A stretch of DNA of 64,000 bases from Neophaeotheca triangularis (lineage: Eukaryota). A model generated the notes under the pieces. That model was not told the origin of the DNA and did not search any database. It was given only the letters and a program-made list of their open reading frames with translations. The stretch lies in assembly GCA_054600435.1 (NCBI GenBank), contig BAAIJX010000012.1:248001-312000 (forward strand). Reading direction: 5' to 3'. Shown here piece by piece: positions 1 through 64,000 of this stretch; position 1 is the stretch's first letter, and each line of letters starts with the position of its first letter. Position numbers and translations under genes: made by a program.

Positions 1-676
1 CCCAGTTGGAAGGAATGATGCCTGAGAGCTGCATCACTTAAGGTGTCCAAAGAGGTCGCTTGATGGCCACGATTGGCTGCATCATCGGCCAGAAGTCCAA
101 ACCAGCGCAATGGCGCAACGTCGAGCCTATAGTTCGACGACTGCGGACTAGTATCGTGCCGACTGAGGTCGTCAGGAGAATGGGGCCACTGATGGAAAGT
201 AGATCCCGGGCCAAAGTACTGTGAATGGAGAGAGTCTTCTGTAGGGGGCCTCGCGGGCTCTGGTAGAGTTCCATCCATGGGTCCCATAGACGCGTTGGCA
301 TTAGGAGACTCGTCTGGTTCTATGGTCACGGGGGGGTCGTTCTTTCCCGGCTCCTCGCGTGCTGACAGAGGTGGCGTACTCGTCGCATACTCGCAATCTC
401 GCCGTGACTTCGTGCATGGCCCACACACTGGTCTCGTCTCATCGCATTTGACGCGACGCTTTCTGCACGTTACACTGGAAAAGTGTTAATGATTTGTCAA
501 GGCTAGCGGGTTCTAAAGTCATACTACGTCTTGTGGATGAAGTCCTGTCGTCGAGCAGGGGAGACTTACCAGCCCGTAGTGGTGCGCAATCCGCGACCGC
601 GCTTTCTCCTCGGCTTTCGCGAGCCCGAAGATGGATCGCTCTGTGGTGGTAAATGTACAGTCTTGCTGGCCTGCAT
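1..676 (-). CDS. Zn(II)2Cys6 fungal transcription factor, 5' part (continues beyond window start)
   Basis: ATG at 676. Exon 1 reads MQASK...RKRGRGLRTTTG. Intron 475-569 (GTAAGT...CTTGAC...CAG) splits the first Cys codon. Exon 2 gives C-VT-C-RKRRVK-C-DETRPV-C-GP-C-TKSRRD-C, the binuclear cluster pattern. The frame stays open to position 1. Confidence 0.9.
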
Positions 677-1169
677 CGCGAGTTGGAGAGCCTCGAGACG
701 AGACGGGCGAGCATTTTGGTGCCGAGCACTGCTTCCACCCGCACTTGAATCAGACTCCCCCGCAGCGGTATCCCCAGATATGTAAAGTACGTGCACGTGT
801 TTAAAAGCTTCCAAGTTCCGACAGTCCAGGACCGACACTCCCCGAATGTCGGACTGTACCAGTCCGACAAGTTACAACCATGGCCGCCGTTTGAAAGGCA
901 TACATACGTATGACTCACATCCATCAATGATGTGAGGGGCAGCTATTCACAAAAGTATCCCGTGGCAGTGACAGCTGAGAGCAATGGGTCTACCAGCCTA
1001 CCAAGGGTCATTGACAAGTCACTTGTATTGATGAGCTTGATACGCCCCAGCCAGGAAGAAGTCATGTCCTAGAACAAGAGTTGCTAGATTGAATGGAATA
1101 TCTATCGGATATCTATGGTCTCGTAATCATATCACGTTTTCGCGCCAAACACCATGCTCTTTACCCAAT

Positions 1170-2083
1170 TCACCAAGCACCAACAATGCCGGCTACGGGG
1201 ATATCGATACCAGTAGTGTAGCTCGCTACGTCCGACAGCAGGTACACGTAAGCACCGCCCAGCTCTTGTGGAAGTGCTAATCTGTCCATGCCTCCATAGT
1301 ACTATCCGACTGTCAGCATTCTCTACATTTGAATCGAGTAGGATTCGTACTGACCTTCATCTTGAGGTCCCAGTCAGGGGCGCTGCGCTGCTTCTCCGTC
1401 AAAGCAGTGAGAACATATCCAGGGCTCACGCAGTTGACACGAATGCCGTGCTTCGCCCATTCCATCGCCAGAGTGTGTGTCATGTTGCGGACGGCAGCTT
1501 TGGTGCCACCGTAGGGTGCTGAAGGCGCGGAGCGGTTCGGTCGGTAGGAGGTCATGGAGCTGGTGAAGACGATGCCGCCCTTGATGCCGAGCTCAATGAA
1601 CTTGCGTGCAGCGGCCTGAGCGCAGGAGTATGCGCCGAAGACGTTCAAGTCGAACAGCTTTTGCACTTGTTCGCGAGAGAAGTCGAGAGCGGGCTGGTGC
1701 TTGGTCATGCCCGCGTTGCAGATCATGCTGTGGATGGCGCCTTCAGCGGAGACAATGGCGTCAATGGCCTCGTTGACATTTTGCTCGCTGGTTACGTCCA
1801 TTTGTTGGTATTTCAGGCGACCCTCGTTCTTCTTTGCCAGGGCGGCGAAGTCTTCGCTCGGTGCGTTGAGGTCGAGGGAGTAGACGCATTTGGCGTTGTT
1901 GGCCAGGCAGACCTCTGCGAGGCCGAGACCGATGCCTTGGTTGGCACCGGTGATGGCCACGACCTTGCCGCTGAGAGTTATCTGCCAGTTCATGTTCGCT
2001 GGGGGTTCAGTGCTAAGGTAAGGCATCTCTGCACCGTTTGAGCCGTTCGTGGAACCGTTCGCGTGGCCGTTTGCTTGAACCAT
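1170..2083 (-). CDS. Short-chain dehydrogenase/reductase (sugar/polyol oxidoreductase-like)
   Basis: TGANQGIG Rossmann motif, NAG, catalytic YGGTK and IRVNCVSPG. Intron 1302-1354 (GTCAGT...GCTGAC...TAG) leads to a last exon [43 protein letters not shown]. Confidence 0.92.
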
Positions 2084-2879
2084 TTTGAGTGAGGTGAGAA
2101 GTGCGGGCGTTTGGGCGGAGATTCTTTGAAGTCTGACAAGGGTTATACCGGTTGTCGATAGCTGAATATTGGGGGAGAGACAATCACTCTCGAAGAAAGT
2201 GCGAGCCTGCCTCTATTAAGTACTTTGCCCTGGTGGCCAAACGGCCAGACGACGTGGGGGCCATGCGAACGAAAACTCGTCTCGAAACTGGTCGTGTCCA
2301 CAAGGTCCTCCATCTTCAATGGACGAAGCGAACGAGGAAGCATTTCGTCGGTCATCTTCCACTTGAAGAGCTCAAGGCGGGTGTCGAGTGCTCGTCTCGT
2401 GGCTTTTCGCTTACTGTTCGACGATGCAGCGTTCATGGACGAATCAGAAGACGAAGCGAATGCCTCGAGTCGAGCCCTTACTGGATGCCTCGTGATATTC
2501 CCACGGCCGAAACATAGCCGACCCGTAATGCCTGTCTAATCGCCACGGGTGCAGGCAGATGATGCTGCGGCCACTTCATGTTGTCCCCAGTCGAGCGTTT
2601 TGTGCACTTTCTCTCACTTGGAGAAAGACCCGGTAATAGCTGGAGGGAGAAAACTTTACCAGCGGAGCCCCAAAAAAAAGTGGACCCTCTAGTTATCGGT
2701 AACATATGGGCCGTGGCCTACTTGTGTTCTGTCCTGTCCGGCCACACAGGACTCATGCGTGCTACATAAAAGGACCCATCTGCTCATAGTAGGAGCTCTC
2801 CTTTCCAACCGGTCTCTGTAGAGATAATTGATACACCTTACACTTCACAAGGCCTTCGCTACCATCAACCTCATCCACC

Positions 2880-4571
2880 ATGGCCTCCTCAGCAAACCCC
2901 CCTGACTACAGGGCTGGTCAATCAACGGCCACCAGCCAAAAAGACGGCGAATCCAGCAGCGTATTGAACATGGCGCCCCATGGCGACACGGAGAAGATGG
3001 GGACCGAGATGATTGAGGAGACAGAACACCAGCCAGCGCAGACTTCAGATGCAGAGAAGAAGCTTGTACGAAAGATCGATCTTTTCCTGATGCCGACGAT
3101 CTGGATCATGTATCTTCTGTCGTACATGGATGTGAGTGTCGCCAACTTGATGGAATGTTCGAGAGATGGTAGACTGACCGGTAATCCAGCGCACGAACAT
3201 CGGCAACGCCAGGTAACTTATGTCCAACGGATAGAGACCCGAGAATGTGAAACTGACCCAGAACAACAGGATTGCCGGTATGACAGACGACCTGAACATG
3301 GGTTCCTCGCAATACAGTGTCGCTCTCATCGTTTTCTTCGTCAGCTACGTCATCTTCGAAGTTCCCAGCAACATGATTCTGTCCAAGACGAAGCCTTCAA
3401 TTTTCTTGCCGGTCATTATGGGTCTCTGGGGGTAAGCCTGCGATTTCAAAAAAGTCTCTTAGCGGCTGCTGACATTCCCAAGGATCGTGACCTGCTGTAT
3501 GGCGGTGGTCAAGACGTACGGTCAGCTCGTTGCTCTCCGATTCGTCATTGGTATCTTCGAAGCTGGTTTCGCACCCGGAATCCTCCTCATCATCTCCTCC
3601 TGGTACAAGAAGAACGAGCAGTCAAAACGTTTCGGTATCTACATCAGTGCTGCCGTCTTGTCAGGGGCCTTCGGAGGCATAATTGCTGGAGCCATCACTA
3701 GTAATCTTGAAGGTGTTCATGGCTTTCGCGGCTGGGAGGTAAGAAATACTACCTAATCAGTGTCAGCTGCTTGTTCCTTGGCTGATATTCGCAGTGGCTT
3801 TTCCTCATCCTCGGTGTTGCGACCGTCGGGTTTTCAATCCTGGCCCGTTTCTTGCTATTGGACTTCCCACACAACACGAGCCGCTTAACACCCGAGGAGC
3901 GTGAGCTCGCCATTTCTCGCCTGGAGGCTGATAATGTCAGCAGTGAAGAGGAGGACATACCCATGACGAGTTTTCAGGCATTGATTCGAGCCCTCAGCAA
4001 CTGGAGAGTCTGGATACACATTGCTGGGTACATGGTGATCGTCGGAAGCAGCACTTTGTCCTACTTCTACCCCACGTTAGTCCAAGGTTTGGGGTACTCC
4101 TCGGTCAACGCGCAGTACATGCTAGTCCCCATCTACGGCGTGGCATTTATCTTCGTCGGAATCACCGCCGTCGTTGCCGACAGATTCCCGAAGCAGCGTG
4201 GGCTTATCATCGCCGGATGGCTGTTCGAAGCCATGGTCTGCGCCATCGCCATCTGCACCGAGTATGGCTATACTGCTCGGTACGTCTTGCTTGTATTCAC
4301 AGCTACCGGTCTGTGGGCTGCGAACGGTCTAGGACTATCTTATGCCAGTTCGACTTTTGGCGTTTTTCCAAGACAACAGAGGGGTATTGCTCTTGCTTTG
4401 GTCAATGCCCTCGGTAACTTGGCCCAGATCTACGGCGCCTACTTGTTCCCGAATGAGGACGCTCCCAAGTACATCATGGGCTTCTCCGTCATCGTCGCGA
4501 TGTGCGCGTTCGGTGTTGCTGTCTACATCGTGGCGCATGTCACGCTGAGGAAGTACATCGCTACGAAGTGA
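2880..4571 (+). CDS. MFS transporter, anion:cation symporter (Dal5/Tna1-like) family
   Basis: Motifs EKKLVRKIDLFLMP, YMD|RTNIGNAR, FEVPSN, EAGFAPG and SSWYKKNE. Four canonical introns at 3132-3189, 3213-3269, 3432-3482 and 3739-3794, including a 23-nt exon. Multiple TM segments. Confidence 0.92.
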
Positions 4572-5181
4572 GGCGGTACCGCAGGAAACCGCCGCCTCAC
4601 CGCGAGACCCAGATTAATAGATTAGCATAGAGCAGCCGTATCTCTCCGCCGTACAGGCGTAGTTGCAGTCCATATGCCCAGCCTATATGGTGTGCGTATA
4701 GCCCCTGGCTGTGCGCTTATTGATGGCCCGCTCCGATCGCTGCTCTTCTGACAATGTAACTATGTCTTTATACGGCAGCTGACGAGATGCTGCCAGGGAC
4801 AACCTCCCTCAACTCATATTATCCTTGCCAATTTCGGTGTCTTGGAGGCCTTTTAGGTGGTTCAATAGGCACATCGTCGGATAGGACGTTGAATAGCCGC
4901 AGAATTCGTGTCGTTCGTTTGCCCATTTCCATAAACGCGGTCTCTGAGACTCTCTCGAACGATAGGCACCTCGCAGCATAGGAGTTAGGTCCGTACCAAC
5001 ATAGTTTGGGCGGTGATGTCTCGCTTGGCTGTGACCTGTCGGCATGCAGCGCAACGGGCCGAACTTTTTCCAGCTTCCCGAATCGAGCGCTTTCCCGTCC
5101 GAACTTTTTGTGAAAGTGCCTCGAGAGCAGCGGGCTACAACCTTGAGTACGTCAGGTATACATACTCTACCTCATTACAAG

Positions 5182-7836
5182 ATGGGTGAAAAGCGCAAAG
5201 CACCCAAGTCGCGCGACTTTAAGCAAGACAGACCGGACAAGAAACCCAGAAAAGAAAGGACTCATGGGGAAAAGCAGCAGCTTCTGTTCGCACCCAAACC
5301 CGATTGGCATGCCGCCGACCTACCACCAATACCGGGGCATGAGGTGAAGAACCTGCCTTCTCACTATACGTTGGAGGAATTTCACAAGTACGCCGACTCC
5401 CTGCTGGAAGCGGACAATACTGCCTACAATGCCTCTCACCTATCTGGCTCTTCTTCGCACAAGTTCTTGTCGACTATCATGTCCTCGGGAACGCTGGAGG
5501 ACAAGGTCTCAGCCTTGACCTTGCTTGTTCAGGAGTCGCCGCTGCATACGAAGAAGGCTTTTGAGCAACTGCTGGGCTTGTCGAAGAAGAAGAGTAGGAA
5601 CCAGGCACTGATGGCTGTGGCTGCATTGAAGGATTTGTTGGGTCAGGGTGTCGTGCTGCCGGCTGATCGTAAGCTACGAGCTTTTGGAAAGCAGCCGGGG
5701 CTGTTGAGTGCGCTGCAAGGGAAGTCAGGGAGATGGAGGAGAGGCGAAGACCTGCCAGGCGGCATCCAGAAGGTTCACCTGATTACCTGGGCTTACGAAG
5801 ACTGGCTGAAGCGCATGTATTTCGAGCTACTCCAGATCTTGGAGAGCTGGTGCAGCGATGAAGTTGAGTACTCGAGAGGGCGAGCTCTGACCTACGTTTT
5901 CGAGTTGCTCAAGGACAAACCCGAGCAGGAGGAGAACTTACTGCGCTTGATGGTAAACAAGCTCGGTGACACGGACAGGAAGATTGCCTCGAGGTCTTCG
6001 TACCTGCTCCTACAGCTTGAGAACATCCATCCGGCTATGAAAACTGTTGTCACCAATAGCATCGAATCTGACTGCCTGTATCGACCCGGACAAAGCTTGC
6101 ACGCGAAATACTACGCTGCGATCACCTTGAACCAGACGGTGTTGAGCCAGAAGGAGCAAGAGACGGCAAATAAGCTACTAAACATCTACTTCAGCCTTTT
6201 CTTGCAACTGCTCAAGCCCAATACTCCTGGTGCTCCCAGCGCCCCCCAGCCGGCGAAGAAGGCTCCTCATGGTGGTCCGCAGGGTGGAGGTGGCAAAGCA
6301 GGCAAAATGGCCGCGAAGAAGCAGGCATTGTTGGAAGCTAAGGGTCAAGAATCTGAAGAGCAGCTCCGGGAAAAGATGATTGCGCAAGTCCTTACGGGTG
6401 TCAACCGAGCCTTCCCGTTCGCAGACACGAACGACCCTACATTTGAAAAGCAGATGGATACGGTCTTCCGAGTGGCGCATTCAGCCAACTTCAACACTTC
6501 GATACAAGCGCTATTGCTAATCCAGCAGATCTCTACGGCAAAGCACTACAACGCTGAGCGCTTCTACCGCACTCTTTACGAATCTCTACTCGACCCGAGA
6601 CTCTTCTCCAGCAGCAAGCAGATCATGTATCTCAACCTGCTCTACAAAAGCTTGAAAGCTGATCTGAACGCAAAGAGAGTGCAAGCATTTGTCAAGCGTC
6701 TGCTGCAGATCATTGGCATGCATGAACCTCCGTTTGTATGCGGTGTGCTCTACCTAATCAGCGAGCTCGAGAGTGCCTTCCCAAGTATTCGAAACATGAT
6801 CAACGAAGCTGAAGTCGCGGACGAAGACGAGGAAGAACACTTTGTCGATGTTCCTGAAGATGGTGCTGAAGCGCCGCAACCTCAAGTCACGGAACCATTC
6901 AAGAGCACCGTTTACGACCCGAAGAAGCGCGACCCCGAGCACGCTCACGCAGAGCGCAGTTGTCTCTGGGACCTCCTTCCTTTCCTCAAGCACTTCCATC
7001 CCTCTGTCTCCCTCTTCGCGGAGACGCTACTCTCGCACAAACCTATGCCACCTAAGCCGGATCCAACCCAGCACACCCTCATGCACTTCCTCGACCGCTT
7101 CATCTACCGCACCGCCCGCTCCAAGCCACCCGCCGTTCACGGCACATCCATCATGCAACCATTGGCCAATGCAAGTGGCACGGACTTGCTCGTCAAGCCT
7201 GGACACGGTGGTGCGAGCAGCGGCGTGCCTATGAATTCCGAGTCTTTCTGGCAGAAGAAAGTGCAAGACATTGCGGCGGATGAGGTGTTCTTCCACAGCT
7301 ACTTCAACCAGGCTGGAAACAAGAAGAGGAAGCAGGCAGAGAAGAAGCAGCCCACCAAAGATGATGAGGAGGAAGGCACTGATGATGAGGGTGAGGAGGA
7401 GATTTGGCAGGCTATTGCCAAGTCCAAGCCCGAAGTTGAGGGTGGAGATGACTCTGACGATGACCTCAGCATGGGCGACCTGGAGTCTTACTCTGGTAGC
7501 GATGATGGGTCAGAAGGTGGTATTGATCTTGGTGGCGCAGAGGGTGACGAGGGAATGGGCGATGAGGAGCAAGGGCTTATGCTTGATGGAGAGGAGGATG
7601 AGGATGATATGGAAGGCATGCCGGAGCTGGAGAGCGGCGATGAGGACGACATGTATGGTGACGACGACGAGGTACCAGAGGACATGCAGGACGAGGAGGA
7701 GGACAAGAAGGACGAGAAGGAGTTGTCGGAGAACCAGAAGAAGCGCCGGGAGAAGAAGAAGTTGAAGCAGCTTCCAATGTTTGCAAGCGCAGACGATTAC
7801 GCGAAACTGTTGGGTGAGGAGCCTGATGATATGTAG
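5182..7836 (+). CDS. MAK21: Ribosome biogenesis protein Mak21/Noc1 (CBF/CEBPZ family)
   Basis: SGTLEDKVSALTLLVQESPLH, RFYRTLYESLLDPRL, YDPKKRDP, an acidic tail and C-terminal LPMFASADDYAKLL. Likely start is MGEKRK at 5182; an in-frame upstream ATG exists at 5044. Confidence 0.93.
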   Translation: MGEKRKAPKSRDFKQDRPDKKPRKERTHGEKQQLLFAPKPDWHAADLPPIPGHEVKNLPSHYTLEEFHKYADSLLEADNTAYNASHLSGSSSHKFLSTIMSSGTLEDKVSALTLLVQESPLHTKKAFEQLLGLSKKKSRNQALMAVAALKDLLGQGVVLPADRKLRAFGKQPGLLSALQGKSGRWRRGEDLPGGIQKVHLITWAYEDWLKRMYFELLQILESWCSDEVEYSRGRALTYVFELLKDKPEQEENLLRLMVNKLGDTDRKIASRSSYLLLQLENIHPAMKTVVTNSIESDCLYRPGQSLHAKYYAAITLNQTVLSQKEQETANKLLNIYFSLFLQLLKPNTPGAPSAPQPAKKAPHGGPQGGGGKAGKMAAKKQALLEAKGQESEEQLREKMIAQVLTGVNRAFPFADTNDPTFEKQMDTVFRVAHSANFNTSIQALLLIQQISTAKHYNAERFYRTLYESLLDPRLFSSSKQIMYLNLLYKSLKADLNAKRVQAFVKRLLQIIGMHEPPFVCGVLYLISELESAFPSIRNMINEAEVADEDEEEHFVDVPEDGAEAPQPQVTEPFKSTVYDPKKRDPEHAHAERSCLWDLLPFLKHFHPSVSLFAETLLSHKPMPPKPDPTQHTLMHFLDRFIYRTARSKPPAVHGTSIMQPLANASGTDLLVKPGHGGASSGVPMNSESFWQKKVQDIAADEVFFHSYFNQAGNKKRKQAEKKQPTKDDEEEGTDDEGEEEIWQAIAKSKPEVEGGDDSDDDLSMGDLESYSGSDDGSEGGIDLGGAEGDEGMGDEEQGLMLDGEEDEDDMEGMPELESGDEDDMYGDDDEVPEDMQDEEEDKKDEKELSENQKKRREKKKLKQLPMFASADDYAKLLGEEPDDM

Positions 7837-8664
7837 ATCTGGGAGGTTGTAGTATATTATTCACCAGAATGCGAAGCGTTTCTGTTGAAAGGATTTACAT
7901 CGAAAGCATGTTCCGGTGTCTCCCGTCTTTGAGGGTTGATCTGCGTCGACTGTCCCACTGGGGAAGTTCCTGCCGCACTGGAAAGTCAAGGGAGTAACCT
8001 TGGACTGCCGCACAACCGCCCGCCGCTAGTATTTATCGGTTCGTCCAAGGTACCACCATATGGATACATCGATAATCGCCATTTTATGTCTTGGACCGAG
8101 AGATCGTACTTTGATGCGAAAGACATGCAGCTACTCGATCAACATACTCAGCGTCTCTCCTGAAACTCGATCAAATGCCGTCGACACAAGCCGAGGATGA
8201 CTAAGAGCGAAGCTTTCTTCAAGATCACCTCGGGCTATGGAGGGTCCGACCGATCGGAGATCCTCCACCTTTCAACGATGACCGAGCAACAACACCGATG
8301 GAAGTGTGATGCGTCTCAAGCCGAATATCCGTCACACGAGGCGTTTGCGCCCTTTTCTTTACTAAGGCGCATCTTACTCTGATATTAACATCCGTCACAA
8401 CGAGGTAGGCTTGCATTCCTTTTCTCTTGTTTTATCTTGTCTTGTTTTGTTTTGCATTCTCCTCACCCTGCCGCCTAGTCTTCCTTGAGGCGTACAGCCT
8501 TGGAAGCCTACTCCAATACTTAGTGAGCACCGCGTCACGACTTTGACGATACTGCGGGCTGTCAGGCCGAGATCGCCGGCGTTTCCTAGAAGGCACGTCT
8601 AGGGATAATCTTGAAATAAGAACTCCCTTTAAGCGAAACCTCTCGAGGTCCCAGCTGGCCGAAG

Positions 8665-10418
8665 ATGGAAAGCATCGAGCGAATACTCTCGCGCCCGGTA
8701 GCGAAACCCTACCGCTCTAAAGCGGTCAAAGACTCCGCCGAGCCATATCTAAACCAAGACGGTTTACTCGACTTCGCCCCCAACGACATCGAAAACCCCA
8801 AAAATTGGTCGTCGGCAAGAAGATGGTATATCACCGTTGTGTCCGTCTTCCTAGTCGTAAACGCCACCGTGGCTTCCTCTAGCCCTTCCGGATGTCTTGG
8901 AAGCATTGGACAAGAACTCAATGTAGGGCAAGAAGCGGCTGGACTTGTTATAACACTCTTTCTGCTCGGCTATTGCGCCGGACCGCTGATATGGGCGCCT
9001 CTTTCGGAGTTCTATGGACGCCGCTACATTTTCTATGGCACGTTTTTGTGTTATTTTGCTTTCAACTTTCTATGCGCCTTTACGCCAAATTTCGGGGGCT
9101 TATTAGTCGGTCGCTTCCTCACTGGCACCTTCGCAAGCGCTGCTCTGTCTAATGCTCCCGGTGTCCTGGCGGATATCTGGGGGCCCATTGAGCGTGGCAA
9201 TGCCATGGCTGTCTTTAGTCAGATGACATTCATTGGCCCTGCTCTCGGTCCAGGTAGGTGATGGTTCTTAGCTACTTGAGCCGTGCATACATTTGCTAAC
9301 TCTCTTTCGCAGTCATTTCTGGTTTCCTAGAATTGAAGAAGGATTGGCGCTGGAACTTCTATGTGCTTCTCTGGCTCGCAGCCTTCACCCTGGTTCTTAT
9401 GCTCACGATCCCGGAAACCCTCCCCTCTATGGTTCTCCTCAACAAAGCCCGACGCATCCGACGCGCTAAGGTCCCCGGCTACGAGAATGTCAAAGCTCCC
9501 GTCGAAGTCACCGACCGCAGTCTCGTGGGCATCTTCAAAGTCGCGCTCACACGCCCTTGGGTCATCCTCTTCGACACCATTTCTTTCCTCGTGGCCATCT
9601 ATCTGTCTTTCGTTTACCTACTCCTCTACATGCTCTTCTCCATCTACCCTTACGTCTTCCAGACTAAACGTGGCTGGAACGCAGGCGTTGGCCAATTACC
9701 CCTAATCGGCACCATTATCGGCGCGGTGCTCGGCGGCGCTTTCGTCTTCTACGTCTCCTACCAGGACAAGAAGAAAATGCTCGCCGGCCACAAGGGCAAG
9801 CCCGAAGACCGCCTCTACGTCGCCATGATTGGTGGCATCCTCTTCCCCATTTCAATGTTCTGGTTCGCCTGGTCGGGCCAATACAACAGCGTTCACTGGA
9901 TCGTACCCTGCATTGCGGGAGTCTTCCTCGCTGCTTCCATCCTTCTCGTCTTCGTCGCCTACCTAAACTACCTCACCGACAGCTATCTCATGTATGCTTC
10001 GTCGGCAATCGCAGCCAACACCATCGCGCGCTCCGCTTGCGGTGCAGCTGCCCCACTATTCACGACTTACATGTTCGACTCGCTAGGCGTGGGTGGCGGT
10101 GGCTCGCTGATCGGCGGCGTCGCATGCTTGCTCGCACCCATACCCTTCCTCTTCTACAAGTACGGCGAGGGTATCCGGAAGAGGTCAAAGTTTGCTCCCA
10201 CGCCGGACAAGGACGAGGAGGAGAAGGGCGAGCAGCCTACGTCGCAGGGTAGCACTTCTAGTACCGAGGCTGAGGAGGAGAAGGAGTTGGATGAGGAGAT
10301 GGGGGTTCCGGATCAGCAGGAGTTGCAGCGACAGGTGCAGGAAGAGCGGAGGCGGAGTCAGCCGGGAGGGGGGAAGGATAGGTTCTTGGATGCTGGGGGA
10401 ATGGAGAGGGCGGAGTAG
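8665..10418 (+). CDS. MFS drug:H+ antiporter (DHA1, Tpo1-like)
   Basis: DIENPKNWS, GPLIWAPLSEFYGRR, WRW, IPET and PEDRL motifs. Intron 9254-9312 (GTAGGT...GCTAAC...CAG) joins the two ORFs in frame. Confidence 0.92.
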
Positions 10419-10899
10419 AGTGTGTTGTTCAAGGTTTGCTGCGTTATTCGTAGATGTTCAGGATGCTAGACCAGCCAAATGTTATTCAACCATGCAGCAA
10501 CTGTTCACCCGTGCTTGCAGTTGGTTTTGCCAGATCCACAATTAGTCTACGTTATCCCAATGATGAGACACTACTTGCCTGAGCGACATGCTGCTCTTTG
10601 ATGTCAATATTTGAGCAACAACGATTCAATAGCACCTCAACTTCTAGTGCCTTGGAACTACACAAAGATCTTCTTTAGCCTGCAGGTGTGGTCGTCGTGG
10701 CGGTGACTTGGCTGCGAGTTTGGGCAAGCGCGACTGCGTTATCTTATCTTATCTCATCAGAGCTTCCATCACGAGCTTGAGCCAAGCAGCTTACCCGTAC
10801 CTCCTACCTACCTAAACCTCGACGGTACCTTTCCTCACCGTCTGCCACTCTTCCGTCTTCAGAACCAACACTTAGAAGGGGCACCACAACTTTCCAGCC

Positions 10900-12408
10900 A
10901 TGGCAGCCCAACAAATGCAATTCGCCGAAACAATCCGAGCCATGAAGCTCGCTCTGCGGCGGCGTGCAGACGACCCCGACAGCGACTCCAGCATCCAAGC
11001 CAACACCAACCGCGGCAACAAGCTCAAACGCAAAGCTCAAGACGTGCGACAAGGCCGTCTGAACAACTCCGCGAACCTCGCGCACAAGAAGCGCGTAAAC
11101 CACGCCGGGTACACGCGCGGCACCATCTCCACGAACCCGCCGCTCGTCGACGACGATGGAGACGTGCTGTCGCCGCATGCTTCGGACGACGAGAGCGCGC
11201 CGGCGGGTGAGCCGGTTGCTGAAGACCCTTTTGCTGGTGTTCAGTTGGAGAGTTTGCTGGCGCCTTTGACTGCTGCGAGTGGGTTGGCGGATCATCCGAG
11301 TTTAAGTCTGGCGTACAAGAGTAACGCGCTTTCGCAGATGGCTGAGCAGGCTTTGGAGATGGTGAGGAAGGAGAGAGAGAGCCTGTGGCGGGCTAAGAGA
11401 ATGCTGACAAGGTTGAGAGGGGATGCCGATTGGATGCCTTGTGGACGGGTGGAGGCGGATGGGGACGAGCTGCTTTTGCAGAAGGAGGTTGGGGAGGAGG
11501 GGTTGAGTGCGGTGCCGAGTATTGTTGCTGGAGAGTCGGTGCCGGACGGTGAACAGAACGTCGGACAGGCTCAACAGAGTAATGGCAATGGCAACAGCGT
11601 GGGCGGTGAGGCTGGCGCAAGTGGTGAGCAACCTTCTACCGGGCCGGAGGATAAAATGGAAGGCGTGGAGACGGCGGACATGGCTCAGAATAAGAAAAAC
11701 GAGGAAGGGGAGACCGAAGAGGCAAACGAGCACGATGGCGCTACGAAAGACGCTCCTGGTACAGACAAACAGCAAGCCGAGAACGGCGTGGATAGGGTCG
11801 GGGTCCAAGAGCCCCTCCCACACCCTTCCGTAGCGGACGCCCGCAAATCAGCAGAACCCAACAGCGAGAACACATCTCAGTCCGGCGGCGGATCGGTTCC
11901 CTCACACCAAATGACCACGCGAGCTCGCGCGCGCTCCCCAGTCATGTCGAACTCGCCCTCACCCGCCCCCAGCGACGGCCTTTCCAGCATCCCACCCATC
12001 CACCCCTGGTTCCTTGCCCCCGCCTCCTCCCACCCCGACCGCGATCTCGGCCTCCCTCTCACCGAAGCCGAAGACACCCGCAAGCTGCTCCTCCTCTACT
12101 GCCAAAAACAAGAGCAAATCGTGCGAGAGTGCGAATCCCTGGCTTCCGGGTTGCTCAAAGCGGACAGATTGCGCCACGATGTGTGGAGGTGGTGTAAGGC
12201 CGAGGGCCACGTGGTGCCGGATGGCAAGGGCAATATGGTTACAGAGATGGCGGACGGGGAGGATTGGTATGATGTTGAGGAGTGGGGGTTGCTGCCGCAG
12301 GAGCTGCAGAATGGGGAGTTGGAGAAGGGAAAGGATGAGGTGGAGGAGGAAGCTGATGGTGGTGACGGTGGTAGGAGGGGTGGGAGGAGGAAGCGAATTC
12401 CGAAGTAG
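10900..12408 (+). CDS. RXT2: Rxt2-like subunit of the Rpd3L histone deacetylase complex
   Basis: N-terminal TNRGNKLKRKA and LESLLAPLTAASGLADHPSLS resemble RXT2_N. C-terminal EMADGEDWYDVEEWGL...LEKGKDEVEE. Intronless, 502 aa. Confidence 0.8.
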   Translation: MAAQQMQFAETIRAMKLALRRRADDPDSDSSIQANTNRGNKLKRKAQDVRQGRLNNSANLAHKKRVNHAGYTRGTISTNPPLVDDDGDVLSPHASDDESAPAGEPVAEDPFAGVQLESLLAPLTAASGLADHPSLSLAYKSNALSQMAEQALEMVRKERESLWRAKRMLTRLRGDADWMPCGRVEADGDELLLQKEVGEEGLSAVPSIVAGESVPDGEQNVGQAQQSNGNGNSVGGEAGASGEQPSTGPEDKMEGVETADMAQNKKNEEGETEEANEHDGATKDAPGTDKQQAENGVDRVGVQEPLPHPSVADARKSAEPNSENTSQSGGGSVPSHQMTTRARARSPVMSNSPSPAPSDGLSSIPPIHPWFLAPASSHPDRDLGLPLTEAEDTRKLLLLYCQKQEQIVRECESLASGLLKADRLRHDVWRWCKAEGHVVPDGKGNMVTEMADGEDWYDVEEWGLLPQELQNGELEKGKDEVEEEADGGDGGRRGGRRKRIPK

Positions 12409-14678
12409 ACTGGGGTTACTCGACGTACCACAGATGCAAAAAGACACTCTACTGCGCAACCTCTTGAGTCCGTGTACACCGCCTCAAATCTGTGAAAAAT
12501 ACCAGAAGATTTCCAAATTGTGCTTCTTAGACATGTGTACTAGACCCGGAGGCCAAGACGTGAAAAAAAAGAAAGATGCGACAGGGGTATTCCTATGTGG
12601 TCACCAACTGTAGTACTAATCGCCCGCTCCAGTTCTTGAATATGGAGCAGAAAGAGGAAGGTAGGAAGGTAGGAAGGCAGGAAGATAGGGAGGTACGGAA
12701 GTAGGGAGGTAGATAGGAGGAGCCCAAAAGCGAGAGTCGCTAACATATTAAAGCAGTACAATATTGCGGATGCCCGAGGATCACTGAGCTATGGTCGCAT
12801 CTGGAAGGGCGGACCGTGGCATTTGTATACATTCGTAGATGGCTTCTCATTGACGAGAAGCTAGGTAAATCGGCCGATTCTGGGCAACCTCAGTAACCCA
12901 CTGCTCCTTCAATGCTTACCGGTCAGTACCGGGTCTGGAGTATAAGCACTTGACCGTGCTCTAACAGTAGTGATGGTCTGGAGTCGAGACGTGGGTCTGC
13001 GATGTTTTCCCAGCAGCTGCAAACTCGGGAAGGGGAAGGGAAGTAGGTGAGCTAGGTGGCTGTGGGGGTCCGTCTTTTCGGGCCCTTGGCCGTGGCATGT
13101 ATCCGGGGATAGACGAGGAAGTAGGGGGATAGACATACATAGATAGACGAGTGAAGACTTGGGAAGCGACACCGCGGAGAGAGGTACTTCTCACGAACGC
13201 AGAGAACGGCAAAACGCAAATTCTGACTTACACTCACTTCCATGTGTTCTCTGAAGGCATTCATTGTCGTTTCTGTGAGCTCTCACGTCGTCATCAATCA
13301 AGAACAATACCTCATCCTGTCTACTCAATTCGTCGAAGATGGTATGCTGAATGTAGTCGGGTCCAAATGCAGCCTGAATGAAGCGGCCTTTTTGGTAAAC
13401 GCTGTGAAGAACGCTTCGACGATCCTGTAGTCGTACTGGACAGTCGGATTGAGCGTCGAGAGTCGGGACGCCAGCCTGAGAGTCAATGCCAGAGCGTCAC
13501 CGCCAGGATTCGCGCCAGATACTCCCTATGCTGTGCTATCAGGGCTCAAGGTACCGGTCAAGTGTGCGGACGAAAGCCACTGGCCTCGAGGACGAACGAC
13601 CCAAACATGCCCCTGATCGCGAGAAACCAGTCGGGCCATCCCATGAACGGTACATGCTGACAGCTCAGGCAAAGAATGCTCTCAAGGTCTGGTAGACCGG
13701 CGCATCGCTTGGGCGCAGAGGGCCAAGGATCAAGCACGTTGCCGCCGTGGGCCATGGGGTGATCAAGAGAAGCGCTAGAATCCTAGAATCTTAGAGACCG
13801 TTGATCACGGGAGAGGTCTGATATCCTGCAGAAGGCATCAGGAAGGAGGTCATACCGTCGAGTATCCACGCGCAACCCCAGACGACGATGCCAAGATCGG
13901 ACAGGCAATGTGCGGAGCCCTTACCCACCCAGGAAGGCACCCCAGCAGCGAGCACAAGACCAACCCAACGAGCAAAGGCAAAGACATATACCACAAGACC
14001 TTATCGTCGCTCCGCCACGTGGTGAGAACCTGAGGCGACAAAGATAAGCGCACGGACTGCAACAAGCGCTACAAGCCGGCCCTCGAGGTCGAGGAACTCC
14101 CACCACCCCTTTCACCAAAACAAAACTCAAACATTCGGTGAAGAAAGCCACCGGGACATATCAATACGCTCTCCAGCAGTACTACACATCCAACACCTGC
14201 CCTGCTAACCGGTGCCGACATTGGTGTAGTGAGGGCGTTTCGAGTCGGGAACCACGTCCAAGGCTCTCGAGGCCCAGGAGTCCGATGTAAGTTTGCGGTA
14301 GTGGCGCGCAAAAGGCGCATTCAGAGTCCGATTTGCTTTCACTGTAAATATCTGTACGTGCCTACGCTTCAGCTGTGCTGCTGATGTTGTTCGGCTTCAC
14401 TTTACGGCCTGCAGCTGGTGCTTGGCGCGGCCCAGCCACCCATCAGGTTCCCATGCTCTTTACTTGTTGCGATATCCCCTTTTGCGTACAAGGCTTGCTC
14501 TTCTTCTTCTTCTCTAACATCGATAGCCGCAGTGGGAATCTACAATTGCTGTGTTTGCTCAACCACATACCGTATCGGGTAGAGCGATCAGCCATCCAGT
14601 CAGCCGGTCTCCTGAAGTCACCTGACTTCAGTACTCATACCTACCTTTATCATTCTTCTTCCACGGCCCATACTCACG

Positions 14679-16238
14679 ATGGGGTACTTCAGCTTAGATC
14701 CCTTCGGTTCCCTTCCCATCGAGACTACCCAGCACATTGCGGCGTACCTCGACTCCGATACCGACCTCTGCAATTTCCGTCTTCTTTGCCACGCCACCGA
14801 CGATGCGGTCAATGCCGACGGACTCTCTTTCTGGCGCCTTCGCTTCCTGTCGCAATTTGAGAAGCCTGCTTGGAAGGCCTCGGGGAAGAAGTTGACCGAC
14901 AATCAGGTGTACAAGGACCAGTACCAGTTGCGCAAGAGGGTGCTGAAGAACGGCGCGCGTTTCAAGGCCGGGGAGAGCGGTAAAGAGAAGGTCTGCCTTC
15001 AGGTTCTGAAAGATCTGATGTTGGGTAGGTCAGCCAACGGAGTGATGGGAGATGCCGCACCTGGATACTAACCCATTGCGGCAGAAATGTACTCCGGCAA
15101 GAAGACCGCGGACGACAAGTTCACTTACAACCCCATCAATCTTGAACACATCATCAAATTCATCGGCTCCACGAACATCGTCAACTGTATGCTCTCACGG
15201 TGCACGGTCCCTCCCGGTGGCCGTCACAGCAAAGGCTCCTACAGCCCCGCTACCACGTTCCTATACGCCGTCCAGGTCATGCTTGCGCCGGCCATGCTGA
15301 GTGCCAACCCCGCCATCAAGCACGACGGCTTCGCTTTCCCCGACTCCCAGCGCAGCGTCTACGGCACCAAACTCGACTACCCCATCTTCCACGGCGTCAA
15401 CGGTCTCGATGTCCACATGGAATGGGCTTGCCACCAAATCAACTTCTGGAAGTTCCACATGATGCGCAAAGAAGAGTGCACCCTCCACCCGGCATTCCAA
15501 GCCCTCGAAGAGTTCGAGCGGCCTCACTTCTGGTCCGAACAACTCCGTCAATGCTCCGCACAATCCACTGGCAAGAAGCTCGGCAAGTACTGGAAGGGTT
15601 CGTACGCCTACATTGAGCGCGACGACATGAAGTTCGTGCGCGAGGGCCGCAACGAAGACGGCGAGATCCAAGATGTCTTCAACGGCGAGACCAACAACCA
15701 AGCTTTCCAGGATTTGCGCCTCGACTTCAGCGACGGCGCCCCTCACGCCATCGCGCCGCCCATGTTCGAAGACTTGCTCGGCTCCTTCCACAAGCCCGAG
15801 TCTCGCGCCCGCACTCGCGCTCAGAAGCGCGGCGCCCAGCCCGACGAGCACACGTGGTCCAAGCCTCAGAGCTTCCGCTTTGATGGTACCGGCCAGGACG
15901 AGAGCGAGAACTTCCTTGCTAGTGGCTATCTGAACCAGCTCCCACCACAGGAGGGTATCCCCGGGTGGCAGCGGATGACGATGATGAAGTACTTCACCGA
16001 CGACAATGGCCAGCTAGACACGGAGTCACTGTGGTGCTATGAGGGTGTGGTGCTTCCAGGCGGCAAGATTATGTTCGGACGTTGGTGGTGCCCGTACGAC
16101 GGTACCGGTCCCGATATGTACTCTGGTCCTTTCTTGATGTGGGCTGTCGACGCTCCGGAGATGGACGAGGATGAGGAGGTGGATGAGGTGGATGAGGCGG
16201 TGATCGGCAACACCGCCAAGAAAGGTTTGAAGAAGTGA
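14679..16238 (+). CDS. F-box domain protein
   Basis: N-terminal F-box-like LPIETTQHIAAYLDSDTDLCNFRLLC. Intron 15025-15084 (GTAGGT...ACTAAC...CAG) joins the frames. C-terminal WCYEGVVLPGGKIMFGRWW...YSGPFLMW is typical of a fungal F-box family. Confidence 0.8.
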
Positions 16239-17305
16239 GATTTATTCCTTCTCGGATCGGCATCCTCCCGACTCGACTGCAGCAGGATATGATCTACTAC
16301 TACGAAGGAAATTTTGGGTAACGATGGAGAGAGTCAAGGAATCTACGATGACGCTGTGTTTTCGAGGAAAGGGAGGGGGGGATGATACTATACTACTGAG
16401 GAGCGATGACACTATTTGCGAGGTACTACTATAACGGCGGCTTGCGAGCAGAAAGATACCCCAGGATGGACTTGAAAGAAGAGGCGTTACGGCGGGAAGG
16501 GCCTCATCAGACAGTGGAGAGGACTCTGTAAACTAGCGAGGTATTATACAATGAGAACCGAGCTTGAAAATGGATGTCGCTTGTGGCGTAGGAAAAGGTA
16601 CCTAGCAGGCAAGGTCGGTGATGTTCAGACGAGAGGGTGAGGTGAGGTTGATAGTGGAGACGATTACCCAGCCAAGCCTTGTTCCTACTGGCTAGTATTG
16701 GAAAGCGCTAGCCATCGAACTTCTCGCCATGGCACAGCAGCCCCTCCCTCCCCCCCCTCACCCTCTCAACAGCCGTCAATCGCCGAGGAGTCGGTTGTGG
16801 TGTGTATCGAAAGAGAGGACATGCTTTGGATACCTTATTGCTAACTTTTGAAACGTAGACAAAACTACGGTAAGACGCTTGCGGTAATCGGTTGGCGGCT
16901 TGTCATATTTCTTCTTTTCGAACGCTCGCTCTCAGGAAACTCAGAGTATCCACGCTCTCAACGCCCAGCAGCTCCTTGACTGCTAAGGGCCTCTTTAATT
17001 TCTTCATAGCATCAAGGGTACGATAAAAGAGAAGGCAACTCGGGACTTCCACCGAGGATCCGATCAAATCAAATTGCCATCGCAACCACGGGCGCGACTC
17101 AAAACATCCTCACCCACCATCTAGAGACGAAAGGCAGCGTCCATCAACACACAGCTTCCACCAAACCCCTGCCCGTCAGAAAGAAAAAATCCCAAACCCA
17201 AACACCCCCCCTTCCCCCCCCCTCCTAAACCATCAACAAAACACCTCACCCCACCCCGCCTCGAAACTCAACCCAACCCAAACCATCCCCACCCCGCCCC
17301 CAAAA

Positions 17306-18316
17306 ATGCTCACCCCCCAAACCTTCCACGACCTGCTGAGCACCCTCCCCGCCCAAACCCTCCCCCTCGACGGCGCCCTAGCCACCTCTCTGGAAACACG
17401 CGGCCACGACCTGACGCATCCGCTCTGGTCGGGCAAAATCCTACAAACGGCACCCAGCAGCATCCGCACCCTGCACCGCGACTACTACCTCTCAGGCGCC
17501 GCGGTAGCGACAACGGCCAGTTACCAGACCTCGGTGGCGGGACTGGGGGAGCACTTTGGCTTGGACGCGACGGCGGCGGTGCAGCTGATGGGGCGGAGTG
17601 TGCGGCTCGCGGTGGCGGCGCGGGAGGAGGCGCGAGCTCTGCTGCGGGCCGAGGGGCGGGAGGCCCGGGCCATGTTGGTGGCCGGGAGCGTGGGGCCTTA
17701 CGGTGCGGTTCTGGGGGATGGGAGCGAGTATCATGGCCGCTATGGGGATGAGGTTGGCGAGGAGGCGTTGAGGGCTTTCCACCGGCCGCGGGTGCGAGCT
17801 TTGCTGGCTGCGGGCGCGGATTTGTTGGCGTTGGAGACGATGCCGGCGCTTGCCGAGGTCGGGGCGTTGGTGGGGTTGTTGGGCGAGGAGGAGTTCGAGG
17901 GCGTGGTGGCGTGGGTGAGCTGTACCCTGCATCCTGAGGGAGGGGGGAGGATAGCGGATGGGAGGTTGTTGGCGGAGGTTGTGGAGTTGGTGGGGCGGTG
18001 CGAGCGGGTTGTGGCTGTGGGCGTGAATTGCTGTTCGCAGGAGTTGGCTTTGGGGGCGCTGCGGGGAGTGAGGGAGATGGCGGGGGCGAGGGGGTTGAGT
18101 TTGGTTTGTTATCCCAATTCCGGGGAGGAGTGGGATGCCGTGGGAAAGGTTTGGAGAAGTCCCCCAGGGGGAGAGAAGGGGAGGGGTTTGAGTGAGGAGA
18201 GAGTGAGGGGTTTCTGGGAGGCGGGGGCTAGGTTGATTGGGGGGTGTTGTCGGACTGGGCCGGGCGATGTGGAGGTCATTCGGGAGACTCTGGGAAAGAT
18301 TCACGGTGGGAGCTGA
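17306..18316 (+). CDS. Homocysteine S-methyltransferase (Sam4/Mht1/MmuM family)
   Basis: LDGALATSLE, LWS, TASYQ, AGSVGPYGA, DGSEYHG, LALET, GVNC, YPNSGE and the Zn-binding IGGCCR motif. Intronless. Confidence 0.93.
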   Translation: MLTPQTFHDLLSTLPAQTLPLDGALATSLETRGHDLTHPLWSGKILQTAPSSIRTLHRDYYLSGAAVATTASYQTSVAGLGEHFGLDATAAVQLMGRSVRLAVAAREEARALLRAEGREARAMLVAGSVGPYGAVLGDGSEYHGRYGDEVGEEALRAFHRPRVRALLAAGADLLALETMPALAEVGALVGLLGEEEFEGVVAWVSCTLHPEGGGRIADGRLLAEVVELVGRCERVVAVGVNCCSQELALGALRGVREMAGARGLSLVCYPNSGEEWDAVGKVWRSPPGGEKGRGLSEERVRGFWEAGARLIGGCCRTGPGDVEVIRETLGKIHGGS

Positions 18317-18933
18317 GGAAATCAGGGTGGTGGTATTAGCATTATTGAAGTGATTGTGATGAGTTACATGCGCAGACCCCCGTTCCTTCCGCCCACTCTG
18401 TGTGAAGATAGAACCGCATTTTTGCACCGTCAACGCCTTCGCTAAAGTCGAAAATGAGTAGGATATCCTATCCGCATCAATATACAGTGTTGAAGCCCGG
18501 GTGTTCTTGCCCGAGGTATTCTCACGTCTTCCTTTCCGACCTGCACGATGTCTCCCGAAGTTCACTGTTGCCGACAAGTAGGACGCTCTGATGGTGATGC
18601 AATGCGAGGCCGTGCTTCTCTCCCTAAATTCCTGCACTGCCTGTCCGCTCTATCCACGTCGCCTTCCCAAGCCGGAGGAGCCAGACTTCCAAGCGAGCCC
18701 AGTGTCCCAGACTTGTTGCGGCGGCTGTCACGGATGTTCGTCTTGGGGGAGATATTCTCAGATTGTACCGAAGAAGCCCGGCGCGCATCGGCTCCCTCTG
18801 CGGCGGTAGGGTTCGTCTTCAGAGCCGGCAGCCTCGGAGGGCCAGAACCTGCACTCTCGCCTGTGGCAACGGGACTCAAGTTCGCCAGCTCATACCCATC
18901 ATCCCCATCAACCACCGTACCAGAATCAGACAC

Positions 18934-19869
18934 CTAACCCGCGCTCTGGCTACTACTGCGCTTCAACATCTCCTCGGTGCCCTCGAAAACGAGCGCATTC
19001 ACGACGTGCCCCTTGCACCACCCCTGCTCCTCGAGCCCCTTACCCTCATCCAAAACCTTACCCAAATACGCCAACCTCACCCTCCTCCCCTCAATCTGCT
19101 GCATAATCTGCCTGACCAAAAACGCAACCTTCTGCTTACTACCCACGCGCACCGTCATATCAGCGCCCGTGTGGCTAAGCCGAGCCCTCACGACCAACAA
19201 CTCACCCACATCCGCCACCTTCTCCTTGCCCTTCCCCTCCTCCGCCCCTTCAACCCCAACAACCGCGTCCTTCTCCCCCTCATCCCCATCGTCCTCCTCC
19301 CCATCCTCTACCAAATCCCCCGGATCCCCAACAACCCAAGCCGGGACCTCATACAGCACGCCCCTCTCATCATAAACCCCACCTCTCACTTTATCCCGCC
19401 CTTTGCCCCCGGCAACCCTCCCATTCGGACAGCTGATACCGCTCGCATCCAAAATCCCCTGTGCCTCTTCAGTCTTCCCCTCGCGCAACAATTCCGAGAC
19501 AAGCCGCAGCGCATTCCAGACCTCTGGAGAGCCAGTGACACGCGTATCGAAAAACGCCTCCCGTTCCCTCTCAAGAACAGACCGCGACCACGGACGCGGA
19601 TGAGGGGTATTTTTCGGAGACTTGGCGATGGGTGAGGGAGCGCGAATGCGGGTGTTGGGGCGAGCGGAGGTTTGCGGGGCGTTGAAGGGCTGGGAGGCGT
19701 TGGAAGCGGCGGAGGAGCGTTGTACGGGGTTGGGCTCCGAGGCGGAGGGTCGGTTGATGGCGGCTTGAGAGGAGTCTGGGGCTAGGGGTTGGGAGCCGAC
19801 GGGGCGCGCGGGGGCGGCTTGGGGTTCATTGTTGCTAGCGGATCGATCGCGGGATTGGCAGCAGCCCAT
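18934..19869 (-). CDS. Ubiquitin domain-containing protein (UBTD/DC-UbP-like)
   Basis: Lipidation-type N-terminus MGCCQS. ubiquitin-binding region WSRSVLEREREAFFDTRVTGSPEVWNAL...GVYDERGVLYEVP. C-terminal Ubl RVRLAYLGKVL...GHVVNALVF. Confidence 0.85.
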   Translation of the reverse strand: MGCCQSRDRSASNNEPQAAPARPVGSQPLAPDSSQAAINRPSASEPNPVQRSSAASNASQPFNAPQTSARPNTRIRAPSPIAKSPKNTPHPRPWSRSVLEREREAFFDTRVTGSPEVWNALRLVSELLREGKTEEAQGILDASGISCPNGRVAGGKGRDKVRGGVYDERGVLYEVPAWVVGDPGDLVEDGEEDDGDEGEKDAVVGVEGAEEGKGKEKVADVGELLVVRARLSHTGADMTVRVGSKQKVAFLVRQIMQQIEGRRVRLAYLGKVLDEGKGLEEQGWCKGHVVNALVFEGTEEMLKRSSSQSAG

Positions 19870-21231
19870 TGCTCATAGTTGTGTGGCTACTGGGTGAGTA
19901 GCGGAAGTGTTGGGGTGTGTTTCGATGGTGGTAGTGGTGGTGATGGAGGGGTTGTTGGGGTTTATTGTTAGTGATCGGTATTATTACAGTAATGCACGGC
20001 GATAGTAATGCCTGGATGGCCGGTGGTATCGAGAAATTTCGAAGGATTGGTGATGTTTGATGAGGAGGAGGTGAAGAGTCGATGACTCGAGAGGTGAAAG
20101 TAGAAGTGAAGGAATAGAGGTCGAGGTGTATGTACTCGTAGGGTGAGGTAATCGTACCGCCGGATTAGGTTGATGGAGGGTTCAACCTTAAGGTCGGCAG
20201 CAGGATCGAGGCGGGCAACTTGGCAAGTCCACCTGGGCAGTCCTCGTCGACAAAACTCCGACTCTGCAGGACCATTGCATTGGCAAGGCTTGTTTGCGAC
20301 GACGAAAAGTACTAGTAATCAATAGTAATTAATTTGTAAAGGATGCATATCAATCAACAAGTGACATTCATTGCCATTTCTTGGTCCATCAACGAGCAAG
20401 CGAAAGAGCTCGCATCAATCCACCACAGCGCAGGTCAAGACGTCACCAATGTCCTTCATCTCTCGATCCTCGACAGGTAGAAATGTCATCCCTTTCCAAG
20501 TCTCCCGTTATTTACGACCTCAACAACACAACCACCATCACCTCCAGTCATAATCTTCACTCAAAGCAAATAGAGTACACAAAAACAAGCATCAATATTA
20601 CACCCCAGCTCTCCTATCTACCTACTACACCTCTCGCAACATTCCCATTAATAGCTCAATCCTTCTCCCTCGCCATAGTACAGTATAAGAAATGCAACAA
20701 CCAGGGTATCTCTGACTTTTCTGCTCGAGTGGTGGGAATGGGGGGGGGGGGGTATTCGCGATAACAAACAGCCGGTTTCTCGGGCGCGCCGCCTTCGACC
20801 CATCCAAAACGCAGACACGGCGCTTGAACGTTGCGTTGCGATGGAGTTTGGTATCGAACACTGGGCGTCGAGACCGATGTGTGGAAAGCCCGACTAACGA
20901 CGAAAACAATGCCGGGACCGTGGTGTAATAATGGTATCCGATTAAAGCAAGCAAGCAGACGAAGAACGCAGGCAATACAGAGATGAGGCGCATCGAGCGT
21001 GGGTTTATCCATTGCCGCTGCGATAGGGAGCAAGTCGACGCGCCGACGAAAAGAGGGTATCGAGTTGGTTCATTAAATCGCAGCTGTGGTGACCGTGGCA
21101 GGAGGAGGGTTCTTTTCGTCCGTCCATGGGTCGGTGAATATGATGGGAGGCCGCTGAAATCGTTGTTTCCGCGCCGAGGAGCGAAGGCTCAGACTGGAGT
21201 TCTACTCCCGAATCGCTTGGAACGGGGCTCT

Positions 21232-23496
21232 CTAAGCCGACGCAGCGACGGGGGCAGAACCCTTCTCCTGAGGCTGACCAGTTGAGACGGATGTCGCAGG
21301 GACGTCGCCAATGGTAGACTCGCCTTCGGTGGTTGGCTTGGTCTCAGCTGCGGCCTCGGCGGGAGTCTCCTTCTCCGCCTCAACCTTGTCTTCGGTGGAA
21401 GCGGGAACGGCATTCTCCTTCTTGCTGGTCTTGTCGGCGATTGGGGTGCCCTTGAAAGCCTTGCTAGCGCGACGAGAGATGTTCCCCAAGAAGCCAGACG
21501 TGCGCCTCTCCTCCTTCTTCGGCTCCTCAGCAGGCTTTTCAACAGACTTTTCGACGACTGGCTCAGTGGAAGTTGTAGTGGGCTCGGCGGTAGCGGCAGG
21601 CTCGGCAGGAGCAGCCTCTTCAGCCGGGGTAACGAACGGAGTAGACTCGACAGGCTTGGTCTGCTCAGCTGCCTTGTTCTGCTCAGCCGGCTTAGGAGCC
21701 TCCTTCATGCCGGCGGAAGGGGAGACGCTACGGTTGCGCTTGTTCATGAAACCGGACAAGAAACCGCTCTTCTCCTTGCCTGGGGTGCCAGCAGTGGTGT
21801 CTTTGGCGGCCTCAGCGGTGGAGGGTTCGCCGGCCTCAGTCGGCTTAGCGACAGATGGAGTCTCGATGGTTGGCTCAGAGGCGGCGGTGGTGCTGGGCTC
21901 GGGGATCTGCGGGGCAGTCTCGGAGACAGCGTCCTTTGGTGGCACGCTAGGCTTGAGCTCAGCGTCCTTTTGGTCCTTCTCCTTGGCCGGGCTCTTCATG
22001 TTGCCCCAGCCCTGCTTGAAGGAGCCGAAGATGCTGCTGCGCTTGTTGGCCTTGGGCCTGTCAGCAGTGCCCTGCTCAGCGGGCGAGGCGGTAGTTGCTT
22101 CAGTGTCCTTCTTCTCCTCCACTGGTGCGACCATGGCACGTTCAGCGGTGGAAGGAGCATCAAGCGCAGCACCACCAACAGCAGCAGTGGGAGCCGCCTC
22201 GTCGGTCTTCTCATTTTCCTTGTCGGCTTTCGCCTCCTCAGTCTTCTCTTCAGCCTTGTCTTCAGCCTTCTCCTCCTTGTTCTCGGCCTTGTCGGCCTTC
22301 TCCTCTTTCTTAGTCTCTGCCTTGGCCTCGACCTCTTCCTTCTTGCCCTTTAGGCGGTCGAGCATGCCACGAGAAGTGGAGCGGCTCTTGTTCTTCTTAG
22401 TCTTGTCCTCGTCACTGTTGCTCGAGGCGGAGCCAGCGCGCTTAGCGCCCTCAACATTGTCTACATCGGTGCTCTTCTTGGGTGCGGACTGGCTGCGCTT
22501 CGCGGCCGTGCCGGAAGCGACAGCAGCATTACCAGCCATGATGTTCGGCTTGTCTGGTTCAACATGTTCTGTAAGTACTGTGGTCGTTCGAGCTACTCTA
22601 AATCCTGGTCCGTCCTGCAGAAAATGGTACGAAACGCCAGGGGGGCTGGGGGTGATGTAACGGGGGAACATACTCAGCTTCTCCATCTCGGTCTTGTAGC
22701 CTTCGCTATCACGCACGCTCTCCTTGGAAGCCTTACCCAGCTCCATGGCCTTTTCAATCGTCATGAACCAGCCGTCACGCTCGGCATCGCTGTTCGCCTT
22801 GAAAGTGTGCTGCTGGTTGTGGAGCTTGAACTGGAACTCATGGTTCTGCGCCTTCTTGAGCTCACTAGCGTCGTAGAGAGCAATCACACTGGCAGGCTTG
22901 GAGCGGTTGGTCTCACCCTTCTTGTTGAAGAAAAGGAGGCCCTTGCCGGTCTGGCTGGCCCAGGCGACGACAGGGTGAGCGACATCGGGCTTCTCGCCGC
23001 GCATGTAAATGTCCATGTGCTGGGGGGTAGTTGCATCGTCACTCAACCAAAACTCACGCTTGGAGAAAGTAAGCTTGCTGTATAGGGTTAGCAGGCGAGT
23101 AGGGGCGTTGGGGAACCATTGCAGGGGCACTGACTTGAGCAGACCGGGCGCCTTGTACCCAAGGACACCCTCAGTCACAGGCTCAACAGATTTCTTCTCC
23201 TCCTCAACAGTGGCGGCGCCGGCTTCGGGTGTGGTCTCCTCCTTGGTGTCCTTGGAGGATTCGGCGGTAGTGGAGTCTTGCTTCACCTCCTCCGAAGTAG
23301 CGGCGTCCGTAGTCTTGGCCTCGCCGACAGTGGGCTCTGTGGTGGTGGCAGCAGACTCAGTGGCGGGAGCAGAGGTTGCTGCAGTGTCGGTGGGCTGGGT
23401 AGATGTAGAAGTGGGCTCGGCGTTGTTGATGATGGTTCCGGTTGGCTCTGTAGCAGAAGCAGCGGGGGCCGTGTTCTGCTCGGCGGTTGCAGACAT
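21232..23496 (-). CDS. PH-domain protein with long acidic/Ala-Thr-Pro disordered regions (Meu6-like)
   Basis: PH-like core EGVLGYKAPG...VAWASQTGKGLLFF...HTFKANSDAERDGWFMTIE. Predicted introns 23078-23134 and 22554-22673 have canonical donors, branch sites and acceptors. Confidence 0.8.
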   Translation of the reverse strand: MSATAEQNTAPAASATEPTGTIINNAEPTSTSTQPTDTAATSAPATESAATTTEPTVGEAKTTDAATSEEVKQDSTTAESSKDTKEETTPEAGAATVEEEKKSVEPVTEGVLGYKAPGLLKSVPLQWFPNAPTRLLTLYSKLTFSKREFWLSDDATTPQHMDIYMRGEKPDVAHPVVAWASQTGKGLLFFNKKGETNRSKPASVIALYDASELKKAQNHEFQFKLHNQQHTFKANSDAERDGWFMTIEKAMELGKASKESVRDSEGYKTEMEKLSMFPRYITPSPPGVSYHFLQDGPGFRVARTTTVLTEHVEPDKPNIMAGNAAVASGTAAKRSQSAPKKSTDVDNVEGAKRAGSASSNSDEDKTKKNKSRSTSRGMLDRLKGKKEEVEAKAETKKEEKADKAENKEEKAEDKAEEKTEEAKADKENEKTDEAAPTAAVGGAALDAPSTAERAMVAPVEEKKDTEATTASPAEQGTADRPKANKRSSIFGSFKQGWGNMKSPAKEKDQKDAELKPSVPPKDAVSETAPQIPEPSTTAASEPTIETPSVAKPTEAGEPSTAEAAKDTTAGTPGKEKSGFLSGFMNKRNRSVSPSAGMKEAPKPAEQNKAAEQTKPVESTPFVTPAEEAAPAEPAATAEPTTTSTEPVVEKSVEKPAEEPKKEERRTSGFLGNISRRASKAFKGTPIADKTSKKENAVPASTEDKVEAEKETPAEAAAETKPTTEGESTIGDVPATSVSTGQPQEKGSAPVAASA

Positions 23497-23908
23497 ATTG
23501 GCTGTTTGTGAAGCTACCTGTTACTGTAAGCTTGAGTAGGAAGAAGCGGCAAGGTGATGAGCGGAAACACACGCGTGGCAAGCAGGTTTTATCGCGGCAA
23601 TGGGTATCTCAATGAGTACTATGTATGGGTAAAGCGAGCAGAGAATAGAGGTGGCGTCGTCGATGGCTGAGGTCGCTAGCAGACAGGGCAGAAGGCACAG
23701 CAAATAGCTACTGTATACTGCAATCAAGCTCAAGCTCAAGCTCGTGGCGCGGTCAGTCGAATAAGGCGAGGTAAAGGTGAAGGAGCAGAAGAAAGCGTGA
23801 TGATGAGACGAGAAGAGTCTGGCAAGTTTGGTGGAAGGAATGGAAGGGTAGAAGTTCAAGAGCAAGCTGGCCGTGGCTCTTGCTTTTTAGCGAAATTGGC
23901 AGGCAAAT

Positions 23909-23938
23909 TATATATACGTATATATATATATATATATA
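23909..23938. repeat. (TA)n microsatellite, interrupted
   Basis: tatatatacgtatatatatatatatatata is visible directly. Confidence 0.85.
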
Positions 23939-25601
23939 TTTCCCAATACCAATACTCAGGTCCGGCGGCGGCATTATTGAAACACCACCCCCATAATCTT
24001 CCAACGACTCGTCCAGAACACTGCTCCCCCGTTGGTCGGAGCTTGCCTTGTTGACATGTTAGTACGTACTACTGTACTACTCCCAAGGCCCAACAGGAGA
24101 CAGGTAATAATAATAAATACCAAATAAATAAATAACAGGAGAAGATCAAGTCGACAAGACGACCGACCAAAGACAGTGAGTGGAGGCAGGCCAGCCGACC
24201 ACACATGTTACATAAGTACAGTATCGATCGACATGTACAACAAGCTGACCAAGCGAAACCGACAAGGAAGAGGCACAGGTGATGGAGGGCGGCCAAGCCA
24301 CACGACTGGAGCGGAAAGCAACAAGTACTGTAACCACTGCTGCAAAACAAGTCAGACGTCTGGCTCAGCATTCAAGGAGGAGGTGGTGAGAAAACAATCG
24401 ACGTTTTATTAATGAATAGAGCCGCCGCGTTGAGTATGAAACGACTTCAGGGAGAGTTCCCTAGTTAGTACTAGTAGTACCAGCTGGGTATACTGCCGTA
24501 TACTTCTCGGTATCGCCCCGTAGCGCTCTCGCCTGAGTCGCGTCTCGCACAGAGCACATGTTTCCGAACCCGCCGAGCCTGAGGTGTCTGGTGTGACCCT
24601 GACCCACTGCTCGAGCCTCCGAGATTATTGGCCAAGAGCTCTGCCTTGCGTGTGCGACCTACGGTGCTACCTTAATTTACCACCTAGGTATACCTCCATA
24701 CAAGTAGTAAGTACCTACCTAGTACTAAGTAGTAACTCTTACATACCCCTTCTACCGCCGTTCCCGCCTCCTTCTCCTCCTCCTTCTCCGGTGCTCCCTA
24801 GAGACTAGGATAGTAGTCTAGTACCTTGGCGTTGCCGAAGCTCCATGTCTGAGCGTCGGGTGACTGACGTGAGGTGTGTGAGACCCGGGCTGTCTTCACG
24901 TTTCGAAACCCGCTTGAGACTTCCTCATCAATCACTCACTTCACCTCTGACTCTGGGACATGTTGAGTTAGTGTAGGGAGAAAGTGTAACGGTAGCCACC
25001 GGACGGGACTCTTCTTCGTATCAAGGTAACTAGTAATATTGACCGTACGTAACCACCCAAGGCATCTTCAGCAATTGCTTTGGGAGTCAAAAAGACCCAA
25101 CACCTCCATACATGTAATTCAAGGAATATTCACACCAGTACTCAGACATGTGAACCACTGTCGCGTGACAAGCAGAGAATCCAATGTGCAGCCACTTATC
25201 AAGCTGCTATGTAACGGTATCTAGTCCAAGTACCCCAAGTATCGACACTACCAAGCCTCAATTCGACACCATGAACACTTAAAATTGCATTGCAAGCAAC
25301 CATTCTTCAGACGGTCGACCGCGAAGAAGTACGCCTGTGCGCCATGCTATGCTCGATGGAACGCTGCTCAGCATTCCGCTTCCTAGCGCCAGTCAAAAGC
25401 TCATCCCAATCCCCCTTCTCCTTGGGCGCAGAATCCATAGCACTAGCACCAAGCCCCGTATGCCGTTTCCGCGGCACCCCAAAACCCATCGGACCCGCTC
25501 CCATGCCCTTCCAGACCCCCTCGTTGCGCACAGCCATGCGCTGCATCCCCGCGGCCAGCGAGACCGTCGAGGACGCGGCTGAGGAGGGTTTCAAAAGGGA
25601 C

Positions 25602-25628
25602 GAAGCAGAAGCAGAAGCAGAAGCAGAA
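25602..25628. repeat. (GAAGCA)4 hexamer repeat
   Basis: Visible directly downstream of the VPS26 stop. Reads SASASAS in the VPS26 frame. Confidence 0.85.
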
Positions 25629-25681
25629 GAAGAAACACCATAAACACCTTCATTACGCCCTCGTAGCTCGTTAGCGTCTTC

Positions 25682-26679
25682 TCAGCTCATCTGCACCTCT
25701 TTGGCCTGCCGCGTCGCGAGCTCGTTGTCCTCGGGCGCTTGCCGATAGAGAACGATTTCGCTCTGCTTGAAGTAGCGGCGGGCGTCTTCGTCAATGAGGA
25801 CAAGCGAGAGGTAGTAGCGTGTGCTGAATTTCTTGTTCACATCGCGGAATGTCGGTGTGAGGTCGAACCCCCCGAGGAAAAGGCGAATGGGTATTGTTTC
25901 GCCGCGCGAGGGCGAGCCGTCCATGATCTCGAAGCGCACGAGAGTCTCCGATTCGTTATATTGGTTTGGCGGAGCACCTGTCGTTTCGCGTCGGATGATT
26001 GACAGCTCCATGTGTCTAATCTTGAGCCGCACGAGCAGGAAGTAGATGCGGCCGACTATGACGTCTTTCAAATGATACTTGCTCTTGCTGTACTCGAACT
26101 CAATGTGTAGGCAGTCTTCAATACCAACGTCCATCTTGATGACGCTGTTGGACTCGGGCGGTTGGCGGTAGCTGTAGACCCAGATATCCTTCTCGCGAAC
26201 GACATCGGCCATACGGCGAGAGACGGTGACGCGGAGGAAGTATCGCAGCTTGACGTTGATGCCATGGTAGGACTCGTAGGCTTTCTCGACGTTCTTGAAA
26301 GCAAAAGGGAGGGTGACGGGGTGCTGCAGCTCGCCCGGAGACGCAAGCTCGGTCTGCAATGATAAGAACTCGTGGTGTGTCCCGCGGTCGAAGAACATCT
26401 CTGCCATGCCACTAGGTCAGTGATGGAGCTTCCTGCAACGTGATGCTGTCCCGGTTTACCTATTGTGCCCACGAATTGCACCTTGATGCCCGTGTGCTCC
26501 AGCCTCTTGCCATCTTTGGGACGGATAGTCACGGCTCCTCTCACACTCTCGCCATCGAGGTAGAGGGGCGCCTTTTCCCGCCTGTTCTTGTCGAGCTTCA
26601 CGTCTACCGTCTGCCTGTCGTCGGTGTCTTGGAGAACAATGTCGATGTCCAGAGGCGTGCTGAACGAGAAGAGAGACAT
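25682..26679 (-). CDS. VPS26: Retromer subunit Vps26
   Basis: KRLEHTGIKVQFVGTIE, IKMDVGIEDCLHIEFEYSKSKYHLKDVIVGRIYFLLVR and EIMDGSPSRGETIPIRLFL. Intron 26401-26459. Confidence 0.96.
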
Positions 26680-27084
26680 GTTGGCGGTGATTCGAGCTGT
26701 TCAGAGCCTACTGCGCCTGCAAATCAGGCTCACAGATGGTGCAAAGGTGAGTTTCGATTGGATACAAGAGTTGTACTGGGTAACAGCCTGGCTGTTTGGG
26801 GGTGGTCAAGGCATTGGCTTCAGCGTGGGCCGAACTTACACGTGATTGGTCGGAAGGGCACTCCGCCAGTGTATGGACGCCGGCCAGACCGCGATGAAGT
26901 CGTTGCATCCATGCATGGTACCAGATTCTCTGCATCACGAGCAAAGATGTAGTCTGGCTCACCACAGCAGCTCGAATGATTTAAATTCTATACAGGTCAA
27001 AAGCAATTTATTGAAAGACCCACCAACGCCCCCGCTCACTTGAAGTACGCTCACCACAGCCTCCCAAACACCCCGTCCATTCCA

Positions 27085-30000
27085 TCAACTAGCAGTAATC
27101 AAAACATAACTAGTGATAGCATTCATCCTCTCCGCACTCAACTTCATGCCCACCTTCAACAACTCCTTAGCAACCTCGCCATCGTTCTCCTGTAGCTCTT
27201 CCCACTTTGCCTTCGTCAACAACCAAGCCACAACCTCCTTCTCCGCGACAACTTTACTCGTTCGCCGCGTCTCACTGAAGAACGGCAGTTCACCGCAAGT
27301 AGTACCAGAGACGATACTCTCGTGATAAGCACCCTGATCGAGATCGTATTCAGCGCGCAGCATGCCTGATTGCAGGAGGTAAAAGCCGTCGGGCTCGTCG
27401 CCACGGGAGTAGAGCGTCTCGCCCGCTGTGTAGCAGGCTTTGGTGAAATAAGGAGTGAGTCGGAACCAGAAATCTTCATTTTTGTTGGTGAGGTCCTGGA
27501 AAGCCTGGAGAAGGAGGGGGAGGGGCTGTTTGAAATTCTGCCATTTGCTCTGCTCGGAGGCTCCGGCCTCGGTGATGGTGGTGGCAGCGGCTTGATGAAG
27601 GAAGTTGCGGCGAGGTGAACCGACTGAGCCGTGGAAGGGGGAAACGGACAGGTTTTGGGGTTGCTGTGGTTGGGGCACTGGAACCGGGGGAGATTCTTCA
27701 CCTTTTGAGCCAGGGGCTTGCTTTTCGTTAAGGATGACGAGAAGATCGTTCTCGCAGGCTTCGAGTGCGCCATTGAGGTCTTCGTATAGCTCCGGGGCAG
27801 GGAGCTCAGTACTTTCGTCTGGTTCGAAAAGACCAACCATTTGCAAGCTCCTGCCAACGTCGTCGTAGAGTGAGACGCCAGCTAAGACCATCGTCACGCC
27901 TCGTCTGTCCAATATACGATTCATCCGCGTGAAGGCTTCTGCAGCTGAAAAGTCCAGACCGGTGACGTGCGAAAAATCTACAATTAAGAATCGAATCGGC
28001 TCCTTGGCAAAGCGTTCCTCCTCGATAGTTGCTCGCACCTTCTTCTCAACCTTGACGATACTACCAAAGAAAAGATAGCCTCCAAGCTTGACGATCCGGA
28101 TTTGCTTGCCAACTTTGTGCAAGTAGTTGCGTTGGCGAGGGTGACGGCGGACAGTGGACTCGGCCACTTCTCCAGAAAACTCGGCACGAATGACGGTCTT
28201 GCGAGATGTCTGGACAACGTAGACAAGGCATGCCAGCCCAATGCCCACCGCAATGCCCACGACAAAGTCGTAGATGCCCATGACCAAGGCGATGGTGAAA
28301 ATGGTGAAATACTCTAAGCGGCCTAGTTTGCCCCAAGTCGAGTATAATGCTTCGTTGGCAAGGTCAATACCAAGGTAGTAGATAAGCGTGCCAACCACCA
28401 TCACAGGCACATAGCCTATCACGATGGGACCAGCTACCCAAAGTCCGAAAGTAGCAGCTGCGAGAAGGAAGCCCGCCAGTCTACTGTTGCCACCGGTATC
28501 GATGAACAGGGCGCTGTTAACGAAGACCAGGTAGTTTTGAATACTACCCACGCATCCAGAGAGGGTATTAGACACGCCATGGAGAAGTAGTTCGCGGTTG
28601 ATGCTGACATTGTCCTCTTGTACCACCATGGCCAGATTGGGAACGTTAATTGGAACATGCAGGATGCCGAAGAATGTTAGAGCCAGCTGGGAGGGTACTG
28701 TCATCCAGATGGCACTCCAGTCGACTAAGCTGAACTTGTAGTAGCTGTAGAAGTTGTAGAAAGGTACTCCAGCCGCTGGAGCCTCGAAGACCCATCCCAG
28801 GTCTCGCAAATCTTCCATCTTAAGAGCAGGTACAGCAGTTACAACGATGTAAAAGATGGCTGTAATGCCCACGTAGTAAGCTGGTACGAGCCATGGTCGA
28901 TCGTAGTAGCTCTTAATGACCATTAGTAGAACGGCCATGCCGAGAGGAGGTATCCAAAGCGGTGCGGTCTCCTTAGTAAAGAGTCTGTGGAAGACCTCGG
29001 CAGTGAATTCAAAGTTCCCTGGTAAGCGCGCAGAAACTTCGATCCCAGTCAGAAAGAGGAAAATGCCGACTCCTCCGATACAGCCGGTCAGGATCGAGTG
29101 AGGAAAGAAGTTGACAAGCGTCCCAAGTTTCGCGCTACCAAGTCCGAAGAAGACAAGTCCAGTGAGTATGGAGCTCATAGAGTAAGACGTGATCACCGTG
29201 GCTCGAAGCGCATCTGGATTTCCAGTGCCCATTCTCTGCATCACCATGTACTAGCGTTGACCGTCAGCAAGTCACGAAACGCGCTGCATGAGGGGCAGTG
29301 TGGACACTTACTGTCATCTTGTGGAAGAAAGGAACCACCTCTATCATCTCTGAGCCAACACCACCTCGAAAAATGCTGCCGCTGGAGTACACCAGCTGGG
29401 CTATTATACAACTGACGTAGAACATCGAGACCCCGTCTGGCCCCATCTGCGAGAATACTTCTTCGCCGAGAGGAAACAGTATGATGCCGTATGACAGTGC
29501 ATCGAGGAGATTGAGCAAAAGACCGAGGAACACAGCAGGTAAGGTTCTTGCTGGCTCGACAAGACCCTTTCGCACAATGTGCTGCACATTCCAATGTCTG
29601 GGGTTGGCAACATGCTTGGCTCTTGCTGCTGCCTTGTGAAGTGACGGATACGAGCGATTGATCGAATCCATAGCTCCAGGCTTATGCAATGGTTGCGCCT
29701 CGACGTCCTGCGCAACCTGTTCGCGAATTGGTTTGCGGTGAGACGACGTCAATCGCTCTCTCACCAACAAAGGACTGGCCTCGCTAGGTCCGTCTGCATC
29801 GTCTGTATCCTCGTTGCTAACGACGACGTCAGGCAGGTTGTGTCGAGTACTTGGCCGTCGGCGTGAATGTGAATGACTTTCCCCACTATCCGGCAAAGGA
29901 GGGGAAGATTTGAAGAGCTCACTCAGATTTGAAGGGGGTGCTGGATGTGCTTGAGTGCCATCAGGGGTGACGGGCTCTGAGCGTTCCTCAATGTCACTGT

Positions 30001-30451
30001 GGCGCCGGGGGGCTGGTCGTGGCTTTGGTTCCAGAAATGCGCTTTCTCGATTCTCGGGAGACTGACGGTCGACAAAGTCCTCCATGTTCGAATCTCCACT
30101 TACAAAAGACTCTGATAGCGCCTCGGTCTGATCCCGCAGCCCCGCGGAAGAGTAATGAGCTGAATCTGCGGAAGGGTTAGCTTGGCTTTGCCCGAACGCG
30201 GCGCATGCTGTATTACCTGGCTTGCCATGGCCAGCATGGTGAATGTAAGACCTGCTCGGGAGGCTGTAGGAAGATGAAAGGCCGGCAGCAGTGACGGAGG
30301 TATTGGAATGAGCTCTGATAGCCCTTGGCTTGCTCAAGCGCCTCCCAGAACCAACTGCCCCGCCATCCGCGGTATGGTATTCATCGTTGGCGAGTTGCGA
30401 TTGCTGAGACACGGATGAGGTCCTTCGCTTCTTGAAAAACCGCCCAGACAT
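27085..30451 (-). CDS. SulP/SLC26-type transporter with STAS and cNMP-binding domains (Vsb1/YGR125W-like)
   Basis: PAVFLGLLLNLLDALSYG, GSEMIEVVPFFH, FFGILHVPINVP and GSIQNYLV. STAS region GYLFFGSI...DFSHVTGLDFSAAEAF. cNMP-like GTTCGELPFFSETRR. Introns 29251-29311 and probably 30166-30216. ATG at 30451. Confidence 0.9.
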
Positions 30452-33125
30452 TTGCTCGAAAGGGCGGCAAACTTCAGACCCAACCTCCGGAGAAAACGGA
30501 GACACAGCTTAGCGTTGCGAAATTATTGGTAGGAAAAGGCCGCTCAAGGGTTAAGAAATTAGCCTCTACAAGGTGTCGCGTGTTTGTGGATGCCGGCGGT
30601 ACACTATCCCTCAAACTACACCGATGACGAGATCAGGAGTAGTGTTTCGGGAGACTCCGAGTAATTGTAAAAGCCCCAAAAACCCTGCTGGAGGCGATAT
30701 GAAGGATTTCCAGGCGAGCTCCTGGTGTGGTGATGAAAGTCTCGAGGGCGTAGTCGAGGAGAGCAAAGGGGATAAAAGATGCTTAGAGAAAGGCGTTGCT
30801 CGTGAAGAGAGCACACCAGCAGACGGCGAGATAGCACTGAGCAGGAGGTGTCGTGAAAGTTTGCCCTTGTCGTCGGCATGCTGAACCGGCCCGCAGGGAA
30901 GGTGTGCGCGCCGCGGAATTACCGAACAACACCTGCACTGTTCAAGAATTCCATTGGTACCTAATCCTACCTCCGTACGACCACTCGATCTGAGATCACA
31001 TATCCTCGCTAAGTGGTCAAGTTCTTGTGCGTCGCTATCCATCAGTCTACGAATGGCTGGCGAATAATTGCGCTGAAAAAGGAGTCAGACGACGTTCAAA
31101 CCAAGCCGCAATCTTCAACTGACTGACGCGGGCCCGTTGAGCGACTCCACAAGCTTGAAGGCACGGCAAGCGTCACACTGATAAGCTGATACAACGATGC
31201 AGCAAATGTCATACCGGTGTCCGTGGCAAAATATTTGTCTGAAGAGATGCCCAGATGCCTTGGGAAGGAGTCTGATGCGACTATCCAGGCCACGGTGTTG
31301 TTCTCTACGGTTTGTTGACCCATTCCTCGTAACTAGAGCCTACTCGGCTCTACATTCGCATCTTCCAGCATACGACAAGCGTATAGCTTCCTCCACTGCT
31401 AGACCAAGGTGTACAGAAGCATCGCCGCCTCATGATCCGCCGTGAACGAAGTCTGTAGTGAAGATTCCACATTCCACGAGGAACTACGAGATGGCAGGCG
31501 TTATAGCACCTTACTAACGACGCCAATTACTAGACCGCCTAGTCTGCTGGTGTTGAGCCTACTGCGGACCTCGAACTTTCCGATAGTCGAGTCTGAGACA
31601 TACTTCGGTATCTCGACGTCGAAGATATTGCCGGATTCGTCTGCTTCGAGGGAAGTGGCGGGTGCTAATGGTGGTCTCAACAGACCCGTGCGGTTAGATG
31701 CCTCGATTTGAGAGCCCTCTCTAGGGAAGTTAAGCAGCTAGGTTGTCTACGTCGTAGTGTTTTGGCGATGTTCGCGGGGCGTCCTCCCAGGATGCATTGA
31801 TTGCTAGACGTTAGGGGGTACAAGCATTCCATCTACGCTCACGTCTCGAAAGTCACTCGCTACCTTTCGAGGTTGTGCTACTGCTTCTTGGTCGGGGAAG
31901 AACCACGACAAGTTATTGGATTGTCGATTTGAGTCCAGTTGAGGTTACCCGTTGGCTGTGCTCTTTGCAGGACGTGTATGGCGATGAATTGCGTTTTCTC
32001 GTGCACTTCATCTTGCACCAGTCTTCACAGTAGCGAGGACACTATATGAGAGAGAAACAAGAAAACAGCTGTGAAATAAGAAGTACAGCCGCGATGACCA
32101 CTTTCGCTATCTATTGTGCAAACTATGTGTTACCAGACTCACACTCACTTTTTGACCTGACTATCACGACATTGAACGTAGCGAATACAAGAGTGTCGTG
32201 AAGGTGGAAGTTGGGCCCTGCGCTACGGTAGATTTGGTTCATCGGAGAACGTGCGACTGGCCTTCGCCTTCTCATCAGGTGGTGAAGTGGAGTAGGAGGC
32301 GTGTTTGAGTTCCAAGCGCAGGGAAGTACATCATGCAGGGATGCCGCTCCAAGGTTCTCGAATGAGACGGACCGGGGATAATACCCATGGAACGTTAATG
32401 GAAACACGTGGGAGCAGATGGCTTGATCGAATGTGACAGCAACCCAACTTTGAATTGACCTCATCCCTCTGACGCTGACGACGTCGAATCTGTTGCATCT
32501 GTCTGCCTATGCCGTGTAGGCTGTAACGCAAACATCTTCATGTCCCCGTCATCCACATGTCCCTCGCACGTGAGCCTTAGAGGGGCGACGACGGGATTAT
32601 TATTGCCAATTGGTCTCCACAGTACGGGGACGTAACCCAAATTAAGAACACGGCCCTGCCAAGCCAAACAACAGCTTCTTCACCCTTTAGTAGGTACATG
32701 GTTATTATTATTTCCTACTACCTACATACCTACATGTAGGTACTACCAACACCACACTTCGGCAGTAGTGGTACGCCTCCTTCTGTGTAGTAGTGTGGCA
32801 AAAGGCTAGGCCTTGCAAAAGTACACTTTATCCAGCACCTGACAGTCGCTTTCTGTCGTCCGCTCGTTTAACCGGGTCACCAACATCCAACCCCCCATCG
32901 ACGCAGCTTCGCGCCCAGGACAGCATCCTCCAAACAAGCACTGCAGCGGCAAGCAGCTGCAACACAGCCCCGACGGCACCCACACACATTACTACTCCCT
33001 CGGTCAATCTCCAGCTTATGCACAGCAACGTCGACCATCTTTTGACACCCCAAGGACTCTACTTCATCCAATTCGCCATAACAACCGCATGGTTTGGCTA
33101 AAGCAAACAGCATCACCACAAAATC

Positions 33126-35619
33126 ATGGCCCACAAGCCAACACACCTGGACCTCCGTAACGATGATCGACCCCTGCCGCCCCGATCCCCTAGGGGAGGG
33201 GCCCATCTAGATCTCCCGTCACCGCGCGCAGGTGAGGTTCCTCCAGCACTATCACCGCTTGATGCCTTTGCACTGCGTTCACGCATGCTGGCCCAGCAGT
33301 TCGAGGAGAGCGAGAAGAATGGCAGGAGGATCAGCAGACTGCCGTTTAGCACGGTAGAGCGGGAAATGGCGAATCGACCGGGATACTTTAGGAGCTTCAG
33401 CGAGAATAGCGAGGCGAGTGAGGCTTCCGAGACACCCAAACCGGAAGAGCCTAGCAACCATGGACAAATGGGTGGAGACGAAGACAAGGATCGACCTGTC
33501 AGCTATTACCCAACGTTTGACTTTGCGAGGCAGGACAACACAATCACTCCCCTCTCGCCAGCAAGAGAGGAAGATGAGATGGAGGAGCAGCCGGCGAGGC
33601 AGTCTGAAGATTATTTTGGCGCACCAAGGGCGAGCTCTCCCGAGCCTGTGGATCCCAAGAGCATTGGCGTGGGTCTGCCTTCGCCGAATGTGCCGAGTCT
33701 GACCGGCAGTATGGATTCGATGCCCTCGTCCCATCCAAGGACGTTGACAAACGGATCTACCCAGTCGCAGCGGTCTGAAAGAGGACTACTTGCGCCCAAG
33801 TCACCAGCCTACCCGAGATCCCCTCGCAGTTTCCAAAGCATTCGATCGGTAAGACAAGATAGTGGGGATGAAGATTCCAACTGGAATCCCCCTCCAGTCT
33901 TACCTTCCGGAGCTCGCAAGTTTTCCGGCAGCAGTAATATTTCGAGGCCACAATCTCCCTACTCAACCTTTACGCAACCCGTACAGCGCTCACCGTCCGT
34001 GACGTCTGAAGAGAACTCAATCAATGGCTCGCAGACGTTGCAAAGGCCAGCATTCAACTTCTCCCGGCCATTGAGTAGTGCTGGCAATAGACCATCTAAC
34101 GACACACGGCCGTCATTTGACGCACGACCTTCGTTCGATAGTCGGCGACCGTCACATGATTCTAGAGACCGGTACCCCTCGAATGCCACCAATACTACAT
34201 ATCCGTCAACAGCTTCAATTCCTCCCTCGAGGCAAGGCTCGGGCGAAGAGGTACCCAGGCTAGCTACATCGAACCTTCAGAGAAGCGAGACCATGGCGAG
34301 CGACTCGACTGCGGACGAAACGCGAAATCCCGCACCTACATACACTCATACTAAATTCACACTCCCTCGTGGTCGCGCGCTCGACCGCAACTCCGTCAAC
34401 GCTAGTTCGTGGATCGAACACCAATTCGAGAAAGCCGGGCAGGACCCATTGATAGCGTCAAACCAAAAGCCTCCACCCGTCAAACGCCACGACACTGATG
34501 ACAGCCTTCGCTCCCTCCCCGCGCGGCCAGCCTCGCCAGCAACGTCCGTAAAAGCCGCCCACGATACCGCCCGTCTCGGCCGCGAACGAGGCATTTCCTC
34601 AGCCACCCGCAGCAGGAGCGCCGACCCACGCGGCAGCAGCACTCACGCAACCCAGCTCCCCAACTTCCCCTCTACCCACAAACAACCCGAACACAAGAAA
34701 TCGACCCCCTCGATCCAAACCGCCAGCACCGACCGCACCATCCGTCCCTCCAACAACAAAGTCCCTTTACACGCCCGCTCGGCCTCCGCAGACCTCTCTC
34801 CCGAAGAGCACCTCGAAATCGGCATCGCGAGCCACACGGCCGGCAACGTGACCAAGTCCACCTATCACCTCCGCCTCGCAGCCCGCGCCGGCCTACCCAC
34901 AGCCATGCTCCTCTACGCTCTCGCCTGCCGACACGGCTGGGGCATGCGGCCGAACCAAGAAGAAGGCGTGCTCTGGCTACGCCGCGCAATCGACAGCAGC
35001 GGCCTGGAAGACCGCGCGGTGGAGGCGACTCTGCAGAACGTGGCGCTCGAGCGGCAAGCCGGGGACGTGCTGGCCGCGGACAAGGAGAAGCGAGAGCGCA
35101 AAGCTTCCATGGCGCTGGCGGTTTACGAGTTAGGGATCAGTTATATGAATGGCTGGGGTTGTGGCAAGGATCGCAGCTTGGCGTTGAGGTGTTTTGAGCT
35201 TGCCGGGAGTTGGGGAGATTGCGATGCCCTGGCCGAGGCTGGGTTTTGCTATGTGCAGGGGCTCGGGTGTAGGGTTGATAAGAAGAAGGCGGCAGGCTTT
35301 TATCGGAGGGCTGCTGAGGGGGGGATGAGTATGGCGGGGAACAGTTGGTGAGTTTTGCCTCCTTTGATGATGCAACATTGGGTTTTGTGGTGGTGACGTG
35401 GTGGCTTACAACAATGCCCTTCTTCTCTCTAGGATCTACAAACCAAAATACATGGACGACGCCAATGCTTCGACCGCCTCTTCAAAGAAAAGCAAGGATA
35501 AGAGCGACAAGATCAAACAGTCGTCAAACGAAAGCGCGGCCGCGAGTGGGCAGAAGACTCCCGGCAGATCGAGAGCCAGGAGCTTGTGGAGCCGGAAAAA
35601 AAGCAGCGCCGTTGATTAA
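33126..35619 (+). CDS. Sel1-repeat protein (Nif1/Dsf2-like cell-cycle regulator)
   Basis: N-terminal PPALSPLDAFA. C-terminal STYHLRLAA...MLLYALACRHGWG...YELGISYMNGWG...WGDCDALAEAGFCY. Intron 35348-35432 gives GNSW|IYKPKYM. Confidence 0.87.
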
Positions 35620-35634
35620 GCGGAGCACCATTGA

Positions 35635-35676
35635 AGGAGAGGAGAGGAGAGGAGAGAAGAGAAGAGAAGAGAAGAG
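35635..35676. repeat. (GAGGA)n/(GAAGA)n polypurine pentamer tract
   Basis: Visible directly after the Sel1-protein stop. Confidence 0.75.
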
Positions 35677-36718
35677 CGCGTTGCAAGCGTAGTGATACCC
35701 CTTCCCTTTTACCCTTTTGTGTGTGCGTGTTGGCCTGCGCTGAGGGTTTTTGTTTTGTGCTATTTGTTGTTACTCTTTCCTTCTTTCTTCTTCTCTTCTG
35801 TTTTACCCTTCTGACTTTGGCCAGGCCGACATTCTTTTTGTACGGTGTTGGCGGCGTTTTCTCTTCCTTGCCCTTTACCTTTTGCATTCGTCGAAGGCCA
35901 GCTTTCACACGTTCTGTGGTGTTGTTCAATTGGGTTGTCTCTTAGTTCCCTGCTAGCACGGCGAGAAGTTTGAGTGTTAATTGAAGGTTAACTAGCTCAG
36001 ACGGGCCCGAGGAGAAGATTGCAGGGTTATTTAGTTGAGAATTGTGAGAAAGCGGCATAGATAGAGTTAGGGAAGTGGTGTTTGTGAGTCGAGAGGGACA
36101 GATAGGGCGCGTTACCACTCGTCTTGGTTGTCTCCAGACGACATCGGCACCGGGGAAAGATAATAGATCTCACGTCTAATAAGTTATCTAGGGAGACGGC
36201 AGGAAATCTGAGCCACTACTACTGATTGATGATCCAATGCTTGAAGCTTACGTGCCGGCTCATGGTCGTCATATTATTTTGGCCGTTGCTTGAGGCGTTG
36301 TAGCGTTGCAAGGTTGATGGCTTGGCCTTGCTTCTGCTTCTGCCGCTTTGCTTGTTGCCCACCTGCATGCCGCTACCTTCAGGTTACTAAGCTTACCTTA
36401 TGAATCGGGCGTGATGACGGGAAGTTGGCCGGTGACGTCTGGATCTGCCCCGCAATTCCCACGGCCACGCCACGCCTCGCCACGCCACGACGATCAGCGC
36501 CACACCACACCGGTCTAGACTAACGTTAACTTAGCTGGGTACTCAATGTACTGAGGTAGGTACCTCACCTCACCTCGTAGTGGTCATGTCGTAACAACAG
36601 ACGGCACGCGGACAACACAACCACCTGCCCTGGGCAGGTCATCTACCTCACGTCGTCCCTACCTTTTCCGTCGTCAACCCGCCTTTGGGCGAGGTGGAAA
36701 CTGGAAATCAAAGCCCCC

Positions 36719-36749
36719 GCCTAGCCTAGCCTAGCCTAGCCTAGCCTAG
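36719..36749. repeat. (GCCTA)6 pentamer repeat
   Basis: gcctagcctagcctag... lies about 300 bp upstream of the hydrophilin ATG. Confidence 0.85.
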
Positions 36750-37044
36750 GTATATGTAGGTTCTGGAAGGAGTTCCAGGCAAAGTCAAAATGGCAGGAGC
36801 TACCCCTCTAGACCCAATGGGCGGGCAAAATGACATCGTTGCTAGGTGCTTCGTCACATTATCAGGTAGGTCATGTATAGCTTGCATCACTTGCTCTTCC
36901 TTTCCTTTTCCTTCCTTCCAGCTTCTCCCATCTCTCTTCCCTGGTCAAGAAACTTGGTAGCAATTCACAGTATTCACGGCTAGATCACGCAGCTTGACAG
37001 CACGGCAGACACCGACACACAGCAATAGTAGAAGTTTATTCATC

Positions 37045-38153
37045 ATGACACAAGAATGGAGGCCAGAGGGCGTGGGCCCGCACAAGACCCTGGCAGGTAA
37101 CATGGTGAGTCCAGCCTCGTCGAGAGACTTCACTGCCAATCGCGAGGGAAACACAAGCAAGCGACTGACTTTTCCCCCTCTCAGTTCGACCCCAACATCC
37201 AAGCCGACGGCCAGAAGGGTGGCGAGGGTGTGGGCGGAACCAGTCAGCGCCGCGTCGAAGAGGAAGGCCTCGAGCACATTCGAAAGACTGGTGGGGGCGA
37301 TGGCTCCTCAAGCGGTGCCTTTACCGGCGCCGGCGCTACGGGAATCGACCAACAGCGCGTCCATTCCGAAGGCATCGAGCACATCAAGCAAAGCATGAGT
37401 GGCACTTCCACAAGCAACACGCTACCACCCCCTTCCAACCCCGGCAACGATCCCAGCGGCGGACTCCCCTCAGGTGCAGGCGGCGTCGCTCGCACTGAGG
37501 AAGATACTCCCAACATGACCGTCGGCTCAGCAGGGGGCTACGCACCCCAACCCGGCCGCGACCCCGCGACCGAAACCTCGGCTTTCGCTCCCGCCCCCAG
37601 CGACAACGATCCCACAACCGGCCCGCCACCCACAGAGACAGGAGGAGACCCTGCCACAGCCGCCAGCGACCGCGGAATGGGGTTGTCGGGCGACTCCAGC
37701 GCTACTGACGAGCACCCTGACGAGACGGCCGAGAAGGGCGACAAGCCCCCACCACCCGGCGGCACGCCGTCAAACAAGCTCGACAACCCTTCCTCCATCC
37801 CCACAGCGGGTGGCGAGCGTCTGGGGCAGAAACACTGGGGCGAGAGCAACGTTGTGCCCGATAACCCCAAGCCGAGGGCTAGCGAGGCCGGGATTAGCAG
37901 TGCGGAGGGCCAGCCTGACAGTGAGTCTTGACCTTCCCTCCCACATTTTTTTGTTCTCGCGTGCGCGTTTGGTCGGACAGTCTAGTGGTGGAGTACTGAC
38001 CTTGTTCTGTAACTTTTAGAAAGCACTAGCGACAACACCAACAAGAACACCGGTGGAGCTAGTGGTGGACCGCAGCATATGAAGGAGGGCGAGGGCCAGG
38101 GTGAAGAGAACCAGGGAATGATGGACAAGATCAAGTCGAAGCTAGGGAAGTAG
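37045..38153 (+). CDS. Gly/Pro/Thr-rich hydrophilin (dehydrin/LEA-like stress protein)
   Basis: Three exons, with introns 37105-37184 and 37921-38019 (both GTGAGT...CTGAC...YAG) joining in frame. The protein is highly hydrophilic and ends ENQGMMDKIKSKLGK*. Confidence 0.75.
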
Positions 38154-38372
38154 AAGAATCGAGAGGACCTGGCTTGCACGCACCTTAATGCCAGTGACGG
38201 CACATTGGTGTGCGCAAGGGTGACATGTGTAATTTTAATTTGATGCCTTTTTCTACGAGCTCAACGTATTCCAGACCACGTCTTTGCCTCTCCTTCATTT
38301 TTTCTCATCTCCTCTTTCTCCCCTTCTCCCCGTCGCACACTACTCGATTCCCAAACCACAGCTGCCACTATA

Positions 38373-41084
38373 CTAAATCATCCCCCCCTCACCACTTCCC
38401 CCTCCACCACCCCCCTCAGGCACCACCCGAATCAACCTCTTCAACTCCTCCCTCCGCTTCTGCGCCCGACTCTCCCTCTTCCCCTCGGCCGCTTGCGTCA
38501 AAAACTCAAACTTCTCGAAAACGCTCGGTCTCGGCTCATGCTTGCCCCCACCCTCAACAACACTGCCTCGCGGACGTTGATCCCGGGGCTTTCGCGACTG
38601 GAGAGGCGTGAAGAGGACGTTGTGGGAGGTGTCGCTGGTGGACTCGGTGGGGACGTGGGGTTTGTCTTTTTGGAGGGCTTGGAATTGCGTGCGTGCTAGG
38701 TTGGTCCACAGGTCGCGTTTCGAGCGGTTTTGTGGTCCTTTACTACTGGCTGGGTGAGCGCTGTTGGGGGCTGAGGGGTCGGTGTCTGGGCTGAAGGCTG
38801 AGGTTGAGGGGTTTGGGCTTGCTGGGTGGCTGGTGCTGTGGTTGTGGCGTTGGGGCGAGAGGTGTGGGCTTGAGGCCCGTGGGGTGGCGATGTGTTGTTG
38901 TTGTTGTTGTTGGCTGGGTTTCACCGTCGCTAGCGTTATCGGCTCGAAACTGTGTTTGCGCTCCCAGCTGTTGCGTGGTTCGTAGCCAGCGGGCCGCGTG
39001 AGTAGGTCGGCGTATTTGGCTGCGGATTTGGCGAAGCGTTGGTAGAAGGGTTCTTGGTGGTGGTTGTTGTTGTCGGGCGCCGGAGGGACATCGTTGGGCT
39101 GGAATGATGGTTGTTGGCTTGCGGAGGGATTATCATGGCTGCTGAATTGTGTGGGCGAGGTTTCAGGCGTTTGCAAGCGTTGGGCCATGATGTCCGCAGC
39201 CAGGAGGGGTCGATGGGTGGCTGTCACTGAAACGGCAGAGTCTTTGCGTTGGTGGATTTGGTCCTTGCGCTTCGAGGGTGAGGCGCTGAAGTGATTTTTA
39301 CCCTTGTTCTTGTTCTTGTTCTTGCCTTTGCGCGGCATCATGTGTGGGTAGTAAGCGCTCACGCGGTTGTCGTAGCTGTTGCGGCGGGCTATCGGGTGAG
39401 AGGGCTCCTGCTGGGATTGTTGCTCGTACAGTGGGCTGTAAGGCGTGACGGCGATGGTTGGTCTCTGCATGCCGGACGGACCTGAGGTCACGATTGGTGG
39501 CGAGATGGGAATGGTGCCGCTTGTGCTCCTGCGCTCGTGCTTGTAGAAACCATCCGGGGCAAGGGATAACTTCATGGGCACGTTCGAATGGCTGCCACTC
39601 GAAGCTGTTTGGGTCGTGGACTCGACACCGCTATCTGTGGTAGGATTGGAGCTGGCCACGGAGCTCTGGCTATGCCCGAACTTGCTACTGGCATGCTTTT
39701 TCAGCCCCTTACTGTGGAAGAGCGGTTGGGGTACCAACTTCATGTGCTGGCGAATACTATGATCAGACTCGCTACGACGGCTTGAAGAGGCCGGAGAGTA
39801 TCGGTACTGCTCCGTCAGAAGAGCATGGTAGTCTTTCGCGATTTTCTGGGCGTGGGAGTAAATCTCTCCATCTTCCTCCGAGGACGAGCTGTGGTAGGAC
39901 TTCCGATGAGGCAGGTAGTGGTCGTAGCTCATGTTTCGAGGGCCACGCTGTCTAGTGCGGCCACGAGGCTGCTCATCTGCTTCCGCCAAACCTAAAGCTT
40001 GAGCTGCCTTTGCTCTCGACTCCTTCCTTGGCTGCGAAGCAATAGGGACCATCGCTTTTGGGGGGGCGGTTCCGACCGCAAAAGTACTAGTAGCAGCAGA
40101 TGAGCCTCGCTCCTCCTCAATCGGAAACGGGAAAGCGAAGCCACGATCCAGAGGCGTCATGGGGCTCGTCAAGCTGGCAATACGTTCTCGGCCATAGCTA
40201 TCGGTCAACACGGGTGGAGAAGGCAGCTCAGGAGGCGTGTCGGCGTACGACATGAGCGTGGGGGGCTTGACGACTACTCCCTCGTGAGATCGCGATTTCC
40301 TCAACGCAGGCACTGCCGTCTGCGCGCGAAGCTCTTCCGGCAGTAAGTGTACGGCCCCGGGTGCGTGAATTACGGCTCTGGCCTTTTCGATCGATACCGT
40401 GCGCAAGTGCTTTTTAGGGATGCTGGCAGAGGGCGGTGGAGGTGGCAATAGAACTGTAGCCCTCTCTCCCGACGGAGATCGTTGCTCAGAGTCCAGCGAA
40501 GTAGAACGGCTTGTCACTAAACTGGCCGTTGGCGATGGCGTATTGATGAGCGGGCTGTAAGTGCGAGGCTCGAGTAGAGGTGGGGTGGGAGCTTTCTCTG
40601 GCAGATGCGGAGTGCTGGCACTGTAAGCGATGGGTCGGAGGAGGAGCAGGTTGCCACCATCCGCGAAGTCGGAAGTGTTCCATTGAGGGAGGGGCGGAGG
40701 CGGCGAGTCGGGCACCGGAAACCACTGGGAGACGGTGCGGCTATAAACGCTCGAGGAACGACGCTGTCGCTCTGAACTCGAGGCTTCACCGACCGAGACG
40801 GATGGGCTTCCTGTCCAAGACCGTCTGGGCGATACGTAAGGCGGTAGCGGAGGGAGCGCTTTCTCCTTATCGACCTTGGGAATGCGTTTGACGAAGCCTT
40901 TGAACGAAGGTACTGCTTGTTCCATACCAGCAGCGCTCAGCGAAGAAGCGGATGAATTGCTACTAGTAAACGGCGGCCGTAGCTGGCTATCTTTTGGTCT
41001 GGTCTTTTGCTTAGGGTCGGGCTGTGGCATTTTCCAGCCCTTGACCTCCCCATATCCAGAAACTGGTTTTGCGTCAACGTACAT
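38373..41084 (-). CDS. Hypothetical Ser/Pro-rich disordered protein (~900 aa)
   Basis: Uninterrupted ORF of more than 2.7 kb; first ATG at 41084. No recognisable globular domain. Confidence 0.75.
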   Translation of the reverse strand: MYVDAKPVSGYGEVKGWKMPQPDPKQKTRPKDSQLRPPFTSSNSSASSLSAAGMEQAVPSFKGFVKRIPKVDKEKALPPLPPYVSPRRSWTGSPSVSVGEASSSERQRRSSSVYSRTVSQWFPVPDSPPPPLPQWNTSDFADGGNLLLLRPIAYSASTPHLPEKAPTPPLLEPRTYSPLINTPSPTASLVTSRSTSLDSEQRSPSGERATVLLPPPPPSASIPKKHLRTVSIEKARAVIHAPGAVHLLPEELRAQTAVPALRKSRSHEGVVVKPPTLMSYADTPPELPSPPVLTDSYGRERIASLTSPMTPLDRGFAFPFPIEEERGSSAATSTFAVGTAPPKAMVPIASQPRKESRAKAAQALGLAEADEQPRGRTRQRGPRNMSYDHYLPHRKSYHSSSSEEDGEIYSHAQKIAKDYHALLTEQYRYSPASSSRRSESDHSIRQHMKLVPQPLFHSKGLKKHASSKFGHSQSSVASSNPTTDSGVESTTQTASSGSHSNVPMKLSLAPDGFYKHERRSTSGTIPISPPIVTSGPSGMQRPTIAVTPYSPLYEQQSQQEPSHPIARRNSYDNRVSAYYPHMMPRKGKNKNKNKGKNHFSASPSKRKDQIHQRKDSAVSVTATHRPLLAADIMAQRLQTPETSPTQFSSHDNPSASQQPSFQPNDVPPAPDNNNHHQEPFYQRFAKSAAKYADLLTRPAGYEPRNSWERKHSFEPITLATVKPSQQQQQQHIATPRASSPHLSPQRHNHSTSHPASPNPSTSAFSPDTDPSAPNSAHPASSKGPQNRSKRDLWTNLARTQFQALQKDKPHVPTESTSDTSHNVLFTPLQSRKPRDQRPRGSVVEGGGKHEPRPSVFEKFEFLTQAAEGKRESRAQKRREELKRLIRVVPEGGGGGGSGEGGMI

Positions 41085-41960
41085 GGTGATTTGTTTGGTG
41101 GTGAGGGTGAATTCGCGAGGATGAGGGTAGAAGACATCTTGAGACAAAGGGTCGTGGGGGCAATGCCAGGTTCCCGATGCATAACAGGTCGAACAATGGA
41201 CGAGGTTCCGAATAAAGAAAATTCGACGCCATCCACATCCGGCTTTCGAGTCGACAAAGACCGGGAGTGCATCTCAAACAAATAATGGTTGCAAATGTCG
41301 TCGTCGTCGTCGTAGTCGTCGTCACTTACATGGAATAGACCGCAAGTACGGCAGCTCGATGTTCTCAGACCGACCCACATTCCAGCCCAAGCAGCCAGCC
41401 AATCCTACGGGGCGCCATTCGCTTCAACCACAGCAACAGAGCTCTTCAACTCCTAAGCCCGAACTTTGCTAGATGATAGCATGTCTCGCTCCGTGTCGTG
41501 CGACACCTGAAGATGGGCTCTGCCTGGAACGCACCAACAGTGCAACAAGCAAGATCGCGGACTATCACCGGGAGGGCAATGACAGTAGAAGAAATGCCAG
41601 ACTTGCCTTTCAAAACACATCGATGTCGTCAGAAAGAATCCATGCAACCAGCCGCTGCCAGGGAGGTAACATGGTTATGGTACAAAGCAGCAGTACGTAG
41701 GAAGAACACCTATTTTCACCACTTACTGCCGGGAGAGGACAATAGAGAAGGCTTCTATGGCGATTGAAAGCGTCTCCGGCGTATCATGTTGTCTTCGCTT
41801 GAGAGTGATTGATGGGTCGAGGGATGCATATTCGCACTGGCATAGCAGCGCCGACCTGATTGGAAGCGAGGAGTTGGACGATTATCAATGCCAGGGACCG
41901 GAAGGGTGCTTCCAAGTAGTCATTGCTTTGGTATCGTCAGTCTCTGAGAGTTCCAGGTTG

Positions 41961-42001
41961 GTGACTGTGACTGTGAGTGTGAGTGTGAGTGTGAGTGAGG
42001 G
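41961..42001. repeat. (GTGACT/GTGAGT)n hexamer repeat
   Basis: Visible directly in the divergent intergenic region upstream of BAT1. Confidence 0.75.
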
Positions 42002-42239
42002 TGAGGGTGGGTGAGGGTGAGCCGAGTCTAAGCGGAGGGCTGAAGTCAAGCCAATGTCTGTCTTGGCGTTGATGGTTCGGGAGCGATGCCGGAGAAGGCC
42101 AGACCAGACGACTCATCAACTGGAAGAAAGTCGCGTGCGCCCTTCAACATTCACGACCTGTATATATCAGGTATCAAGCCATTGAGCTCCCACCTTGCGG
42201 CAACTAAGCCCAACAACACTCGTTTGTGCAAAGCCCAAC

Positions 42240-43535
42240 ATGGCGACCTCATTGCGATCAAGTCTCCTCCCAAGGACCGTCGCCCGCGCCCTCCCCAGAG
42301 CCCTCCCCTCCTCTACACAACCCACCCTCCGCCTCCTTCAACGGCAGCAGCAGCAAAGACGGCATGAAAGCAGCATTCAATCCCCAGATGCCCGCGACCC
42401 GCGCCTATGGAACATCGACACGTCCAAACTCTCCATCCAGCAATCGACAACCCCCAAAGACGTCCTGCCCCACAACGAGCTCGTCTTCGGCCGCACCTTC
42501 ACCGACCACATGCTCTCCCTCGAATGGACAGCAAGCGACGGCTGGCTCGACCCACGCATCACCCCTTACCAAAACCTATCCCTCGACCCCGCGACATGCG
42601 TCTTTCACTACGCCTTCGAGGCCTTCGAGGGCATGAAAGCCTACAAAGACGCCGAAGGCAACGTGCGCCTCTTCCGCCCAGACCAGAATATGAAGCGTCT
42701 GAATAAGAGTGTCGCGCGCATCGCTTTGCCAACTTTCGACGGCGAAGCCTTCATCGAGCTGCTCAAGAAGTTCGTGCGCATCGAGGAGCGCTTCATCCCC
42801 AGCTCTCGCGGCTACTCGCTGTACATTCGGCCCAACATGATCGGCACGCAACGAACCCTCGGTGTCGGCCCGCCGGGTTCCGCGCTGCTCTACGCCATCG
42901 CGTCGCCCGTGGGACCCTACTACCCGACGGGCTTCAAGGCCATTTCACTCGAAGCGACGACCTATGCGGTGCGAGCGTGGCCCGGCGGCGTGGGGTCGTC
43001 GAAACTCGGCGCCAATTACGCGCCGTGCATAGTGCCCCAGATGCAAGCGGCGACGCGGGGCTTCCACCAGAACTTGTGGCTGTTCACGGACGTCGACGAG
43101 ACGACGGGGGAGAAGGAGGATTTCGTGACCGAGGTCGGGACGATGAACTTGTTCGCTTGCGTGGTTAATAAGGAGGGCCAGAAGGAGTTGATGACTGCGC
43201 CGTTGGACGGGACGATTTTGGAGGGTGTGGTGAGGGATTCGATTTTGGATCTGGCGAGGGAGAGGTTGGTGCCTGAGGGCTGGAAGGTCAGTGAGAGGAA
43301 GTTCCATATGCGGGAGTTGGCGGAGGCGAGTAGGGAGGGGAGGTTGTTGGAGGTTTTCGGAAGCGGGACCGCTGCTGTGGTCAGTCCTGTGAGGAGTATT
43401 AGTTACAAGGGGGAGTTGGTTGGGTGTGGTTTGGCCGAGGACCAGGAGGTTGGGCAGGTGACGAAGAGATTCAAGGACTGGATTGAGGGCATTCAGTATG
43501 GAGAGGAGGAGCACCCTTGGAGTGTGAAGTTGTAA
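42240..43535 (+). CDS. BAT1: Branched-chain amino acid aminotransferase with mitochondrial presequence
   Basis: LVFGRTFTDHML, FHYAFEAFEGMKAY, RLFRP, KLGANY (PLP lysine), EVGTMN, ILEGVVR and EVFGSGTAAVVSP. The N-terminus is Arg/Ser/Leu-rich and lacks acidic residues. Confidence 0.95.
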   Translation: MATSLRSSLLPRTVARALPRALPSSTQPTLRLLQRQQQQRRHESSIQSPDARDPRLWNIDTSKLSIQQSTTPKDVLPHNELVFGRTFTDHMLSLEWTASDGWLDPRITPYQNLSLDPATCVFHYAFEAFEGMKAYKDAEGNVRLFRPDQNMKRLNKSVARIALPTFDGEAFIELLKKFVRIEERFIPSSRGYSLYIRPNMIGTQRTLGVGPPGSALLYAIASPVGPYYPTGFKAISLEATTYAVRAWPGGVGSSKLGANYAPCIVPQMQAATRGFHQNLWLFTDVDETTGEKEDFVTEVGTMNLFACVVNKEGQKELMTAPLDGTILEGVVRDSILDLARERLVPEGWKVSERKFHMRELAEASREGRLLEVFGSGTAAVVSPVRSISYKGELVGCGLAEDQEVGQVTKRFKDWIEGIQYGEEEHPWSVKL

Positions 43536-43704
43536 AGACAATTTGTACAGAAAAAGTCGTTGAATCGGTGGACAAGTGTTGTTTAATTGCCAGCGACGGC
43601 GTTGAAGGGCTGCATGCTCTGTGGATACTAGAACTGCTATTTATCGATGCATTGTGCTTGACGATTGTCAAGACCATCCTTCCCGTCTCTTCCCAGGATC
43701 CACT

Positions 43705-44492
43705 TCACCTCGTCACAACCTCAATTCCCTCTTCCTCAGCCCCTCTAAGGACAAACTCCCTAACCCTCGCATCCGGCGCCAACTCAATCGCCAACTTGCC
43801 CCCACCATCTCTCTTCCCCGTCTCAGCACCAGCCTTCAACAACACGACCGCCGTATCCCCGTGCCCCTCAGCAACGGCATGATGCAGCGCCGTACACCCA
43901 TCCACATCCGTCGCATCGACCGGACTGCGATTGTCCAAAAACAGCCTCACAAGCGGCACGTGCCCCACAGCCGCAGCGCGATGCAACGGCAACTGGCCCC
44001 TCCGATCCTTGACCCTCGCCGTCGCCTTGTGCGCTAGCAGTTTCCGCGCGGCGTCCAGATTCGCCTTGGACGCGGTGAAGTGCAATGCAGTCTGCCCGTT
44101 GTTGGTCTTTGCATTCACGTCCGCGTTCTTGCTCAGCAGTAAGTCGAGAACCCTGTCGCCGTCCTTGATGCTCGCGGCCATCATGAGCGCCGTCCAGCCC
44201 GCACCATCTTGCGCGTCAGGGTCGAAGTCACGATTGTCGGAGAGGAGCTCGACGATTTCCAAGCGGTTGTGGGAGGCGGCCCAGTGGAGAGGCAAGCGGT
44301 CGTCGTCGTCGCGGCGCGAGGCCAGGCGTGGGTTGGAGTTGAGGAGACTTTCGACTACTTTGGCTGTGGCGCGGGGTTAGAGGTTGCTGGTGTGCCGATA
44401 CCTACTTGTGGTGCTTGTGAATGAGAGAGCTGGGACGCACTTTGGCCATCGCGACATGCCGCGTGGATGGCGAACTTGTCTGTTGTCTCCAT
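43705..44492 (-). CDS. NAS6: Ankyrin-repeat protein, Nas6/gankyrin-like proteasome chaperone
   Basis: Exon 1 METTDKFAIHAACRDGQ, then intron 44364-44440. Ankyrin repeats LPLHWAAS, GWTALMMAAS, GQTALHFTASK, GQLPLHRAAAVG and GCTALHHAVAEGH. Confidence 0.85.
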
Positions 44493-44678
44493 ATTGCCCA
44501 GTGAAGTGGTTTGTTTGATCGTCTATCGCGAGCTTGAAACGCCGCATGTGCAGCGAGCACTAACATGGCCGTGACGTAGCGCGTTTTTGTCCGAAGCCGG
44601 AGCTTGTTTCAACCGATCACGTGCCAAATCGAGATGTCTTGGCACTAGCGACGTCCCTAGCCTCAGGATGTCCAATAA

Positions 44679-47600
44679 TCAACTCGTCCTAATCAACACC
44701 CCCAATCTTCCCTTCCCATCATTCCTGGTTCCTTCCCCAGCAGCCTGCACCCTCAGAGTCTTCTGATAATACGAATCCACCACCTGCAAGACCGGCCAAA
44801 CCCACGTACCACCCAGCGATTCATCAGCATCTCCGGCGTCCGCGTCATGAAGCAGCAGTTGGAACTGTACAGAGTGGCGGCTAAAAGGTGCCAGACTGAG
44901 GGTTCTGTATTTTGGTCCGCTGAAAGCGAAGTCCTCGCTGGCTTCCATTGTCAGCGCGAAGGTGAGGAAGTGCAAAGAGGGGTTCTCGAGGTGGTAATGA
45001 ACAGTGGCACTAAGGATAGCGGGGTCTGGGTCGCTGATTGTGCAGAGGACTCGGGGCTCAGAGGTTGGGAGGTTTAGGCGTGGAACGGGCAGTTTGGTGA
45101 CGGCTTGTTTAGCGCTCTCGTATTGTCGGGACCAGGTCACGGCAAGCGTTAGTACGAGGGTGATTGGCCTGCGATCGTCAATCGATGTCTTTGTCGTCTC
45201 GAGCTCGAATGGTATCTGCAAGTTCTTCTTCGGGACAAGAGCCTGCGTAGATGATTCCGACTGCATTTGTGCGTAACATACTGCGTCGCCAGCAACGCGA
45301 TCAATCATAACTTCAGCCTTGTCAATGTTCACCTCTTCGTTGACCGTGCACGCCAGAGCGACTCCAAGTCGCCATTGCTGGCGAATACCATGAGCCTCGG
45401 AGCCTTGGACCGGTAGTCCAAAGTAATTTGGCCATGGGTCTCGATGATAGAAGGGCCCAAATTGGAAGCCTGCGTCAAGCAGCTTGACAAAAGGCAGGTC
45501 GACGTACAGGCTTTTGACCAATTCGCTATTCGGGTCGCTTTGCAGAGTATATCGAACGTCGATTGCTACTTTGAACGATGCAGGATCTATGGAGCCGTGT
45601 ATGAGTAGTTGGAGGTTTTGCGAATCCCCCGGTGCGATTGGAGAAATGTGTGCTTCATTGGACGCATCCTTTCCAGTGTTATGGCCAGACTGCCAACTGC
45701 TATGCAACGTTATGGAGCCGTCTTCGTTTGCGATAGATTTGGTTGCCGCGGCATTGATGACCTCGCTCTCGCCATTCTCAAGCCGAAGCGTCAGATCAAC
45801 GGGCTCATCAACAAAGTATTGAGGTCGGAGATTGAGCATTTCCAAGCGAAGTTTTGGTGGCTTTGGTAGCACCATCGCCGTCGCTGTCTCGGTCTGGGGG
45901 AGATATCTCTCAGAAACTCTATCCTCGCCAGCCCCGGGGATGTACCAACGCGTGGATTCAAATAAAAGCTGATCAGTCAGTGTATGGTGGATCGTGAATC
46001 GGTCGCCTTGGACCATGTAGTCAATCTGTTTAACCTGCACCTCATCAGCTTCCCTGAACGTGATAGGAAATGTGATGATGCGATGTTGCCCAGGCGCGAA
46101 AGACAAGTCTGCTTGTCCAGTGATGGTACCATTTGGGTCGCTTGCCAGCTCATCAACAGCAGCCAAGGTAGGGCTGTGCCCGGAAGTTTCGTTGCCCGAA
46201 GGCCGGTGCGATATGATGACCTTTCTGGATTGCCCAAAGTGAATCTCAATAGTCACTAAGTTGAGTCTCGCTGACATTGCTCTGGCTGTGGATGTAATTT
46301 GAACCTGACATTCAAGGGGATCGCCAACATATCCCTGTTTGGTGGCGAATGCGAACGCAACGGCGATCGGCCCTTTACGTTCCCGGTTTGAGTAGGACAT
46401 CTTCAAGGTCCCGTCGTCTTCGTCGTCCGGCTCCAAAGTCTTCGGAAGGGTTTCCTCGACCAAAGTTTTGCTTGTAGGAGCGCTCAGAAGCTCCCACGAT
46501 GTGCCAAGAACGACTTGTGGCTGTTTACACTGCATGGCGCTTTCGCGAAGCGTGATCAAAAGCCTCGAGAAAGGTCTGAGCCATGTATCACCGCGCCAGC
46601 TGGTTGTTGCCCAAACAGGATCTAGTAGCTGAAAGGCGTCTTCGTGTCTGTCCACATCAATGTAGTCCTGGGCTAGTTCCATGGCCATACTGTCGGTCAA
46701 ACGGTCTTGACCACGGCTGAGCAGCTCAACACTTGCGTCGCCGTGGTTCTCAGCTATGTATCGCAACAGCCCAGACTCGGTCCCGTCCGCAGCAAGAAAC
46801 GCCTCTTCGTGAGGAACTGGCACGAGGTAAGTGTCGTATGCGCCACTGCGTTTTGCCACTGCGGAAGCAGGTGTTTGTTCTGGCGGGCGCTGATCCTCTT
46901 CCGGGATTGCGAGAGCTCTGTTACGTCGCGCACGAAGTTTTCGGCCCGAAAGTCTCTGCCAGTACCCAGGATGATGGAGACTGTGGAAGGGGGGTAATCG
47001 CTCTATTTCGGCGAAGGCCTTCTCAGGTGGAGCGTAGATCCTTCGGAGGATCTTTTGGCCATCGTCCGAGTCATCAATTCTGAATACCGGGAGATCTGAT
47101 CTCGTGATAAGCTGTGCCATGATATGTGCCCATCTGGCTTCCCACGCCTCCCATGCGTAGCTCTCGGAGCCTCTTCCACGCTGGTCGACGAGATCTTTCA
47201 TCCTCGCCCTGTAGTTGCTCCAAGATCTAGCGGCAACAGATGTCGAGCTCAGCCATAGCTGACACCTCAAAGCCCGTATGGCCACTGCATCGCACAACAA
47301 GCGCGCTTCATTCCACCGAGGGGACCAGCTAGGCACTGTTTCGAATATGCCTTCGGAGCTCAGAAGCTCCTCGATGGTCGACTCATAGTGCCGCTCGGCG
47401 GTCTCCATCTCTTGCCGGAACTCGGCAAAGGCCCCCAGTTTCAGATCGTACCGCGCATTCCAGCCGGAGGTCGTTAACGCCTTTGAAGCTCCTCCGTGTA
47501 AAGATAATGCAGCATTGTGGGGAGGAGCCCCTCGACCTTTCTTCCGGCGCGTGTGCTTCGTAAGGTCTCTATAGTACTCTAGGATAGACGGTTGCAAGGC

Positions 47601-48417
47601 TGCCATGGTTGACTGCGCGAAGATCTCGATCTCTGCTTGCGATGACATCGGAGGCATGAAAAAGAGCCCCGCTTTGGAATCGAGCGAAGTCGCACGTCTA
47701 ATGGAAGCCAGACGATCTTCGAGCTCTGGCGCATGTAGAATGCTTTCGTCACTGATTAGCACAGCGGCGAATCGCGTCTTGAACCCCGAGCGACTTAGCG
47801 CTGCTCGGCAGGATTCGATATCGGCTTTGATCTGATTATCTTGAGTCTCGCCAGATTCCGCGTTGATGTTGAAGAAAGCCACGATTTGACATGGCACGTC
47901 GTTTTGGTGTTTTTTGAACCACTGGGGAGTAAATATGCCGTCAGGAAAGACTGGAGAACCAGGTGAAAGCGGCGACAGTGGGGAGTGCAGTTCTATGCTT
48001 TTAGCAGGGCTCATGTAACTCTGACCTCCCTCCGCCGAGGGTGATTGGGAAGGTGGCGCAGCTTTGCGTGCCGGTAACGTGTAAGACTACTCGCAGTATT
48101 AGTTTTCAGCAGGGACACGATTGGGCTAGCCGAGCCATACCTACCCTCCCTATTGCCTTCATTTTGTAACCAATCAGTCCTGAAGGCCCACTGGAAGTGG
48201 CGGCATGCCATGCTTTCTCGGTAGCGTCGATACTTTGAAGTGCTTGAAGAAGCTGCGCGGCTTGCTGTGCGACACATTCTTCCGACCCTAAGAGCAGTCT
48301 AGGACCGCTGTCCTGTCGGAGGGCAGCTTTGCCAACCTTGGCCGACTCATGGCCCAGTCCTGATAGGAGCACCAATGGAAGATTGTGCTCAACGTACTCG
48401 GGCGGATATGCCTCCAT
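44679..48417 (-). CDS. TRAPPC11 / Gryzun / foie gras family trafficking protein
   Basis: Start MEAYPPEYVEHNLPLVLLSGL, then intron 48087-48144. Motifs HSPLSPLSPGSPVFPDG, EYYRDLTKH, ARYDLKLGAFAEFRQE and ENPSLHFLTFALTMEASEDFAFSGPK. Confidence 0.88.
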
Positions 48418-48754
48418 GGCCGCTGCAGCAATGTCGAGCCGGGTAAGACGGCGAGATATTGCTTTATGCAAGACTGTCACGACATGGCAAATAGCATGTT
48501 GTCGTTTGTGCGGTTGGCGTAGGTGTCAAAAGTTGCAGCGCGAACAGCAAACAGGACATGAGGTGTACATAGCACATACTACTAGTCCAGGTTAAACGTG
48601 GGCGACTCACGCACGGGCCCACGACCACGATTGAGAGCCCCGGCTGTCTCCAACGCGCTCTGGCTGCACCTCCTTATATATTAATTTTCATCTTGATACT
48701 CCTCCCTCCTCTGTCATTTGACCCAACAACGGTTACATACCTCGTAGGCTACGT

Positions 48755-50551
48755 ATGTACGCTTACAATTGTCTGAGTCGTACTTGGAAGCCAGTCCATG
48801 TGACAACGATTCAGAAACCTCTTCCTTGGTGCCGCCGGCTTCACGTGAGTGTATCAGCAAGCACCATTCCGAACGTGTACTGATATCTCCCCCCTTAGCA
48901 CGATGGACGTAACAGACTGAGCAACTTCTGGACACCGACTAAAGGTCGCAAGCCTTCTCAGGACGCTATTCCAGAAGATGGCCACCAGCTTTTACTCAGA
49001 GCTGGCTTCTTGCGACAGGCCCACTCTGGGTTATTCCATCTCCTCCCCCTGGGTTTGAGAGTGCAAAACAAACTCGAGGCCCTCATAGACCATCATATGC
49101 AGAGTTTAGGGGCATCCAAAGTTTCGCTCTCGTCCCTGTCTTCCGAGGAGTTATGGCGGCGCTCCGGCCGTCTACAAGGCCGAGACGCAGAATTTCTACG
49201 TCTCGCGGATCGCAAAGGCGCCAAGTACTTACTTGCACCTACCCATGAAGAGGAAATCACGTCAATCGTAGCTGAGGCAGTGAATTCTTACAAAGATCTA
49301 CCTCTGCGATTGTATCAGATTTCGAGGAAATATCGCGACGAGGCCAGGCCACGGCAAGGCCTATTACGTGGACGCGAATTCGTCATGAAGGATTTGTACA
49401 CGTTCGATATCACCGAAGAGCAGGCCAAGGCGACCTACGAAAGTGTACGTCAAGCTTATCGGGCCTTTTTCGACGACCTGGCATTGCCTTACTTAGTGGC
49501 AGCTGCGGACTCGGGCAATATGGGCGGTAGCCTTAGCCACGAGTACCACTTCGCCACTGACAAGGGAGAGGATAGCATTATCGGCTGTTCCAGTTGTGAT
49601 CTTTCAACGAATGAAGAACTCTACACTCACGAAGCTGCACCCGAACATGGCGGCAGCGACGGGATCCTGTACTGGCATGGCGTCACGAGGGACCGGCGGT
49701 GCCGTGTTGTGGCTGCATTCCCCAATTACAGCACCTTGACTGATGGTTCGGTCATAGAGAATGATGTGGGTATTCATGCACTGAAAGCAGTCGCTCCAAG
49801 AGTGGATACTTCCAATGGAAAGATCTCTAGCGAGGGCCCTGACCCGAAAATGATCGCGGAAGGCAATGCGTTGTTTGTAGACGCCAGGATCGCAAAATTC
49901 TTCAACACTACCGACCCTGGCAAAGATCTTGAATGGACAGTGGCTGCCATCGACGGACAGGCTATTCAGCTCACGGAGCCTCGTGCTGGCGAAAAGTGTC
50001 CGCACTGTACCGATGGCATACTCAATATCCACCAAGCTGTTGAGATTGGTCATACATTCCACCTGGGCACACGATACAGCAAGCCTTTGGGTGTGGAAGT
50101 GCTGGACAGCAACAACAAACAAGTCACCGTACAGATGGGCTGTCATGGTGTTGGTGTTTCTCGCCTCCTCGGTGCGGTCGCAACTCTACTCGCGGACTCA
50201 AAGGGACTGAATTGGCCGACGGCACTTGCACCTTTCAACGTGATGATCATTCCTGGGCCAAAGGCGTCTATCGATGATGCCAGCGAGCTATATGACTCCT
50301 TACTGCCACACGATCTAGACGTTGTGATCGACGACCGGGACAAAGCTATGGGATGGAAGTTGAACGACGCTGATTTAGTTGGCTATCCTTTCATAGTTGT
50401 GATGGGCAAAAGCTGGGCCAGCAAGAAAATTGTCGAGGTGCAATGTCGCCAGCTGAATGCAAAGATGGAAGTGAGCCTTTCGCAGATAGGTCCGAACTTG
50501 GAAGGCTTGAAATATCGTCTGCGGAACCAGCAAACCAACAAGGATGACTGA
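48755..50551 (+). CDS. Prolyl-tRNA synthetase, mitochondrial (Aim10-like)
   Basis: ATG at 48755 with a basic presequence-like exon 1. Intron 48845-48898 leads to HDGRNRLSNFW. Class II motifs LAPTHEEEIT, KYRDEARPRQGLLRGREF and EIGHTFHLG...MGCHGVGVSRL, plus an anticodon-binding domain. Confidence 0.93.
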
Positions 50552-50971
50552 TCTTCTTGTCGAACTTTAGCGAATATCATGTCGCGGTATCTTGATTGCA
50601 AACCCTGCAGTGATCCCAATGATTCAGCATGTCGGACCTGAAAGCGAAAGATACTATTTCTCTTTACTACCGCCGCCCGCCGTGTTTGGTAAAAACCTGG
50701 TCTTTATCCGATATTGACGATCACAAGACCTCCGCACGCGTTATCAACTGTTCTCGGCTCGACTCCCAGTATGTTCCTTCAAGTTTCCCCGCTGCGCTCG
50801 TGTGGCCTGATCGGCATCTGCTGTACGCCGCCTACAATGTTTGTCGCATCATGTAGGCGGTCTTGGGGCGCAGCCTTATGTGACCAGTAGGCACTGTTAT
50901 CGGTTGCTAACTTACTCTTATCCTGCATATACACATTTCATATCTCAGAATCTCTTAACGACATCAGGATC

Positions 50972-52042
50972 ATGGCCTCTTCAAACGTCTCATATTACAA
51001 TGCAGGCTTAATGCTCGAGGACTTTCTTAACATGCCGTCGCAGCCCACTTCAGTCTTCGACGACATTGACCAAGAGGACTATTTAGCTATGGGGTCGAGC
51101 CAGAAGAGCTTCAATTTCGAGGGAGCGCTCTCAAGGCCCGCATCAGTTACGCACCATCAGGTCGTTGACGTGGACGACGGCGTTTTTAGCGCACTTTCGC
51201 AGAACGGTTGCCTGAATTGTGTGGACGAGGATCTGGTAAGACGTCACGTTCCTTCTTCAGACAGCAAGTGCTAAGCAATACCTCAGTGCCCTGAATGCAT
51301 GCACATCCTCTTGGACGACTTGGAAGACTGCCCGGACCTCACCAACGACTCCTCAGCGGTTTCATCCGATTCAGCCTCAGCATCTATCTCAAGAACAACC
51401 TCGGGTTCCAACCTAGTCTCATCCGCCGGCATCAGCAGTCCCAGCGTCGTCTCTGGCACCACGTGCAAACGCAGCAAGCGCATCACAGGAGGCTACCCGT
51501 GCACCCAGACAGGCTGCCGCAAGACTTTCGATCGCCAAAGCGACCTGAACCACCACGCACGAAGGCACCAGGACACAGCGGACAGAGCGCATGGATGCGA
51601 GAACTGCGAAAAGCGCTTCCACTACCCGAAAGACCTCCGCCGGCACCAGAAGCGCCTCCATCCGACCCCAGCTGAGAGCGAGAGCTCAGCGCCTAGAGCG
51701 CAACTGCGGCCAGGGAGTCCGCTGTCGTCTACTCAAGCCACCAGGCCCGCTGTGAAACGCAAGCGGGCCGGCGGCGGGCCCCGAACACATGCTACAGAGC
51801 CTCGAATCTCCCCTCGCGTGACCGAATTCCTGGTCACCATGCCTGATGTGGACATGGACCTCCCTCTGCCTGACATCGGTAGGCCGGCCGGCCCACCGAC
51901 CAAGGAAACCGCGCAGCGATGGCTGGGCGCTATTCGCAATCTGCTTTTACATGCCGCGAACTATGCCTTGCCACCTGATACGGAGAGTGCTCTGGAAGTG
52001 ATTGCAAGGCAGCTGGATGGGTGGCGGTTTGATGATGTTTGA
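50972..52042 (+). CDS. C2H2 zinc-finger protein
   Basis: Two fingers: YPCTQTGCRKTFDRQSDLNHHARRH and HGCENCEKRFHYPKDLRRHQKRLH. Intron 51236-51286 (GTAAGA...GCTAAG...CAG) links the upstream exon in frame. Confidence 0.85.
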
Positions 52043-52400
52043 TACGTGATGGGTGGCTTTGCGGTGTACTTTATGGCTCTTAGCTCTGTGGCTGGCTGGC
52101 TGGCTGTACGAATTTTTTTTTAAGATCTCTTCAAATTTATTGTTACTGTGTACCTCTTTGTCGCTAAGAGATTCGATCCAAAACTCCCAATAGATCGCAT
52201 TGCCGGAGACAGCGCTTTCGCAAGCCAATTCCAAAAATATCCGTATTCGTCCCACGTCGTCCCGGCTGACAGCTGCTGCGTTGATCTCTCCGGTACTAGC
52301 ATCTATTTAGAACAATGCTGCCGGGCAAAGCAAACCCCCACAACAATAGCGACCAATACTATGAGACCTTTGTGAACTCGGATCTGCATCGTGTCAGTTG

Positions 52401-53425
52401 TTACAGGTTGACTTTCCATCGGTACGCGCGATTATCAAGCCGCCTTACCATGCTATGTCCGGAGCGACCAATCTGGACATGTGAGCCAGCGGTCTGGATC
52501 AGCGCTTCATTGTCGTCGCCCTGCCCTTCCTCAAGCTGACGTGGGTCCTTGCCGCCAGCCGTGAAATCCGCAAACGAGGGCGCCGTGGGCACAGCAGTGA
52601 TGGACCGTAACTCAAGCGAGAAGTCTCCCTCTTGAGTACCGAAATAACTGCGGTCCCATGTCAGTCAACCACCCGCGCCGAGACAACATAACAGCACTTT
52701 CATACCTGCGCATCATGATGCTGACTCGCTTGATCTTTGACCTGTCGAGGGGCTTGGCATCCTTCTTCAGCTTGCCCCTGTAAGTCGGGTTCAGACTTTC
52801 CCACGGGATGAAAACGGTGCGATCGTGAGAGTGACCTGGCTCCGCTTGCGGCGGCAGCTCAAAATCGCACTCGTAGGAGATGGAAGCTTGGTCGCGGCCG
52901 TCGTTGGAGTTTTTGGGCAGCACTTCATCTTTGAGAATGAAGGTGTAGCGCTTTTCTATCGTTCGGTTGTCAGTTGCGAGATCGAGTTTAGAAGACGACC
53001 GGCGCTTTGAGCTCGGGGCTGGAGACTGACTATCGCCTTTGGCCAAGTGAAGCGTGATGCCGGCGTATTTGTGGAGGTCGAAGCCGAGATCATCGCTCGT
53101 CGTCCGCTGAGAAGCGAAGCCGGCACCGCCCAGTGTCTTGATGTCGAGGTTGCCGTGGAAGCATGCCGTCTTGTCCTTGAAATCGAGGTAAGACTGAATG
53201 ATTGCCACGCTTTAGCTTGGAAAATCGTTGCGGGTCGATGCTAATCCGAGAGCTTACCTGCGACTTGCCACCTCGTACTCTGTCGTCGCTAGCAGTCCAG
53301 TCGTCTGCTTGCCAGCCTCTGTGAAGCGACGGTCAATATGTCGAGTATATGCCAAGGTTCAAGGGTCTCGCATACTCATCACCCCCGAAGAGCGTCATGG
53401 ACTCCGTCTTTTCTACTCCTGTCAT
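52401..53425 (-). CDS. CIA30 (NDUFAF1-like) domain protein
   Basis: Spliced reading LFGGDEGWQADDWTASDDRVRGGKSQSYL...GNLDIKTLGGAGFASQRT...PTYRGK...SIMMRSYFGTQEGDFSL. Four predicted introns. Confidence 0.85.
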
Positions 53426-54391
53426 TTTGAATTCGATGTCTGGTTGAATTAGTCACCCGAATCGACTGTAGCCCAAGTTGTCACCTTTTGTCAGAGGTTT
53501 TATCTATGTTGGTGACATTGAGATGTTTACCTGCATGTCGTTGGTCACCCCCCAAGGCGTGTCGTCGGCGCTGTCGGCGTTTCGTCCCCCGGCAGCCGAC
53601 AGGGAACCTTGGAAGTCGTCGTCCGTTCTCTGAGAACTGATGACATGCAACCACATCGTCTCTCGGAGTGAGGTATATCCCATTGAATTTGCGCCTCCCA
53701 CCTTGGTCCACAAGTGTAACCGACCATATCAACAACTCTACGTGCGTCTTCGACCACACTCACAATGACCCGTCACAAAAACAAGGAGGGCTAGCATCAA
53801 CAGCAACAGGGAACAGCCAACAGGAAACGAAGTAGAATGCCATCTCGAGAAGACACTTCGTAATATAACGTAGAGTCTAGATGCGCGGTCAATCGATCCC
53901 CCTTCGTAGCACTCGCTTGCGCAATCTACCTGCCGAGCCTGCACTGCCTCGCTTTCCGCCCTCCCCTTGCAAAAGTCTCCGGATCCTTCCATTCCCAGCC
54001 CCCAATGTCCGCTGACCAACTTGCTTTGCGAGCTCCTGAATCAAGGTCTCCGGCTGGCACGGCAAAAGATTCTTGGAGCTCCTCGTGAGCGCCTAGCAAC
54101 CTCTTTAGAGCTGCGCCTTTGCGTGTCTGTTCGGTGGCATTGATCCAACGTCGCTCGTAACAGCTGAAATCCTTCCCAATGAAAATATCGTATCTAGTCG
54201 TTAGTGTCGAACCCCACAACTCCTTCGCTCTATAGTGCACAATTATCGTGACATTCGTAACGTAGGCTCTACCACGAGTACCGAATAGTACAGTGGTGAG
54301 CCCTGCTTCTAGCGCTCTGGCAACAGTCGCCTCAATGCCCCCAAGTAGTGGTGACGATCGACCGCTCCAGCAACTGATGTAACAGCTCCGT

Positions 54392-55475
54392 CTATGACCA
54401 ATTGCAAACTTGCGCTGGAGGCGACCGAGGCATCGAATTGGGAGTGTGAGGGTACTCTATCGGCTCCATCGGCGAGTCGGCTTGCGAGAGGTCGAAAGAG
54501 TCGGACATGGGAGGAGTCTAGGAGAGACGCCGTCGTCAGCCTCGATGCGTAGACCGTGACGGTTGACTCTGGCTTCGTGGTGCCATGGATGGACGAGGTG
54601 GTCTACTCACAAACGCATGCATGCCTTGGTAGGATTGTACACTGGAACTGTCGACCCCAGCCATTGATGCGTAGGACATGCCGAACGGGCTCACCTCGTC
54701 ATCGCTGTATGTTTCCTGCTTACTCGAGGGCGTTGACGATGGCAGATACGTTTGGGCGGCGACAGGCTGGTATTGCGAGAAGACGTTCGGTTCCATGCTG
54801 GTCGTTGGTATGCCACAGTACGCCAATGCGTAAGTGTAGGCTGCGGATTCGCTTCTACCGGGTGCTACAGCAGCATAGGAAAATGGTGGCGGCGAAGTGG
54901 AGAGCTGCCTCGTGAATTGCTGGGAAAACATGCTCCGGTCATCCGCAGAGGGTAGAACGTATTTTTGGGAGAAAGCGTCGGGAGTGCGTGCTCCTGACGC
55001 ACGAGAGGATTTGCGCTGTGGACGAGGGACCTCGAGCGTCGATCTCCTACTTGGAAGAATGGACACCGGCTCGGCAAGCTCTTCGTGATGCCGTTCGGGC
55101 GAGGCAGAGCTAGAGCCAGCCCTCCGCTCAAGGTCCTCCAACCGCTTCTTTAGCTTCTTGCCTGTGAAATGGTTAGCTCCGATGCTTCAACCGGGCGATG
55201 ACATGGCTGCGAAACCTACGGTAGTTACGCTGTGCGATCCTGTTCTGTATTCTGCCGTAGTGTTAGACAAGTAGGGAGGGGCGACGCTGGCGCTTAACCA
55301 ACCTCCTCCGTTCCGCTAGGTCTGATATTTTGGTCCAGTCCTCGTTAGGATTCGCGCTGGCGCTGAAGGCACTACTCGTGCTGTGTGCAGTAGGGTATTG
55401 CTTTGCGGAAGACTGGACAGGATAATCTCCGTAGGCGTAGCCAGCGTGGCGCTGCATCTTTGCTCGATCGTACAT
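54392..55475 (-). CDS. bZIP transcription factor
   Basis: Spliced basic region EDWTKISDLAERRRIQNRIAQRNYRKKLKKRLEDLE. Introns 55252-55302, 55162-55219 and 54518-54610. Last exon TPPMSDSF...YPHTPNSMPRSP...WS*. Confidence 0.88.
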
Positions 55476-56019
55476 TGACAGTGGATGTCTTGCTTTGAAA
55501 GGAGATGGAAGCAGTGAGGAGGCAGACTACTGGTAAGTTGATATCGACTATCGTACACCGGTGAAAGCTGTCGAGGGTGGGGTCCGCCCTACTTCTATAT
55601 GCTGTACACTTACCTCCATGGTGGACGATCAGGCCAGAGCCTATACGTGGTCCCTGCTAGCTAGCCCAAAGGAGCCATGTGAGTGCGGGAGTTTCCTGCG
55701 CCATGTTGCGATGCGGTCTCCAGGATAAGAGTAATGCGAGAAGGGCCCGGCGGATTGAATGGCTTGCAGCCTGCAGCTCAGGCCCGAGCTGTGTCGTGCC
55801 TAGTTGCGGTGACCTCTACCGAGCTCAGGTCGCTACCCATCTTTGGCGTTACCACGCGCGCGCCCTACTGGAGCCAACCTTGGCATCCTTGAATATCTTG
55901 TACACGGAAGGCCTGATTACAAAGTCAGCCGTCCTATCAAATGGACGGTTCAAGTTGGTGATCGGCTTTGCGGGACGAGAAAGTTCCTGGCTGAGACGAG
56001 CGTCGCACACGCCGGGCCC

Positions 56020-56050
56020 CCGTTCACCGTTCACCGTTCACCGTTCACCG
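56020..56050. repeat. (CCGTTCA)4 heptamer repeat
   Basis: Visible directly upstream of the bZIP gene. Confidence 0.85.
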
Positions 56051-59000
56051 GGGTTAACGATGATTCCGTCTGCTACGGCCGCAGAGAGCATAGGTTGCTC
56101 TCCGCTATTGGTCGACATGACGCTGCAGCAGTTTGTTCTCGCCAGGCAGCAATCGAGGCAGACGCGAGCGACTTTCTCTCCCCGGCGCTCGTTGTTATAG
56201 AGACGGGAGTTAGGAGCGCGATCATACGTCGAATGTGCTAGTACCTATCTACCTTTGGTCTAGCAGACGACCGATAGAATGCTTGCAGTAACAAGAATGC
56301 GTCTAGCGAACTGGTCTCGGCAATAGTCGATCACTGTAGCATCAGCGACGCAGCGTGCCCGGTTGTGAGAAGAGCCCAGTGGGAGAGGCACGTGGAGAGG
56401 GCACATTCAGCAAACTCCTTCACCGCTTTCCATACCATCCATCGCTGGCAGGAGCTGCGTTTATTGATCCTTGCAATCTAAAATCCCGGCGGGGCCGAGT
56501 GGGCGATGGCTGGCCGCGTCAACGGGGCATGGCCAGTAACTTTACGATACTTGTCAGCCTCGTCGCCCGAGCTGTGACCGCAGGTCAGGTCTTTTTCTTA
56601 GTGTGATGACAAAGTCGCTATTCATGGATTCGCTTAAGCAGGCATGAGCTTGCTGTAGGATAGGCGCAGGTATGCTGCGTTCCCGCAGCACGGTACTTTT
56701 GGTGCTTGCGTTACCCAAGGTCCAATCAGGCCATCTGCCATCAAGACTCTGTTTCCGAGGTTGGAAAGAGGGCGCTCACTACAAACGCCTCGCGAACCCG
56801 AACGCATAGACACGTGGAGAGCGGGTGGAGGCATGAACATCCCAAGGGTGCGGTTTGACAACGCGCCCTTCGGCGGCATGTCCTACCAAGTGCACTGTGT
56901 GTGTCGCGACTCGCACGTTTCCAGAAGACCAACGCCGCTATAGTATCAAGAGGTAAGTACCTTATGAGAACTACTATGTACCTAACATAGCCCTGGTCTG
57001 CTGCACTCGAGAAGTACTTGACCGGAGCTGGAGGCTCCGTTTGCGAACAGGTACTTCCTTCCTTACCTTAGCCTGGTGGGTGACTCCCAAAGAAAGATCC
57101 GGCTCCGAGAAGCACGGAGGCAGGCACTAGGAGGTAGGTACCACTGGCTGGGGACCACATGCTCGAGGTTTGACAATGATAACTTGATAAGGCTTCAGCC
57201 GCACTTGCATCCTTCGAGATTGCAAGGGGGTTCTTTAGACCGCACCATATCGCTACTACTACTGTTGCAAGCGTGCCTACCTTAAGTTACCTACATACCC
57301 ACGCATATTGGTATGACGTAGTAGTGTTTTCCATGTGTATTGGATCTTTGCGTTTTTGAATGCATTCCAGGTTGTCAATGTTTTGGTAGGAAGATTGACG
57401 TCGGGCTTTGCGAAGTTGGTGCCCCCACCTTTTCACGTGCAGGCAGCCACAATCCATGCACCTTCGCTAAGATACACCCTCTTCAGGCTTTCTAGGACAG
57501 GGAGTCACTACTGGCACCCTCAACATGAACAGCACTGCGGGCCGGACCCGACAATCTGTTCCGAGCATCCGCGATCCGGACAGTGGACACCCCAGATGCC
57601 ATGCCTAATGCCACGAACCAGGCAACCCTTGGTTGTTCGCCTAGAGGAATAGAGGAATGCTACAGAGTACAGTCTCAAGCGAGCGACGCAGACAACACGG
57701 CGACGCCGATAGCCCCGCGTCAACTGGATGCAAGAATCCAGGGCCCTGGCTCTCGCAGCTCGTGATGGCGCGACAGCGACTGCGGGCACGCCACATGCCG
57801 ACCCAGAACAACGTTCCGATACGGCGGAGCGTGGGTGTATGTACTCCATCTCATGTCAACAGGCTGAGCGAGCAAGGCTGCCAACGAGTCCTAGACAGCT
57901 AGCTCAACGCTCTCACGGTTGTTGTCTGCTAACTAAGGATCATGCAAGACTGCTTCGTGAAGCATGCACCGCCGGATCTACTGGCTTCCGATGCAAGCCC
58001 GCCATGTTGCAATCGTGCGACCCAACCATGATACGAGAGAGCCTACGGTACACGAGGCTGTGCTATCTCTGCTTTGATTCCGGCGAGGCGGCAGTGACTA
58101 ACTGCTGTATCCCCCCGACCTCGAAAAGCTAGGACGTATCTCATCGATGAGCTCCAAGCAAGCTCCCGAATCGTTGCCTGAGTGGAAAATATCCGCTTGG
58201 TAAGCTTTACTGACGTTCCAAGACGGTGCTACAAGTCGCGAACTCTTGCTCAGCAGGAAGTGCCCACTCTTGCTGAGCGGGATGTTTATTCGCCACTTGA
58301 ATTTAGCCACGAGCATTTCGGAAATATCAATGCAACGATACGAACCGGCGCTCCTGGCTTAGGCTGTTGTACCGAAGCATCGAAAGACACGGGACAAGGT
58401 AGTTGATGTTGCGCGTCGTCAATGAGAGGACCGCCCTACCTAACTTGTGGTTCTATAGAGACGACAGACTGGTGAACGCACTGTCTAACCCCACGACCTG
58501 AACATCCTCGAGAACTAGCGGCCCGTTCCCGCTGACAGCTCAGTTGCACACGCGATTACGCTCCAGGCGTAGCAATCACTAGGCATCCAAACCGCCTGGC
58601 ATGTCTGACGATGTGCGCAAGCTGGTGTAAGACCAGTCACGGCAAGTACCTGCGGCTCCCACCATATCCGCGCAAAGGGGTGGATCAGGCGTCCAACACG
58701 GCTTCACCGCCCTGTCAGGAACCAGCGCTGGGCGTTGATTACTTAGCACCGAAATTGTGAGTAAGCATGCGATGCTACCTTTAGCTCCAACGTGTGGATT
58801 TCCCGGTCGTTTCTTTCGTCCGGAGTGACCGTACGTCGGAGAAGGCTCGACGTTCGACAGCAAGCACAGATTGTGCGGCTGAAAAATGCAGCCAATCAGC
58901 GAGCGATGTGAGGACCAGGGGAGGCGGGTTTTTTGATGCCAGCAAGGCGGTCGTTGGCCTCTCCAGCAGATGGGCTGATTGAGAAGACGAGCCACTTAGC

Positions 59001-59858
59001 CATTGGTCCAACTAATCACGAGCGACCAGCCAAATGTCACGCAAGGTGTTTACCTTATTGCGCATTGAAATTCCTCGCCTTTCGTCGCGCCAGACGAACT
59101 GTCAGGTTTCGAGAGCCAGCAGGACATGTACAGCAGTTCGCCGCTCCAAGCCTCCACCGACAACCGCGTGAGCTTGTTCAGCCGCAACCAGGGGTTGATC
59201 AAATCAACTAGGCTGGTCTCCGGTTCACCCCATCGCCGCAGCAGGAAGCGGCATACTATCTTGGCCGAGTCCGTTTTACCATGGGGTACGCGTGCAACCG
59301 GGCGGATTCGAGCAAGCTCCAAGCCATGAATAACCGATCCGCGAAAGCTTTGGAGTGGAGTTTCACGGTCCACCGTGTTCTCGTATTCGTGCGCTATTTC
59401 CTTGCCGATGTCTGGCGAACTAGAATCCTTTGTGAGGTGGCTCTGGCTCAATCCAGTCTGGTTCCAAGTACTGTCCTAGAGCCTTTTAGGCCACTGCGGC
59501 ATCGATACCGCATGTGACGTTCCTGTAGATAATAGTGGTCTGTCGCTCCAGGTCCCTGGTCTTAGCTCGCGTTGATTGGAGTCTGGAGGCGGTATGTTAC
59601 AAGTGCAAACTATACCAGCTAAGGTTGGCTTTTTCATCTGAGCGATCAAGCTGGGAGCTGAGTCCTAACATAGATACTGTGACCTTGCGAGAAGCTCTAG
59701 GATATGGATTTCAAAGTGTCATTGCCATTTCCGGAGCAGCGGTACGCTCAGCACAGATACGGTATTCATGGAGCTACGGCGGGTGCAACCTGTACAATCA
59801 ACATCACCATCCTCAAACCAGCAGTCCTCAACTCTCGAGTACCCTTTGATGAAATGAC

Positions 59859-61110
59859 TCAGAGCTTCGCCCTGCTACGGACAATGCGGTAGCAAGGCCC
59901 GTTCTTACCAAACATCTGCCTCAGATCGAGAACGATCTCGTCTGGAACTTCATACGCAGCAAAATGACCGCCGCTCTTCTTGTCGCTCTCGAAGACCACG
60001 GGACCGAGCGTTCTGCCCCACGTGTCCGGCACGACACCCAGCTCTTGCGGCGTCTTGCACAATCCGAGCTTCACCTTGGGAATCCACGTCTGCGTTCGCT
60101 CTTTCCAAACACCAGCTTTGGGGTGCGTGGCCTCGTAGTAGATGCGCAGACTAGCCGCCGGGCCGGCTGTGGAGAAGTAGTAGATTGAGACCCATGTGAG
60201 AATCTCGTCGTCGGTCCAGGGGTAGGCGTCGGTCCAGTCGTGGAGTTTCTCGTAAATCCAAGCGAGCAGGGCTACGGGGCTGTCGGTGAGGGCATAGCCG
60301 ATAGTTTGCGGTTTGGTGCTCTGTAGGATACGGTAGCCTTGGCCTTCCTCCTGAAACCATGTAGTGCGCTCGAGACCTTTGCGATCAGCATCGCTGTAGG
60401 GGGTGAGGGCATGTTGAAGCGCGAGCAAGGGGTGGCTGGTCCAGGTTGGCTGGCTGGCGCGGATCATGTTCACGTGCGAGGCGAGGCAGGATTCTGGGTA
60501 GAGCAGGCCAATGGCACGGGTGATGTAGAAGCCCCAATCCCCGCCTTGAGTCACGTACTGCTTGTAGCCTAGGTGCTGCATCAATTTATGTAGACACTCG
60601 GCGTACTTTGCGAGGTTGAAGCCTGTCTTCTTAGGGCCTTCGCTCCAGCCAAAGTTTGGGAGACTGGGCGCTACAACGTGGAAGGCGACGCCGTTATTGC
60701 TCTGCTTCAGTGCTGCGAGCATCTTGGTGACCTCAAGGTAGGATCCCGGCCAGCCGTGGGCGAACAAAAGCGGGATAGCGTCAGATGAGTCGCTTGGCTG
60801 GTGGATGTAGTGAATATCGAGCTCATCGAAGCCATCTACCTTGACGGGTTGGTGGTAATTGGGCAACTCGTTGAGCTTGGCTTCATGAGCTCTCCAGTCA
60901 AACCCGTCCTTCCAGTACTCGGCCAGTCTTTTCACGTCCTTTAGGGGAGCGCCATAGTCCCAAGCTGCACCGTCAAGCTGGTGTGAATTAGTCAAATAGC
61001 ATCTCGCTCGTAAAGATTCAACACACCTCGTCAGGAAATGTGGCGACCTGGAGTTTCTCCCTCAGAGCCTGGAGCTTGCTCTCTGGCACTGCAATCTCGT
61101 ACGCTGCCAT
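59859..61110 (-). CDS. Epoxide hydrolase (EHN + alpha/beta hydrolase) with PTS1
   Basis: [19 protein letters not shown] nucleophile elbow and GGHFAAYE. Exon 1 from ATG 61110, intron 60978-61026. Ends -AKL. Confidence 0.93.
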
Positions 61111-62397
61111 GTTCCGAGGGTTTGGAGAAGTGGGAAAGCAGCAGTGAGTAGAGTAATGAGTAAAGTAAGTAGAACAGTGGGTGAAAGAATGCAATTCAGT
61201 GGAGGATAGTTTGCAGACTGCCTCGAATCAGCAATTTCCAGCTTACTCTGGAGCTTTGCTGTGGTACCGATTGTATTCAATGTGTACCTTCTACATACAT
61301 TCATTCAGGAGTGAGATTGTACTTCGGTTGAGAGCAGTGGAGGTCCTACCTCACACGTGAAGCTGTAAGGTAAGTTTCGAGTTCACGAGGTGAGCTGTGG
61401 TTTTGTTGATGCCTCAGGCATAAACTTACCCTTCAGATTCACCTTTGGTCGCGAAGCTCGATAGAAAGTTCCCTCCTACACTATTCAACAAGCGATCCAC
61501 GCCCTGAGAAGCACATACATGGACGACCGACGGTGTAGACCACCGCATCTCCCTCGTTCATACTGGACTCGCAGGAAAGCTATCTTGGAAGGACAGTAGT
61601 GAAGGACTTCCGAAAATGGCTACATAGGTACCTAGCCTACGTTCACTGGTTGTCTCGGGAGCCATGGCATCACCGGCGTTATACTTTCGGAGCTTGAATC
61701 ACTGTCACTTTACCACTTGCGGCTTCCACGCGTCCGATGCCTTCAATTAATTGTCAGAGAAGTCTTCTCGGTCAAGTTTACAGTTCGGGAAATTCGGAGG
61801 CTTTCACAAGGTTCACGTTGCATTTCGTGCATGCTAGCTATTCTATTGGGGGATCGACTCGAGTTCAACATGACCAGCAACGCCACTCTATCTCCATCTA
61901 CCATTCGATCCGTACGGTATGCGGGATGGACACCAAGCCATCTTCATCATTGCTCAAGACTCTTGGCTTTACCATCTGCTGCTGCTCCCCGCCTGAAGAC
62001 TGCCCAGTCTGTCGAAGCGTTACCTCCGTACTCCGTACCTAGCGTCTAGGAAATGGAGATACGCATTATCCGCAATCGGTCCAGGGGGTTCCTACTGCCG
62101 TCGCGTCTGGCACGGCCTCCATTAATTCCCTTGGATGAATCGTGGGGTCGACCGTTTGTGGAGAACACCAGACCACGACGACATGGGCAATTCGGTACTA
62201 TTACACATGAACAACCTTCCGACGGCAGACGTTTATAGGCTGTGAAAGATCGCCACTGATGCGGTAGAAAAGTCTCGAGGGCGTCACTGGCATGAAATAT
62301 GATCTTAGCCCTTTTGCTCTTTTCTATTTCGCTTTTGGCAGAGGACACCTGAGTAAGTCTCCATCCTCAATACACATTTCCACGTCGTAGATTCGTT

Positions 62398-63957
62398 ATG
62401 CAGCAATTCTCAGTTCTACTTGCCCTTTCGGGCCTACTTTCGCAACCATCTTCCGCGGCTCCAGCTCCGAAGCAAACCCTCGAAGAGGATACCATTCAAG
62501 AACGACAGCTTCTTGGTGGCCTTCTGAACGGTGTAACCAGTACAGTTGATGACCTGCTGAACGGCGCCAATGCTGTTGTTTCGGGAGCTGTAGGCACTAT
62601 TGAAGCTGTTGCAAATGGAAACGCTGGCCAGGATGATCCGTACGGCACCGTCCTCGACGCTCTACGGCCGATCGATCGCGACGCCTCCCCGGACAGTGTT
62701 GAAGACGCCTTTGACGGACTTCAGAAGCTGTTGACTGCTGACCCGCCGCCATCCAACCTTTACGGCACGATTGGAAACCTGGTAGCTGCCGGTTTAAGTC
62801 CCCAAAACATCGAAGATAACTTGCGATTCGTCGAGGGTGCTCTGACCGGAGAGAACAGCGTTAACAATAATAACCCACGCAATCCTTCACCTCGAGCGTT
62901 CCCGAAAGCAAGCAGCCGAGATGCGCCGTACAGTCTATCCGAATCGCAGCTTCGTTCCGCCATTCACATCCCCTCAACCTTCCAGTATGGCCGCAATGGT
63001 GCACCCCAACCCGCGATTCTGGTTCCTGGTACGGGAAACACAGGATATGCCACCTTCATTGGCAACTACATACCACTCCTGCAAGGATCGCAGATTGCCG
63101 ACCCTGTCTGGCTAAACATCCCGTCCTTTCTCTTGCAAGATTCGCAATTATCGGTAAGCTGCCATTGTCCTTAAGAAAACGCCAGGCTGACCAACTTGAA
63201 GGGCGAATACGTCGCATACGCAATAAACTACATCTACGGTATCAGTAACCGCCGTAAAGTGGCCGTCATTGGCTGGTCTCAAGGCAACATCAACTCGCAA
63301 TGGGCATTCAAGTACTGGCCCTCGACCCGCAGCCGTACCACGGACTTAATCGCCTTTTCCGCCGACTACCACGGCACTACGGTAGCCAACTTGGTTGCGG
63401 CGCCGGGAGCACCTCTACCCCCCTCGGTTCTCCAGCAACAGCGCAACTCCAACTACATTACCACGCTGCGCAGAAATGGCGGCGACTCCGCTTACGTACC
63501 AACCACCAACGTCTACTCGAGCTTTCTCGACGAGATCGTACAGCCGCAAGCGGGCACGGGCGCTTCCGCTTTCCTGTTGCAAAACAACGGCGTGCAAGCA
63601 ACAAATACCGAAGTACAGAGGGTCTGCCCACAGCAACCCGCTGGACTCTTCTACACCCACGAGGGCGTCCTGTACAACCCAATCGGCTTCGAGCTGCTCA
63701 AAGATGCGCTCGCGCATTCAGGGCCAGGTCGGGTTGATAGGATCGATCTGCAGAGTGTCTGCAACCTGCTCTTGACTTCAGGGCTGAGTGCCACCAACTT
63801 GCTTCAGACGGAGAATGCGATCGTCGTTGCCGGGCTCGCTATCGTTGTCTATGAGCCCAAGGTTGTCACTGAGCCTCGAATCAAAGGTGAGAAATCCTGT
63901 CGCCTCCTCCGTTGAAATTCTGCATCCTAACGTTACTACAAAGCATACGCTCGGTAA
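62398..63957 (+). CDS. Secreted lipase B (CalB)-like hydrolase
   Basis: Signal peptide. DAPYSLSESQLRSAIHIP, ILVPGTG, GWSQG (CalB has TWSQG), DYHGT, DEIVQP and THEG. Introns 63154-63201 and 63887-63943. Confidence 0.9.
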
Positions 63958-64000
63958 TGCCAGGTGGCGCTGGTGGCTTTCGTTATTGCCTCAAAGCGAT

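Follow-up and report, generated by a model that had tools for sequence, protein, structure and literature searches.

A conserved in-frame extension behind the VPS26 stop codon of Neophaeotheca triangularis, a candidate for programmed readthrough

The VPS26 gene of the fungus Neophaeotheca triangularis, which lies in the 64,000-nucleotide stretch of contig BAAIJX010000012.1 analysed here (the window), is followed in frame, directly behind its stop codon, by an extension which, judging from related loci, is evolving as protein. This protein-like evolution, together with a frozen RNA signal behind the stop, makes a second, longer VPS26 very probable in the black yeasts and leaf-spot fungi that carry them. 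Programmed readthrough of the stop codon is probably the best explanation; it would yield small amounts of a longer VPS26 whose tail is predicted to be disordered and bears conserved motifs, and by bypassing the stop in a fraction of cases one gene could provide retromer with a short as well as a tailed subunit.

The VPS26 locus and the selection on its extension

The upstream reading frame carries the Vps26 domain (PF03643) at 341 bits, against a curated cut-off of 27, and the gene is single-copy in this genome (G000). The first TGA is the normal VPS26 stop, given that the spliced product of 312 aa equals the annotated N. triangularis protein P0130. The intron is absent, with the frame open across its position, from the loci L026, L031, L033, and L069. 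The two stops, the stop-free codons between them (Table 1), and their translation are as given in a preliminary description of this DNA, which had also considered the first TGA a candidate for stop loss. That suggestion falls away, as the Dothideomycete orthologues terminate at the same codon, which excludes a lineage-specific gain or loss of the stop.

Table 1. Features of the VPS26 locus, in positions of the window.
Feature	Position	Strand	Remarks
VPS26 exon 1 (from ATG)	26460..26679	-	Pfam Vps26 positions 1-69; spliced product = P0130, 312/312
VPS26 intron, 59 nt, GT..AG	26401..26459	-	several relatives without intron
VPS26 exon 2, end ...RQAKEVQMS	25685..26400	-	Pfam E 4e-102; Dothideomycete orthologue ends coincide
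First (canonical) stop, TGA	25682..25684	-	TAG in 12/16 element-bearing loci
Cis element AGC-[TAG/TGA]-GAA-NRC-GCT-AAY-GAG-MHA-CGA-NGG-MGY	25655..25687	-	single copy in genome
GCTAAC hexamer within element	25670..25675	-	branch-point-like
In-frame extension, 124 codons	25310..25681	-	protein-coding selection; mostly disordered (predicted)
Ser/Ala (TCT GCT) low-complexity repeat	25594..25641	-	window-specific, frame-preserving
Conserved motif K-G-D-W-D-E-L-L-x-x-x-x-K-R	25376..25417	-	predicted short helix
Basic/Ser-Thr C-terminus HRRTSSRSTV	25310..25339	-	conserved; family pattern in 19/27 sequences
Second stop, TGA	25307..25309	-	relatives' similarity falls soon beyond second stop

In shuffles and Markov simulations, the length of the open frame in the window is by itself only moderately beyond chance (P about 0.01-0.02), and it is the comparative data that make it significant. 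Among 82 metagenome VPS26 loci, 15, all Cladosporiales- or Mycosphaerellales-like, have the same arrangement as the window, behind a TAG or a TGA. Twelve of these loci have the whole extension, open over 86-194 codons, and the three that are cut by a contig end are open throughout what remains. With the window included, all 13 complete extensions are open over this range and contain an in-frame G/C-[DNE]-W-[DE]-[DE]-L motif, always in the frame of VPS26 itself; the 67 other loci have no motif-bearing extension, and their open stretch past the stop has a median of 10 codons and a maximum of 93. The stop of the 16 element-bearing loci (window included) is TAG in 12 cases, TGA in four, and TAA in none, and in a tree of 28 loci they all fall, together with L049, in one clade, although with a support of only 55. 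The records P0182 and P0184 duplicate L004 and L052, and a Cys-rich repeat protein recovered by the profile search (P0193) was dropped as a false positive.

The dN/dS ratio of the extension, calculated without its first nine codons, refers to pairs of relatives, the window itself having no close DNA relative. It was 0.12 (L011/L033), 0.12 (L011/L027), 0.17 (L004/L009), and 0.15 (L031/L052) in the four well-aligned pairs, with Fisher p values from 0.009 to 2e-16, and as high as 0.39 in distant pairs, in which protein-guided alignment biases the ratio downward. Four of the 13 pairs gave no ratio, three being saturated and one (L011/L045) having one nonsynonymous and no synonymous change. Third positions hold 31 of the 46 differences in the ungapped L011/L027 pair, in which 28 of the 40 codons that changed are silent in frame 0, versus 4/41 and 4/39 in the other sense frames. 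Over six pairs, all 17 indels in the extension are multiples of three, as opposed to 8 of 29 past the second stop, beyond which nucleotide identity falls from 0.98 to 0.72 (L011/L033) and from 0.85 to 0.46 (L011/L027). RNA contigs of a near strain list three differences, all of them synonymous in the extension frame (3/3). The alignment of orthologous 3' regions, which had been proposed as a check, therefore retains the frame past the first stop, with dN/dS well below 1.

The element at the stop and the features of the tail

The stop is embedded in a short nucleotide element (Table 1), in which eight of 10 third positions are invariant, compared with none of 24 in the VPS26 core upstream. The full pattern is present in 14 loci in addition to the window, and the long pattern has one match in genome G000 at up to two mismatches. 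A genome-wide role for the motif was rejected, given that the short pattern gave one extra two-mismatch match versus three control matches. The window reads ...CAG ATG AGC TGA GAA GAC GCT AAC... at the stop; the GCTAAC already reported just past it is located at +7..+12, and GCTAAY is found in every locus long enough to show it. The +4 base is G in 16/16 element-bearing loci, in agreement with the earlier remark that the context differs from the classic UGA-CUA leaky motif. The type II readthrough context (C at +4, CUA or CGG after UGA) is absent from all 16, GAA NRC occupies the place of the type I context CARYYA, and the UAG-G tetranucleotide of type III occurs in 12 loci, with UGA-G in the other four, the window included. 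Overall, the stop context of these loci matches none of the known readthrough types.

No conserved stem was detected at the element (consensus -0.7 kcal/mol, 0 covarying pairs, pseudoknots not modelled explicitly), and the single-sequence folds had z-scores from +0.9 to -2.1, with one of 10 below -2. The local consensus structure consists only of an invariant 3-bp AGC/GCU pairing, without covariation. Most single folds do contain a short hairpin whose 5' arm is RCGCU, but the 3' arm differs in place from one fold to another and the energies are not significant. A long-range stem seen by eye in the window (+6..+28 with +105..+129) was discarded at p 0.08 versus codon-shuffled targets, and a search for long-range duplexes found significance in 0/12 loci and no recurring partner.

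The long isoform would have 437 aa in N. triangularis. The extension motif has the family form [KR]G[DNE]W[DG][DEN]L[FLY]xx[CSA]xK[KR], with its G, W, and L invariant in all 27 tabulated sequences, and the basic C-terminus has the family pattern R-x-x-S-x-x-[TS]-[LIV]-COOH. The tail is predicted to be mostly disordered, and an AlphaFold prediction for the readthrough product of L031 (mean pLDDT 48, pTM 0.36), taken as a weak hint only, suggests a short helix at the motif with low confidence. The RNEGV peptide, described earlier as occurring twice, does have two copies in the window extension but none in the relatives, and the embedded Ser/Ala units keep the frame, as had been stated, although they too are window-specific; both repeats are filler peculiar to the window.

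The Atg8-interacting motif has the consensus W-x-x-L amid acidic residues. WxxL is found in 27/27 extension sequences and W[DE][DE]L in 24/27, the sequences having been found partly through this motif, which, with its W-x-x-L and acidic neighbours, is a putative Atg8-interacting motif. The predicted helix and the conserved F and K-K that follow may point to a partner other than Atg8. The Atg8 gene of this genome is interrupted by an intron. No extension of the 27 ends in a PTS1 ([SAC][KRH][LM]). A protein database search with the extension alone returned no matches at E<=10 among 115 candidates, the Pfam search of the extension gave none, the PDB sequence search gave one chance-level match only (E 0.92), and the ESM Atlas provided no usable feature match, its structure rows being uninformative.

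Readthrough and the alternatives

Under programmed readthrough, most ribosomes would terminate at the canonical codon and release the 312-aa VPS26, while a fraction, promoted by the element of approximately 30 nt around the stop, would insert an amino acid at the UGA (window) or UAG (most relatives) and continue for 86-194 codons to the second stop. The open frame, the coding selection, the motifs, and the element are observed in the sequences, and this translation through the stop and the causal role of the element are inferred. The long isoform would then comprise a flexible linker, the G-D-W-D-E-L-[FL] helix motif, which probably docks a partner, and the basic Ser/Thr C-terminus, which probably serves as a phospho-switch. 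UAG and UGA are both tolerated, as near-cognate decoding would predict. As TAG is the stop in the majority of the loci, selenocysteine insertion was discarded as an explanation; ascomycetes are not known to have selenocysteine machinery. Fungi use readthrough to make isoforms, as described in PMC4207609. According to Table 1 of PMC4615788, UAG-G is the leakiest UAG context in yeast and UGA-G the tightest UGA context, and, given these data, the UGA-G of the window counts against readthrough, as do the stop context outside the known types and the failure to find a conserved stem.

Readthrough also leaves the invariant GCTAAY, which fits the branch consensus, unaccounted for. Alternative or non-canonical splicing, in which this hexamer would act as the branch point for the removal of the stop and the joining of the extension to VPS26, is nevertheless unlikely. 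Public gene models do fuse the two through predicted introns (P0021, KAK6443444.1; P0179; P0180; P0181), but they disagree on the join (APEN/RRLG versus DEDAR/SNG), and the latter would delete the conserved last strand and helix. The only AG after the hexamer that is common in position and phase is the GAG at +15, only four bases past the presumed branch A, the donors that most loci have in common read as Val codons (GTN CTN etc.) rather than splice consensus, and an in-frame donor that fits the consensus is absent from the window. The nearby introns considered in the preliminary description, of 49 nt (GT..AAG) and 37 nt (GT..GAG; donor -12, acceptor +22), both shift the frame, as it had reported, but it overlooked two in-frame options, of 39 nt (A/GCTGAG..AAG) and 30 nt (AG/GTGCAG..GAG), which have poor splice signals and are shared by no relative. 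RNA-library contigs, from one study and of unproven RNA origin, extend to 25256, beyond the second stop and past the limit of about 25400 that had been set for the transcript; the poly(A) site is predicted at about 25256 or lower. They contain no splice joints and leave 25640-25935 (the stop and its flanks) uncovered, a gap that is no evidence either way.

A-to-I editing of UAG or UGA to UGG (Trp) in a developmental stage, with the element as its substrate, is likewise improbable. All 16 loci have TAG or TGA, each one edit from TGG, and none has TAA; this absence is uninformative, however, because the extension-free Dothideales/Myriangiales-like loci lack TAA too. The 12 TAG loci match the fungal preference for U-1, R+1, and R+3 (PMC11156358), the 3-bp AGC/GCU pairing would place the stop in a loop, and DBF2 is similar in having a disordered extension and a bias towards TAG, as described in section 13 of PMC13123824. 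The window and Friedmanniomyces, by contrast, have TGA with G at -1, and editing is the weaker mechanism here because in the TGA of the window the target A follows a G instead of a U. Furthermore, reports of genome-wide editing are confined to Sordariomycetes and Pyronema, it was in Sordariomycetes that the Ame1-Tad3 interaction arose, and the two DUF726 proteins of G000 lack MV, the residues of a Sordariomycete-type Ame1, at the key-residue position, a weak point, as that position was inferred with no reference alignment.

It is very unlikely that the extension encodes a small protein of its own, translated from a separate ATG, by reinitiation, or from a non-AUG start. Metagenome gene callers do output orphan ORFs of 60-156 aa (16/17 profile matches), and an ESM Atlas entry begins at Met49, but the called starts lie 24-95 residues ahead of the motif at no common position, and conservation sets in at codon +1, immediately behind the stop, and in every case in the frame of VPS26. 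An internal-ATG gene, which had been named as a possible refutation, is excluded for L022/L063 and L031 because no Met precedes their conserved motif. With the frame conserved, coding selection evident, and no such gene in these lineages, the conditionally C-terminally extended retromer subunit originally suggested is supported.

The least probable reading, and one already largely refuted, attributes the signal to a gene on the opposite strand or to a non-coding element of the 3'UTR rather than to an extension of VPS26. An ORF of 122 codons does occupy the + strand of the window (25275-25643), and the antisense shadow frame is open in Cladosporium-type loci, with 21/39 changes synonymous. The shadow frame has 1-9 stops in 8/11 sequences, however, which in L031 and L069 lie opposite the motif; the strain differences are synonymous in 1/3 cases, versus 3/3 in the sense frame; the antisense ORF has no Pfam match, and the Rfam search of 24800-27200 found none.

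Known recoding systems and biological meaning

The fungal readthrough at UGA-CU(A) that yields peroxisomal isoforms, as described in PMC4207609, resembles the VPS26 case in its conserved in-frame coding tail, conserved stop, and minor long isoform. VPS26 differs in its mostly UAG stop with no CUA behind it, its tail of 86-194 aa with internal motifs and no PTS1, and its element of approximately 30 nt rather than a trinucleotide. Of the viral types set out in PMC4615788 (I, UAG-CAAUYA; II, UGA-CGG/CUA; III, UAG-G plus a pseudoknot), VPS26 shares the UAG-G start of type III in 12 loci, and the invariant 3' nucleotides, but no conserved stem or pseudoknot was detected (pseudoknots not being modelled explicitly), and the element also stands behind UGA. 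The stop-loss editing of DBF2 in Sordariomycetes, in the account of PMC13123824, is similar in its TAG-biased stop, disordered extension, and clade-wide conservation; the VPS26 case belongs to the Dothideomycetes, for which the cited literature contains no editing reports, has TGA in two lineages, and keeps its tail motifs strictly, in contrast to the DBF2 tail, whose sequence is poorly conserved.

Within the same fungal group, the trafficking gene YIP3/PRA1 makes short and long forms by translational recoding, through a programmed frameshift found in Pezizomycotina, with a +1 configuration in Capnodiales (described in PMC3777964). This genome has the +1 arrangement, which differs from the frame-0 stop bypass proposed for VPS26; no element is shared, and no branch-like hexamer lies near the YIP3 stop. 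In mammals, the VPS26B tail blocks the CI-MPR interaction, as reported in PMC5577995, and a C-terminal tail also separates the two forms VPS26A and VPS26B, which are encoded there by two genes rather than one, no similarity of tail sequence being claimed.

The element may, tentatively, represent a new class of eukaryotic recoding signal, based on sequence instead of a stem-loop or a CUA/CARYYA context, that serves both UAG and UGA and lets a Dothideomycete clade switch its VPS26 tail; recoding may involve a protein that reads the branch-point-like GCUAAY core. This cis element is short and frozen and belongs to none of the readthrough classes described so far, which makes it directly testable in a reporter, and each outcome, whether a new readthrough signal, the first Dothideomycete mRNA editing, or a non-canonical splice, would be informative.

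In several fungal orders, with extremotolerant black yeasts as well as common leaf fungi among their members, the extension points to a form of a core trafficking protein that is under selection but not annotated as such; present annotations either omit it or splice it in via inconsistent, invented introns. The two motifs of the tail provide concrete handles on fungal retromer regulation, and VPS26 would be, beside the YIP3 frameshift, the second recoded trafficking gene of the clade. If the element does act as such a signal, it would enable this whole clade to alternate in its retromer between the short VPS26 and a long one whose tail bears a W-x-x-L docking motif and ends in a phospho-regulated stretch, a counterpart, encoded by one gene, to the mammalian VPS26A/B pair.

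The VPS26 terminus and the open frame behind it

The VPS26 gene is present as a single copy in the genome, and its core (VPS26 proper) scores 341 bits against Pfam Vps26. The spliced product matches P0130, annotated from Neophaeotheca triangularis (Neophaeothecales), at 312 of 312 residues. The database protein P0001 has the same C-terminus, with a different, in-frame intron sequence read through at the window's intron site, pointing to a close relative or a divergent strain as its source.

The search for VPS26 homologues recovered 308 proteins, and end points were compared in the best 120 of these. Among the 120 listed, the Dothideomycete-type C-terminus falls precisely 30 residues from where YFKQSEI begins, which is the position of the final VPS26 serine in the window, and the window TGA is, by this comparison, the normal VPS26 stop. 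These ends (P0001-P0049) are usually Ser or Pro, also in extension-free lineages, unlike the variable tails of other classes. The one exception is P0021 (Oleoguttula sp. CCFEE 5521, KAK6443444.1), whose tail contains GNWDELL, weakly similar to the GDWDELL of the window (pairwise E 0.002).

The 124 stop-free codons that the preliminary description read behind the VPS26 TGA are present, without any match in Pfam. Taken alone, an open frame of this length and composition (P ~0.01-0.02) is suggestive only. The neighboring genes are a PH-domain protein (PF15406, PH_6) downstream, in one 762-codon frame spanning apparent in-frame introns, and a sulfate-transporter/STAS/cNMP gene upstream, where several relatives have a homocysteine S-methyltransferase-like gene. 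The latter is divergent upstream in L018, L026, L033, L049, and L069, and downstream in Friedmanniomyces L022, where model P0180 joins it and VPS26 into one protein.

Coordinates of the features in the window and in two other loci
Feature	Sequence	Positions	Strand	Remark
VPS26 ATG	window	26679	-	start of gene
VPS26 intron, 59 nt	window	26459-26401	-	gene model
Dothideomycete-type C-terminus	window	25685-25774	-	
Canonical VPS26 stop TGA	window	25684-25682	-	sequence reading
Second stop TGA	window	25309-25307	-	end of extension
Metatranscriptome contigs	window	25256-25592		excludes canonical stop
Antisense ORF, 122 codons	window	25275-25643	+	
PH-domain protein	window	21232-23520	-	
L045 (C-D-W-D-E-L)	L045	914-1249		Cladosporium-type
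L090 (YIP3/PRA1)	G000:C5, same genome	~763145-765070	-	

Distribution and coding selection

A degenerate C-terminus pattern that left the stop unspecified recovered 82 metagenome VPS26 loci. In 15 of these, E-x-A-N-E follows the stop directly (one ends after E-G-A); 12 are complete, remaining open for 86-194 codons, and three end at contig ends. In the remaining 67, the frame stays open after the stop for a median of 10 codons and at most 93. The motif G/C-[DNE]-W-[DE]-[DE]-L occurs in frame 0 in all 13 complete extensions (12 loci and the window), and was not found in any frame within 1000 nt in the 67 extension-free loci. In L045, C-D-W-D-E-L in place of G-D-W-D-E-L is the sole coding change that separates its extension from that of L011, and is either a polymorphism or an assembly error.

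By best named hit, the extension loci belong to Cladosporium (L011, L018, L033, L045, L066), another Cladosporiaceae-like lineage (L004, L009), Friedmanniomyces (L021, L022, L063), a Salinomyces/Hortaea-like lineage (L069), and Mycosphaerellaceae-like fungi (L026, L031, L052), while L027, with an extension of Cladosporium type, is too short to assign. Several are the same or sibling species, leaving approximately six to seven independent lineages, and the extension-bearing lineages cover the Cladosporiales, Mycosphaerellales, and Neophaeothecales. Within the 82-locus set, the extension is missing from loci that are Aureobasidium-like, Myriangium-like, or more distant, and from the P0156-type lineage (L049, L075, identical to P0156), which keeps AGC TAG without the extension or the nucleotide element described below. 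This lineage falls among the element-bearing loci and has possibly lost both, on weak tree support; as the grouping of all these loci with L049 has a support of only 55, the clade boundary of the extension is provisional.

The preliminary description had proposed looking past the stop for frame conservation and dN/dS below 1. The frame is kept, and dN/dS, computed without the first nine extension codons, is 0.12-0.39 in nine of the 13 extension pairs, with no value obtained for four. The values include 0.12 for L011/L033 (Fisher p 0.009) and L011/L027 (p 1e-11), 0.17 for L004/L009 (p 2e-16), and 0.15 for L031/L052 (p 5e-10). In the ungapped L011/L027 comparison, differences at codon positions 1/2/3 number 6/9/31 (p 5e-6). 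Of the 40 codons that changed in frame 0, 28 kept their amino acid, whereas the other sense frames gave 4/41 and 4/39. Inside the extension, 17/17 indels are multiples of three, versus 8/29 in the 300 nt that follow the second stop (six pairs); restricting the count to four pairs with less overlap gives 11/11 versus 7/21 (p 0.0004). Much of the extension is covered by contigs from four runs of one marine metatranscriptome study (small word shares, RNA origin unproven); the three listed differences between near-strain contigs and the window are all synonymous at third positions (~0.02 by chance), and one contig has two more, close to contig ends. Judged from these comparisons, the VPS26 extension is real and under selection in several orders of the Dothideomycetidae.

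The element around the stop and how the stop may be passed

In a set of ten sequences, the third base does not vary at eight of ten codons (the last before the stop, -1, and the first nine after it, +1 to +9), compared with 0/24 core codons just upstream, and the third base of codons +2, +6, and +8 is fixed despite amino-acid change. The consensus, AGC-[TAG/TGA]-GAA-NRC-GCT-AAY-GAG-MHA-CGA-NGG-MGY, is matched in 14 loci and the window, the fifteenth locus being truncated; it occurs once in the genome, and the region has no match in Rfam. This pattern may represent an unfamiliar recoding element acting at the RNA level.

A long VPS26 is very probably made by some route, and the favored one is readthrough, in which ribosomes would pass the canonical stop into the tail, tolerating either stop codon. 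Readthrough accommodates both TAG and TGA, and accounts for a tail beginning flush with the stop. Counting against readthrough, the UGA-G context is tight in yeast (accessible text of PMC4615788), no conserved RNA structure, local or long-range, was found near the stop, and readthrough gives no account of the GCTAAY core of the element, which looks like a branch point. Non-canonical splicing out of the stop is unlikely: public models P0021 and P0179-P0181 contain the tail via predicted introns, but these differ from one another, an exhaustive splice-site listing gave no splice-consensus donor common to the loci, and the sole in-frame AG common to them lies 4 nt 3' of the presumed branch A of GCTAAY.

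A-to-I editing of the stop is similarly doubtful. The 12 TAG loci do match the U-1/R+1/R+3 editing preference, but in the window and in Friedmanniomyces the stop is TGA, with G at -1 of the editing target, and in the accessible portions of PMC11156358 and PMC11087585 editing is described for Sordariomycetes and Pyronema only. Two DUF726-family genes in the genome (L086, L087) are candidates for a relation to Ame1. An independent small gene with an internal ATG, considered in the preliminary description, is highly improbable, since L022/L063 and L031 have no Met ahead of the motif, and the starts of 16 orphan ORFs from a profile search are scattered. An antisense gene or non-coding signal is scarcely credible, with stops in the antisense shadow frame of 8/11 sequences. 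The antisense ORF of the window lies in this shadow frame, has no Pfam match, and is not conserved as an ORF.

Conserved readthrough tails are already known as a kind (PMC4207609 and PMC3840789, in part). The stop contexts of type I and type II readthrough are absent here, in agreement with the preliminary description, which saw no classic UGA-CUA leaky motif, and the structure that defines type III was not found at the VPS26 stop. The nearest fungal analogue, from the accessible text of PMC3777964, is the YIP3 frameshift, whose Capnodiales +1 layout also occurs in this genome, although the element is not common to YIP3 and VPS26. At that locus (L090), the YIP3/PRA1 frame closes with TAG, and a +1-frame ORF of 496 codons overlaps it near TTTTTC AGA AGA. 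No account of Vps26 readthrough in fungi was found among the open-access papers listed, judged by title or opening of the abstract; subscription papers or supplementary screen lists could include VPS26. The extension is apparently undescribed so far. It would be a C-terminal VPS26 tail with an unfamiliar recoding element, beyond the known readthrough classes.

Tail composition and possible roles

Order-promoting residues make up 0.16-0.21 of the tail, versus 0.37 of the core, and a low-confidence structure model has one predicted helix through the stop and another over the motif. In a set of 27 tails (10 from loci, 16 orphan ORFs, two duplicates among them, and the P0021 tail), the G, W, and L of [KR]G[DNE]W[DG][DEN]L[FLY] are invariant, 19 have the C-terminal end R-x-x-S-x-x-[TS]-[LIV], and none ends in a PTS1. 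As leads only, W-x-x-L in acidic surroundings resembles an Atg8-interacting motif, D-D-L-F the FAM21-type retromer-binding repeats, H-x-R-x-x-S an NDR-kinase site, and the penultimate Thr a C-terminal 14-3-3 site.

The tail could alternatively destabilize VPS26, as with yeast PDE2 and Fusarium DBF2, although the strict conservation of the motif favors a binding role. Because the tail of mammalian VPS26B prevents CI-MPR binding (review PMC5577995, in part), a tailed VPS26 isoform could shift which cargo the retromer selects or tie it to another pathway.
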